A program made the position numbers and the translations under genes. From contig NC_057728.1 in assembly GCF_004010195.1 (NCBI RefSeq), forward strand, positions 53,011,723 through 53,075,722: a stretch of 64,000 bases of DNA, given 5' to 3'. Positions 1 through 64,000 of this stretch are shown here, piece by piece. Position 1 is the stretch's first letter, and each line of letters begins with the position of its first letter. Under the pieces are notes generated by a model, which was not told the DNA's origin, did not search any database, and was given only the letters and a program-made list of their open reading frames with translations. Source of the stretch: Chiloscyllium plagiosum (lineage: Eukaryota).

Positions 1-667
1 TGTATAGAATCTAAAAGAGTTTTTTTCCCTTTCCTATATATGCAAATATCCCAATCATAAAGAATGCCCTTGATGCAAATAAAAAGGAGTTCTTCAAATT
101 ATGAGTTACTGGATGTGTAGCAGAACAAGGAGGAGCTTTAATATCTGTAAAAGCAAGTTAATTAAGCTTTTCCAATTTTAAGGAAAGTTATGTTCCACAG
201 CTGTTTGAGTGCTCTACAGCGTGGGACTATTGCTACTGCTACAGGAAACAACAAAGAGGGGTTTATATACTTAGGTAGGCCCTTAGCAGGCCAGATGCTA
301 TGAACAATGTAGAAGAATTCTGCATTGATAAAACCAAACCAGACCTAATTCCTCCCATCCCAGTTGTATGTTTGGGTCCCTTTCAAGAACACAACAAACC
401 AAACTAATGAAATTCAGTGGCAGCTGGTGAATGGCTGGGAAAGTACAAACCTCTTCTGTGAACCCTCTCCCCTCCAGACCTATTCAGCACATTTGCCTGT
501 CACATTCCTTTTTCAAAAGGAGTGACGTGTGGCTGAGGGATCTCTGGGCAATTCTAAGTAGATGGGAGGAGGGGATAGGGCATGATGAAAGGGAGTATGT
601 GGGGGAGAGTACGCTACCATGTCCCTTAAAATAGACTGTAAATGTTCCACTTCTACTGTCTGTTCTA

Positions 668-1061
668 TGACAGTGGAGTAGTGGTAATATCACTGGGCTA
701 GTGATTCAGAATGCCAGGTTAATGTGGAGTCATGGATTCTAATCTGATGATGGTAAATGTTACATCTTAAATTCAATTAAAAAATATGTGATTTAAAATA
801 AGTTAGACCAAAGCTGACTGTGTAACTATTAATGATTGTTGAAAAACTCAAGTAGTTTACAAGTATCCTTTAAGAAAAGAAATCTGTGATCCTTAAGAGG
901 TCTGGCCTACATGTGATTCCAGATCCACAACAACATAGTTGACTCTTAACAGCCCTCTGAAACGGCCCAGCATGCCACTCATTTTCAAAGATAATTAAGT
1001 GATGGGCAACAGATGTTGGTATTACCAGTGATGCCAGGACCCATCACAGCATTTTTAAAAA
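668..1061 (+). mobile_element. tRNA-derived SINE family B (3' tail shared with the second CR1-group LINE)
   Basis: tRNA-like head AGTGGTAATATCACTGGGCTAG, core GTCTGGCCTACATGTGATTCCAGATCCACA, tail GATGGGCAACAGATGTTGG; homologous to copies at 12.6, 46.1 and 58.7 kb. Confidence 0.75.
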
Positions 1062-1420
1062 CTACTGCTAACTATGTTGCTTATTGGCTACACATATCAA
1101 TAGGAGGCCAAAAGCTTGTTACAATATTAAAGCTAACTTTCATTTCTTAATGGCTGTCCCTGCATCTTTTAAAGGGAAGCTACATTATGACAGCTGGAAA
1201 TATACTGTCACCATTTAGAATAGTGCTGTGCAATAACGAACAATGGTAGGTTGCAGGAGAGCATCCACCAAAGGTTTCCATTGTTGTCCTGGTGGCCTTG
1301 CTGACAGAGATAGTTAAGAAAGTGAGGTGAGGTGGCAGAATGCTTTCTAAATATGTAGCAAGAAGGTAGACAGAACAGATTGCTTTAGAGAGCATTGCTA
1401 GCTTAAACTGAGAATTTGGA

Positions 1421-1720
1421 TTTTTAAAAATTCATTCATGGGATGATGGCCCATCCCTGATTTTCCAGAGGGCAGTTAAACATCAACCATATTGCTGTGG
1501 GTCTGGAGTAACTTGTAGGCCAGACCAGGTCCAGGTGGCAGTTTCCTTCCCTAAAGAACATTAGTGAATCAGATGGGTCTTTCCTCACAATTGACATTAG
1601 ATTGTTAATTGGAGATTTTGTTTCAATGCAAATTTCACCATCTGCTATGGCATGATTCAAAACCAGGTGCTGAGAATATTACTAGGGTCCAGCAATAATA
1701 CCATGAGATCATCACCTCCC
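1421..1720 (-). mobile_element. SINE family B, reverse copy
   Basis: CAGAGGGCAGTTAAA..ATTGCTGTGGGTCTGGAGT..GTAGGCCAGACCAGG is the reverse complement of the family B core. Confidence 0.75.
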
Positions 1721-1795
1721 CTGTGTGATACAAGATGTTTAATGACATTGCATGAGTGGTCAAGATTCGTGCATTCAAATGTCAGATCGTACCAA

Positions 1796-2120
1796 ATTAG
1801 ATTAGATTACTTACAGTGTGGAAACAGGCCCTTCAGCCCAAGTCCACACCGACCTGCCGAAGTGCAACCCACCCAGACCCATTCCCCTACATTTACCCCT
1901 TCACCTAACACTATGGGCAATTTAGCATGGCCAATTCACCTAACCTGCACATTTTTGGACTGTGGGAGGAAACCGGAGCACCCGGCAGAAACCCACGCAG
2001 ACACTGGGAGAATGTGCAAACTCCACACAGACAGTCGCCTGAGGCGGGAATTGAACCCGGGTCTCTGGTGCTGTGAGGCAGCAGTGCTAACCACTGTGCC
2101 ACTGTGCCACCGTGCCGCCC
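1796..2120 (-). mobile_element. HE1-type tRNA-derived SINE, full length
   Basis: Minus strand reads GGGCGGCACGGTGGCACAGTGG..TTAGCACTGCTGCCTCACAG..GGGTTCAATTCCCGCC (A/B boxes), then GGAGTTTGCACATTCTCC, then tail GGGCCTGTTTCCACACTGTAAG(TAATC)n. Confidence 0.93.
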
Positions 2121-3329
2121 ACTTCTTCTATGAATCTTCTATTGCTTGTGTCAGCAACAGCCCCCACTCAATCACTCGTACACCAACAATCTATTAATCA
2201 CAACTTCTTTCTCACATTCATTCATATGGTTCACCTCACCTTCATGTACTTAGCAGTGCCACAAACATCAAACGCACATCTCACAACCTACCCACACTGC
2301 CACCTACTCAACAATGGCAATCACACATCGCCAAAACATATTGCATAGCACGTGTTGATATATTTACCAAACTCTCTCAGTTGTATAAGGTAAGGCACAA
2401 ACAGAAGAAACTGACAGGAAATAAAAAAGTGCATGTTTTCACTCCCTTGGAGGAGAGGTCTTGGCCCTTGTTGGAAAGGTCACTGATAAGGTTGTGGTTA
2501 CAGGCAGGTTTGAATCTATTGAAGTTGCCGATGTGCTCATAACTAACCTTCCACTTCCTACTCATGCAACAATCTCTTCTTACTGAGAAGCTGCAGATGG
2601 TGTAAGCATGTCTTTCCTAATTTCATTTTTGCTTATTTTATTAATTACTTTACATCAGTGCCAGCTTGTTCTTGATTCTTTCATGAGTGGCAGCAACTTC
2701 TCCTATCTGTCCAGACCCTCATAATTTTGAATTTCTGGGTTTCTGAAAAGTGGCAATCAGAGTCCGGTAGTCAGTCTGCCTCCTTTTATCTGTTCAATCA
2801 GAACTCCATGTTTCTGGAAGGAGATTCTAATCATGGATCCTTCCGAAGTATGGAGCATATTTGAAATCAAATAGATCTCTCTGAGTGTAGGTTGGACTTT
2901 GCCATGTGGTCTGGTCATAGCAGTAATATCAGAAAGTGTAGCAGAACACCAATGCTGTGCAACAAATAGCAATCCAGGACTAACGATGTGATCTGTTATT
3001 GCTTGGAAGGAGGAGCTGATTGTAATTATCCCAGTTTTCTGAGAGAACTCTCAGGTTAATCCCAGCTTCCATGTACATTTGACATTAAAAATCAATTGAA
3101 TTATAATTTAGCTGCATCATATCTATAGTCATTATTTAGTGATAAATATTTGTATATCATGACTGAGATAAAATACTTCTTTTTATTTATAGTTTTTGAT
3201 GTTCTGACATTACCAACATTTTATGCACCTCCAGATTTCTCAATGTAATTGATTGGATACCAACCAGAAAAGGTGATTCTTGAGTTTTGGTCCGATGAAG
3301 CATTTCGATGGATAGAGAGAAACTGTTTG

Positions 3330-3776
3330 AATAACTACATGTATTGCTACAGTGTCTTTAATGTAGAACACCTCATAATGTTTCATGAGAATATGATCAA
3401 ACACAATTAAACACTGAAGGGAGATTTGGGCGTGTGACACAAAATTTAGTCAAAGGAGTAAGTTTTAAGGATCATTTTCAAGGGGGAGAGAGAGGAGGAG
3501 AGGTTTTGAAAGAAAATTCCAGAGCTCAAAGCCCAAACCTCTGAGGGCACAGCCACTAATGATGAAAGAAATAAAATTGGGGCTTGGAGCTGGATTAGAG
3601 GAACAGAATAGGTTATTTGTGGCCAGAGCAGATTGCAGGTATTTGGGGGATGGGGTGCCTCCTGATGATGGTTTAAATTTGAGAATAAGGATGAGGGTTT
3701 CAAAGGTCGAAGTATTGGAAAACGGACAGTTGACACTAGTTGGTGAATATAGGGCTGATATGTGAGCCATTACCAC
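3330..3776 (-). mobile_element. L2-clade LINE 3' end remnant
   Basis: GTCAAAGGAGTAAGTTTTAAGGATCATTTTCAAGGGGGAGAGAG..AATTCCAGAGCTC..GAATAAGGATGAG; the same motif recurs at 21.8, 23.9 and 54.7 kb. Confidence 0.65.
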
Positions 3777-4389
3777 TGTGAGGAAACTCAGTAATCAGAG
3801 GATTTGGATTGAAAATAAATTGCATCATAGAGAGGTGAGATGGTTTTATAAATAAAGCAAATTGTTATTATCTAGAATGTATAGCCTGATTAGCAAATCC
3901 AGTAGTAACTTTCTGAAAATAATTTGATAATTGCTTGAAGAGTGGGACATATTCCATTACTCCCTCGAGGAATTGGCAGAGACCTTAAGGGTTAAATGGC
4001 CTCTTTCTGTGCTATAGGCTTCTACCTTTGTTTTTGTGCAGAAATTTGAATTGATAAACCTTGCTTGTGCTAATATTTACATCTAGCTCCACTGCACAAA
4101 TAAGGATTCCAAGGTGTAAATAAGTGAGATGCAGCATATCCAAGCTGTGATTGCTAATAATGATTTTCAACTGAGATGCCGCTATATCTCTCTGTCAGTT
4201 CCTAAGTGAACCATAGAAGAACCCCATAGTAATCTACTCTGTTTTCCTGTGTGTCTGTAATAGTGTACAACCTGCCAACTGGGTAAAACAACTGTTCTGA
4301 AATGTTACCTGTGTAAGATTAGAATATGGATTTTGAAAGTTACAGGCATCTGTCATTTTTGCAGATTGTTAGTAAGGATTGAAACACTG

Positions 4390-5110
4390 GATAATTTTTT
4401 TAAAGCTGTGAAACTTGTAAATGTTGATCAGATTAGGGTGTGCTTGTACAAAGAATGTCAAAAATTAGCATGCAGGTGCAATATACAAAGATGTGTTGAC
4501 CTTTACCGCAAAGAGAAACAGAAATACAGGAATAAAAAAGTTTTGCTACATTTGTACAGAGCTTTGGTGAGTGAACATCTGGAGCCTGCTGTGCAGTTTT
4601 GGTCTCCATATTTAATTGAAGGCAGCCCAGTGAATATTCACCAAATCATTCCTGAGATGAGACGGTTGGCCTATGATGTGAGGCTGGGTAAATTGGGTCT
4701 GTGATCACTAGAATTTGGAAGAACGACAGGTGATCTTATTGAAACAGATAAGATTCTGAAGAGAAACGAAGAACAAAGTGCTGGAGAAACTTGTGAGGTC
4801 TGGTAGCATCTGTAAAGAAAGAAGAAGAGTTAACAATTTGAGTTCAATATGTGTCTTCTCTGGTTCCAAATGGAAATAATGATGTGACTCGCCTTGTATA
4901 CTTAAGCTGAAGGTTCAGTTTCAGGATCATTTGGACTGAGATGAGGAGATAACTATTTACTCAAAAGTTGCGAATAGTTCAATGTCTCAACCCCAGAGGG
5001 CTACAGAAGAGCTGGGATAGATGGACTTTTGGTTTCTCACAGCACCCAGGGATGTGAGGAGAACGTCAGACACACATAAAGTTGAAACTCAAGATCAACA
5101 ATGATCATAG
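4390..5110 (+). mobile_element. Degenerate CR1 LINE ORF2 C-terminus/3' end, interrupted by a PLE fragment
   Basis: ORF 4333-4704 contains VLLHLYRALVSEHLEPAVQFWSPYL (CR1 LYxALVRPHLEYCVQFWSP motif). Confidence 0.8.
4763..4862 (-). mobile_element. Penelope-like terminal fragment (family 2)
   Basis: GTGCTGGAGAAACT..AGGTCTGGTAGCATCTGT..GAGTTAACAATTTGAGT is the reverse complement of the pLTR at 7560-7680. Confidence 0.6.
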
Positions 5111-5194
5111 TGATTGGTAGACCTTCATTAAAAAAAACACTTCACCTCCTCATGATGCAGTTTACCTGTATATCTGTGATTTCATGTGGTATTT

Positions 5195-5595
5195 TCTTCA
5201 GCATTGTGGTGGGTCTGGCCCGGGATTCCAATAAGGTGTTTGGGTCCTTGAGCCCAGAGCCGTGAAATGAACTAAATGAACATTGCCTTAAATTCTCCTG
5301 TATTTAATTTCTTTTTTTTGTTATATTGTCATGGAAGGACTGTTCTTCTGAATTTTTTATTTCCCTATTTCTTTGTTTTTTATTATGATTTTGTACTTTT
5401 GAAGGCCTGTAATGCTGGACTTTTTATTTCTTTATTTTTTTCTAATGTTGTTTATCCAAAGAATCTGTACTGAAGAATCTGTATCTAGGTACCTTTGTAC
5501 CTGAGATGGTGCCTTAAGTGGCAACTTCTAAACTTTTCACTGCACTCATGTGAGTTACATGTGACAAAAAAGCTAATTGAATTCCATTCAATCCA
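5195..5595 (+). mobile_element. Probable Rex1/Babar-type non-LTR element 3' end
   Basis: T-rich 3' UTR ending ACTTTTCACTGCACTC..GTTACATGTGACAAAAAAG; related copy at 61.2-61.5 kb. Confidence 0.4.
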
Positions 5596-6838
5596 AATTC
5601 TCTGGTTACTGAATTTTCTTGCTATGGAAATGGCTCATATATCAGCCTTGTGCTCACTAACTAGTGTCAACTGTCCATTTGGCAATACTTCAATTTTAAA
5701 ACCTCCATCCTTATTCTCAAATTCAAACCATCACCGGGCAACCCCCCCCCCACTCCTTCTCCACCAAGTCCTGCAATCTGGACCAGTCTACTCATCCTAT
5801 TTCTTATATTCTTATGACATTCCTTCAAGTTCAGTTTGGTCTCTTTTCAAATTTGGATGCACAGACATCAGTAGAAATTGACAGAATCTCACCCCAAAAA
5901 GCTGCTGAAGCAAGGACTCAAGTGAAAATTAAAGATCGCAATTGGTAGATTATTTTAGGCAAGATTGTTAAAAAAAAACCTGGAACATTAGGCAGGTGGT
6001 TGGAAATCAGATAAATAAATGGCTGAATGGTTTCAAACAGCTGTATGGCCTTCTCATCTCCGAATCCACTCCTGGTTTTTCAAAACTCCATTTGGCTTTT
6101 GAATCAAATAAAGAAAATAGAATGGTTAAGTGAATTAAGACTTGTAAATGACAGGAAAACTGGAAGAAAAGGTGGAGGATAAAATAAAGGGGCTCAAATC
6201 ACAAGTAATTCAGAAATAAATTACGACTACTCGAAGCAATGTGCATTTTCTCTGTGTGGATTTTTATTCCAAGTTAGGAACATTAGGGTAGTATTTATAA
6301 TTACTTGCATTTTCCTTGCAAGTAACATTTGCTTTGAATTGCCATCAATGTTGGCACTGTTTATAAACAGGGCTGGGGGCTGGTCATAATAACTCTCTCG
6401 GTTTTCATGTCATAAATCTTGTATTGACCTCAGAATGAGTTGTAAGACTGACTTATCTGAATGCTGGCATCTGTTCAGGTATCGCTCTAGTGTGTTTAAG
6501 CTCACGATTAATTTTTTAAAAATGCAAACACCCATTGGTTGTAGCCATGTTTCCTCAGAGATAGCTGAGCTTGTGTTTGTGCTGCAGCGATATACAAGCT
6601 GGTAAATTTTATCAGTTCATCCAAAACACAGAGAAAGGGAGGATTTGTTAGTGAGTAATGACCTAAAGAACCTATGCTGATAAATATTGTTCATTGCAAA
6701 ATCTCACATCTGGTTTATTGTGTCTCTTGGCTTTCCTTATCGCAAGTGTTGATTGGGGTGTTATGCAACCATTGATCAATAGGTCAAGTTACCTGAGATC
6801 CTGGTACTCTCCCAACTCTAGCCTCCAAGTTGTAGATG

Positions 6839-6973
6839 GGGTAAAAACAATGAGTGCAGATGCTGGAAACCAGATTCTGGATTAATGGTGCTGGAAGAGC
6901 ACAGCAGTTCAGGCAGCATCCAAGGAGCAGCGAAATCGACGAAGGGCTTTTGCCCGAAACCACTAATCCAGAA
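6839..6973. mobile_element. Short PLE-derived insertion with internal inverted repeat
   Basis: 15-bp TSD TCCAAGTTGTAGATG at 6824-6838 and 6974-6988; GATTCTGGATTAATGGTG vs CACTAATCCAGAATC inverted; truncated ribozyme GAAGGGCTTTTGCCCGAAAC. Confidence 0.85.
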
Positions 6974-7423
6974 TCCAAGTTGTAGATGACAGGAACTACT
7001 TGTTTGTCGCAGCTGTCAACAACAAAAATGCGCATTTATATAGCACCTTTATTGCTCTATTGCTCCACCTCCATTGTCAATGGTGCAGGAATATATAGCA
7101 TTTAATTATGCAAAGAAACATTAAGATCAAAGACAGTCTGAAAGCAGTAAAATACAATTGAGAGATAGAGGTTTGGGAGATGGAACAGAATGCCAGATGG
7201 GATGTTAGAGATCACAACCAGTTTTGCCATGATCCTTTTGAATGACTGAACAAAGGCGCAGATCCTGCCCCTAAGTCCGATGTTTTATGTATGTCATACA
7301 TTCAGTTTTTTTCATATGGAGAGCTACCTTCTCTTAATCACTTATAGAAAGGAAGATGCTCCATTTATGTAGCACCTTTCATGATCTCATGTTAAGGTAA
7401 GATCTCAGGCAAGATTCCTCAAG

Positions 7424-7693
7424 CCCGATCACTTAATCTGAACTATCAACATCTTTTCTCTGTCAGCACCCCAAATCCAGTTATCCACCCCTCTCCCCCT
7501 CCCCCCCCCCCGTCAAACTATAACGTAAATGCTCTCCCTCCACACTTCACTTCAGCTCTGATGAAGAGTCATCTAGACTCAAAACATTAGCTTGCTCTCT
7601 CTCCATGGATGCTGTCTGACCTGCTGTGATCTCTAGTTGTTTTCAGTACAAAGGGAGGTTTCCAACATCTGCAGTAATTTGTTCCTAATCCTA
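7424..7693 (+). mobile_element. PLE pLTR (family 2) with degenerate hammerhead motif
   Basis: CTGATGA-A-GAGTC-ATCTA-GACTC-AAAAC at 7558-7585, then GATGCTGTCTGACCTGCTG..CCAACATCTGCAGT; possible TSD CCTCAAG at 7417-7423 and 7694-7700. Confidence 0.7.
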
Positions 7694-8664
7694 CCTCAAG
7701 TTGTCATGGTTACAGACCAAATGCCCCAAGCTGTCCAGCTCCCATGTCAGGAAGATGAACTAATTCGCCTTTTTTATTTACCCACTCTCTCAGCTGGTTG
7801 CACAAGGATTCCTCCCAATGCCCTCCCTCCCCACATCACCACCTTGTGAAGGTCTTTTTTTCCCCAGAGTAATTGAATTACTTTTTAAAATGGCACCAGT
7901 TTAACCTGGTTTTCCTGTGTTAACAAAGGTGTGAGTTTATTAGTTATCAAACACAAGAAGAAATAAAAACACAGCACATAAACATACAGATTAGTGATGA
8001 GAAGTGAGTCCAAAAAAAGATAAAGGTTAAGGTCAGTCTCTGTGGGTTGTTCATGAAGAATTAATAGTGGAATGTTTTTATTTGAACCATCAATTTTGAG
8101 ATTCTTGGCTCTTCAGTTTGGTTGAATTTTTTGTCATGTTTTATTGCCTTGTTGGCTAGTTGGCTTCTATCCCTTGCAGTGATAGAAACTTTTACCTACA
8201 ATGCAGGGGTGACAAGTGGTTGCCTCTTTATCTGTGATCTTTACAGCACACCAGTACTCAAACCCATGCTGGTATGCACAAGTACCTCAGCTCAATAGTT
8301 TACCCTCTTCTACTTGCACCAGCAGACCAAGGTTAAACTGGCATTTAACTCCTGTTTTGTGTATTATTGAAAGGAGAAGATACCAAACAAGTCTTTCCCT
8401 CAAACTGCTGTGTTCTCACATTATGTTCACAGCCTGAGATAACTCCCATTAGATCATAGATCAGATTATAGTGTAATTCTCCTCTTTTAAGACCAAAACT
8501 TTGAACTTCATTGACACCTCATCAGATGTGACATTCTAGTCTCTCTCTCTCTCTCTGCAGATAGTTATTGAATTTACATCCACTGTCATTTTTTTTAATT
8601 ATAGTAGTTCTCTTTAGAAAATATGTTGGTATCAAAATTTGGTATATTCATACATGGTTTGTGG

Positions 8665-8985
8665 TTGTAATGCATCCAATGAAATACTTTTGAAATGTAG
8701 TCACTATTGTAATGTAGGAAATATGACAGACTACTTAGGCACAGCAAGCCCCTTTGAGAGGTATTGAGATAAAAGGGTGAGATAATCTTTCTTAGTGATG
8801 TTAGATATGTGTATAAATGTTAGCCTAAACATTGTGCAGAACTCCTCTGCTCTTCTTTTAATTAATGGACATATCTCCTTGGGGAAGGCCTCAGTTTAAT
8901 GCCTACTCTAAAAGACAAGACCTCCAACAATGTAGCATGTCCTCAGCACTGCAATGAGTTTCAGACTAGATTCCGTGATCAAGCA
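8665..8985 (-). mobile_element. Deu-domain SINE (SacSINE1/AmnSINE-related), degenerate
   Basis: ACTTTTGAAATGTAGTCACTATTGTAATGTAGGAAA..GGCCTCAGTTTAATGCCTACTCTAAAAGACA; homologous to 43.0-43.5 kb. Confidence 0.65.
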
Positions 8986-9009
8986 TGACACAATCACAAT
9001 CAAGATGTT

Positions 9010-9076
9010 GACTAGCATCAATCACTAGCAATTATCAATCACTATTAATTATCAATCACATCAATTATCAATCACT
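9010..9076. repeat. Short minisatellite, unit about AATTATCAATCACT, about 4 copies
   Basis: ATCAATCAC repeated four times at about 15-17 bp spacing. Confidence 0.8.
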
Positions 9077-9714
9077 TTCATTTATGATCCAAAGATGAGG
9101 CAAGGAAACCCACAGCAATGGATATGGTGGCAAACCTTGCAAGACTGAATCTGGAGTCTCCAAGAATTGAAGCTTGGTCATTGAATGCTGCCATGAGCAT
9201 CCACTGGAAGGAAAAGAACATCAGAGTATTGACATTTTCATTTTCTTGAACACTTTTCTTGGACAGTTACAAATAAATAGGAAATGATAAGAAATAATCT
9301 AACTCTGAGAGTCAGGGATCATCCAATGGGATATTGAAGTATCTATGGACTTGCTAATTGGCTGTGGAGAGGCAAGGCATTACATTGGGCATATTGAACC
9401 ACCAATGGTGTAAGGAAATGGTGGGGTAATTGATGGACAGGAGACCATGTGATATAATTTCCAGCAATACATCCAACCAGAGTTGGCATTGCCAGTGGCA
9501 GACAGCTTTGGCTATCATAGTTCCAAAGTCAAATGTTTCTCCCAAGCCTACTGCACTCATAGCCTGTCATGTGTCATGTTACTCATATACTGCATGTCAA
9601 AATATTATCTTATGAAAATAATGCAACTTATATTTGTATTAATAATACCAAAACATTTCATTAAATATGCTAATCTGAGACTTCTCATGATTTACCAGGA
9701 AAGAATAGGATTGT

Positions 9715-10935
9715 AGGAACACAGAAGTAGGGGTACACCATTTCAGGTCCTTACATCTGATCTGCCACACTGGATTTTGACTGATAATCTACCTCATCAC
9801 CAATTTTCCACACACTTCTCCCCACATCTCTTCAAATCTTTCATATCTAGAAATCTATCAATCTCTGTCTTGAATGTATTCAATGCCCGAGCTTCCACAA
9901 CCCTCAGGTTAGGAAATCCCAAAGATTTGCTCCTCTCTAAGTGAAGAAATTCCTCCTTTAGTGATCCCAGCTAATGGCACAACTGGGCATGCCAGGTTCC
10001 AGAATAAAATTAGCACAACAGATCAATTCATTCTGTTTAGTAAGTCATCGTGGTGGTAAGTCACTGAAAAAATAGTCACACAAAGCTTCAGGTTTTCTTT
10101 GAACAAAAACAAAGGTTTATTACACAAATGAAAAATTTTTGAAAAACCCAAATATAAAGACAATTAGAATGATCTTAAAACACTCAGCAAAACATATCTG
10201 TTATAGGCATTCAAGTCCAGAGGAAGTATACATCTATCTCAACACTTTAGATCTCTGCTTCACTGCTCACAGTTTCTTTGCTATGGACTTTAGAGAATTT
10301 GATGAGTCCTTTCCAAATCTACCAACATGACCTTCTCACAGATCTGAGAATTTAAACTTGCTCAGTTCTATAAATCTGCAAATTTTGAACCAAACCCCTT
10401 TTTTTTGGAAGCTTTGCAAACTAAACCCTTCTGCTGAGGTGAGTGATTCCCTGAGCTGCCCTGAATTCCTCCCAGGAGTACTTTTGGTCTCTACTGTAGT
10501 GTTTTCTAAACTAAATTAAAAGTTGCTTCATCTTATAGTCTTCTGAACTGAAAACAAAGCTAATTGCCTACCTGCCACAACCCCATCATATAAATGTCCT
10601 TCCATTAATACCACAGGAGTCTGCAATCACTTGTTTTCTGACAAATGCTGTGTTTACAGAAGGACTCTCTGACCTTATTTTTTTGAAAGAAGAGGACCCT
10701 TTACAGAAGTAGCCAAAACCCATCAGCCCCTATTTTCAAATTCAAAAACCAATGTATATTATTTATGTACCTTTCATTGTACTTCTCACCACAGCCCTAA
10801 ATGATCTGTCACATGTTCTAAGACAGTGTTCCCTGAGATTAAGCCCCCCAGTCAAGAGAATGCCTTGATGGACCTACATTGTTTAGCTCTTTAAGAATTT
10901 TCCAAGTCTCAATGAGGTCATCTCTCATTATTCTA
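9715..10935 (-). mobile_element. CR1 LINE 3' remnant split by an about 830-bp LTR-like insertion (about 9958-10785)
   Basis: CR1 motif GTGAAGAAATTCCTCCT stops at 9957 and resumes with CAGCCCTAAATG near 10792; insert start resembles the element start at 51.7 kb. Confidence 0.55.
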
Positions 10936-11152
10936 AAATTAAAATTATTCTAAAGGGAGTTCTAGATTTGTGGAAGAATAATCAACCAATCACATTTTCC
11001 TCAAAGTTTCCTTTCAAAATAAAACTCATGAAAGAAGTAAAATAAAACCACATACCTTCTAGAGACTGAAGTAGAGAATTCAGCCCGCAATCTCATTCAC
11101 CTCTTGTACCTCAACTCCATTTACCTGCCACATGTAACGCAAATCTAGCAAT

Positions 11153-11793
11153 CAGGTAGATGGGGTGGTTTAGTATGCTTGCCTTCATTGCTCAGACCTT
11201 TGAGTGCAACAGTTGGGATGTCATGTTGAGACTGTACATTGGTGAGGTCCCTTCGAGAGTATTGCGTGCAGGTTCTGGTCATCCTGTTATAAGGAGGATA
11301 TTATTAAACTGAAGAGAATTCAGAAAATAATTATGAGGATGTTGCCAAGAATGAAGGGTTTGAGATATAAAAATAAACTGGAAAGGCTGGGACATTTTTT
11401 CATTGGAGTGTAGGAGGTTGAGGGGTGACCTTATTGAGATTTATAAAATCATGAGGGGTATAGATAATAAGGTGAATAACAGGGTTCTTTTCCCTATCCT
11501 AGAGGAGTTCAAAACTAAGGTGCATATTTTTAAGGTGAGCAGAGAAAGATTTAAAAAAGACATGAGGGGCAACTTTTTTTAGACAGAGTGGCTTGTGTGT
11601 GGAATAAACTGCCAGAGAAAGTGATGGATGCAGGTACAGTTACAATGTTTAAAAGATGTTTGGATAAGTAAATATATAGGAAAGGTTTGGAGGAATGTGG
11701 GCCAAGCGCAGGCAGGTGGAACTAGTTTAGCTTGTGAACATGGTTGGCATGGACTGGTTGGACCGAAAGGTCTGTTTCCATGCTGTATGACTC
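11153..11793 (+). mobile_element. CR1/HER1-type LINE 3' end
   Basis: GGAGTGTAGGAGGTTGAGGGGTGACCTTATTGAGATTTATAAAATCATGAGGGG (RLRGDLIEIYKIMRG) and tail GGACCGAAAGGTCTGTTTCCATGCTGTATGACTC. Confidence 0.88.
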
Positions 11794-12624
11794 AGCTGAT
11801 TTATTTAAGCCCCAGCCTCAGCAACTTTATGGGGGCAGAGAAATCCAGATCTTTCCTACCCTTTATATGATAAAATATCTCCTGAGCTTACCTCTGAATG
11901 GCTCTCATTTAAAATGTGCCTGCTTGTCTGAAATCCCCGTCCCAAAGGCCTGCAAAACAAAACATTTCTTTTCTATAAACCCTTGCAACCCCTGCATTTA
12001 ACTTAAACAACTCAAATGGATCACCCGATAATCTTATTTACTCAAGGGAATGCAAACCTAGTTTGTGCAGCCTGTCCTCATATATAAACCCTTTTAGCCC
12101 ATTCTGGCAAATCATTCTATTTAAACGTTCATAAAAGAAACTCTTTAAGGGAAGAAAGTGAGAACAAAGCCATCCTGCATTGCATCAGATGGCCATTCCC
12201 TTGCCATTAACCATCCGCTTAGACATGAAGTCATCATATTATAAATAGTACACTATTTACACAAAGACCGAGCAAAACAATTTAAGCTTGTGCAGGACAA
12301 TCTCCCTGGTATAAATGTGCTATGCAATTGCAGGGGCTGAGAAGGATTCATTGTGAAAAGATGCTGGCTACAAGATCACAAATTGAGGGTAGCCATTTGG
12401 CCTATTTTAATTGATCTCCTCCTGAAGACCTGACAGCCAATCCACTGCAGTGTCTAATTATTTTTCCCTTAAGCGATTCCAGAAGTTTACACCTCCATAT
12501 TTATAGGATGCTAGGGGCCTTGAACTCATTTATTTTCTGAGCGATGGATGCAAAATCCATCACCATCACCCCCACCCCCTACCTTTGCTTTCAAAATGTG
12601 CATTTGGTTAAACAATAAGGGTAA

Positions 12625-12951
12625 GTGTTGTCCTGGTGGTAATGTCACCAGGCAAGTAATTCAATGACCCAGGTTAATGTTCTGGGGACATATGTTCAAA
12701 TTCGACCAGGGAGGATAGTGAAATTTGCATTCGAATAAGAAGTTAACTTAACAGTGACCCTGTGACAATTGTCTATAAAAACCCACCCAGTTCACTTTAG
12801 AGAAGGAAATCTAGTGTCCTTATTCGTTCTGGCCTACATGTCACGACAGACACACAACAACGTGGTTGGGTTTTGACTGTCCTCTGGGAAATTACGGATA
12901 GACAATAAATACTGGTCCATAAGTGATGCCCAAATCCCATGAATGAAGAAA
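12625..12951 (+). mobile_element. SINE family B
   Basis: GGTGGTAATGTCAC..TCTGGGGACATATGTTCAAATTC (B box)..TCTGGCCTACATGT..AATAAATACTGG..ATCCCATGAATGAA. Confidence 0.75.
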
Positions 12952-14399
12952 GATTGAAGTGTCAGGACCAAGAACTGCAAAGGGGCCAGCTATCTTTCAG
13001 CCAGGATGGGCCAAATGATCTCCTTCTATGCTGAAAATGTTCTGTTTTGTACAACTCTTGGTTACACCCAGTAATCCACAAGCATCCCCCTCCCCCCGCC
13101 ATCATCCTGCCTGATGCCTGAGCTCCCTTTTTGCCCACCCCAGAATCTACCTTCCCAGACATCCAGTGACTCTGACATCACTGACCCAGGCTCTGTCCCC
13201 TTGGGTCCCAGCTGCTGCACCACTCCCCCTCAGAGTATCACTCGGTGGCCCCACATAACATCCTTCACCTACAACCAAGTTCAATGGTACTCCCCCCATT
13301 ACCAACCCATCACTAACCTAAATTATCAGGGCTGAGGGCCTATATTCTTGGCTTCTCTGATCTCCGATTTGTGCAGGAAACCTGAGACAAATAACTTGGC
13401 TCGGATTGTCTGTTAAGGGGTGTGGGAGGTGATTGTTGAATGCAGATGTCTTGCCTTTGTCCTCTCGATAGAAAGTTGGAGTGTGGACTAGAAAGCTTAA
13501 GGGAGACATATGACAGTCACAGGGCAAAAGATGTTTCCCAATAACACCATTTAAATCATTATTTGGAATGAAAAGGCCAGTGTTCATTCTCTTTCGCCCC
13601 TCAGCTAATTACAAGAGCTAATTATGGCATCTGACTCTCTCAGCAATGGCTGTAAACATTTTCAATAATCAGTTACAGGGCTGTCTGTGACTTGTAAACA
13701 GAATAAGCCATTTGTGGAGTCTGCAAATCATTGGCAGATATTACCCTCCCGCTGGTTAATCTCTACCGCCAGCGATATGAGCCACAGCCTGAAGCAGAAC
13801 TGTGAGACCATAAAACAAAATTGTACTCTTAATGAGTGTAAAGTGCACTTACCTCTTCAGTCGGGCTCTCCTCTGTGCCAAGCAGCACAACAATAAACCT
13901 TTCTTTCAATTACGCCTGCAGTACTGTTCCATTAAAATCATGGAGTAGTATACAATTGCTAAATTAGCTGCTGTCAGTCATTTTCAATTCATAAACTCTA
14001 AATCATTGCGTACCAGAGTGTGGCCATTCGGGTTATCATGTTTGTGTCTGCTGTTTGGAAGTGCTACCCAATAAGTTCGTGATCTTTCCCCATAGCCCTG
14101 TAAATCTCTCACTTTCAAGTTTTATCTAAATTCCTTTTGAAAGTTACTCTTGAGTCTGCTTTGCCCACTTTATGGCAGCATAGACAAGACAACTCACTCT
14201 GTTTAAGATAAAATCCCCTCATTTCCCCTTTGGTACTTTTGGCAGTTGCTTTAAATCTGTGTCCTATCAGAATGGGCCCTATTGCAATTAAACCAGTTTC
14301 TTCTTATTCATTCTACTTAAACCCTTCATCATTTGAAATATAAATGTTGTGACTTATCACAGGGGGAAGAAGAACAATATGGTGAAGTGAGGTTCTACA

Positions 14400-14505
14400 C
14401 TAGAAAGAGGAAGAGTCAAATTGGATTCAAAATGTTCACTCTGTTTCTCTCTCCTCATGAATGCTGCAGATCTGCTGAGTTTTTCCAGCACTTCCTGCTT
14501 TTATA
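14400..14505 (+). mobile_element. PLE terminal fragment (family 2), degenerate
   Basis: GAAGAGTCAAATTGGATTCAAAATGTTCACTCTGTTTCTCTCTC..ATGCTGCAGATCTGCTGAGTTTTTCCAGCA. Confidence 0.55.
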
Positions 14506-14754
14506 TAAGATTCTTGACACTTCACCATGTTAAACAAAGTGTAAATTTGGTGACAAGATCCCAAATTTCTTCAGGGAGGAGATGGAGTGGTGTTAGATGG
14601 CTGGACGCCTCTCCTCTAACTGTGCTATTTTGATGTTCACCAAGTCACTAATTCTGGATGCAGGCTGCATAGCCTTACCCCTCTCTAACCTCCTCCAGCC
14701 TATAATCCTACCAGTTTGTGTCTTCTTCCATATTCTGTCTCCCTCACACATCCC

Positions 14755-15440
14755 TGAAATAACTCCAAAGAACCTGGTATCCTGTCACCAAGTCACCCTT
14801 AAATTACACGTGGAGAGCCCTTGACGCTGATCCAGGTCCCTCAAAGCCAGCTCTCAAGAGTGAACAGGATGTCTGACAGTTCTGTTTGTATCTGTCAGCC
14901 AAGGTTGTAACAGGCTAACAGCTCCAATCAGAGAACTCATATCCTATGAGGTCCACCTGGCTGACTTTGTTTACAATCACTACATCCCCCTCTGGAGTCC
15001 GAGGACATCGGCCAGTCCTTTTCTTTTGAAGCTCCTGTGGAGCATTTTAGTACCGGGTAAGGTTTGTCAAACTCGGCCTCTGATATGGGCAGCATGTAGT
15101 GCACAGTAGCTCACCTCTTGCATCTGGAACATCTTAGAAGAAACTAATTCACTTCTTCAGGTGACAAAGTTGTCACGGCAGAAGAGGCCATGATATCTGC
15201 CGTGTCCATCTCAGATTCCAATGTAAGTTCAGTGCTTGATGGAGAGGGAAAACCCCTGGATTCCGGTACAGTCAGAAAGGCTGTCAAGGGGCTTGGCACG
15301 TTTTGTTCCCACACCGTTTCTGAGTTTGCAGCTTTAATATGGTGCGTGTGCTTGTTCAGGACTGTTGCACCTACCTAAACTTCATGTGTCACTGGACCTG
15401 ACCTCGTGTCGACTATGACTCTTAACCATATAGGGCCATT
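14755..15440 (-). mobile_element. Gypsy-type LTR retrotransposon 3' remnant (integrase C-terminus, PPT, 3' LTR)
   Basis: Minus strand: NGPIWLRVIVDTRSGPVTHEV*VGATVLNKHTHHIK at about 15330-15440; PPT GAGGGGGA at 14985-14992; LTR TGTAGTGA..GGAGTTATTTCA at 14984-14755. Confidence 0.8.
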
Positions 15441-15444
15441 GTTC

Positions 15445-15546
15445 AGAACGAGGAAGGTCACTTGGATTGAAATGTTAACTCTGATTTTTCTTCACAGATA
15501 CTGCCAGACCTACTGAGATTTTCCTGCAATTTCTGTTTTTGTTTTA
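15445..15546 (+). mobile_element. PLE terminal fragment (family 2), degenerate
   Basis: GAAGGTCACTTGGATTGAAATGTTAACTCTG..CAGATACTGCCAGACCTACTGAG. Confidence 0.55.
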
Positions 15547-15924
15547 TTTCCTTATGTAATTTGGTGTCAACTCATTTGATGTGTTTAAGGTCAATGAAAG
15601 ACATTATATAAAGGTAAGTTGATGTTGCATTTCCAGTATAGCTACAGTCTTAGTGTGAAGAGAAATCAGTCCATGCCAGGTAACATGTAAAATGTTAGGC
15701 TGAAACCTTAAAGTATGGAAACAGTAGACATTTTGATGAGTTTTATTTACTTGATGTTAGCATTGGTTACAGTTGGATTAAGGTGTACTCAAATTATGAA
15801 AATCCAGTTGTTCTGGTAGGTATTTATGCCTCATCTAGCAATTAAACAGATGGCCCAGTCACTTATTTCTTTGTCAGGACTTTGCTGTGTTAAATTGCAT
15901 TTCGTGATGTCACAGCAGTAATAT

Positions 15925-16558
15925 TGTTATGGACCAGGCCAGACCCCCTCAAAACATTTTAAGAAAGTAGCCCAGACTCTAATTTTTCTAGTTGTTTTAC
16001 GCAGGTGGATAGTGAATGTTCCAGGAGTGATTCAGCAGGCCCAACCATTTACTTTTAATCAAAACAGAATTTATTTGCAAGATGACCAAATGAAACACAA
16101 ACAAAAGAGAACTGAATATAGAATAACTTAACCTATCTGGAAACCGAACAGATTATCCCAGCTTAATGATGCTGTTCCAAATTCCTGCAGCAATCCCTGT
16201 AAACACCCGTTGACAAAAAAGGTAAAGTCAAACACAGGATCTCACAGGGAAGATGTCAGAGAGAGATGGCAGAGTGATTCAGCATGGAACACCTTCTTCC
16301 ATGTAGCTGTTGCTTTGACCTGGAGCCTCAAAACTGACTGACTGCTTGCTCTGAACAGCCAGACTGCTAAAAACCAAACCAATCCAGAGAAAAACTGAGC
16401 TGGAAGAACTGGCCACTCCCCTTTCATTGTACAAGTGTTTAATTTTAAGCTTAAAAGCTTCCACAAGTAGGTCAACCCAGACATTTCATAACCTGTGTCT
16501 TTGCGACGTCCTGATAAAAAAGGACAACGTAACCTTGTTAAAGGAGTAGCACATCACA
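15925..16558 (-). mobile_element. Probable solo LTR
   Basis: TGTTATGG...CATCACA termini, imperfect 4-bp TSD ATAT/ACAT, AATAAA on the minus strand near 16070; appears inserted in a SINE tail. Confidence 0.6.
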
Positions 16559-16664
16559 ACATCACTCAAGAATAAACCCAAGATTATTGCAAATTAAATG
16601 TAAAGAAAACAATCATTCAGAAGGAGTAAAAGATAAATTGTTGAGATTAAGATTCTGTCAACTC

Positions 16665-17085
16665 ATTCCTAGAATGAAGGGTTTATTTTATAATGGAGAT
16701 TGAGCAGGTTAGGTACATATCCATTACAATGTAGAAGAGATCTTAATGAAACATATAAGGATTGAATAATGTGGCCACAAAGAGGATATTTCCTCTTGTG
16801 GAGAAGACTAAAACTATGAGATGTAGTTTAAGAATAAGAGGTCTGCCTTTTTAGGCCTAAATGAGAATTCTTTTACCTTTCAGCATGTTACTATTTGGAA
16901 TTCTTTTTACTGCACATAGTAGAGGCTGGGTCTTTCAGGTTATTCAGGACTGATCTAGACCGATAGACATGGGGATTGAGCATTATGGCAGCAGATGGAT
17001 CTGAGCCCACAACCAGAAAGGCCATGATCTTATTGACTGGTGGAACAGGATCAAAGAGTCAAATCGCTTACTCTTGCTCCGAAGT
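16665..17085 (+). mobile_element. Older CR1 LINE 3' end
   Basis: GAGATCTTAATGAAACATATAAG..TTTAAGAATAAGAGGTCTGCC..GGCCATGATCTTATTGACTGGTGGAACAGG. Confidence 0.7.
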
Positions 17086-17116
17086 CTCCCATGTAATATA
17101 AGCAAGAGGGCTACAA

Positions 17117-17648
17117 GTCTCCCTCCTACCAGAAGGATGTTGTGAAACTTGAAAGGGTTCAGAAAAGATTTACAAGGATGTTGCCAGGGTTGGACAATTT
17201 GAGTTATAGGGAGAGGCTGAATAGACTGGGGCTGTTTTCTCTGGAGGGTTGGAGGCTAAGGGGTGACCTTACAGAGGTTTAAAAAATAATGAGTGGCGTG
17301 GATAGGATAAATAGACAAAATCTTTTCCCTGGGGTGGGGGAGTCCAGAACTAGAGACCACAGATTTAGGATGAGAGGGGAAAAGTTTAAAAGGGACCTCA
17401 GGGGCAACTTTTTCATGTAGAGGGTAGTACATGTATGGAATGAGCTGCCAGAGGAAGTGGGGGAGGCTGGTACAATTACAACATCTAAAAGGCATCTGGA
17501 TGGGTATATGAATGGGAAGGGTTTAGAGGGATATGGGCCAAGTGCTGGTAAATGGGACAAGATTAGGTTGGGATATCTGGTCAGCATGGATGAGTTGGTC
17601 TGAAGGGTCTGTTTTCTGTGCTATACATCACTGACTCGATGACTCTAA
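17117..17648 (+). mobile_element. CR1/HER1-type LINE 3' end, young
   Basis: KDVVKLERVQKRFTRMLPGL..RLRGDLTEV..GHRFRMRGEKFKRDLRGNFF; tail GAAGGGTCTGTTTTCTGTGCTATA..GACTCT. Confidence 0.92.
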
Positions 17649-17698
17649 GTGTAAGATAGCTATTACTTACTCCATTTTAGATATTCATTGAAAATACT

Positions 17699-18013
17699 GA
17701 TTAGATTAGATTAGATTACAGATTAGATTAGATTAGATTACAGTGTGGAAACAGGCCCTTCGGCCCAACAAGTCCACACCGACCCGCCGAAGCGAAACCC
17801 ACCCATACCCCTACATTTACCCCTTACCTAACACTACGGGCAATTTAGCATGGCCAATTCACCTGACCCTGCACATCTTTTGGACTGTGGGAGGAAACCG
17901 GAGCACCCGGAGGAAACCCACGCAGACACGGGGAGAACGTGCAAACTCCACACAGTCAGTCGCCTGAGGCGGGAATTGACCCGGGTCTCAGGCGCTGTGA
18001 GGCTGTGTGCCAC
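17699..18013 (-). mobile_element. HE1-type SINE with long (GATTA)n tail on the + strand
   Basis: (GATTA)n at 17699-17740 followed by CAGTGTGGAAACAGGCCCTTCGGCCC..GCAAACTCCACACAG..GGGAATTGACCCGGG; CpGs largely intact. Confidence 0.93.
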
Positions 18014-18639
18014 TGAGAGTGGTTAGAATGTGGAACCTGCGACTATTGGGAATAGGTGAGGTGCATAGCATATCTCCATTGAAGGGAAAACTGGTTAACA
18101 CTGGATGAGGGGGAAATAAAAGGATATACTCACTGGGTGAGATGCTAAGGTTGGAGGAGGCATGTGTGGTACATAAGTGTCAGTAAGGAACAGTTACGCT
18201 GTATGTAAGGACAATGCCAGTCAGATTTCTGTGGTAGAATCTCCACTGGGGTTTCTTTCCTTATCATTGAGAGAATGGTGCACTAACGTGGTGATGTCTA
18301 GATATTAATCTTCATTTCGCTCTCTGTTTTCATAGAATCTTGTGGTTGACTGATTTGGGTTTGAAATAAATTATTTGCAGACGTGCACAAAACATCATCC
18401 ACTTAATGGTAACAGATGGCTATAGATTTGCCTGGATCTTCCTCATTTGAGCCATTGTTATTTACCACAGTCAAATAATATTAATACAAATTTATCTGTG
18501 CATTAAACCTGTACTCATATCTTATTGAAGAATTAACAGAGGCAGACAATCTGCCAGTCCTGTCGTAAACATAGTATTTTATTGCAGTTGGAATTGGAAG
18601 TAAATATTAATCTAATATGAATTTTGATTTAAATCATTC

Positions 18640-19165
18640 TCCCTTGCTTTTGTGTGCCACTAATGCCTTACCCTTCCATATTGTTGTAAGCTCCAGTCTC
18701 ACAACCCACTGAGATCTCTGTACTCCTCCAAATCTGAGCATCCAACAATACTTAAAAGGCATTTGGATGGGTACATGAATAAGAAGGGTTTAGAGGGATA
18801 TGGGCCAAATGCTGGCAAATGGGACTAGATTAATTTAGCATATCCAGGCATGGATGAGTTGCACTGAAGGTCTGTTTCTGTGTTAAATAGCTCTATGACT
18901 CAATGAATCTATCCCTGATTTTAATCACCCCACCATTGCCTTGGCCTCAACCTCTGGAACTTCCTTCATAAAAACTTCTGCTCTTCATTTTCCAGCTTTG
19001 GGATAAGGGTCCTTAAAACCTGTATCTTTGACTAAACTAATGATCATCTGCCTAATATCATAATGAGTGGCATGATGTCACATTTTGTTTAATGATAGTC
19101 CTATGAAATGCCTTTTGGTATTTTATTATATTGACGGGTCTATGTACATACAGGTTGTTGCTTGA
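18640..19165 (+). mobile_element. L2 3' remnant containing a nested CR1 3' end (about 18745-18910)
   Basis: L2 GAGATCTCTGTACTCCTCCAAATCTGAGCATCC..CCCTGATTTTAATCAC is split by CR1 AAGGGTTTAGAGGGATATGGGCCAAATGCTGG. Confidence 0.65.
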
Positions 19166-19302
19166 ACTCTTACAGACTCCATCATAGAAATAAAAATGTG
19201 GAATTATTTCAATAATACAAGATATTCCAAAGAGATTCACAACTAATTGGGTGTTTGGGTGTAACTTTGGGTGGGAGGCAAGGTTGTAATGCAGAAAATA
19301 TT

Positions 19303-19612
19303 GGGGCAGCACAGTGGCTCAATGATTAGCACTGCTGCCTCACAGTGCCAGGGACTCAGGTTTGATTCCAGCCTTGGGTGACTGTCTTTGTGGAGTTTGC
19401 ACATTCTCCCTTTGTCTGTGTGAGTTTCCTCCGGGTGCAATGGTTTCCTCCCACAGTCCAAAGATGTGCAAGTCAGGTGAACTGACCATGCTAAATTGCC
19501 CATGGTATTAGGTGCATTAGTCAGAGAGAAATGGGTCTGGGTGGGTTACTCTTCGGAGAGTTGGTGTGGACTTGTTGGGCCGAAGGGCCTGTTCCCACAC
19601 TGTAGGGAATCT
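19303..19612 (+). mobile_element. HE1-type SINE
   Basis: GGGGCAGCACAGTGGCTCAATGATTAGCACTGCTGCCTCACAG..GGAGTTTGCACATTCTCC..GGGCCGAAGGGCCTGTTCCCACACTGTAG. Confidence 0.92.
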
Positions 19613-20584
19613 AAAAAACATAACCGATTTGTGCACAGCAAGTTCCCACAACTACCAATGAGATAAATGACCAGATACTCATCTTTTAAGTAATGTTGAT
19701 TGAGAGATAAATGCTGATTTAGATTTCAGGGGAGGACCCTACTGTTTACACTATCAGGCAGAGTAGAAAAGAAACAAGATGTCACGGGTGGCAACGGTGA
19801 GGTTATGGTGAGACTTGTGGCAGAAGCATAGTGAGATGTTCAGCAAGGCCTATCTCGACATCACGAGCAACTTGCTTTGTCTTTTATGTATCAGCTGGCA
19901 CCAAGGCTGGTTTCTCTCTACGCAGTAGTGAGTTGTTGATTAAAGGTGATTATTGCTGGTTAACAACCTTATTAATGGCGAATCTTGCCACATTAATACG
20001 CAGCTTCCTATCTCACCAAACACACCAAAAACATAATTAGACCCTGAGAATTCTTGACTAGAAGGATCTTCTTCCTGGACACCAAGCATCAAGATCACAA
20101 GGTATGCTTCATGGGCACTGTCCACGTGCACAACCATGCCTATTGACTTTAGCATCCTGTGCCTGACTTTAAGCACCCTCATGGCACATCTCCGACTCAT
20201 GTACAGGACGCTACTGCACGTAATACTGCACCCTGGCTGCACCAGCAACTCTTGTTGCAATACTGCAGCAAGGTCACTAAGAGCTCAGGGACACACCCAG
20301 CTCATGGACTGGATCAGGCTGTATCTCCGACCTGTTTGCTTGCTGTCACAGTGCTCACTCACTCTGAGACTATCTGGATACTCACTTGCTTTGCCTTTTT
20401 CCCTTTTCCCCCTCAGCCAGAAATGCCAGGAATCACTGTATCACACTGCAACATAAACACCAGAAAACTTGTCATGGATGACAGCAGTTCACAGTCAAGC
20501 AAAAGCAGATAGCCTTCAATCAGGGGATCTGAGCATAGTAAGTCAAGGGCAATCTCCAATCCCAGTCCAGGGGCTTAGAGGCAC

Positions 20585-21219
20585 CTACAGAGAGAGGCTG
20601 AATAGACTGGGGCTACTTTCCCTGCAGGGTTGGAGGCTGAGGGGTGGCCTTAGAGAAGTTTACAAAATCATGACGAGCATGGTTAGGGTAAATAGCCAAG
20701 GTCTTTTCCCTAGGGTAGGAATGTCCAAAACTAAAGGGCATAGGTTTAAGGTGAGAGGGGAAAGATTCAAAAAGGGAGCTTTTTCACGCAGAGGGTGTTA
20801 CGTGTATGGAATGGGCTGCCAGAGGAAGTGGTGAAGTCTAGTACATCTATAATATTTAAAAGGCATCAGGATGGGTACATGAATAGGAAGGGTTTAGAGG
20901 GATATGGGGGTCGAGATTAGAGTGGTGCTGGAAAAGCACAGCAGGTCAGGCAGCATCGGAGGAGCAGGAAAATTGATGTTTCGGGCAGAAGCCCTTAATC
21001 AGGAATGAAGGCAGGGAGCCTCCGGGGTGGAGAGATAAATGGGAGGGAGGGTGGGGCTGGGGAGAAGGTAGCCAAGAGTACAATAGGTGGATGGAAGTGG
21101 GGCCAATGCTGGAAAATAGGATTAGATTATTTTGGGATATCTGGTCAGCGTGGATGAGTCGGACTAACGGGTCTGTTTCTGTGCTGTACATCTCTAAAAC
21201 TCTATGACTATGACTCTAT
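20585..21219 (+). mobile_element. CR1/HER1-type LINE 3' end interrupted by a PLE pLTR
   Basis: YRERLNRLGLLSLQGWRLRGGLREVYKIM in ORF 20469-20834; GAGGGATATGGG..GGCCAATGCTGG is split at about 20908/21101; (CTATGA)n tail. Confidence 0.9.
20909..21100 (-). mobile_element. PLE pLTR (family 1) nested in CR1
   Basis: Minus strand CCTGATTAAGGGCTTCTGCCCGAAACATC then GATGCTGCCTGACCTGCTGTGCTTTTCCAGCACCACTCTAATC. Confidence 0.88.
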
Positions 21220-21789
21220 TAATAGACAGGTGGTGAAGTGAAAGGTCTACGGATGAATTTCATCTGGTTAAGACATTGATGACTGTAGGCACTGCTGGTA
21301 ATAATAGGGCAAAGAAGGCCAGAACTGAATGACTGCAGAGATCTCAGAGATTTGTAGGGCTGGAGGATTGAATAGATTATGAGAGGAAAAGGTTACAGCT
21401 GCTTTATGTATTCATCCAACAAAGCTTCAGTCTATATAAAAAAAATTCATCCAGGGAAGTACATAGATTCAGTCAGCACATTTAAGATGAGGTCCTGATT
21501 ATAGCTGTACGTTGTCAGTACATCTGGCAGAAATTATAATGATCAATCCATAAATTAGTTATAAACAGGAGGGAAATTACTGCAATAAGATACGCCTACA
21601 TGCAGTTTATATGGAATTAATATTGGACAGTCTGCATAAGATACTGTGCAGGAAAATTGCTTTGAGATCAATTTAATTTAATATGGTGTCTGTCATAGCC
21701 TAGTGGTAACCTCCTGCGTCTGAGTTCAAAGATTGTGGATTTGAGCCTCGCTCCAGAACTTGAACTCACGAAGTTAGAAAGGTCTTAAA

Positions 21790-22420
21790 GATCTTCACAG
21801 CATAATTAAATAAAATTTGACGCTGAGCCAGATCTGAGGACAAATGATCAGAAGTGTGGTCAATGAGTTAGGCTTTAAAGAATTCATTCAAGTAGGTTGT
21901 AAAGAGGAAATCCCAAAGCTTAGTGCGTAGGAAGCTGGAGTGACAGCCACCAATGGAGAAGCGAATCAAACTGTTATGTCCTATAGGACCAGAAATGAAG
22001 GAATGGTGATCGCTCAGGGTTTTGTAGAGCCAGAGGAAGTTAGAGAGTAGGGCAGGGTGAGGCAGTGGAGGGACATGAAAACAGGGATGAGAATTTTAGA
22101 ATGATATATTAACTGGGAGCCCTTTCCGATCAGGGAGCAAAGGAATGGTGGGTGAACAGGACTTGGTGCATGTTAGAACATGGAGAACTTTTTAATGGGC
22201 TTTGGTTTAAGACAAGAGGCTGGATATGAATGTGCTGAAATAGTCAAGATTAGAGGTAACAATGTTGGATGTAGCTTTTGGCAGCAAATGAGCTGAGGAA
22301 GAGGAAGAGTTGGACTTTCTTACAGAGGTGAAAGTAGAATGTCTTATAAATGGAGCGCATATGTATATAGAACTTAGCATAGTATCTGACAACAGATCCA
22401 TCACCAAAGATACAATGGAG
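21790..22420 (-). mobile_element. L2-clade LINE remnant
   Basis: AATTTGACGCTGAGCC..GGATGAGAATTTTAG; minus-strand IVTSNLDYFST resembles L2 VTSRLDYSN. Confidence 0.7.
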
Positions 22421-24034
22421 ATTTTCCAGGATGTTGCCAGGAATACAGAATGGAAAGATGGTTAGGCTAAGATTGATTTCTCTTGGGATGGAGAAAGCTG
22501 AGGGGGAATTTACTCGAGGTAAAATGGTGCGTGTCCTGAACGGAAGAGACATCAGTAGCCAGGAAACAAAGGTTTAAGATAATTAGAGGATTAGAGGAGA
22601 GTTATCTCACAAAAGGACATTAGAGAAGACCATTTAGCTAATGGGCCTAACTCACCGTATAATTAGATTACAGCTGACCTTCTCCACTATGCAACATTTC
22701 TGTGATATCTCCATATCCTTTAATGTCAGTTTACAGAAACGTAGCCATTTCTGTCTAGAAGCTGCTCAATGATTGAACTTCCACAACCTTCTGGGGTAGA
22801 GAATTCCAAAGATTCCGTATATTCTGAGTGAAGAAGTGTGTCTCATCTCAGTCCTAAAGAGTGGTGAGTGTTTGGAACTCAGAAGGACGGTAGAGGCAGA
22901 ATGTAACAGGGATTGGGGCTGAGGTAAGTGTGGAATGCTCACTCTGATAGAAGCCACCCAACAGACAGAGAAGAAGCCACCTATGCAGCCATGAAACACT
23001 CTGGGCGACTGGAACAAAATCAGAGTGGGATTCTCGCACCTGATTGAAAAAAAATCCCACCCTTTGAAGCTGACACCAATCAGATTACCCAACATCTCCA
23101 GCACTCTTGGCAGTGCCAGGAGTCTATAGTGGGCATTATTGGGATTGCAGCCAGCCCTAGGAAGACCCCTATAGATCCTGGACACGTTGGGGGCTTGTAG
23201 TGGAGAGGGTTTGAGTATCTTGGGAAGCAAGGGTTTTAAATTCCAGGTGAGGAAGAAGGAAGCTGAGGAGAGTCTGGGGAGTGGGTTACTATATTCTGGG
23301 CAGCTCTGATGCCAGGAGCACCCTCCAAAGATTATGGCTCCCCTTTTCCTTTTCATCCTCTTAAAATGTGCATTATTTTCAAAAAGATGCCCACTCTTGC
23401 CATTTGCCCAATCCAAACATTTGTTGGTAGGAGCAGGGAAACACTGGGACTAATTGAGTTTGTAAGAATCCTCTTCCTCCAGTGGTCCTCCCTGAACTTC
23501 CAGGGTCTCAGCCAATGGGACATGTATTTTATCAGCGATGACAAGTCTTTACTTCTGGTGGAGACATTGGATTTGTTGCAGTCTGGCTAGATCACCACTC
23601 CTCTCCTTGTCATTTGAAGTGGATTAAATTGCAGGGACTGACTTTCCCATAGGCACAGGAGTTGGCCATTTGGTCCTTCAATCCTGTTCTGTCATTAAAC
23701 ATGAACATGGCTGACCATCCAGTTCAGTCCCCTGTTCCCACTTTCTTCCACTTATCTTTTGATCCCTTTAGCCCTAAGGACTATATCTAATACCTTATTA
23801 AAAACTTTCAATTGTTCGGTCTTTGGGCTAAGGAAGGATTATTCAGGGATACGCTAAAGCCTAGAATTGGAGGGGCACAGATATTCTGGAGGGCTGTTGG
23901 GCTGGAGGACCAATGGACACAGAGATGGGTGAAGCCTTGGAAAGTTTTGACTAAAATGGGACAAAATCTTAAAATCCAGGTGCTGGTGAACAGGAAAACA
24001 GTGAAGACAGGTGAGGTAAGGGGTACGATAAGTA

Positions 24035-24335
24035 TCCCAGGTTCCATTCCAGCCTTGGACAATTGTCTGTGTGGAGTTTGCACGCTCTCCCCGTGTCTGC
24101 GCGGGTTTCCTCCAAGTGTTCCAGGTTCCTCCCACAGTCCAAAGATGTGCCGGTTAGGTGAATTGGCCATGTTAAATTGCCCATAGTGCTCAGGGTGTGC
24201 AGGCTAGGTGGATTAACCATGGGAAATACAAGGTCCAGCGAAATGGTAGCGGGTTTGTGTCTGGTTGGGATGCTCTTTGGGATTCTGATGGGTCAAATGG
24301 CCTGCTTCCAGATTGTGGGGAGTCCATGATTCTGT
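24035..24335 (+). mobile_element. HE1-type SINE, 5'-truncated variant
   Basis: CCCAGGTTCCATTCCAGCCTTGG..GGAGTTTGCACGCTCTCCCCGTGTCTGCG..TAAATTGCCCATAGTG. Confidence 0.85.
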
Positions 24336-25224
24336 GAGAAGATTCCACCATAGGATGTAGGCCATTTGGCCCATCAAGTCTGCTTTACCATTGAGTGAGA
24401 TGATGGCTGATTTGATCATCCTCAACTCCATTTTCCTGCCTTTTCACTTGATTTCCTTACTGCCTATCGCAGCCTTCAATACACTTAACAATCCAGTAAG
24501 GAGACTTAATTCCCCAATCTAATGACCCCAGGGGATGAGTAAATGAAGTTGTGTGCCAGTCCAATTATTTTTTGATATGAGGACATTCCATTGTAAAAAG
24601 TCTGATATGTATAAGGGCACTGGAGAGTAATGAATGTTGCATTTAAGATGGTGAAATTTGATAAGCACCTAAGTGATCTGTGGCTGGAATTGATGCACAA
24701 ACCAATTAATCGATTAATGCACCAAATCAGAATGAGCTCACATTTCCAGTAACAACTCCAACATCCACAGAGAGTGCAACCCCACGAAGGCAGAAGAACA
24801 TACTCTGACACTCCGATGAGGGATGTTACAGGATACAACAAGATTGTATTTTGAGGCCTAGCAACAGTATTTTTACCCTATCAATTTTAAATGAGAGCTA
24901 AGTACTTAGTTTAAATAATAAATAATTCACTGTGAGATTCTCAGTTGGTAGATTGGTAGCAAAATACAGCAAGATACTTTCTGATAAATCTTGAAGTGAA
25001 AGAATTAAAAACCCAAATTCTGTTTTAACAATGGCCCACACATGTTTTCTTTCTACACCACCCTGAGTTATTTCAGTCTCATTCACTGAGTACACAGGCT
25101 GATTCTCTTCATATTCATGCTTGGCACTTTGCGTTTATCTTCATTCAGTTTCACTCCCCTTCCCCATTGCTCAGCCTACACTTACTTACCGCCTGTCACC
25201 TCCCCATGATTTCCTAAAGGGCAT

Positions 25225-25555
25225 GGCAACGGCCAATGAAATATGTTTGAAGTGTAGTCACTGTTGTCATGTATGGAATGCAACAGCCCATTCATGCACA
25301 GCAAGCTCCTAAAACTGCAAAATGTTAATGATCAGAAAATCACATCAATTTGGAGATGTTGCTTGAGGAATAAATATTTGTCAGGAGAGAACTTTCCGGC
25401 TGTTTCTTTGAAGTAGGATCTTTTACATTCAGCTGTGAGGAGAGTTGGGTCCACAGTTTAATGCATCCTCTGAAACAAGTTGGCGTACTCTCAGCACAAG
25501 CAGCCTGCTAAATTCTAGACGTGGGACTTGAACCCGCGATCTTTTGACTCAAGTG
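25225..25555 (-). mobile_element. Deu-domain SINE, degenerate
   Basis: TTTGAAGTGTAGTCACTGTTG..GAGGAATAAATATTTG..GTGGGACTTGAACCC (B box on the minus strand). Confidence 0.65.
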
Positions 25556-26314
25556 TTCAGGATCAAGGCTTACCCTTTAACCTAGATCAAAAAGATAATT
25601 ATCACCTTATTGTTTGTGGGAGCTTGCTATCTACAAATTGGTTCTGATGTTTTCTACATTTCATTACCATTACTTTAGCTGGGATGGAGTTGTGAGGGTG
25701 AGGCAGTTGTGGGAAAGCAGTACAGTACTTTGTGGGATACTTTGTGGAAATTGCAGGAACATCAGACTTAGGAGCAGGTGCAACCTATTCAGTCCCTTGA
25801 TCCTGCTCCCATGATTCAATAAGATCATGGCTGATCTGGTGATTGTCTCAACTCCACTTTCCTGTCTGCCCCCATAACCCTCAACTCCCTTGTCTATCAA
25901 AAATCTATCTAACTTGGCCTTGAATAAATAAATGTAAAACCTCCATTACCTTTTGGGGAAGAGAATTGCACATTCAACCAACCCTCTGAGAGTGAAGACA
26001 TGCAATACTGGAACAAGGTTCTCCTTTTAAAGACTGCATACAGTCAATCTCCACTTGGGTTGATGTGTCAATGGGAGATTGATATCCATTAAAAATGAAT
26101 TGCAGTGGTTTGAGAAGGCAGCTCACCACCACCTCCTCATGGGCAATTAGGTATGGGTAATAAATGCTGGCCCAGCCAGTGACACTCACATCCTGTGAGT
26201 GAATTTTAAAAACCATCCAACGATCCTCTACCAGCCATAGGAGGTTTCTGAATGTATGTCAGCAGTGATTTGGCTGCTTACACTGGTCCAACGTTAAACC
26301 AAGGTCTGTGACTG

Positions 26315-26740
26315 AACAGATGTATATAGGAAATAGGAGCTGGACTAGGTTATTTGGTTGTTTGAGTCTTGTCCACTAATCAACAAGGCGATGGGTGGCT
26401 TTCCAGCTCAATATCAATTTCCTTCAATATTTTTATATTTTGTAATTCACCTAGTACCCAGAAATCTATCAAACTCAGCCCTGAGTGCATTCAGCAACTG
26501 AGCATCCACAGTTTTCTGGGTGACAAAATGCTGAAGATTCCCAATTCTTTAAGTGAAGAAATGTATCCTCATCTCAGTCCCAAACAGCCGAGCCCTCTTC
26601 ATAAGGCTATGTCTCCTTGTTCTAAGTGTCCCAGTCTCAGGAAGTATTTTCTGAGCATCCACCCAGTCGAGTCCCTTAAGCGTTTTATTTGTTTCAATGA
26701 CATCAGCTCTTATTTTTCGAAGGCTCAGGGAATATAGGTC
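26315..26740 (-). mobile_element. CR1 LINE 3' remnant
   Basis: ATAGGAAATAGGAGCTGGACTAGG..AGTGAAGAAATGTATCCTCATCTCAGTCC; similar remnants at 22.6-22.86, 23.65, 24.35 and 25.76 kb. Confidence 0.65.
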
Positions 26741-27199
26741 ATAAGTGTTAAAGTCAGGCCTTCAAAGAGGTGTTTGGAGAGTTTGACAACCTCAGCTGTG
26801 TTTAATGAGGCAGATTTGCAACACAACATCAAACCACACCAGCTGCTGGATTGGTTTTGGCATTAACCTGACTGAAGCACAAACTGCTGATTACAGACAC
26901 TGTCACACATCGCTGGAAATTCTTGTAAGTGGCATCACATATCCTGTTTTTCTGAGGTGATAGATTGAGCACAATCTTATTGGTGCGTTGAAAGGGGTTT
27001 TATTTCACCAACAGCTGTTTACAGATAGTTAGCATTCAATACCAGAACTTATAAATTCACACTTTGTATTTAGTAAAAAAAGTAAAAAATTCAAAGGCTC
27101 AAAGAAAGAACTTGCTCTTATATAGCACCTTTCATGACACCCAAAATGATCTACAGGCAATGAGGTAGTTTTTGAAATGTAGTCATACATAAACTGTCC

Positions 27200-27990
27200 A
27201 TATCCAAATGCAGCTAAACCTAGTCAATACCATTTGGGCTACACAAGTGGCAGGTATTAATCATTTCTAAATTGAAAGAATCTAACCATCACCCCTTGAC
27301 AATTCATCATTTCAACATATTGGGGTTTACAATTGACTAGAAACTGAACTGAACTAGCCATACAATTACAGTAGCCACAAAAGCAATTCAATGACTAGGA
27401 ATCCTGCACCGAGGCAATCACCTCATGACTCCCCAAAGCCTGTCCACCATTTACAAGGCACAAGTCAGGAGTGTGATGGAATACTCCCCACATGCCTGGA
27501 TGGGTGCAGCTCCAACAATACTCAAGACGCTTGATACCATCCAAGACAAAGATACCCCCTTGATGGGCATCACATCCACAAACATTCTCTCCCTCCACCA
27601 ATCAACACTTAATTGCAGCAGTGTGTACTATCTACAAGAATCATTGCAGAAATTCATCAATAGTCCTTAGATAGCACCTTTCAAGCCCACAACCTTCACC
27701 ATCTAGAAGGACAAGGGGAGAAGATACATGGAAAAACCAGTACCTGCAAGTTGCTCTCTCCAAACCACTCTGCAGCCTGACCTGGAAATATATTGCTGTT
27801 GCTTCAGTATTGCTGGGTCAAAATCCTCGAATTCCCTTCCCAATGACATCGTGGTTTCTATTTACATCTAATGGTCTGGAACGGTTCAAGAAGGCAGCAG
27901 AAAACCAATTTCTCAAGGTCAACTAAGTTTCCGCAATAAATGCTGGCCCCACCAGCAACTCCTACATCTCATGAATGAATAAAAAAATTA
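27200..27990 (+). mobile_element. Second CR1-group LINE (family B; Crack/Zenon-like ORF2 C-terminus) 3' end
   Basis: ORF 27425-27670 LSTIYKAQVRSVMEYSPHAWMGAAPTILKTLDTIQDK; tail AATAAATGCTGGCCC..CATGAATGAATAAAAAAA. Confidence 0.85.
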
Positions 27991-28470
27991 AATAATTTGC
28001 ATTTATATAGCATCTTTTATGACAGCCAACGTGGTCTACAAGCAATGAGATACCTTTCGAAGCGAAATCGCTATTAAAACATTATCAGTATGAAAAAAGA
28101 ATTTTTCACAGCAAGACTCCACCATCAGCAACATGATAACAACTGGATCATCTTTTTTCTCTGTGAAAAGGGATCACTCTTTGTTGGTTTGAACTGAAAA
28201 TCGAGCCATGTTACCTTTTACATCCATCTGGCAGGTCATATTGATCTATATTTTATCAAAACCACAATTCTCTCTCAACCTGGCTGTTACCTAATCCTGA
28301 CAGTCCTCACCTCCACTCCGTTAACTCTATGTATGTAGACTTGATCCAACATGGTAGATAATTGGTTCATCCATTCAGCGATGGGAAGCACCTTCGGATT
28401 CTGATTCCATGTGCCAAAACTGCCCAAGGTCATTGTGGAGTGCAAAATATTAATAGTCCTAACCCTTTCG

Positions 28471-29368
28471 CATGTTGAAAAGCTTTTTGTCTTGCACTCA
28501 TCTTGCACTCATCAGAATGATTTGCAAGAAATACGAATGTAAAGAGAAAACATTTATACCGTATTAGAAGAGAGTGCGGATGGTTGGCAAGTGGGTTCTG
28601 ATTGGTAGAGGCAGTGCCATGGAGAATGCACCAGTTAGATGATGTATGACAGTTAACTGCTGACGTTTGTTTACATTTTAAACTAGGCAGTTTAACTGAT
28701 TGTTAAGACACTGCCCTGAAAATGAACCAGGAATGGCTGTTGTAATGATTGTAACAAGGTCAGCCAGTTGGAACTATAAAATATGACTTCCCAGATTGGG
28801 ACTATTAATCTGGTCCAATCAGGGAGATATGACTGACATAGAAGGATGAATGTCAGGAATGGTGGGACACCTAAATGGCTGACTCAGTGAGAGGCAGTAC
28901 TATTGTCAAAGGCTATGCATTTGTAAATAAAGAGTGATTGATGAAGAGATGCCAGACTCTTCAGAGTTATTTCAGCTGTCACCTGGTTTATTGAGTTGAA
29001 ACAGGTGTACTGTGTGAAGATGTTCCCTCTGTTTGCAAAGACCAGGGCCCTGTGTAGTTTCTAATTCATACAAGTGAAACTGACTGAAAACTCTAAATTC
29101 GTCCTGAGCGTGCTTAGGATTCTGCTAACAACCAATCTAAGATTATCAGTCAGGCTCAGAGTGTGATGCACTCATTTGCATTAATATTCATAAATTAATA
29201 CACAGTGCCCTGTATTTTGCAGACAACAGCCAATTGTCAAAAGATCAGTACTCTTTTGTCATACAGCATAAAAAAAGTTGTTTACCTTTTATATTAAAAT
29301 TGCTTGCAAATTTCTCTGATGAGTGTAAGATGAATACCTTTGATAAAAAACAGCCTTTTTTAGCGATA
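28471..29368. mobile_element. PLE-derived element (family 4) with inverted termini and degenerate hammerhead motifs
   Basis: Arm 28471-28582 is inverted relative to 29244-29350; CTGATGAGTG(C/T)AAGA motif on both arms (minus near 28515, plus at 29316); 11-bp tandem TCTTGCACTCA. Confidence 0.6.
28741..28974 (+). mobile_element. Gypsy-type solo LTR (234 bp), same family as the LTR at 14755-14984
   Basis: TGTAATGA...GAGTTATTTCA termini; 5-bp TSD GCTGT at 28736-28740 and 28975-28979; AATAAA near 28926. Confidence 0.88.
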
Positions 29369-29689
29369 AGCAAATCATTAAGTTAACTCCTGGCATCCTT
29401 CCTCCAAATTGTTTCTAAAAATCCCTCTTCCTCTTAGAACTTGGACGATCTCAGAATACTGGAGCCTAGTTTTTATAAACTTAGAAGCTTTTGCATTGCA
29501 CCCTTTGTACATGGTTAACCTTAAATAAGTTCTCTTTCACACTGCTTCTATGAGGAGTGCAGGTGCTTTCCTACAACCTGAATACAATTAATGCCCAGTT
29601 GATAGTCATTTAACTCTCCTTGGTCTCCTCCATCATCGCCTCCAAAAATAAGTGTAGGGAACTCCTGACTTCTTTGTCAGTAAGGTAAA

Positions 29690-29884
29690 AAATTACATGA
29701 CACCAGGTTATCATCCAACAGGGTTTATTTGAAATCACAAGCTTTTGGAGCGGTGCTCCTTCTTCACTTGATGACAGGGCTATGGTTCAAAAGCTTGTGA
29801 TTTCAAATAAACCTGTTGGATTACAACCTAATGTTGTGTGACTTCTGAACTTGTCCAATCCAGTCTAACACCAGCACCTCCACA
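29690..29884. mobile_element. Palindromic PLE-derived insertion (family 3)
   Basis: 19-bp TSD TCTTTGTCAGTAAGGTAAA at 29671-29689 and 29885-29903; arms CCAACAGGGTTTATTTGAAATCACAAGCTTTTG / CAAAAGCTTGTGATTTCAAATAAACCTGTTGG. Confidence 0.85.
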
Positions 29885-30029
29885 TCTTTGTCAGTAAGGT
29901 AAAGACTATCTGATCAGCTGCATCCCCCCCTTCTCTAAACTACTTGGACAAATTTTCTCTTAGGTTCTGCCCTGCCCTTATACGTTTGTTTTAATTTGTG
30001 CCATGGCCACACTGACCACCTCTTGTTCA

Positions 30030-30760
30030 TGTGATCCACCTCCTGAACTTTGATCTTATTCCTTATAAACTGTTGATCACTCAACTTAGCTTCCTGGCTC
30101 CCACAGTAGCTAACATTTTTAAATTACTTGCTCTCAGCAGCTCATCGAAATTGATCCTTGGTGCCTTCCTTTCATGCAAAGTGAAGTCCCATCTCCAACC
30201 TCCTCAATATCTCCAATGTCCTTAGGCAAAGACAACTAGCAAGAATAGAGGGATGTAGAGAGATGTTGGTGAGGTGCGAGGATGAAACGTTAAGGGCAGC
30301 AGACAGTTTGGGGGCAAGGAATGAAGGCAAGGCAGCTGACTCCCACCGCCATCTTCCTGTACATCTCCAAAGTCCTTGATGTGCTAACAACTCCCAACAT
30401 TATTTGTATATTTCTTGGAATTCTGTGTTTGGATCCTTCCATTCAGATTTGGACCACTGCCACTGTCTTGAAACCTTTTTTATAAAAACTCAAATTCACT
30501 AATAAGATCCTATGCGACTGTGACAAAAGGTAAACCTTCCCTCTTTGCCCTTTTCAAACTCACTGTGAACTTTGACCTGGTTGACCACTCCATCCTCCCT
30601 ATTATTAGCCGGCTGGGTGGGATTGCTGTCTCCCAGTTCCATTTTTTTTCCAACATTGCCAGAGAATCAAAGGTTTCCCTTCCTGCCTGCTGAACTGACT
30701 GCTGCCCTTTAAGGACAACCCTCCTATTTCTCATCGATGCGCTGTCCTTGGCAAGATCAA
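30030..30760 (+). mobile_element. L2-clade reverse transcriptase remnant, highly degenerate
   Basis: GACTGTGACAAAAGGTAAAC..TTTGACCTGGTTGACCACTCCATCCTCC, about DCDK..FDLVDHSIL (RT motif D-x-S-x-AFD-x-V-x-H). Confidence 0.5.
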
Positions 30761-32299
30761 AACCTTGGAGCGGCAAAGTGAGCAAAGATCAAGGTCCATC
30801 AAGTTCACCTTCTCCTGTCCTTGCAGTTAGATGACAGGATGATGGAGTTGTTCAATAATCATGACAATCAATCTCAATCAATTAAACACTGACAGAAGGC
30901 AAAGAACCCCCAGTGGTGGAGAGCATTGAGAGACATAGGTCCGCAGAAATCTGTTCCTCCTGAACTATGCTTCACTTAACGCACATCATATTACAAATGA
31001 CTCATATGCTCTAATCCCACAATGTTATTTTCTGAAAGAAATCTTTCTAATTTGCATTTGAATGGATCAATAGTAACTGCTTCCAGCATCTCCTGAGGGA
31101 GTCTGGTCCACAGCTTCCCTGCTCCCTAACTGGTTCTGCAGATTAGTTTTGAATTTGAGCATAGGCAGTGCCAAAATATATTTTGAGAGTTTTCATTATT
31201 GAAAGTGTTTCTCGCAAAGATGCTACTTATCTCTTTGTCCTTGTGTGTTGTTCACTTCAAGGCATTGGGGTTAATGAGAATTCTGACTCATAGAAGGTGC
31301 TATATTTAAATCTGTTACAATTACTGCATAATATGGATGGATGTGGGCACGGGACAAGTTTTAATGGAAAGAACTGTTGTGGTTGTAGTTTCTGTCTGTA
31401 ACTTTAATGTTGCTTTATGTATTTTTGTTATTTTTTAATTAAATGGTTTAGCCTCAGAACAGAAACAAAAACGTTTTCTGGATATCACAGTATAAGCAAG
31501 GGACTTGGAATAATTGGATAGCTTTTTCAAAGAGATGGCACAGATATGAGGGGCCAAGTGGCCTCTTTTCACACTCTTAACTTTCAATGATTGCGTGAGA
31601 ATATAGCAATGAGGTAGATGGCCTGCAGTGATCTCATATGGTGCAGTAAGCTTGAGAGGCTGAATGGCCTACTCCTGATTCTATGTTCTTAAGATTCCAG
31701 CAATTTTGTGCTGGGGCCTGTAACAGGCATAATCTGAGATAGAGGCATGAGGATAGTGCAGGAAGTTGGATGAACCTTCCTTTGGTGTTGATTCTAGAAA
31801 CTCTGTAAGAAGCAGGTGGACATAAAGCTCAACTAAACCTCCCCTGCGTCCATCCACACCCCACAGCATGTCCCCTTGAAAACATTTTTCCATTACTATG
31901 TTGCTTTTGCAGAAAGGAGTGATGAGAGTTCGAGGCCACCTCAGGCAAATCTTACTCACTCCGAACAATCAATGCTGATAAATAAGAAATTTTCATCAAA
32001 CTAACTGGTGTTTGGGAACTGGCTGAAAAAATGAACCATGAACTGAAAAAAAATTTGAATAATTACCTGAAGACAAACAATTTACAGACTCAAGAGAATA
32101 AATAAAGGAGAGGGACCAGCAGAGTTGTTCTTACAGAGGGCCAGCACAGACACAATTGGCTGAATGATCTCATTCTGTGCTCTAACTGTTCTACAATTAC
32201 AATGCTTGGCAAATTTCTTTGTGTCTATCATCAGGCCTGAACAGCCCCGACAACAAAAGAAGAAAATACATTTTAAATCAAATCTAACTCTCAGTCTTT

Positions 32300-32885
32300 T
32301 TGTTCATTCGGGAAGTGTGCGGATCACTGATTAGGCCAATATTTTTTGCCCATCCCTAAATACTCTGGTGAAGGTGGAGATGAACTGCCTTCTTGAAATG
32401 CTGTAGTTCTTTGGTTGCAGATAGACTCACAATGCTGTTTCAAAAGGAGTTCCAGGATTTTGACCTGGTGACATTGAATGAACAGCAGTGTATTTCAAAA
32501 TCAGGCTATGAGTGCTTTGGTGAAGAAATTTCAGGTGGTGATATTGCCATGTATCTGTTGCCCTTGTTCTCTGGATGGTAGATGTTGCAGGCTTGGAAGG
32601 TGCTGTCAAAGGAGCCTTGGTGAACTGCTGCAGTGCATCTTGTAGGTTGTACCATTGCTGCCACTGAAGGAGTGGATGTCGATGGATAAGGTGCCAATCA
32701 AATGGGTTGTTCTGCCCTGGATAGTGTTCAGCTTCTTGAGTGTTGTTGGAGTTGCACTCATCCAGGCAAGCGAGGAGTAGTCCATCTTGATCCTGAGTTG
32801 TGACTTGTAAATGATGGACAGGCTTTGGGAAATCAGGAAGTGAATTACTTGCCCAATTCTCAGCCACTGATTTGCCCTTGTAGAC
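32300..32885 (-). mobile_element. CR1-group LINE family B 3' end
   Basis: ORF 32606-32959 QSLSIIYKSQLRIKMDYSSLAWMSATPTTLKKLNTIQ. Confidence 0.82.
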
Positions 32886-33857
32886 AGAGTACATATCCAA
32901 ACAAAGGCAATAACACCACAGATGCTGGAAATCTGAAACAAACGCAAAGAGAGAAACAAAGTTAATGTTTTCAGTCCAGCTTGATTCTTTTGCAGAGGTT
33001 TTTACAAGGAGCATTCACTAATTCACACGTGATCTCTGTAAGACACATCATCACTCAAGGATAAATACATTCCCAGGGATTCAAAATTTTATGTTGTACC
33101 ACATTTGCCCCTTCCCACAGGAAAGTGAAAAATCATACAGTTCATGAGAATGTGTGGGTTCTACTGAAGGTTCCTCCCAAACATTCGCACAGCAACCATG
33201 CTGCTGAGAGACCTTCAACAGGAAAATGCAAAAATAATATGCATTGTGAAATACCAAGTAGCTTTTGATCACTGCAGGCCATCTACCTCATTGCTATATT
33301 CTCACGCAATCATTGAAAGTTAAGAGTGTGAAAAGAGGCCACTTGGCCTCTCATATCTGTGCCATCTCTTTGAAAAAGCTATCCAATTATTCCAAGTGCC
33401 CCTGAATTCTCAGCCACTGATTTGCCCTTGTAGACAGAGTACATATCCAAACAAAGGCAATAACACCACAGATGCCGGAAATCTGAAACAAACGCAGAGA
33501 ATGCTGGAGAAACTCAATAAGTCTGCTGCATTTGCAAAGAGAGAAACAAAGTTAATGTTTTCAGTCCAGCTTGATTCTTTTGCAGAGGTTTTTACAAGGA
33601 GCATTCACTAATTCACACGTGATCTCTGTAAGACACATCATCACTCAAGGATAAATACATTCCCAGGGATTCAAAATTTTATGTTGTACCACATTTGCCC
33701 CTTCCCACAGGAAAGTGAAAAATCATACAGTTCATGAGAATGTGTGGGTTCTACTGAAGGTTCCTCCCAAACATTCGCACAGCAACCATGCTGCTGAGAG
33801 ACCTTCAACAGGAAAATGCAAAAATAATATGCATTGTGAAATACCAAGTAGCTTTTG
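32855..33857. repeat. Near-identical tandem duplication (32855-33267 and 33405-33857) separated by an inverted copy of 31503-31633
   Basis: Direct comparison: both copies run AATTCTCAGCCACTG..ATACCAAGTAGCTTTTG; copy 1 lacks 40 bp; the spacer is the reverse complement of 31503-31633. Confidence 0.95.
33445..33586 (-). mobile_element. PLE terminal fragment (family 2), also present with a deletion at 32895-32996
   Basis: CAGATGCCGGAAATCTGAAACAAACGCAGAGAATGCTGGAGAAACTCA..GTTAATGTTTTCAGTCC. Confidence 0.6.
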
Positions 33858-33952
33858 CAAAACTTCAGAAACCAAATTTCCTCTTGCAACTCCAAACTTT
33901 ACCCAAGCATTTAAAGTAACCATTGATGTGATTGACATCAGGGTAAGGGCTG

Positions 33953-34166
33953 GGATAAGATTAGAGTGGTGCTGGAAAAGCACAGCAGGTCAGGCAGCAT
34001 CCGAGGGGCAGGAAAATTGACGTTTTGGACAGGAGCCCTTCATTGGCAGGCTCCTGCCCGAAACATCGATTTTCCTGCTCCTCGAATGCTGCCTGACCTG
34101 CTGTGCTTTTCCAGCACCACTCTAATCTTGACTCTGATCTCCAGCACCCACACTCCTCACTTTCGC
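33953..34166. mobile_element. Palindromic PLE-derived insertion (family 1)
   Basis: 17-bp TSD CATCAGGGTAAGGGCTG at 33936-33952 and 34167-34183; about 80-bp inverted arms starting AAGATTAGAGTGGTGCTGGAAAAGCACAGCAGG. Confidence 0.92.
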
Positions 34167-34764
34167 CATCAGGGTAAGGGCTGTCCTTATTCAGGAAGAT
34201 GAATCAGGAACTGAGAGTCCAAGCAGGTACTTCTCCAAAGAATGAAACAAGTGTCAGAAATGGTAAACTGAATGGAGAAAGAAACCTTTAGTTTATTACT
34301 AGCACTCCAACACTCCGTGATATATGTTCAAAATGGATACAGAGAAGTCACAGTCTATATTGACTACAACCTGCTAATTTTTGGGGATATATTAAAGACC
34401 CAGAAAGCCTGATTATTCCACTAGAATTTGTTCCTTAAACAATATGTCTTAAATTGCTCTAATATTGAATGTGATTGCAAACACCCATCTAGAACTTAAA
34501 GAGACCCAGTTAGAACTGAAAAGATAATATAAACAGAGGATAAGAGAATGAATGTATGTGTGTGTATATATGTTTTATAATACTTTTTCACCCTTTGTGA
34601 TGAAATGAGAAAAGAACTCATTGTATTTGTTCTTCAGAGGAAGTATCTTGATGATCGATCAGAACTGTAATGTATTTATGGACACATTGAATTTTTATTT
34701 TCAACTTGTGTTTTTTTTAGTAAAGGACAGATGTTGCCAAAAGATACCTACAGGTGTAAATTTA

Positions 34765-34809
34765 GTGATCTTCTGGCAGAGTCCTGTGATCTTCTGGCAG
34801 AGTCCTGTG
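34765..34809. repeat. 21-bp tandem duplication
   Basis: GTGATCTTCTGGCAGAGTCCT x2 plus GTG. Confidence 0.9.
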
Positions 34810-35819
34810 TGGATCCATGGAACCTTACATCTGTACAGAGTCAAGGAAACCTCAAAAGAAAGACTAAGGAGGACGTGATCATGAGAGACCGATTACCCAC
34901 CCCCTCCACTGAAAGACATCTCCTGCAGACATGTTTGTTTTTACCCTTCCAGGGATAGCCAAAAAAGAACATAATATCATGTATTCATTGGCTGACTTAC
35001 AATTGTCTGGACTCGTGTGCTGTAATGATCACAGTTCTTTCCAGCCATTAAACGCTCCTGCGCTGCATGTAAATAGGAAAATATTTCTCTCGCTCTGAAT
35101 GCTGCTGGCCAGTCACCATCAAAAATAAATAGAAATGAAGAATTTCAGTCAACTCTTAAAGCCAAGATTCACAAAATCAACTATCCTACTACCAATGTCA
35201 ATGCTATTAGTACCATATATTGTGATGGCCACAATGTTTACAACCTACTCTTCATAAACTGATTTGTACATATTTTATAACCTTTTTCTTCCTTTTGGAC
35301 ACAGTTGTTCTTCCTAATTTGTGTGGATGTGAGTTGCATTATTATTTTATCTCTCATTTAGTCACTAATAAACTCTCTCTAGTTATCTCAACAAAGTCTG
35401 GTTAGGTTGGATCCTTTAAAATCATAAATGTATTTGGACAGTAGAAAGACAACCATGAGGGAGGGATCCTTTTCAAATTAACCTTGCTACAGATGACTGA
35501 GGGATGTCGATGAATAAGGAAGGGGAGCCAGTTCATCGATCCTCCTCTGGGAACTTGAGCTTTTGGGGTTTTGCATCCAGGGACATAATAAACTGGGAAA
35601 CATCCCTCAGGGACTGATCTTTACACAAAGACCCACCCTCAGTGATGACCATTGAAACTGTCCACTCAGACTACATCCTGTTCCTTTTATACCCTCACTA
35701 CCTGCTCTGAGTTGGTGCTCACCATGGAGGAGGACTGATTCATTACTCGGGGTGATGAGTTGTGGAGTAGGGGCGCTGTCAATAGTAAGTGGAATGGGGT
35801 TTCCTTGTTCATAAGTGTC

Positions 35820-36140
35820 TTTTCTCTTGGACAGGGGGATTTCAAGACTCAGGGGCACATTTATAAGATAGTAGGAGAGAGATTTAAAAAAAGACATGGT
35901 GAGCAAATTTATTATACAGAAGGCTGTTCACATGTGGATTGAACTTTTGGAGGAAGTGGTGAATGTGGGCACAATTACCACCTTTAAAAGACATTTGGAG
36001 AAGTACATGAATAGGAAAGGTTTGGAGGGATATGGGCCAGGAGTAGACAGGTGGGACTGGTTTATTTCGGGATTATAGTCAGCATATAGTCAGACCCTGG
36101 TTGGACCGAAGGGTCTGTTTCCATGCTGTATGACACTATG
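35820..36140 (+). mobile_element. CR1/HER1-type LINE 3' end
   Basis: GGAGAGAGATTTAAAAAAAGACATG..TTGGAGGGATATGGGCCAGG..GGACCGAAGGGTCTGTTTCCATGCTGTATGAC. Confidence 0.85.
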
Positions 36141-36949
36141 GTTCTATGTTTGACCTAATGCAATCAGACCTTTGGGATCTAGACTCAATATTGAGCCTAA
36201 GGATGTCCCAAGGTGAAAGGATGAAGCCATGATGGAATTTGAAACCCAGGGTGAGAATTTTCAAATCAAGGCATTGCATGTTAGTGAGCATACTAGATGA
36301 TGGGAATATGGGACTTAGTGTAAGTTTGGATATGGGCAACACGGACATGGCTCTTTTGCACTGACCTTCTGGTGAACTTGACAATTTATTTGTGGCATTT
36401 CATTTGTTGAAAGAATTAAAACCACTATTGAAAAAGCATCGTTTAAAAATCTTGAGCAAACACAGCTGCTTTCAGTTTTTTTTTATTACCTTGCAGAGCA
36501 AACTCCCTATCTGATGGTCTTTTGTTATGTTCTATCAGCTTGTCATATCTCTTCGCCTCTCAGGAGGAAGTGTAGATCTGTAACGCCTGTAATTAAACAG
36601 CCCAATGTAACATTACATTATCTATCAGAGCATGACAGCAAATGGCCATGGAAACAAAGCAAATCTACAGTTGTTCATGAAGTAAGATGTAATTAACAGT
36701 AATAAGCTATATGTTAATTACCCTGCAGTGCTAAACCAAGTTATCAGAGGCTAATTACTTATTGAGCCCAGCATCATTTCTCTTTACAGCAGGATATTTC
36801 ATTAAGTCTGAAATGGTGAAAACATGATCAGCAATTACAGTCATTAGAGTCATACAGCATGGAAACAGACCCTTCGGGCTAACCGGTCCACACTCACCAT
36901 TTTTATTGACCTCTCCAATAAAGAACTTGAATAACAAAGTAACATTTTT

Positions 36950-37660
36950 ACAACACAAATGTTAGACAATGAAAATCTCCAATAAGAGTCAATTGACATT
37001 CAATAGTGTCACCATTGTTGAATTCCCCCACCATCAACATCCTGCAGGTTACTATTAACCAGAAACTCAACTGGACTAAGCCATATAAATAAGGCCAGGA
37101 ATATCACAGTGAGCACCTCACCTCCTGACTCTCCAAAGCTGTCCATTCATCCACACAGCACAAGTCAAGAGTGTGATGGAGTATTCTCCACCTGCCTGGA
37201 TAGCAAGTCTCCAGAAACACTCAAGAAGCTTGATACTATTCAGGTCAAAGCAGCCCACTTGATTGTCATCAGATCCACAACCATTGACTCCCTCCATCAC
37301 TGCTGTCCAGTGCCACGTACCATCAATACGATACACTGTAGAAATTCACCGAGGCTTCTTAGATAGCACCTTGCAAACCCACAACCACTTCCATCAAGAA
37401 GGACAAGGGCATTAGATACATGGGAACACCACCTTTCCAAGCCACACGCTACCTTGAAATAAAGCACCATTCTTTCACTTTCGCTGGATCAAAATCCTAG
37501 TATTCCCTCCCTGATGGCTTTGTGAGTCCGTTCACAGCACATGGACTGTAGCTGTTCAAGAAGGCAGCTCACCAAAAACCTTCTTAAGAGTAATCAGCAC
37601 TGGGGATGAATGTTGACCCAGCCAGTGATGCCCATGTTCCATGAGTGAATTAAAAAAACT
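36950..37660 (+). mobile_element. CR1-group LINE family B 3' end
   Basis: CACAAGTCAAGAGTGTGATGGAGTATTCTCC; TLKKLDTIQVKAAHLI; tail CAGTGATGCCCATGTTCCATGAGTGAATTAAAAAAA. Confidence 0.82.
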
Positions 37661-37998
37661 TAAATCTATGCTTTGTGTTGTCACACAATCTGTCAAAACC
37701 TTGATCATTTGTTATCTAGTTGTGCACGTTCAACTTGCACCACAGAGATATGGATAAAGGAAATGCATCACTATCTACGACTGCATATTGTCACATGACT
37801 ATTCCTAAACATGGTGGAGAGAGCTGGGTAATTCCTCTTCAATCCCACTTGGCCATTATGCTCTCTTCTTCATCCGGAGTCTCAGTGGTCAGAACCAATG
37901 TTGATCTTTAAACAATCATCAATCCGTAATACAAATCAGCTTCATTGTGTAAGATCTTCTTCATCGATATCGATGATCGGTAACTTTGGTGTAGAGGG

Positions 37999-38560
37999 TA
38001 CAATTTCAAATTAGCAGATGACACCAAGCATAGAGGTATTTCTGAAGTGTGAGGGGGCAAGTTATAAGGACCTTGGGTACATAGACATTTGCCATCATGG
38101 ATGGACAAGTGACTGTTGAAATTTAGTGCCAAAAAGTATAAGGATTTTGAGTAGACAGAGGAATGAGGGTGGAGTTAATATAAAAGAAAAGAGATGGTTT
38201 GAAAGAAGGTGCAGGAGCAGAGATGCATGACATGTACATGAATCATTGAAGGTGATAGCATAGGATGAGAATGAGATTAATAAAGCAATCCAGGTTGTTG
38301 GCTTTATAAACGGGGCACAAAACACAAAAATACGGAAGTTATAATGAAGCTGTATTTTCTCAAGTTCAACTGGATTATTATCCCTAGTCTCGGTACCATA
38401 CTTTAGGAAGAACATGAAGGCATTAGAATGCAGAAAACAATTTGTGAGAATGGTTTCAGAGTTGAGAGACTTCAGTTATATGGAGAGATTGGAGAAATTG
38501 GGATTTTCTCCTTAATTTGAAAGGATTGATAGTATTCAAAATCATGAAAGGTCTGTACAG
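37999..38560 (+). mobile_element. CR1 LINE RT remnant
   Basis: AAATTAGCAGATGACACCAAG (KLADDTK, RT motif) and WMDK*LLKFSAKK resembling WQMxFNxxKC. Confidence 0.7.
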
Positions 38561-40610
38561 AATAACTGTTTACATTGATGGTGTGTTCATGTACAACAGC
38601 TCACTGACTTCTGGTAAGTGTGAAAAGAAGCAACAAGGCATGGGTGAGGTGAGAAGCTCTTGTATTCAGCTCACACACATGATGGGCCAAATGGCTTTCT
38701 TTTGGTCTACAATCATTCCAATGTTTCTTTAGTATGATTCCAATTGCCTAAAGTTATGGATATTATTATGCTTAGTAAGAAGACATTACATGACCACTTT
38801 CAGTCTATAATTTTGAAAGTTGAGTACATACAGGCTATTAAAATGGCTGCTGCAAGTCATGTGGCCTTTGGCACTTCAACCAGAGTAAATAATTTCTTTG
38901 TCTTCCTCGGCAGTTCCTCGGGACCAAGGACGGCATTCCCCCACACCAACGTTGGGTCAAAGTTGATTTCAAGTAAATGTGGGCTTTCTCAGCCACCTTG
39001 GAAATTCACACATCTCTTTATTTAAGAATAGGCCAGCACAAAGTAACTATGGAGTTTCCAGGCTGCCTGTCTTCATGTTTCGTATTGGACAAAATGGCAA
39101 AATGAAACTCAGTTTGTGGCAAACAGAACAAAATGGTCACAATCAAGATCCATTATAACATGTTGGCTTTCCTCATAGAACATGGACTGACTGTACTTCA
39201 GAAATGCTGGCCAACCACACAGCATCAACAACACCCTCATTCCAAAAAAGACCCTGAATTTACAAAAGCCACTTGAGAACAACCATATATTTCTTTGTCA
39301 GCTGTTTGTAGACAGTTCCACCAAAATCATCAGAAAACCCAGCTCAGTTAGTTTATGAGCCAGACTTAGAGCAAGCTGTGAGACATCTGGCATCCAGAGT
39401 ATGGAACCAGTTCTGATTTAAAGGACTCCTGAGAACCAACCTCGTAGCTATTTGACTTCGATAGACTTCACAACTTGCTGTGAACACTTTGCTTTATGAG
39501 ACCCTCCCTTAAATTTTAGATCATTAAATCTGTTTAAAGGACCATAGAGCTGCCACATGGGAGACCAGAGATCATAAATCAGAGACTAAGATAACTATAA
39601 TCTTTTATCTATATCAAATCTTTGTACCTGTGGGTGCCTGAGTGCATGTCTTGTTGTGTTTAGTTCTGGGTAAGCGTGTGATAATAAATGATCTTTTCTA
39701 TTCTTAAATGCACAAAAGCTTGCTGCTGAATTGTTTAATTGGATTTCAGACTCAAACACACAGCTCTTTCTACATAAAACACACACACAGCAGTAAGAGA
39801 GCATATACATTCTGTTCAGGATAAAACTTTCAGCATATTGATATGGCATTACTCCAGGCCTCCTAACGTGGTTGTAACTAAAAATACCCCAGGAGTATTC
39901 AATGAGGGGGAACATCTAGACTGATATTTACCCCTCAACCAGCATCACGAAAAGCAATAGGTCTGGTGATTTATTCTGCTGGCATTAAGTGGTATTTTCC
40001 TATATTGTATTGACTGTGGTTTGATTGGCTGTAACAGGCTTTGGGGTATGCTGAGGTGGTAAAATTTGCTGAGTAAGTTCAAGGCTTTCATTCATAATGA
40101 AACATGGGTTTGAGTCAGAAAGCAAGGTGTGGCCCACACAGTTGGAGACATTAGATCAGCAAAAGGCTGGTGCACACGCCTGGAATCTGGAGCATGAGCT
40201 GGGCTTGATGTCTGCCTATCCCTAATCTGCAGACTCGACTCCAGCATTGTGGTTTGTGATGAGATTGGCAAGGTATCTCAAAAAACAAAGATATTTTTAT
40301 TTTACTTAACCTCTGCATTATGACACAAGGTGGTTTGATAAAACCACCACTTTTGGTTACTTAACAAAGGAATTTTATCAATGCTGTTGAAGAAGGGGGC
40401 TTAGCTCCAATGTGAAAACACTTCATGTATCCCTACTCCTTGCTTCAGGTGGGATCCTCACATCGAATATTGATAGGAGGCTTCACATCTAAAATCTCCC
40501 AGGATTTCTGACAATCTGGTGCAGCCGTCATTTACCGTCTGTTACCCCCCCGGTGCTAATTGGGAAATCACAGGCACATCACTAGCCCTCACTCAGCTGA
40601 TAGGTTCTCA

Positions 40611-41334
40611 CTCTCTGGATTAGTGGTGCTGGAAGAGCACAGCAGTTCAGGCAGCATCCGAGGAGCAGTAAAATCGATGTTTCGGGCAAAAGCCCTTAAT
40701 CAGGAATAAAGGCAGAGAGCCTGAAGCATGGAGAGATAAGGGGGAAATGAGGAAACTGTTGAAGTCCACATTGATGCCCTGGGGTTGAAGTGTTCCGAGG
40801 CGAACAATGAGGCGTTCTTCCGCCAGGCGTCTGGTGGTGAGGGAGCGGTGGTGAAGGAGACACAGGACCTCCATGTCCTCGGCAGAATGGGAGGGGAGTT
40901 GAAGTGTTGGGCCACAGGGCGGTGTGGTTGATTGGTGTGGGTGTCCTGGAGATGTTCCCTAAAGCGCTCTGCTAGGAGGCGTCCAGTCTCTCCAATGTAG
41001 AGGAGACCACATCGGGAGCAACAGATACAATAAATGATATTAGTGGATGTGCAGATAGAACTTTGAAGTATGTGGAAGGCTCCTTTAGGGCCTTGGATGG
41101 AGGTGAGGGAGGAGGTGTGGGCGCAGGTTTTGCAGTTCCTGCGGTGGCAGGAGAAGATGCCAGGATGGGAGGGTGGGTTGTTGGGGTACGTGGATCTGAC
41201 CAGGTAGTCACGGAGGGAATGGTCTTTGCGGAAGGCGGAAAGGGATGAGGAGGGAAATATATCCCTGGTGGTGGGGTCTGTTTGGAGGTAGTGGAAATGT
41301 CGGCTTTTCCAGCATCTGGAGTCATTGCTTTTAC
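40611..41334 (-). mobile_element. Penelope-like element, 5'-truncated, GIY-YIG endonuclease pseudogene plus pLTR
   Basis: Minus-strand frame reads CHRRNCKTCAH..CTSTNIIYCICCSRCGLLYIGETGRLLAERFREH..VAQHFNSP(frameshift)..RLGTLQPQGIN; 14-bp TSD CTGATAGGTTCTCA at 40597-40610 and 41335-41348; inverted 3' tail at about 41308-41334. Confidence 0.95.
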
Positions 41335-41430
41335 CTGATAGGTTCTCATTGTCAAGTGAGAAAGTAAGGGTTTCAAGTTGTTAGCTTGAATATAACAGTA
41401 AAATCAATGTTTTGGGCAAAAGCCCTTTGT

Positions 41431-41730
41431 GGGCGGCACGGTGGCCCAGCAGTTAGCACTGCTGCCTCACAGCGCCAGAGACCCGGGTTCAATTCCCGCC
41501 TCAGGCGACTGACTGTGTGGAGTTTGCACGTTCTCCCCATGTCTGTGTGGGTTTCCTCCGGGTGCTCCGGTTTCCTCCCACAGTCCAAAGATGTGTAGGT
41601 CAGGTGACTAAATTGCCCATAGTGTTAGGTAAGGGGTAAATGTAGGGGTATGGGTGGGTGGCGGATCAGTGTGGACTTGTTGGGCCGAAGGGCCTGTTTC
41701 CACACTGTAATCTAATCTAATCTAATCTAA
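41431..41730 (+). mobile_element. HE1-type SINE, full length
   Basis: GGGCGGCACGGTGGCCCAGCAGTTAGCACTGCTGCC..GGGTTCAATTCCCGCC..CCACACTG(TAATC)n. Confidence 0.94.
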
Positions 41731-42173
41731 AATAACACCAGCTCCACCACTGTCTGAGAAATCTCTGCTCATCCAATTCTGGCCTGTTGCAAAATCATAA
41801 TTCTAATTATCTGGTTTTGTTGGGCCTTAAGATCTGGAGATTCTGCCTTAAACCTCTATACTTTTCTATCCTGCCTGGACCCTTTAAAATTCTCCTGAAA
41901 GCCTCTCTGTTTGACTTTTGATAATTGCTCTGTTGTCTTATTATGTTGATTAGTATCAAACTTTGTGTGATATGTGCCTGGGAAGTATCTAGGGAGTGAT
42001 TCCTATGAGGTAAAAACAATGACTGCAGATGCTGGAAACCTCTGCCCTCAGACCCCACCCCTCCAACCATAACAAGGACAGAACGCCCCTGGTGCTCACC
42101 TTCCACCCTACCAACCTTCGCATAAACCAAATCATCCGCCGACATTTCCGCCACCTCCAAACAGACCCCACCA

Positions 42174-42564
42174 NNNNNNNNNNNNNNNNNNNNNNNNNNN
42201 NNNNNNNNNNNNNNNNNNNNNNNNNNNNNNNNNNNNNNNNNNNNNNNNNNNNNNNNNNNNNNNNNNNNNNNNNNNNNNNNNNNNNNNNNNNNNNNNNNNN
42301 NNNNNNNNNNNNNNNNNNNNNNNNNNNNNNNNNNNNNNNNNNNNNNNNNNNNNNNNNNNNNNNNNNNNNNNNNNNNNNNNNNNNNNNNNNNNNNNNNNNN
42401 NNNNNNNNNNNNNNNNNNNNNNNNNNNNNNNNNNNNNNNNNNNNNNNNNNNNNNNNNNNNNNNNNNNNNNNNNNNNNNNNNNNNNNNNNNNNNNNNNNNN
42501 NNNNNNNNNNNNNNNNNNNNNNNNNNNNNNNNNNNNNNNNNNNNNNNNNNNNNNNNNNNNNNNN
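42174..42564. other. Assembly gap (391 N)
   Basis: Run of N. Confidence 1.
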
Positions 42565-42743
42565 CTTGTCTGGACTTGTCCTACCTGCCTATCTCCTTTT
42601 CCACCTATCCACTCCACTCTCTCCTCCCTGACCTATCACCTTCATCCCCTCCCTCACTCACCCATTGTACTCTATGCTATTTCTCCCCAACCCCACCCTC
42701 CTCTAGCTTATCTCTCCATGCTTCAGGCTCACTGCCTTTATTC

Positions 42744-42771
42744 CTGATGAAGGGCTTTTGCCTGAAACGTC
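42744..42771 (+). ncRNA. Minimal type I hammerhead ribozyme motif in PLE pLTR
   Basis: CTGATGA-A-GGGC-TTTT-GCCT-GAAAC-GTC: both conserved core boxes, helix II, palindromic ACGT helix III, GUC triplet. Confidence 0.75.
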
Positions 42772-43029
42772 GATTTCGAAGTTCCTTGGATGCTGCCTGA
42801 ACTGCTGTGCTCTTCCAGCACCACTAATCCAGTGATTCCTATTGTCAAGGCACTATATACATGTAAGTTGTTGTTGAAGATATTGTGTTTCTTTTCAAGC
42901 TTTCAGCTTTTAATCTTTATCTTTTCTGATTTTGACATCACACCATCTCGAGTATATACATGCCACTTAATTTGCCAAGCATCAAAGAAAGTCCATTAAC
43001 TAAGCTGAGTAACAATCAATTTACATAAC

Positions 43030-43485
43030 AAAGGATCTTGCATTTCTATAGCACCCGTCACCAGCTCACAACATCCCAAAGTCATGCGCCCCCAGTGGAG
43101 TACTTTTGAAGCATGGTCACTGTTTTGCTGCAGCAAACATGGCAGAACACATGTGCGCAGCAGGATCCCACAAACCAGAATGTGGTCATAACCAGCTAAT
43201 CAGTTTTGCTTTTCAGTGACGTCGGTTTAGGGGCACATATAGGCCTAGGACACAAAGTGGAGTTTCTACTCTCATCTTTGAAACATTACTGTGGGATCTT
43301 TCAAGCCCATTTGAGAAGTCAGACAAGGTTGCTCCTCAATGATTTGTCTGAAATGACACCTACTCAAACAGGAATGCAGCACTGCCTCACTGACAACACC
43401 AGCTCTAGATGTTGTGCTCAAGTTGCTGGAGTGGGGCTTGAACCCATGACCTCCAGTATCAGAGAGAATCACCCACTGAGGCCAC
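43030..43485 (-). mobile_element. Deu-domain SINE, near full length
   Basis: Minus strand: B box GGGTTCAAGCCCCACTCCAG, Deu-like GTCATTTCAGACAAATCATTGAGGAGC..AAAGATCCCACAG, L2-like tail CTATAGAAATGCAAG. Confidence 0.7.
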
Positions 43486-43959
43486 AACCCACATCACAGT
43501 CCAAACTTCCCATGACCTTTTCTTCACCGCCATGCCCGCTGTGCAGAATGCTTCTTATTTGGACCTTCTTATTGTCACGAGAGATTGTTCCACAAGGTGT
43601 GAAAAAAAGAAATCCCATAACCTTTCTTTCGAGAGCAAAGCTGACTTCACAAAGAGACTGGCAGCCAGTGGCAGATGGAGACTGTGAGACACTTTAACCC
43701 TTTGCATGCTCCCTTTTCCTTGCACAGTCAGACAAGCAACAAAAGTGCCCACGCTATACTTTAGAAAAGTGGGAGGTGACATCAGGAGCTAATGGCTTAT
43801 GTCTTCCCAGCAACTGGATTGTTCTGTACAAAGGCAGCCTCTCAGTTCATGTTCATTTGTGTTGCATTGAGTGCTTTACAAAACTAAGGCCGTACATATC
43901 AATGGGGGAAACTTTGTATTCTCTTCCCTCATATTTGTATTAATTTCCCTTCAGGCAAT

Positions 43960-44305
43960 TCTTTGATTTAAAATCCTTGTTTTTAAATCCTCCCTGTAGT
44001 CTCATCCCTCCCAAAGTGTAACCTCCTCTTCATTGACCTGTCTGGCATCCCTGTGCTCCTCCAATTCTAGTCCTTTATGATTTTAATCACTTCACCGTTG
44101 GCAGTCTATGCCCTACACTCTGAAAATCCCTCTTTAAGCCTCTGTTTCTCCACCCTTCTTTCCTCTTTTAAGTGGATCCTTAAAACTGATTTCTTTAACT
44201 ATGCTTAGGGTCACTTGTCTCAATATCTCTTTGCAGAGTTCAGTGCACAACATTGTTTGATAATGTATTTCTGAGGTGCTTTGGGACTGTTGGCCATGTT
44301 AAAGT
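43960..44305 (+). mobile_element. L2 3' remnant
   Basis: TTTAAAATCCTTG..CTGTGCTCCTCCAATTCTAG..GAGGTGCTTTGGGAC. Confidence 0.6.
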
Positions 44306-44483
44306 GTTGCAGCACAGGAGAACGTCATCATGTCCATGTTGGCATGCCTAAGGCACCATACATATACTGCCCTTCCCCAAGCACCTTTACTTCAGGATTT
44401 TAAAGAAATCATTTATGTAGTTGTCAGCAGTGTCCATTCTTATTTGTCCAGAGGGCAGTTGTGAGTTGCCCCACTGTTTTTAT

Positions 44484-44698
44484 TAGAGTGTTGCTGGAAA
44501 AGCACAGCAGGTCAGGCAGCATCCGAGGAGCAGGAAAATTGACGTTTCGGGCAAAAGCCCTTCATCAGGAATCTGATGAAGGGCTTTTGCCTGAGACAAC
44601 AATTTTCCTGCTCCTCGGATGCTGCCTGACCTGCTGTGCTTTTCCAGCACCACTCTAATCTGGACCCTGATTTCCAGCATCTGCAGTCCTCACTTTTG
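44484..44698. mobile_element. Palindromic PLE-derived insertion (family 1) with two divergently oriented hammerhead motifs
   Basis: TSD CCCACTGTTTTTAT at 44470-44483 and 44699-44712; arms about 44482-44568 and 44573-44660 around a 4-nt loop GAAT. Confidence 0.93.
44541..44568 (-). ncRNA. Minimal hammerhead ribozyme motif, intact core
   Basis: Minus strand CTGATGA-A-GGGC-TTTT-GCCC-GAAAC-GTC. Confidence 0.75.
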
Positions 44699-46127
44699 CC
44701 CACTGTTTTTATGTCTAAAGTCACATATAAGCCAGACCAGGCAAGAACAATAGATTCCTTTTCAAAAGGGCATTCATGAACAAGATGTGTATTAGCAACT
44801 GACACTGGTCACGTGGTCACTATTAGGCTGGCCTTACTTTTAAACTGAATTGAAGTTTCACCATCTTCCATATTGGATTTCAACCCCATGTCCTTAAAAC
44901 ATTGACCTGGTGTTCTGGATGATGAGCCAAAAGACATTACCACGATGTCATCATTTCCCTTGAATTTACAGATTGTTTGATAGATTTAGGTAGATCAGAC
45001 AACCATATTTGAATAGATATTTAGAATTTTCTTCATATGAGATGTTAAACCGTGGCCTAATCCGTCCTCTCAGGCAGACATGAAAGGTTTCATGGCTCCT
45101 TAGAGCTCGCTACTGCAGAAAGTTGTTGAGATGAACCACATTGCTGAGGGAAGGTGAAATAAATACATGCTGGAGAAAGGAATGGAATGCCATGTTGATA
45201 TAGCTGGATGAAGTAGATAGAGGGAAGGCTTGTGTGGAATGTAGATCAGTTGAGCTAAGTGGCCTGATTTCTTTGCTGCATGATCTGAGTAGTTCTACGT
45301 AAAAGGGTTCACTATGCCACTGAAAGCATCTTTGGATATAAAAGAGTAATAATGAAAAGTTTCCCGCGCCATAATTTTGAATAGAAATAATAGGTTGAGT
45401 TACTGCCATTTATTATCCATCACACATGCAAATAAACTCAATGGCAATCTTATTAAAGGTCAGTACGTTAATACTGGCATAATATCAGTTATTTTGACAG
45501 TCACAGGACGAGTAATAACTTGTGTTCAACTAAGAGATAAATACTTAGTGAAATATGGAATGATGATTGTCTAGTTTATGTTTAGTGAGCCACTTTGAAG
45601 GATTTGCATCCCTTGACATGGCATCCAATGACATCATTGGATGTGAATTATTAATGCTAACCTTCTGAGTGTTCCCTGCTCTCTGCTACTAAGTGGATGA
45701 CTTCATGCAATTTAATATGGCTCTAGGAAGACAGTGAATGAATGGATTTTGTTGTTTGCAATTCCATTACTCAATTTATCTCACTTTTCAGAAGTAATTA
45801 TAAGTGCTTTCCTTTCATGTAATCCCTTATTAAGTGGCGTCGCTTGCAACCTTCTGAGTCCCCTGTGCCTGGACGAAATAGCTCATGGGTTTACAAATGT
45901 AATAGAAATTCCCAGTTGCAGAGACTTTCATTCACCTCTACAGTTCCCCAAACTACTAATGAATACATATGTTATAACTCTTTAAAAAGTAAAAAGTAAA
46001 CAAACCTATTTTAGGGGATCTGTAACTGTGAGGAGACCAGCACAGTAATGATTGTAAATGTCATGCTGCAAGATCTGACTGGGTTGGTTATACATCATGG
46101 TTTAGCTTCATTTCATACACATCCCAT

Positions 46128-46468
46128 GGATGAGGTAGCGGTGTATTGGTAATGTGACTGGACAAGCAATCCAGAACATAAAGCTAATGTTTTTGAGACA
46201 TTGATTTGAATCCCACGGTGACAGATGGAGAAATTTGAATTCAATGAATATCTGGGATTAAAAGCTAGCCTAATAATGACCATGCAACCATTGTTGACTG
46301 TTGTAAAAACACATCTGATTCCCAAGTGCACTTCAGGGAAGGAATCCCACTGTCCTACCTGGTCTGGCCTATTTGTGATTCCAAACCCACAGCACTATAA
46401 TTGATACTTCACTGCCCTCTGAGATGGCATAGCAAATCAATTAGTTGTAGCAAAAAAAAAATTAAAAA
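46128..46468 (+). mobile_element. SINE family B
   Basis: TTGGTAATGTGACTGGAC..TTTGAATCCCAC..CAGGGAAGGAATC..CCTGGTCTGGCCTA..CTGCCCTCTGAGATGG. Confidence 0.78.
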
Positions 46469-46486
46469 GATTAAACCAGAATGGGA

Positions 46487-46955
46487 ATAGAATGCACACA
46501 GTGTGGAATCAGGCCATTCGGCCCAACAAATCCACACTGACCCTCTGAAGAGTAACCCACCCAAACGCATTCCCCTACCCTATATTTACCCCTGACTAAT
46601 GCCTGATGAAGGGCTTTTGCCCAAAACGTCGATTTTCTTGCTCCTCGGATGCTGCTTGACCTGCTGTGCTTTTCAAGCACCACTCTAATCTTGACTCTGA
46701 TATCCAGCATCTGCAGTCCTCACTTTTGCCTAATGCACCTAACCTACATATCCCTGAACACTATGGGCAACTTAGCATGGCCAATTCACCTAACCTGCAC
46801 ATCTTGGGATTGTGGGAGGAAACCAGAGCACCTGAAGGAAACCTATGTACAGACACAGGGAGAATGTGCAAACTCCACACAGACAGTCACCCAAGGCTGG
46901 AATTGAACCTGCCATCCCTGGCACTGTGAGGCACCACTGAATCACTGTGCCACCC
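46487..46955 (-). mobile_element. HE1-type SINE interrupted by a PLE pLTR
   Basis: HE1 motifs CAGTGTGGAATCAGGCCATTCGGCCC and GCAAACTCCACACAGACAGTC flank the insert. Confidence 0.9.
46603..46729 (+). mobile_element. 127-bp PLE pLTR starting at the hammerhead core
   Basis: TSD CTAATGC at 46596-46602 and 46730-46736; insert begins CTGATGAAGGGCTTTTGCCCAAAACGTC. Confidence 0.9.
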
Positions 46956-47886
46956 GCAAGGGCCCAAAAGCCAGAAGATTGGGAAAGTTTTAGAAACCAA
47001 GAAAATTTGACCGAAAAGGTAATAACAAGAAGGAGAAGATAGGCTTTGAGGGCAAACATGCAAGTAATATCAATATCCCCAGTTTACCATTACCATCAAA
47101 CTGGAAAATGGAACCTGGTTCAATGGAGAGGGCAAGATAGTATGCTAGGAACAGCACCAGGCATACCTAAAAGTGAGATGTCTATAACACAGAGCAAGTA
47201 ATGTGTTAATGTGGAGGCAGAAGGCACTAGGTTGGCTAAATGATCTCACAACCAACAGCTCATTCCCGCAATCGTGCCACAGCCTGTTGTATATAGTGGT
47301 GGGTAATTAAACAACAAACAAGAGGAAGAGTCTCTACAAGTATCACTACTCTTCATGATGGGGGAACCCAGATCATCAGTGCAAAGGGCAGAGCTGATGT
47401 ACTTGCAGGCATTCATCTTTGCCTTCTCTTGAGATTCCCAGCACATCAGAGATGCCAATCTTCAACAAATTTGATTCACTACATGTGATATCAAGAAATG
47501 GCTAAAGACACTGGATTCTGCAAAGGCTATGGTTCCTGACAACATTCTGGCAAATGAAGTCATGTGTTCCAAAACTTGCTGCACTCCAAATCAAGCTGTC
47601 CCTGTAGGGTTGCAACACTGGCACCTACTTGACAACCTGACTAATTGCTTTGCCCTTATGCAAAAACAGCTGAACAAATCCAACCCTGACCATTACCACC
47701 CTAACAGTCTACTCTTGATCATAATCAAGTGACGGAAAGAATTGTTGACGATATTATCAAGTGTCATTTGCAAAGGAATAGCCTGGTCATCAATGTTCAG
47801 TTTAGTTGCTGCCAGCGCCGTTTGGCACCTGACCTCACTGCAGTCTTAGTCCAAATGTGAACAAAAGAGCTGAACTCCAGATGTGA

Positions 47887-48418
47887 AACTCAAAAACATA
47901 GAAACTAGGAGCAGGAGTAGGATATTTGGTCTTTTGAACTTGTTCCACTATTCAATATGATCTTGGCTGATCCACTATCTCAATGCATATTCCTGCTTTC
48001 TCCCCATACCCTTTGATGTCTTTAAAATCTAAATGTTTATTTATCTCTTTCTTCATTGATTGGGTCTCCACAACTTTCTGTGGTAGAGAATTCTACAGGT
48101 TCACCACCGCTGAGTGAAGATTTGCTTCCCATCTCGGTCCTAAATGGCCTATGCCATATCCCAAAATTGTGATCCCTGATTCTCGACTCCACAACCAGCA
48201 AAAACATCCTCCCTGCATCCAGTCTGTCTCTTCCCTGTTAGATGTTTATACATTTCAATAAGATCCTCTGTCCTCCTTCTAAACTCTAGTGAATATACGC
48301 CCAGTTGAACCAATCTGTCTCCTCCGAGAGTCCTGCCATTCCTGCATCAGCCTCGGGAACCTCTGCTGCACTCCCTCAATGTGAAGCATATCCTTTGTTA
48401 GATAGGGATATAGTTGGG
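47887..48418 (-). mobile_element. CR1 LINE 3' end nested in family B LINE
   Basis: CATAGAAACTAGGAGCAGGAGTAGG..GAGTGAAGA..CCTTCTAAACTCTAGTGAATA; host reads GCTGAACTCCAGATGTGA then resumes GAGGTGAGACTGACTG. Confidence 0.8.
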
Positions 48419-49374
48419 GAGGTGAGACTGACTGTCCTTGACTTCAAGACATCACGTAACATCACATAACTGGCATCAATAAAACTGGAATCATTTGGAT
48501 TCCATAGAAAACTCTCCACTGGGTGAAGTCTTACCTTATTGCAAAGTATGATGGTTTGAGATTGTTGGAGGTCAAACATCCAGAGATATCTTTGCAGGAG
48601 CTTCTCAGGGTAGTGTCCTCGACCTAACCATCTTCAGCTGCTTCATCACTGATACTCCCCCCATTATAAGGTCAGAAATGGAGGTGTTCACTGATGATTG
48701 CACAATGTTCAGCATCATCGACAGCTCCTCAGATTCTGAAACAGTTCATGTCCAAATGGAACAGGACATGGAAAAAATCCAAGCTTGGACTGACACATGG
48801 CACACAAATGTCAGGCGATGACCATCTCCAACAAGAGAGAATCTAAGTGTCGTTTGTTGTTAGTCAATGATGTTACCATCACTGAATCCTCGACTATCAA
48901 CAATCTGGGGATTACCATTGACCAGAAAAAGAACTAGGCCATCCATGTAAATACAGTGGCTACAAGAACAAATCAGAGCTGGGAATCCTGTAGTGAGTAA
49001 CTCAGCTCTTGATTCACCAAAACCTGTTCACCACCTACAAGGCACAAGTCAAGATTAGGATGGAATTCTCTCCATTTCCCTCCAAAAACACTCAAAGAAG
49101 CTTGACAAAGCAGCCTGCTTGATTGACACCCCATTTACCAGCTCAAACATTTTGTTTCTCCTTCATTGAGGTATGATAGCCATAACATGTACCATCTATA
49201 AGATGCAGTAAGGTAACTCAAAATGTTTCCTTTGACAACATCTTCCAAACCCATAACCTCTACCACCTTGGAGGATAAGGACTGGAAATGGGAATATCAC
49301 CTCCTGCAAGTTCTCCATAAGCTACACACCACCCCGATTTGGAGATATATCACTATTCCTGTGACTGAATCTCT

Positions 49375-49588
49375 AACAGCAAGAAGTGAAAGTTACCATA
49401 GATGCAGAGGACCATAAGCTGCTCTTTCTTTAGATGGAGGGAGACAGAGCGAGAGAGAACTGATAATGAGTTTAACCTGAGGGTCACCACACCTCAGGTG
49501 AGAGGTTGTGGTTGAGAAGACAGGATCTTCACAATCACTTCAACCAGTACCACAATTGAACCCACACCATTTGTGTCACTCAGCTAAG
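49375..49588 (-). mobile_element. Additional tRNA-derived SINE family nested in the LINE tail
   Basis: Minus strand GTGTGGGTTCAATT (B box), CCTGAGGTGTGGTGACCCTCAGG hairpin, tail CTATGGTAACTTTCACTT. Confidence 0.5.
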
Positions 49589-50619
49589 CAGCTACACCAC
49601 ACAGACTGCAGCAGTTCAAAAAAGACAGCTCTTAGCCACCTTCCCAAGGGACGTTAGGGACGGACAGTAAATGCTGACTTAGCCAAGAATTCCCAAACTC
49701 AGTGAAATAATAAAATAAACAAAAATCCACAGTTACAGGTTTATCTACAAGTAAATGTACACAAATAATCAAAGCTATTTCACTGCTCTCTCTCGCGAGA
49801 AATTATTTTGAGAGAAAAAAATAGAATGAGATCAGAATATTTCCATTTGTTAGTTGTCATCATTATTATCTTTAATCCGAAACTTTAAAAGGATTCAAAG
49901 TTTTGCTGAACAGCTTTTTAATTATAATTTGGTTTCTAGGGAAACGCAAATCTCTAATCCTCCAGGGTTGTTGAACACTATTGTGTCATTGCCATCCTGG
50001 CTTCAGTTCTACAGTGAGAGAAGTAATCAGGCCTTTCAAACATCGGGAAGGTGATAAGCGATACTGAACTCCATTGAATTCATTGAATCAAATATACAGG
50101 CGGATTTAAGATTATACACAAGTCAGTTGTGAGAGTAGGAGTTGCTCAGTACACCAGCTGTAACACTTCTAATTATAAGCCAGTTTCTTTCAATCCCCTC
50201 TGACAGTGTTTTTTGAGATGATTCATTTCTTGGGGTAGGAACGCATGCTTTCATGTGCATTTCCATATCCTGTTATGTTTGTTTCAGGAGCTACTCAGCT
50301 TTTGAAGTGGGTTTTAAGAGGCAGCTTTCTTATCTTGCCTTCCTTTTCCGCCATTCATTTCTTACATTTCTCCCACTTCTTACAGGATCTCCAATCTGCT
50401 CTGCAAGATTTGTAAAGAGCAGAGTTTGAACAAATTTCACCTGTAGCTAAGACTATCTGCTGTTGAAGTGAGGTGAAAAGGGCTAATGTTAAACCCCAAT
50501 ACTCTAAATTATTGTCCAGGTGTGGACACTGACTTTTTTTTAATTTATTGCACACTGAGTAATAAATAATATTCCATCTTTTAAGATAATGATTTGTGCC
50601 ATGCTGGTCAGCTCTGTGT

Positions 50620-51330
50620 TAACTATTGCTTGGTGTGGTTCAGAAGCCCCATTCTAATGTGACAGTCTCTGCCACATCTGCTGCAGAGAAAGATTGTGGA
50701 CTGAGAAAGTACTCCATTTGTTGCCTCTGTTTCTCTGTACCCCTTCTCACCAGCTGAGCTCCTCATTTCTGCTCGCCTCTTCCAATGCCCTTTCAAACAG
50801 TCAGCCTCTAGAGGGTCAGTGACTTGGTCTCTCAATTGTCAATGTATACGAATCCTCATATCTGACTTGTAGCGGATGGCTGTATACCCAGGAGGTTATG
50901 ACCCAGTGGCCAGGCCTCCACACAGAAAGTCCTTCGATAAACATCCATCATCCAGCCAACAAATATAACTGAGCCAGTGCGGATGTCATTAGTTGAGTCA
51001 TGAATGTGTGCTGATGGAATTAGCACAGTCCAGGAGTCGATGACTAGGTCGTGCAAAGAAATGCTGAAGTTAGGTCTGAGACAGCAAACGTGGAAGCTGT
51101 TCAGTCTTTTCTCCCACCTAGCACATGTTGCCTACATCTCACACGATAGAGGAATGTACTGAGGAGGAAGGACTGGTAGAATTGTAATCTGACCTACATC
51201 AAGTTGCTCTGGTTCCACACTCTCCATCTCTCGGGCAAGCATCTAAGTAGTGGCTGTGTTGCTGGTGAGTGTGGAGTCTCGATATGTGAAGCTAACAACC
51301 ACCTTAGCATCACATGATCAATATTGATAG
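50620..51330 (-). mobile_element. RTE-clade (BovB-like) LINE remnant
   Basis: C-terminal FLCSRCGRDCHIRMGLLNHTKQ (CxxC..H zinc finger), LDDGCLSKDFL (RMxDGRIPKxLL) and FTYRDSTLTSN (FxYLGS). Confidence 0.75.
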
Positions 51331-51774
51331 ATTATGGTATCAGAACACCCACGCCCATGGTATTTGTCCTCCTGATGCTGATGGTCAAACCAAACTCTTT
51401 ACGACAGAGAGAATTTGTCCATTTGCTGCTGAAGGTGTTCTTCAGTGTGGAATACTGATGTTTTATGCTGTAACTTTTCTATGGTTTCAGTGGTAGCTAC
51501 GTTTAATACAATACAGATTTTACACTGCGAGATAGCAGGATAGATGTTCTACCCATTCATTGGACACTAAGCAGCTGAACACGTCCTATCTGCCTTGTTG
51601 GATGTAATGGATGCTGGTGTCCAGAGTATAAGCCAGGTGTAATTTATTTCCATGAAACATGCATATGTCTCACAGGGGCTTTTTTCTAATTCGTGATACA
51701 GTTATGAACCCAGATACTATAACTACTAGACAAGCCAGATCCTAGACTGAAATCTGGATTATGATCCCCTATTC

Positions 51775-52425
51775 AGCATCCTTGAGGTTACCATTGACCA
51801 GAAACTCAACTGGATTTGCTGCATAAACACAACTGCAAGAAGAGCAAGTCAGAAGCTAGGAATACTGCAGAAAGTAACTCACCTCTGACTTCCTAAAGCC
51901 TGTCCACCATTTACAAGGCACAAGTCAGGAGTGTGATGGAATACTCCCCACTTGCCTGAATGGATGCAGCTCCAACAACACTCAAGAAGCTTGACACCAT
52001 CCAGGACAAAGCAGCCCGCTTAATTGGCACCGCACCCACAAATATCCACACCCTCCGTCACAGATGCTGAGTAGCAGCAGTTTGTACTATCTACAAGATG
52101 CACTGCAGAAATTCCCCAAAGGCCCTTAGACGGCACCTTCCAAAGTCCTGACCACATCCACCGAGATGGACAAGGACAGCGGTTACGTGGGAACACCATC
52201 ATCTGCAAGTTCCCCTCCAAACCATTCACCAATCTGACTTGGAAATATATTGCTGTTCCTTCAGTGTCACTGGGTCAAAATCCTGAAATTCCCTCCCTAA
52301 CAGCAATGTGAGTCTACAGCACATGGATTGTAGTAGTTCAAGATAACAGCTCACCACCACCTTCTCAAGGACAATTCAGGACAGGGAATAAATGCTGGTA
52401 ATCGCGCGAGTGAATAATAAAAATG
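51775..52425 (+). mobile_element. CR1-group LINE family B 3' end, young
   Basis: LSTIYKAQVRSVMEYSPLA*MDAAPTTLKKLDTIQDKAARLIG; tail GGGAATAAATGCTGG..GTGAATAATAAAAA. Confidence 0.88.
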
Positions 52426-53099
52426 ATATAAATGATATATTTTGTTGCTTTTTATTTAATAAGACTGTCCTTCATTGGCAATATAAGCATGCAGTGCTGT
52501 GGAGTGGTTTTGACAATAATACAGAAGTTTACTAAACAAAAGAAATGAAGGTAAAATAGAACAAATCAAACTATTTACAAATAACATAATTTGAAAGATT
52601 TCAAATTATATGGAAAAATATAATCCAATCTTAACCCAACACCATCACTTTACTGCAGTCAAATACCAGATAGAGTTCCCTTCTCTATCACATCTGTAGT
52701 TTTACCTTAGTTGTTTCCTTCGAATCGTGGTCTTGAGAGCTTGATAGCTTCTTCATTGATAACTCACACAACTGATCTTAAACTTTTTTAGCTTCAACTT
52801 GCTAACCAAACACTTGTGATCTGGAATTTTCAAATTCAAACTATTACAATAAGGTAACCTATTTCACAACTGTTCCGAACTAACTCCTTCCTCCAAATTC
52901 TTACATCCGACTTCAGCTAGGGATTCTGTGCATGTTCCTAAAAACTTCACTTCCTGATTCTGCTAAATCAAAATCATGCTAATGCCTTTCAATCTGTGCT
53001 CTTTTTGGTCGTAAAACTCTCACAATACAATACACCTTCTGCCTGACAAATACTGGTTTGAAAATTATGATTCCAGAAAGACTGACAAGGTAATTATTA

Positions 53100-53275
53100 G
53101 AGCTGAAAATGTGTTGCTGGAAAAGCGCAGCAGGTCAGGCAGCATCCAAGGAACAGGAGAATCGACGTTTTGGGCATAAGCCCTGTTCCTTGGATGCTGC
53201 CTGACCTGCTGCGCTTTTCCAGCAACACATTTTCAGCTCTGATCTCCAGCATCTGCAGCCCTCACTTTCTCCTCG
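53100..53275. mobile_element. Palindromic PLE-derived insertion (family 1 variant)
   Basis: 13-bp TSD AAGGTAATTATTA at 53087-53099 and 53276-53288; near-perfect arms GAGCTGAAAATGTGTTGCTGGAAAAGCGCAGCAGGTCAGGCAGCATCCAAGGAACAGG and its reverse complement. Confidence 0.92.
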
Positions 53276-54144
53276 AAGGTAATTATTAAAACCCCTCACA
53301 TATATATTGACCAAAACTTGCATGCCTCCAGTTCAAAATCCAAACTTTGAAATAAATAATATAAATTACATACTTTAAACATAATATCTCTGTGCTTCAT
53401 TTGCCCTGAGCTCATAACATGGCAGGAACATGGTCACTACTTAATGCTGAGGTAGTGAGCAGGCGGATCAGGCAATACTTTTCTGATCTGACATCAAATG
53501 AAGGTAGGATGTTTCCCTTGCCCCAGTGGCTACTCAGCATCTCTCCGATCGATCACACCAAACTGACCCAAGCCCTATGTCCCATCTTTCCCACCTTCCT
53601 CACCTACCGAGTAGCTGCAGTGATGCTTTCAATGGCGCATTCCTCAATTTGGATTTGCTAGTGACTCAGTGTAACTTGTTGTGTCTTTGGAAATGAGCCA
53701 AAGCCCAATGGGTGGCTTGTGGTGGGCCTCACCATCAGGCTGAACCTTACACACATTGTTCTAAGGTTTAATGGCTACAAATTATCACCTGAGTCTCACC
53801 CACAGATTTATAAAGTAGCCATGTGGTCTTAAAACAGGAAAAATTGTGAAGAGATTTGACAGATCCCCTGCTATTAAATAGCCTTTGCAGCTACCCAGAG
53901 AAACTGCTGTACATACTATTAAACAACCAGGCTCTGATTTGTAAAGCAATTACATTAGAGATGGTAATTACGGTTACTTTCTTACATAAAGCTTCCTATT
54001 ACCTGACTGATACCATGTTGCTGCTTATGATGGGGAAGTCAATTTGTAATGAATTTAAAGCAACTCACAGGAGTTTATTGAGAATTCAATGGGGTAAGTG
54101 ATTGTCAAAAGGTGAATCACATTCCACTGGGGAGTTGACATCTA

Positions 54145-54505
54145 TGGACCAACCAAATGGCTCTGCCTCCTCTAAGTTAGAAGGTTGTAAATTCAAACGC
54201 CACTCCAGCTGCATGAACATGCAATTGAGAATGGTACTGCAGTACTGATGGAAATGAAGCTACCAACTAAAGACCTACCTGCCCACTTTGCTGAATATAA
54301 AATTCCTCATGAGACTATTTCAAAAATGTGTTATGGGCCAATATTTATTCCCCCAACCAACATCAGTAAAAAGCAAATGGTTAAATCATTGTTGTCGGAG
54401 GTTGATATGTGAGTGTTTCCTACAACAGTGAACAGACTCCACGGGCTGTCAAATGCTTTGGGACATGCTGAGGTAATGAAAAGTATAGTTTCTATGCATT
54501 TCCTT
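54145..54505 (+). mobile_element. Deu-domain SINE, degenerate
   Basis: AATTCAAACGCCACTCCAG..GCAGTACTGATGG..GGCCAATATTTATTCCCCCAACCAACATCA..TGCTTTGGGAC. Confidence 0.6.
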
Positions 54506-56959
54506 CTTCCCAATAAAGGAAAAATGACAGAAAGAAGCTCAGGGGTGGAGGAGTTTAGTTGATTCTTTATTTTGGAAACTGAGGAAAGATAATCCCTAGG
54601 AAACACAAATGCAGCGACAACAATAAGAAGCTGTTCATCCAGAGCCTTTAAAGTAATAAGAAGCTTCAGGATATCAAATCAGACAAATGTGCCGAGCAAC
54701 ATGAAGAGATATTATAAACAGATAGCCAAAGGTCTGATCAAAGAGATAGTCTTTAAGGATGCTGGAGCATAGACAGGTCAAGAGGTTTCAGGACAGAATT
54801 CAAAAGTTAGGGCCTTGATAATTCAAGGCAAGGCTGCCAGTGGAGGAATGATTAAAATTAAGGTTGCATAAAAGGCCAGTGCAAAGCAACAATAAATGTA
54901 AGGAGTGACCCACTCATGCATCTCCTTAATACAAAATCAAAATTGTCTGATCCTTGGCCAGTGCTTTGAGTAGATGGATCTGTGGGAGTCGAGCAAACGC
55001 CAAAATACTTGACTTTTATTTTGTATCAGACTTTGACTTGGAAAATCTTTCTTGCGAAACTTTGATTCCCTTTCATCATTAAGACTGACCTTGAAATGAC
55101 TCCTGAAAAGAAAGCCCATAGTGTTTTTGAGACATTTATCTCACATGATGTGAGCCTGTCACGGCCACTTACTGATCTCTGTTCCAACAGGAAAGACAGA
55201 CTGAAACCCATAAGGTTCCTGCTGGCTTGAAATGAAAACTGTGCAAGTAACAGTTTGGGACTCAGAAGTTAGAGGAGTTCATTACAGGAGGTGACACTAG
55301 TTTACACTATCTTACATAGATTGTACAATACATAAATAGGCCATTTGGCCCTTCCAGAACATAACTGCTCATAAAAAGGAAAAGCTATATTATTTATCGC
55401 CTGTTTTAATGATGATGTTGAATGTTAGTGAGTCGCCAGCGAGTAGCCAGCCATGTTTTACATCTCTCCTCAAATGTTATTTCCATTGACTTGTACCATG
55501 CTTCTCCTAGGGTTTTCTCAGGGCTGCACCTGTCTGATTCTGGGAGATATTGAGTTAACACTCAGCAGAGATGCTCTCACTGCAGTTGGGAGATAGAGGT
55601 TCCAAAGCAGAGGTGCGCCTGGAGGGAACAGGTGCTCTTCCTTGTGAAGCTATTGTCTAGAGAAAGCTCTTTACATGACTGCACTTAGGTAGCTAATGGG
55701 AATTGCTGCAAACTCTTCAATAGGCCCTACACAGGTATCATGAGAAACCATGTGGTGAATAATTTTCCCAGGCCAACAGAGATGGCTCAGAGGAGATGGA
55801 ATGTTTGGAGAGGAACGTGTAGAAATTCTGCCTGAGTCACATCAGTCTGGCCCTGTGATATGATCCTGTCTTTGTGTGCTTTGCCTGCCGGGGTTTAGAA
55901 CAATCAGTCCCCGTTCTGGCAACGAAGATGACATTCTCCCAAGAGCAAATGGGTCCCTCGCGGTGTCAGGATTTCAGAATTACTGCAGCTTCACAACAGG
56001 AGGTTCAGAACGGAACACATTTGAGATCTACCATCAATTTCCGACAGCCAAGTGCTCTGATCTCCCCAGGCAGAGGCTTGCTGGATACTGAGGCCGTTAT
56101 TACTGTAGTTCTTGTTGCAAACAGCCTTTCTTGTTCTCCCATTCATAAACCTCCAGACATTTCTGATGCTCCTGTTGCTGAACCCCCTCCTAAGCTGTGC
56201 TTGCATAGATCAGGGCCTCGCTGGTTGGACCTCCCAATGTTGCAATCCAGTGACCATCCCAAATTGAACAGGGCTCCTGGAGGTGGCTTCTCAATTAATC
56301 ACTTCTTGGGAATATCCTGCCATGGTCAATTCTGGGCTCCCAACACAGGATAGGGACAATGCCAAGATAGCGTATGTACACTGTGGCCTCCAGTGTACAT
56401 ATGCATGTACTGTATTTGTTTTTGTATGTGTACACTTCAGTGTGTGTGTAAATGTAATGTATTTGTGTTTGTATCGGCACCCTCTAGTGTGTTTGTATAT
56501 CTGGACTGTGTTTATATCTGAATCTGTATATTATGATGTATATGTATATCAGTGCTATATTTGTATCCATATCGGTTCACTCTAGTGGAATGTATGTAGA
56601 TCTGTATTGTATTTGAAAATATATCAGCCCACTGTAGAATGTGCATGGGCTTCTGTACTGTTTTTATAATCTTCTGTTGTTTCTTGGGCCAGGTGGTGCG
56701 AATGATGCAATTGTGCTGGACAATATTTGCAGCCTGTTTGTTTATCTGTAAGAAGAGCGAGGAGCATATGGCACAATGCTGGACAATACAGCTTCAACAT
56801 AGGGGAGCAATGCTGCACTGGAGGGAAGCCCAGAAATCTCCAAGCCTCAATTTGTCTTAATGAGGTGATGCTGTACATCTGTGAGACTCAACCAAACCAA
56901 TTGGAATGTGGCCGGGGTGAGGATTCTGTTGATATCCAGGAGTGTCTAAGAGTGTGAGT

Positions 56960-57150
56960 AAATGAAGAAGGATGGGAGGGAGAGAAAGAGGGACAGGAGA
57001 GGAATAAGAGTGAGAGTGAGAAAGAGGTATGTGGGAAGAGACAGGGAGGATGGAAAAGGGGGAAGAAGAGATGCAGACTGTGTGAGGGAGAAAGGAAGAT
57101 TAGGAAAAAGAGAAAGGCAGAGAAAGAGAAGAGAAGAGGAAGGGGAGAGC
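56960..57150. repeat. GA-rich low-complexity tract
   Basis: Almost purely purine + strand; preceded by a TG/TA-rich tract at about 56370-56620. Confidence 0.8.
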
Positions 57151-57369
57151 AAGACCCATAGGGGCCAGAGGATGCTACAAGATAATGCTCACAACAGCAC
57201 TAACCTCTGCTAAGGGATCTATCTCCTCTTTTTTTGGACACTTTCATAGGTATTTGTTATTTCTGGATGTCTTTACACTTCTGGCTTATTCCCTTTGCTT
57301 TTTGAGTGTGTCCTGCAGGGGGAGAAATGACTCGAGACATTAAGATTTTAAAACAGTATCAATTTTGGG

Positions 57370-58140
57370 TGTCCTTGTGTATGAATCACAAAAGATTCAT
57401 AGGTGCAGTAAGTAGTTAGGAAAGCAAGTACAATGTAATATTATTGTGAGGGGAGTTGAATTCAAAGTACAAAGGTTATGTTTCATTTTCTCCCCCTAAT
57501 CAACTTGTTCAGAGATGTTATTACACATCCCTAGAGTAAGTGCAACTTGAACCCAGACTTCCTAGTCCAGAGGTATGGACGCTACCGCTGGAGGGCCTAG
57601 CCACCTAGTATTCCCAGGCAGCCTCCTATCCAAGTACTAACCAGGACTGAGTCTGGTTACCTTCTGAAATCAGACGAGGTTGGGATTTTCAGACTAGCAG
57701 GACTGAATACAGCGCAATGGTGAGGCCACATCTGGAAGACTGTGTGCAGAATCAATCTCCTGATTTAAGGAAGGATATAAGTGCATTGGAGGCATCAGAG
57801 TTTTGCCAAACGAATACCTGGAGTGGGCAGGTTATCTTATGAGGAAAGGTTGGACAGGCTAGACTTGTATCTGCTGGAGTATCAATGAGTAAGAGGTGAC
57901 TTGATTGAAACATAAAATCTGGAGGGGTGTTGACAGACTGGATGTGGAGAGGATGTTTCCTCTTATGGGAACGTCTAGAACTTGGGGGGGGGGGGGGGGG
58001 TCACTAATTTAAAATCAGGAACCACCCTTTTAAAACAGAGATCACTCTTTTTTTCTCTCTGTGTATTGGGAATCTTTAGAACTCTCTCATGAAAAGGTGT
58101 TTGAAGCAAAGTCTTTGAAAATTTTGAAGGCAGCGGTGGA
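57370..58140 (+). mobile_element. CR1 LINE remnant split by a SINE
   Basis: AAGGTTATGTTTCA|insert|ATACAGCGCAATGGTGAGGCCACATCTGGAAGAC (YSAMVRPHLED); AGAGGTGACTTGATTGAAACAT. Confidence 0.8.
57487..57705 (-). mobile_element. Chimeric 5S rRNA + tRNA-derived SINE
   Basis: 57594-57705 matches the reverse complement of vertebrate 5S rRNA (TATTCCCAGGC..CCAAGTACTAACCAGG..ATCAGACGAG); 57545-57590 minus strand is tRNA-like CAGCGGTAGCGTCC..GGGTTCAAGT. Confidence 0.8.
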
Positions 58141-58219
58141 TAAGGAAATCTCTTAAATTTGTTCCAGTGTCGGGAGATCATTGGTGGTGCATGAACTTGC
58201 AGGGTAAGATTACAGGAAT

Positions 58220-58520
58220 GGGTGGCACAGTGGCACAGTAGCTAGCACTGCTGCCTCACAGCGCCAGAGACCCGGGTTCAATTCCTGCCTCAGGTGACTG
58301 ACTGTGTGGAGTTTGCACATTCTCCCTGTGTCTGCGTGGGTTTCCTCCAGGTGCTCCGGTTTCCTCCCACAGTCCAAAAATATGCAGGTTAGTTGAATTG
58401 GCCAAGCTAAATTGCCCTTAGTGTTAGAGGTAAATGTAGGAGAATGGGTCTGGGTGGGTTGCACATTGGTGTGGACTTGTTAGGCCGAAGGGCCTGTTTC
58501 CACACTGTAACTAATCTAAT
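58220..58520 (+). mobile_element. HE1-type SINE
   Basis: GGGTGGCACAGTGGCACAGTAGCTAGCACTGCTGCCTCACAGCGCCAGAGACCCGGGTTCAATTCC..CCACACTGTAACTAATCTAAT. Confidence 0.93.
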
Positions 58521-58664
58521 TACTTGTGAGTAGATCATGAATGTCCAGCAGAAATTTTAATTAAGTACAGGCAGCTCAGATCCTCGCGATACTTTACTCA
58601 TGCCCAACTGGAAAGCAGATGGGAATCTTTATTTTATAGACCCCACCCTCATCCTATTTAGAGA

Positions 58665-58995
58665 AAGCGACAGTCTATTGGACTGTTAATCCAAAAATCC
58701 CAGGTGATGTTCTGGGGACTTGGATTCAAATCCCATCACAGTAGATGGTGCAATTTGAATTTAGTAAAAATCTAGAATTACAAGTCTAATGATGACCATG
58801 AATCTATTGTTGATTCTCGGAAAAACCCATCTGGTTCACTGATGTCCTTTAGGGAAGGAAACTGCCATCCTTACCTGGTCTGACCTACTTCTGACTCCAG
58901 ACCCACAGCAATGTGTAGACTTTTAACTGCCCTCTGGACAATAAATGTTGGCTTAGTCAGTGATGTCCTCGTACAGTGAATGAATAAACAAAAAC
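58665..58995 (+). mobile_element. SINE family B
   Basis: TCTGGGGACTTGGATTCAAATCCC..AAAAACCCATCTGGTTCACTGATGTCCTTTAGGGAAGGAAACTGCCATCCTTACCTGGTCTG. Confidence 0.82.
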
Positions 58996-59009
58996 ACAGG
59001 GAGAAACAA

Positions 59010-59700
59010 TCTCAAACCTGTTAGACAAGTTCAAGGACTAAGGCTTCTTCAACACTATCTCCAGGGTCCCTCCATCTACCTCGCTCATAGTCACACCCTC
59101 CCATCCCTGACCACTGACAAAATTCAAATATTTAATCTAAGGAGTGTATCTGCTCCTGAAACACAATTTCCAGGTAACTCTCACCCTTCCTGTGTATTGC
59201 AGTACTTATAGCTCAGTCTCTGTCTCATTAATTCTGAGCCAGAGTTCCTCAGACACCCAACACTTGCTCCAGATATGATCATTGTGAACCACAGTGGGGT
59301 CCACCAGCTCCCACATCACACAGGTACAACACATTGCTTGGCCCTGCATCTCTACTTTAATTACTTAGTTCTTAACGTGATTTTTTAAAAAAATCTTATT
59401 GGTCTTCTAGTTGGTAACCTGTAAATATTTTCCTTATTTACTTTCAACTGAAAACAATCTATAATAGATAGTCAAATTAGTAGCCATCACCAACCATATA
59501 CCTTTGATATCACTCTTTTGTGCTGGGCCCCTGATCCTGGGCTTTAATTTATCCTGCTAATAAAAACCTTACAAACTGAACCAACAAAAAAGCAAGCGAT
59601 AAGAACTTTTCTCCTCTGCACTGAATTTCCATGTTGCCTCAATATTCCCCGATCGACATACTCACTTGGACTGTATCTCACTCTGGATGTGAATCGCTCT
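59010..59700 (-). mobile_element. CR1 LINE 5' region (ORF1 N-terminal zinc finger/leucine zipper pseudogene plus 5' UTR)
   Basis: From ATG at 59349 (minus): MQGQAMCCTCVMWELVDPTVVHNDHIWSKCWVSEELWLRINETETEL*, matching CR1 ORF1 CxxC-MWE..(C)xKC..L-x6-L. Confidence 0.7.
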
Positions 59701-61214
59701 TTCCAGACCATGCAAACCTCAGATTCTTAGAGGCTGGGACATGTTGGATGCCAGTCCGTGGGTGTAGGGTGCATTTGGCAGGTGTCCCTGGAGTGTGTTC
59801 TGAGATATTGGTCCCTGCTGTCCAACAAGGAAGTCCTGTGGAGCAAGCAGTGAGCTGAAGTCACCAGCTCCCTGCTCTAGTTTCCAGGATGAGAATTCTC
59901 AATGTCCAGCTTGTTCAGCATATTTTGTAAATTAGGAAGTGAATACTAATTAAGTGGATTATGGCATTAATGAGGCATTTAACAAGCTACAATCCTTCTT
60001 GATTGGCAACTCACTGCTGCCTTGAGAAGCTCGTCTCAGTGCATGGCAAATGCACAAAAGGTGCAGCACATTGCTCGCGATGTTGAGATAGGCCTCACTG
60101 GACTTCTCACATGGTTCTGCCACAAATCTTGCCATAGTCTGTCACGCAGTCCCCTATATGATTTTGCCCAGTGTTAATGTTCAAGGCTCATGGTGACAGC
60201 AGTGTGTACTGTTTATAAGGGCTGCAACAAGTTGATGAGGAACTCTGAAAGCACCTTTCAAACCCACTACTATTACCATTTGGAAGGATAAATGCAGCAG
60301 ATACACAGGACCACCACCTGTAATTTCCCTCAAAGTGGGGTGAATGGCCTATGTCTGCTTCTATTTCTTATGGTCTTATACAAACCATCCAGACCTGCTA
60401 CTGGATCATTGTTTCTTCACTATTTTGGAATTTTTAAAAATTCATTCACAGGATGTGGATGTCACTGGCTGGGCCAGCATATATTGCCCATCTCTAATTG
60501 CTGGGCCAGACCTGGTAAGGAAGGCAGTTTCCTTCCCTAAAGGACATTTGAATAAATCCTGATACTACTTTTTGAACAGCTTTGTGGGTCCACTTACACC
60601 ACATGAACAGAACAGTTCATCTTTTCCAGGGCAGTTAGGGATGGAGAGATAAATGCTGACCTTGCCAGTGATGCTCATGTCCTGAAAACAGGTAGAGAAA
60701 TGATTGCGCGGATATGACACTACAAGGGTCAATGTGCAAAGGTGAGAGGTGAACGCAGGGCAGGGGAATGTGTGGGAAGAGGTGGGAGTGGAAACCAACA
60801 AGGACAATGTCTCAGAGGTGAACCAGGAAGAAGAGATGCAGGAGGAGGACACAGTGGATAAGCACATTGTGTAACGTGAAGAGGTTAATGAGGGCACAGA
60901 GGAATGACAAGACATTGTTCCAGTCACAAAGCTGCTGTTAACTGGAGTGTTCAGCCCCCTGTAAACAGGGCAGAGAGACTGATGACATGTCACAGAGGAT
61001 GAACATGGAGGAAAGGGACACAGAATTATGTGGAAACCTATCTAATGTCCTGAGAACATATACAGGCATGGCTGCTAACCAAATGAACACCCCAAATTTG
61101 CATGTATTTTAGAAACAAATTATTTGTTAGGAGCAACCGATTAAGGTGAAACTCAGTTAAGATTCAGATATGTCATAGACACTAAAAGGAAGAAACAAGT
61201 TTTTCTTGATGTTT

Positions 61215-61495
61215 GCAGGCTGTCTGAGAGTCCAGTCAAAGGACTTTAAGATCTAGATCCTTGTCTTTCTTTAAGATCTGGACATTTCATTTTTTTAATG
61301 AGCTGGATGCTTTTTTCTTTTGACTCTTTTTCTTTTATTTCTGTTTTTTAAAAAAAATTATTGTTGTTTTATTGATTTTTAAAATTATGGTTTTGTAACC
61401 AAGATGATATTGGTGAGTGGTGATTTTGCACACCTTTCGCTGTACTCTTGTATTCCTCCAATTGAGTACATGTGACAATAAAATGTAATTCTAAT
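61215..61495 (+). mobile_element. Probable Rex1/Babar-type 3' end
   Basis: CCTTTCGCTGTACTC..GAGTACATGTGACAATAAAA; related to 5195-5595. Confidence 0.4.
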
Positions 61496-61559
61496 GCTAG
61501 TTGTTTGGTTGTTGAGTGTGGGAGAGCTTCCATTTTTTGTTCATTTTTATAACCACTAT

Positions 61560-62012
61560 GATGTCAGTCATAGCTCAACAGAATGCTCTGGATTCCAATC
61601 CCCTTCATGGATGTTTCAGCACACAATCAAGGCTGACATTGCGGTGCAGTGCTGAAGGGGTGCCACACTATCAGCAGAACTCTTACATGGATGAAGCTTT
61701 GAAAAGAAGTCCAGTCAGGTGGATGTCATAAAATGCCTCAGCCCACTTTTGAAGATGAGCAGTGAAGAGTTCATCGTCATGCCCTGGCTAATATTTATCC
61801 CTCAAACCACATCAACACGAGAAATAGATAACCTATAAAACAGCGTTTTATGGCTGTTTGTGAGATTGTGCTGTGCTAAAATATGCCACTGCACTCACTT
61901 ATTACAAGAGCGACCACACTTAGAAAACATTTCACCACCCCCTCCGACCCCCAGCTGTAAGCTGCTTTGTGGCATTCGATTCTGTCAAATATGGTATCAA
62001 TGTGAGTTCCTT
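61560..62012 (+). mobile_element. Deu-domain SINE
   Basis: AGGCTGACATTGCGGTGCAGTGCTGAAGGGGTGCCACAC..TCAGGTGGATGT..CCCTGGCTAATATTTATCCCTCAAACCACATCA. Confidence 0.65.
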
Positions 62013-63484
62013 CATGTCAAAAATAAATCCCACAAGCAGTTAACCCAGAAACAAAATCATTGTGCAGGATCCCAGCTGGGCTTGGTGCTGAGCATTCCCA
62101 TCAAGTTATTAGAAAAGCAATCTCTCTTTGCTGGATTCACTGAGTGGATTGTATTTCTGGAGCGCTGCACTAATCATCCAGCACACAGGTTGTTTAAATC
62201 ATTCCTTGCTTATGAAAGCTATTAAAACAGAATGAATGGCTTCTTTGCCCTTTAGGTCAACTATAAGCCTCTCGGGAGAAGGTGACAACACACAGAAAGC
62301 AAAATACAATCCACACAATGGCACTCTTCAAGGTGTTGTTAACAAAAAAAAAGTGACATTTCATCCCCCTCCTGATCTTCAGAATCTATCCCTAGTGTCT
62401 TCACACAAGAGGCTCAGAATTACAATTTTAAAATTTTAATATCTTGTAAAGCTGGAGGTTGAATGTGGGAGATTTTAAATTACTTTATCACATTGTGTTC
62501 ATTTCTACAATTTGACATATTCTTGTCTGGAAAATTGTGTCTATTTCACATGCATTTCCCAGAAACGATTCTGCTTATTGCTTGGCTGAATCTGCTGCCA
62601 ATACAGCAAAAAGGGTGGTGTGAACATTATTTTTTAGTTTAAAGCAAATTTCTTAAACGTGAGTGCAGCATTTGACATAATCAAACTATTAGATGTTGGC
62701 TTCATCCTCACTGTCTTGTATGAAAAAGCCTGCTTTCCTTTGTATAGAAGGCAGCTTTGCTTCTTCTCCTACTCGCCATCAATCTTCACCATGGCAGCTG
62801 TTGTCGTCTGCTCTGAAGAGTATGCTTGAAATTAGGAGAACCACTTCAAATCAAGGGAACTAATTGTGCTCTGAGTCAATGCGCTGAGAAGCATTCAGAT
62901 CACAGTCTGTAATGGGGGATGCTGACAGCATATCTACAGTTCATTTCTCTGATTTCCCCTCCCCTCCCCCAGCCAATTATCAGATCATCAATGGAGTTTT
63001 GCCATTGCTGTCTCTCCCCACCTCCATGTAACCCCCTCCAGTGATCTCACCATTTCATGTCCCTGGTGTTAAACCTAGCCGCTTGCACATGACCAAACAA
63101 TAGATCGGCTTGGGCATTGAAATTATGCCAGATCGACTTCTCCTGGAAGCTTCGTATTCACATAGGGAAGGTCAAGCATTATCAAACTGATGGTGCTCAT
63201 ACAAAACATATTCTCATAACAAAATTATAAAACCACTTGGAGCTCCTGAGCTAATTAAAATGACGTGCTTGCATTTTATTTGTTTCCAGACAGCAAGCCT
63301 TAATTCACAGAATTCAAATAACATATAAGGAAGCCATTCAGCCCATTTAGCCTGTGCCAATCCTTTGAAGAGCTATGCAGTGTGTCCCACACTACTGCTC
63401 TCTCTCCATAATACTGCAAATTTCTCTTCTTCAACTTCCTTTTTAAAATGAATATGCCTTTTGTTCTTTCATTAGGGAAAGGCT

Positions 63485-63836
63485 GGGAGTTGTTGCAGAA
63501 TGTATTCTGGATGGAGGATTTCAATGTTCATCACCAATAATGGTCCAGAAGTTTCACCACTGACTGAGCTGGTCAGGTCCTAAAGGACAAAGCTGATAGA
63601 CTGGATCTGTGGCAGGTTGTGAGGGAACCAACAAGAGGGAAAAACATATTTGAACTCATCCTTACCAATCTGCCAGTTGCAGATGCATTTGTCCATGACA
63701 GCATTGCTAAGAATGACCACCACACAGATCTTTTGGAGATGAACTCCTATCTTCACACTGAGAATACCCTCCATCATGTTGTGTGGCACTATCACTGTGC
63801 TTAATGGGACAGACTTTGAACAGATCTGGGCCTCAA
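63485..63836 (+). mobile_element. CR1-group LINE family B, AP-endonuclease region remnant
   Basis: EDFNVHHQ*W..LWQVVREPTRGKNIFELILTNLP..NDHH (GDFN, PTR, LD-L and SDH motifs). Confidence 0.78.
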
Positions 63837-64000
63837 GACTTCAACAGTTTCCTCATTTCCCCTTCCCCCACCTCACCCCAGTTCCAAACTTCCAGCTCAG
63901 CACTGTCCCCATGACTTGTCCTACCTGCCTATCTTCTTTTCCACCTATCCACTCCACCCTCCTCCCTGACCTTCATCCTCTCCCTCACTCACCTATTGTA
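63837..64000 (+). mobile_element. Penelope-like element 3' region, running off the window end
   Basis: GACTTCAACAGTTTCCTCATTTCCCC (DFNSFLISP, as at 40741-40766 minus) then GACTTGTCCTACCTGCCTATC as at 42573. Confidence 0.9.

Follow-up and report, generated by a model that had tools for sequence, protein, structure and literature searches.

This locus raises the question of whether the hammerhead-like motifs dispersed through a stretch of shark DNA act as self-cleaving ribozymes and, if so, which RNA is cut. The window, that is the whole analysed stretch of 64,000 nucleotides from Chiloscyllium plagiosum, contains the core CTGATGA-A-GGGC-TTTT-GCCY-GAAAC-GTC at 42744-42771 on the plus strand and at 44568-44541 on the minus strand, exactly where a reading made from the letters alone (the sequence-only reading) had placed two cores; the seven decayed copies that it listed at 6.95, 21.0, 34.05, 40.7, 44.6, 46.6 and 53.17 kb were all recovered as well. 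A descriptor of the minimal hammerhead, with fixed catalytic letters and a helix II free in sequence, matched these two cores only in the whole window. Over 140 unselected 10-kb stretches, amounting to 1.34 Mb once gaps are discounted, it produced 67 matches, and five shuffles gave 0-2 each. The search with hammerhead models, which had been proposed as a check, gave a divided outcome, the descriptor recovering both cores and an Rfam scan of the window returning none at E<=1, which is what motifs lacking helix III would be expected to give. The motifs do not represent the canonical type I hammerhead of the Rfam covariance model, with its 6-bp helix I and loop contacts. In the same scan the inverted pairs described below matched microRNA models below threshold because such pairs are hairpins.

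Positions are given hereafter on a scale in which C3 is 0 and the predicted cut falls between +27 and +28. The minimal core of the plus-strand copy extends from C3 to C17 (42744..42771), with the predicted cut after 42771. Its helix II is formed by 42752-42755 and 42760-42763, with a G-U at 10.1-11.1, the palindromic ACGU of helix III occupies 42767-42770, and the helix I strands AUUC (42740-42743) and GAUU (42772-42775), together spanning 42740..42775, provide three pairs and a U-U mismatch. A42740 corresponds to the position where most family copies begin and is a putative transcription start, and a TATA-like box, YTTATCT, which might function as a promoter, lies at 42707..42713 on the same strand. 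The description of both copies as near-intact holds for the catalytic core and fails for the helices, each copy being short of one key pair: the 42744 copy has G10.1-U11.1 (T at 42763) in place of the G-C of the family, C being present in most reads and contigs, and the second intact core (44541..44568, minus strand) has an A at position 1.1, so that the C2.1-G1.1 pair of helix I adjoining the cut is lost. The two intact cores sit on opposite strands and hence cannot dimerise within one RNA, and the plus-strand neighbours at 44573 and 46603 have broken GAAA boxes. Moreover, the 44568 copy is an arm of a head-to-head pair. RNA spanning that pair is predicted to fold into a hairpin of about 85 bp at -160 kcal/mol, in which this copy would be sequestered and helix II has a probability of 0. 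The two window copies are damaged, ordinary leftovers. An upstream strand masking the ribozyme in read-through RNA was also considered; it was clear in the 42744 copy only (0 of 40 shuffles as low) and was not general in 12 representatives.

The assignment of the motifs to a GIY-YIG Penelope-like element is borne out by a match to PF01541 (E 4e-5) in the copy at 40.6-41.3 kb. Long copies elsewhere in the genome (L069, L072 and L078) combine a YIDD reverse transcriptase (RT), a CHRRNCKTC linker and a GIY-YIG domain in a single frame, the N-terminus of the ORF is seen only in broken frames (L077), and the terminal repeat follows the GIY-YIG frame both in the window and in the long copies. A CX2-5CxxC linker marks the Neptune or Nematis clades (PMC8557442). 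By these domain features the Penelope-like element whose 3' ends the window motifs represent is of Neptune type, the linker being common to Nematis. With the endonuclease-bearing Neptune elements of PMC8557442 the family shares the order of RT, CX2-5CxxC linker and C-terminal GIY-YIG, and also the 5' truncation, the inverted copies and a tail of 30-40 bp. Most long copies are broken up by gaps in the assembly, and for this reason none of 20 long candidates yielded a complete element or showed the 5' terminal repeat in position; a first-look search for the endonuclease piece yielded 125,231 candidates genome-wide. Two features of the terminal repeat were tried and rejected: the TGA of CUGAUGA serves as the ORF stop only by frameshift in the 40.7-kb frame, the ORF of better copies ending earlier, and a splice acceptor at the start of helix I like that of D. 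virilis is excluded by the lack of an AG there. Another Penelope-type RT frame, unlike the Neptune-type one, was observed at L064:8042-8899 on the minus strand and is perhaps of the Poseidon kind.

The remaining copies of the window illustrate the forms that these leftovers take. The 42744 core belongs to a 5'-truncated Neptune-type element on the plus strand (42014..42832), which is made up of an inverted tail (42014-42038), an ORF piece (42039-42173), a gap (42174-42564) and the 3' end (42566-42832), and which stops at the first 3' end point without the tail. The 44568 core lies in the head-to-head pair at 44487..44700 (both strands), in which the minus arm (44572-44487) begins at -4 and the plus arm (44573 to about 44700) has a broken core (GAGAC) and a tail. 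A further 5'-truncated element on the minus strand (40597..41330) is frameshifted and retains the CxxxxCxxC linker and the GIY-YIG domain (about 41038-40940); its core at 40703-40676 is broken by changes of G8 to U and G16.2 to A. The same two changes break the core of the minus-strand copy at 20921..21089, which retains upstream sequence, and G12 is changed to A in a short plus-strand copy running from -4 through the tail (46599..46731). Inverted pairs with arms on both strands are present at 33965..34140, with both cores truncated or broken, and at 53111..53228, lacking the CUGA box, and an inverted remnant at 6860..6960 has a whole core in neither arm. The list is completed by a short minus-strand remnant of the terminal repeat (41396..41427) and by a plus-strand copy running off the window end (63837..64000), whose core, about 76 bases beyond the window, is intact with the G-C pair and G1.1. 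Separately, two sequences distantly related to the terminal repeat, in which the core is broken and the helix II-like stem is longer, were noted at 7563-7680 and 14415-14520 (both plus), another hairpin-forming inverted repeat with a microRNA model match below threshold at 29709-29825, and a degenerate 5S rRNA-like copy (45.3 bits) at 57592-57710 on the minus strand.

The idea that the motif has been spread with unusual density through this region did not survive comparison with the rest of the genome. The window has 13 family-like ends, the two distant relatives at 7563 and 14415 included, which over 63.6 kb makes about 204 per Mb, against 239 ends of family 1, intact or not, in the 1.34-Mb sample (178 per Mb), and 31 intact cores per Mb against 33.5 genome-wide; it is thus at genome background. 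Across the 3.56-Gb genome one 30-mer has 15,453 exact matches, the intact degenerate core of family 1 occurs 119,167 times (control 0), and roughly 600,000 family 1 ends in total are obtained by extrapolation. In comparison, about 4,000 minimal hammerheads are given for the coelacanth and 9,000 for Xenopus in PMC4209133, so that the approximately 119,000 cores of one family exceed these vertebrate counts more than tenfold, in counts that differ in methods and assemblies. A second family, F2, with 23,982 intact cores genome-wide, is distinguished by a GGAGC stem, an AGCU helix III and TATAAA at -40 (L182:7260, L170, L152 and others). A third family (L155:522, L123:4926, L170, L207) has a helix II of 6-7 bp and a TATAAATA box about 50 bases upstream of the core, and two of its copies show upstream similarity to the endonuclease.

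Structurally, the earlier claim that the terminal repeat carries minimal type I hammerheads with a palindromic helix III and a weak helix I agrees with the comparison of families. All 11 catalytic letters are retained in 54 of 92 unselected core-spanning copies, and both window copies have the CUGANGA and GAAA boxes, U16.1 and H17. The palindrome of helix III is ACGU in family 1 and AGCU in F2, with no or minimal loop 3, and a bulged base between A9 and 10.1 followed by G10.1-C11.1 characterises the family and the 44568 copy (G-U in the 42744 copy). Variation between subfamilies affects N7 and loop 2. Helix I has four positions with one U-U mismatch, being perfect in subfamily C and F4 and broken in the 44568 copy, and its strands differ across families as AUUC/GAUU, AUUC/GAAU, AGUC/GACU, CAC/GUG and CCA/UGG; helix II ranges from 4 to 7 pairs across four families. 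These paired changes in the helices of four families point to selection on the source elements for the hammerhead fold. Most of these features are those of the minimal hammerheads of Penelope-like elements (PMC4209133), namely the type I form without loop 3, the palindromic 15.2-16.2, the bulge before helix II, G10.1-C11.1, the short helix I (about 4-5 bp in that survey, and 2 bp in D. virilis), and the prevalence of solo truncated copies with some opposite-strand pairs. The helix II of 4 bp here is shorter than the 7-8 bp of the S. mansoni families, and the available text of PMC4209133 names no cartilaginous fish and reports neither a fixed 5' start nor an in vivo record. Non-LTR retrozymes (bioRxiv 10.64898/2026.07.22.740005), in a sample that included one chondrichthyan, likewise have type I hammerheads related to the terminal repeats of Penelope-like elements; however, they form head-to-tail arrays, whereas the copies here are solo or head-to-head, and at least two consecutive head-to-tail units with whole hammerheads, by which retrozymes are recognised, do not occur among the window copies.

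Folding calculations predicted helix II and not helix I, the probability of the latter being at most 0.03 in the 42744 copy, 0 in the 44568 copy and 0.13 in the best subfamily; in the F4 copy L182 helix II was not formed at all, and cofolding of two copies did not yield the ACGU dimer. The weak predicted fold is in keeping with the finding that such motifs have low activity when unaided (PMC4209133) and with the protein dependence seen in Anolis (PMC11167929).

The point at which the element's RNA begins is suggested by the ends of its genomic copies. For this purpose copies were found by the sequence downstream of the cut only (sample L081-L220), and of 242 such copies three duplicates and 52 others (edge or gap contact, low score, short 3' match) were removed to leave 187. 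Their 5' ends accumulate immediately before the core, with 57 of the 187 copies (57 of 148 in a second tally) at -7..-1, including 49 at -5..-2 (p 7e-23 against a uniform distribution), and only three of the 187 (three of 148) at +25..+31 around the cut, which is below the uniform expectation. The 3' ends form two clusters, at +74..+100 (96/187) and +120..+130 (74/187), and in the Anolis element a tail signature has been tied to two internal RT start sites (PMC11167929). In all family 1 subfamilies, which are otherwise diverged, and in F4, a YTTATCT box is found at -35 to -37, 31-33 bases before A(-4). In F2, 12 of 56 5' ends lie at -13..-8 with TATAAA at -40, and in F4, 13 of 28 lie at -6..-1 with the box at -35. 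From this conserved spacing A(-4) is likely to be the transcription start, and the simplest reading of the 5' pile is that RT ran off at the transcription start of uncut RNA. Against this stand F3, which has no pile (one of ten usable ends near the core), and the extra cap-derived G, which is not clearly enriched (G at -5 in 7/27 and at -4 in 4/27).

The same pile might instead reflect an endonuclease preference for ATT or fold-back of the cDNA, with no relation to a transcription start. In Anolis the enzyme shows a preference for 5'-ATT-3' within the terminal repeat of its own element (PMC11167929), the present family has ATT at -4..-2, and an inverted flank is present in 93 of the 187 usable copies, with tiny fold-backs in 8 of 27 others. 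Nevertheless, the pile persists in copies without an inverted flank (30/94), and that of F2 lies at -13..-8, where there is no ATT and TATAAA stands at the same spacing, so that we regard this alternative as rather doubtful. The inverted-flank copies, half of those usable, would form long hairpins in host RNA and are possible substrates for editing or dicing.

Comparable arrangements are known from other Penelope-like elements. The promoter of D. virilis Penelope lies in the terminal repeat, but is TATA-less and has the hammerhead further in (PMC2377424; PMC4209133). The Anolis element PAc (PMC11167929) shares with the present family the two 3' end points, the optional tail, the hammerhead in the terminal repeat and probably uncut RNA as the main template, and differs in clade, being a Poseidon element whereas the one here is Neptune-type.

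Evidence bearing on cleavage itself comes from copies of U6 joined to the terminal repeat. Among the best candidates of a U6 search (48 matches at 46 loci, three of the matches being in L264), four loci were joined to the terminal repeat, all at +28. Genome-wide, a gapped pattern open to any junction between +15 and +44 matched seven times at six loci, 7/7 of these at +28, and the corresponding pattern for junctions from -15 to +14, the range of the main start pile, gave none; these patterns are exact and so miss diverged chimeras. With L237 there are seven loci at +28, with seven different subfamily tails, and one of the seven joined sequences is of the GATTTCGAAG type of the 42744 copy. Ordinary copies start at +28 in 1 of 148 cases. 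There is no microhomology at the junction, since the last base of U6 is U and position +27 of the element is C. Hammerhead cleavage leaves a 5'-OH at the cut bond. RtcB joins the cyclic-phosphate ends of U6 to 5'-OH RNA (PMC6789731), and template switching from a cut end would likewise need a cut. The U6 junctions at +28 thus suggest an indirect record of cleavage in vivo by the ribozyme of this family. They share with the U6/LINE-1 chimeras of PMC6789731, which need a 2',3'-cyclic phosphate and a 5'-OH, a full-length U6 ending in a U tract joined to retroelement RNA; those chimeras involve variable L1 positions, whereas the partner here is Penelope-like and the junction falls at one fixed ribozyme bond. 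In Anolis no RNA ends were found at the cut (PMC11167929), whereas here the U6 junctions would record such ends. The verdict of the sequence-only reading that activity is unproven accordingly stands for the window copies and needs qualification for the family, with its indirect record in vivo. U6 also joins at non-ribozyme points, since in L249 and L253 a full-length U6 is joined inside the Neptune-type endonuclease coding sequence. Apart from the element, a tRNA-like SINE is a frequent partner, with many U6 copies attached close to its start (L235, L243, L247, L252, L255-L262, L265, L268, L274-L276), and in L238 a U6 copy is followed by tRNA-like sequence.

Taken together, we consider it probable that the window motifs are the dead end-pieces left by a Neptune-type Penelope-like element, and that the hammerhead of this element lies at the start of its RNA and, in the germ line, cleaves a minority of the molecules. 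RNA polymerase II would start at A(-4), 31-33 bases past the TATA-like box, so that the first base of the RNA would be the first base of helix I. RT would start inside the tail region, as it does in vitro in the case of the Anolis element (PMC11167929), and would run off the 5' end of uncut RNA to give stubs of 90-130 bases, of which half would have folded back to make inverted pairs. Cleavage after C17 would affect a minority of the RNA and would probably be assisted by the protein of the element or by a partner copy; protein-assisted cleavage is known in vitro for Anolis PAc (PMC11167929) and is no more than a candidate in the Neptune-type element here. The cut would remove a 32-base leader and leave a 5'-OH end, to which RtcB could ligate U6 ahead of reverse transcription (as in PMC6789731), and the window copies would be decaying passengers, unlikely to cut host RNA. 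Against the cleavage step stand the lack of RNA ends at the cut in the RNA run described below (X19) and in Anolis RNA-seq (PMC11167929), the monomer that is not predicted to fold, the absence of the ACGU dimer in cofolding, and the U6 joins of L249 and L253 at internal, non-ribozyme points.

The ribozyme has also been proposed to cut a tandem precursor into unit-length pieces or circles that are the main templates for new copies (PMC4209133). The U6 junctions indeed indicate that +28 ends exist; but only 3 of 187 ordinary copies begin within three bases of the cut and ribozyme mutants of the Anolis element left insertion unaffected in vitro (PMC11167929), which makes such a role unlikely in this family. 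At the other extreme, the motif might have ceased to cut and be kept as a promoter or protein-binding sequence, the +28 ends being produced by a protein nuclease or by pausing of RT at helix II. The weak helix I, the monomer fold that is not predicted, the lack of an RNA end pile in the reads and the low activity that such motifs have in vitro (PMC4209133) would all fit. Yet across four families helices I, II and III vary by paired changes while the catalytic letters are conserved, and 7/7 U6 junctions fall exactly at the hammerhead bond, a position from which ordinary copies hardly ever begin; we consider loss of cutting quite improbable.

A more specific version of the favoured reading, cutting of a minority of the element's RNA at its start, is put forward tentatively, at somewhat less than even likelihood: the hammerhead would form the first 36 bases of a capped mRNA and act as a self-decapping switch, with the U6 chimeras recording its cutting in the germ line. 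The uncut RNA would be translated and copied, giving rise to several hundred thousand stubs from the transcription start, and a cut triggered by protein or dimer would remove the 32-base capped leader to generate RtcB-ligatable 5'-OH RNA. If this is true, the genome would preserve, in its U6 chimeras, a record of germ-line cutting by animal Penelope ribozymes. Whether Penelope hammerheads cut in vivo, and for what purpose, is stated to be open in the available text of PMC4209133, PMC8557442 and PMC11167929. The present family makes the question directly testable, as it provides a predicted start, a predicted cut product, subfamilies with perfect and mismatched helix I and the U6 record. The motif and its host element are of known kinds; no published report of the fixed start, the U6 junctions or the shark counts was found in a search of freely accessible literature.

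There remains the suggestion of the sequence-only reading that intact copies, those of the window included, cut host intronic transcripts. In its favour are the approximately 119,000 intact cores, the presence of family sequence from both strands in polyA RNA, and the under-representation of Xenopus retrozymes in introns (bioRxiv 10.64898/2026.07.22.740005). The sole informative RNA run, X19, consists of fragmented single-cell polyA libraries from one sample; about 2% of it was read, giving 1,563 aligned reads. X20 gave 0 reads, and X1 and X10 are contigs, which carry no information on molecule ends or strand. In X19 there was no site at which many molecules begin or end, the cut included, and the depth of family reads at the cut was equal on both strands (268 against 273 at 42771). 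For the unique flank of the 42744 copy, the same 2% of the run contained 0 reads. With libraries of this kind, and with inverted pairs evening out the strands, these read data are weak evidence. Inserted cores show no excess decay of core letters, with 22 changes against 33.4 expected (p 0.024); since copies were retained only when they aligned through the core, and the effect varies by base, this deficit is not put forward as selection on inserted cores. No host exon was recognised by Pfam among 119 of the 171 non-repeat window frames, a scan in which short exons would be missed. With no host gene in these frames, no RNA ends at the cut and window copies that are damaged or sequestered, the suggestion found no support here, and cutting of host introns to a degree that matters is very unlikely. 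The 119,000 or so intact cores of one family would allow a comparison of strand depletion in introns. In the flank, a scan of 30 out of 233 frames gave one match, BTG, outside the window; this BTG-family ORF with a run of ten histidines (L223:4310-4819, plus strand), about 25 kb left of the window, is the nearest gene seen.
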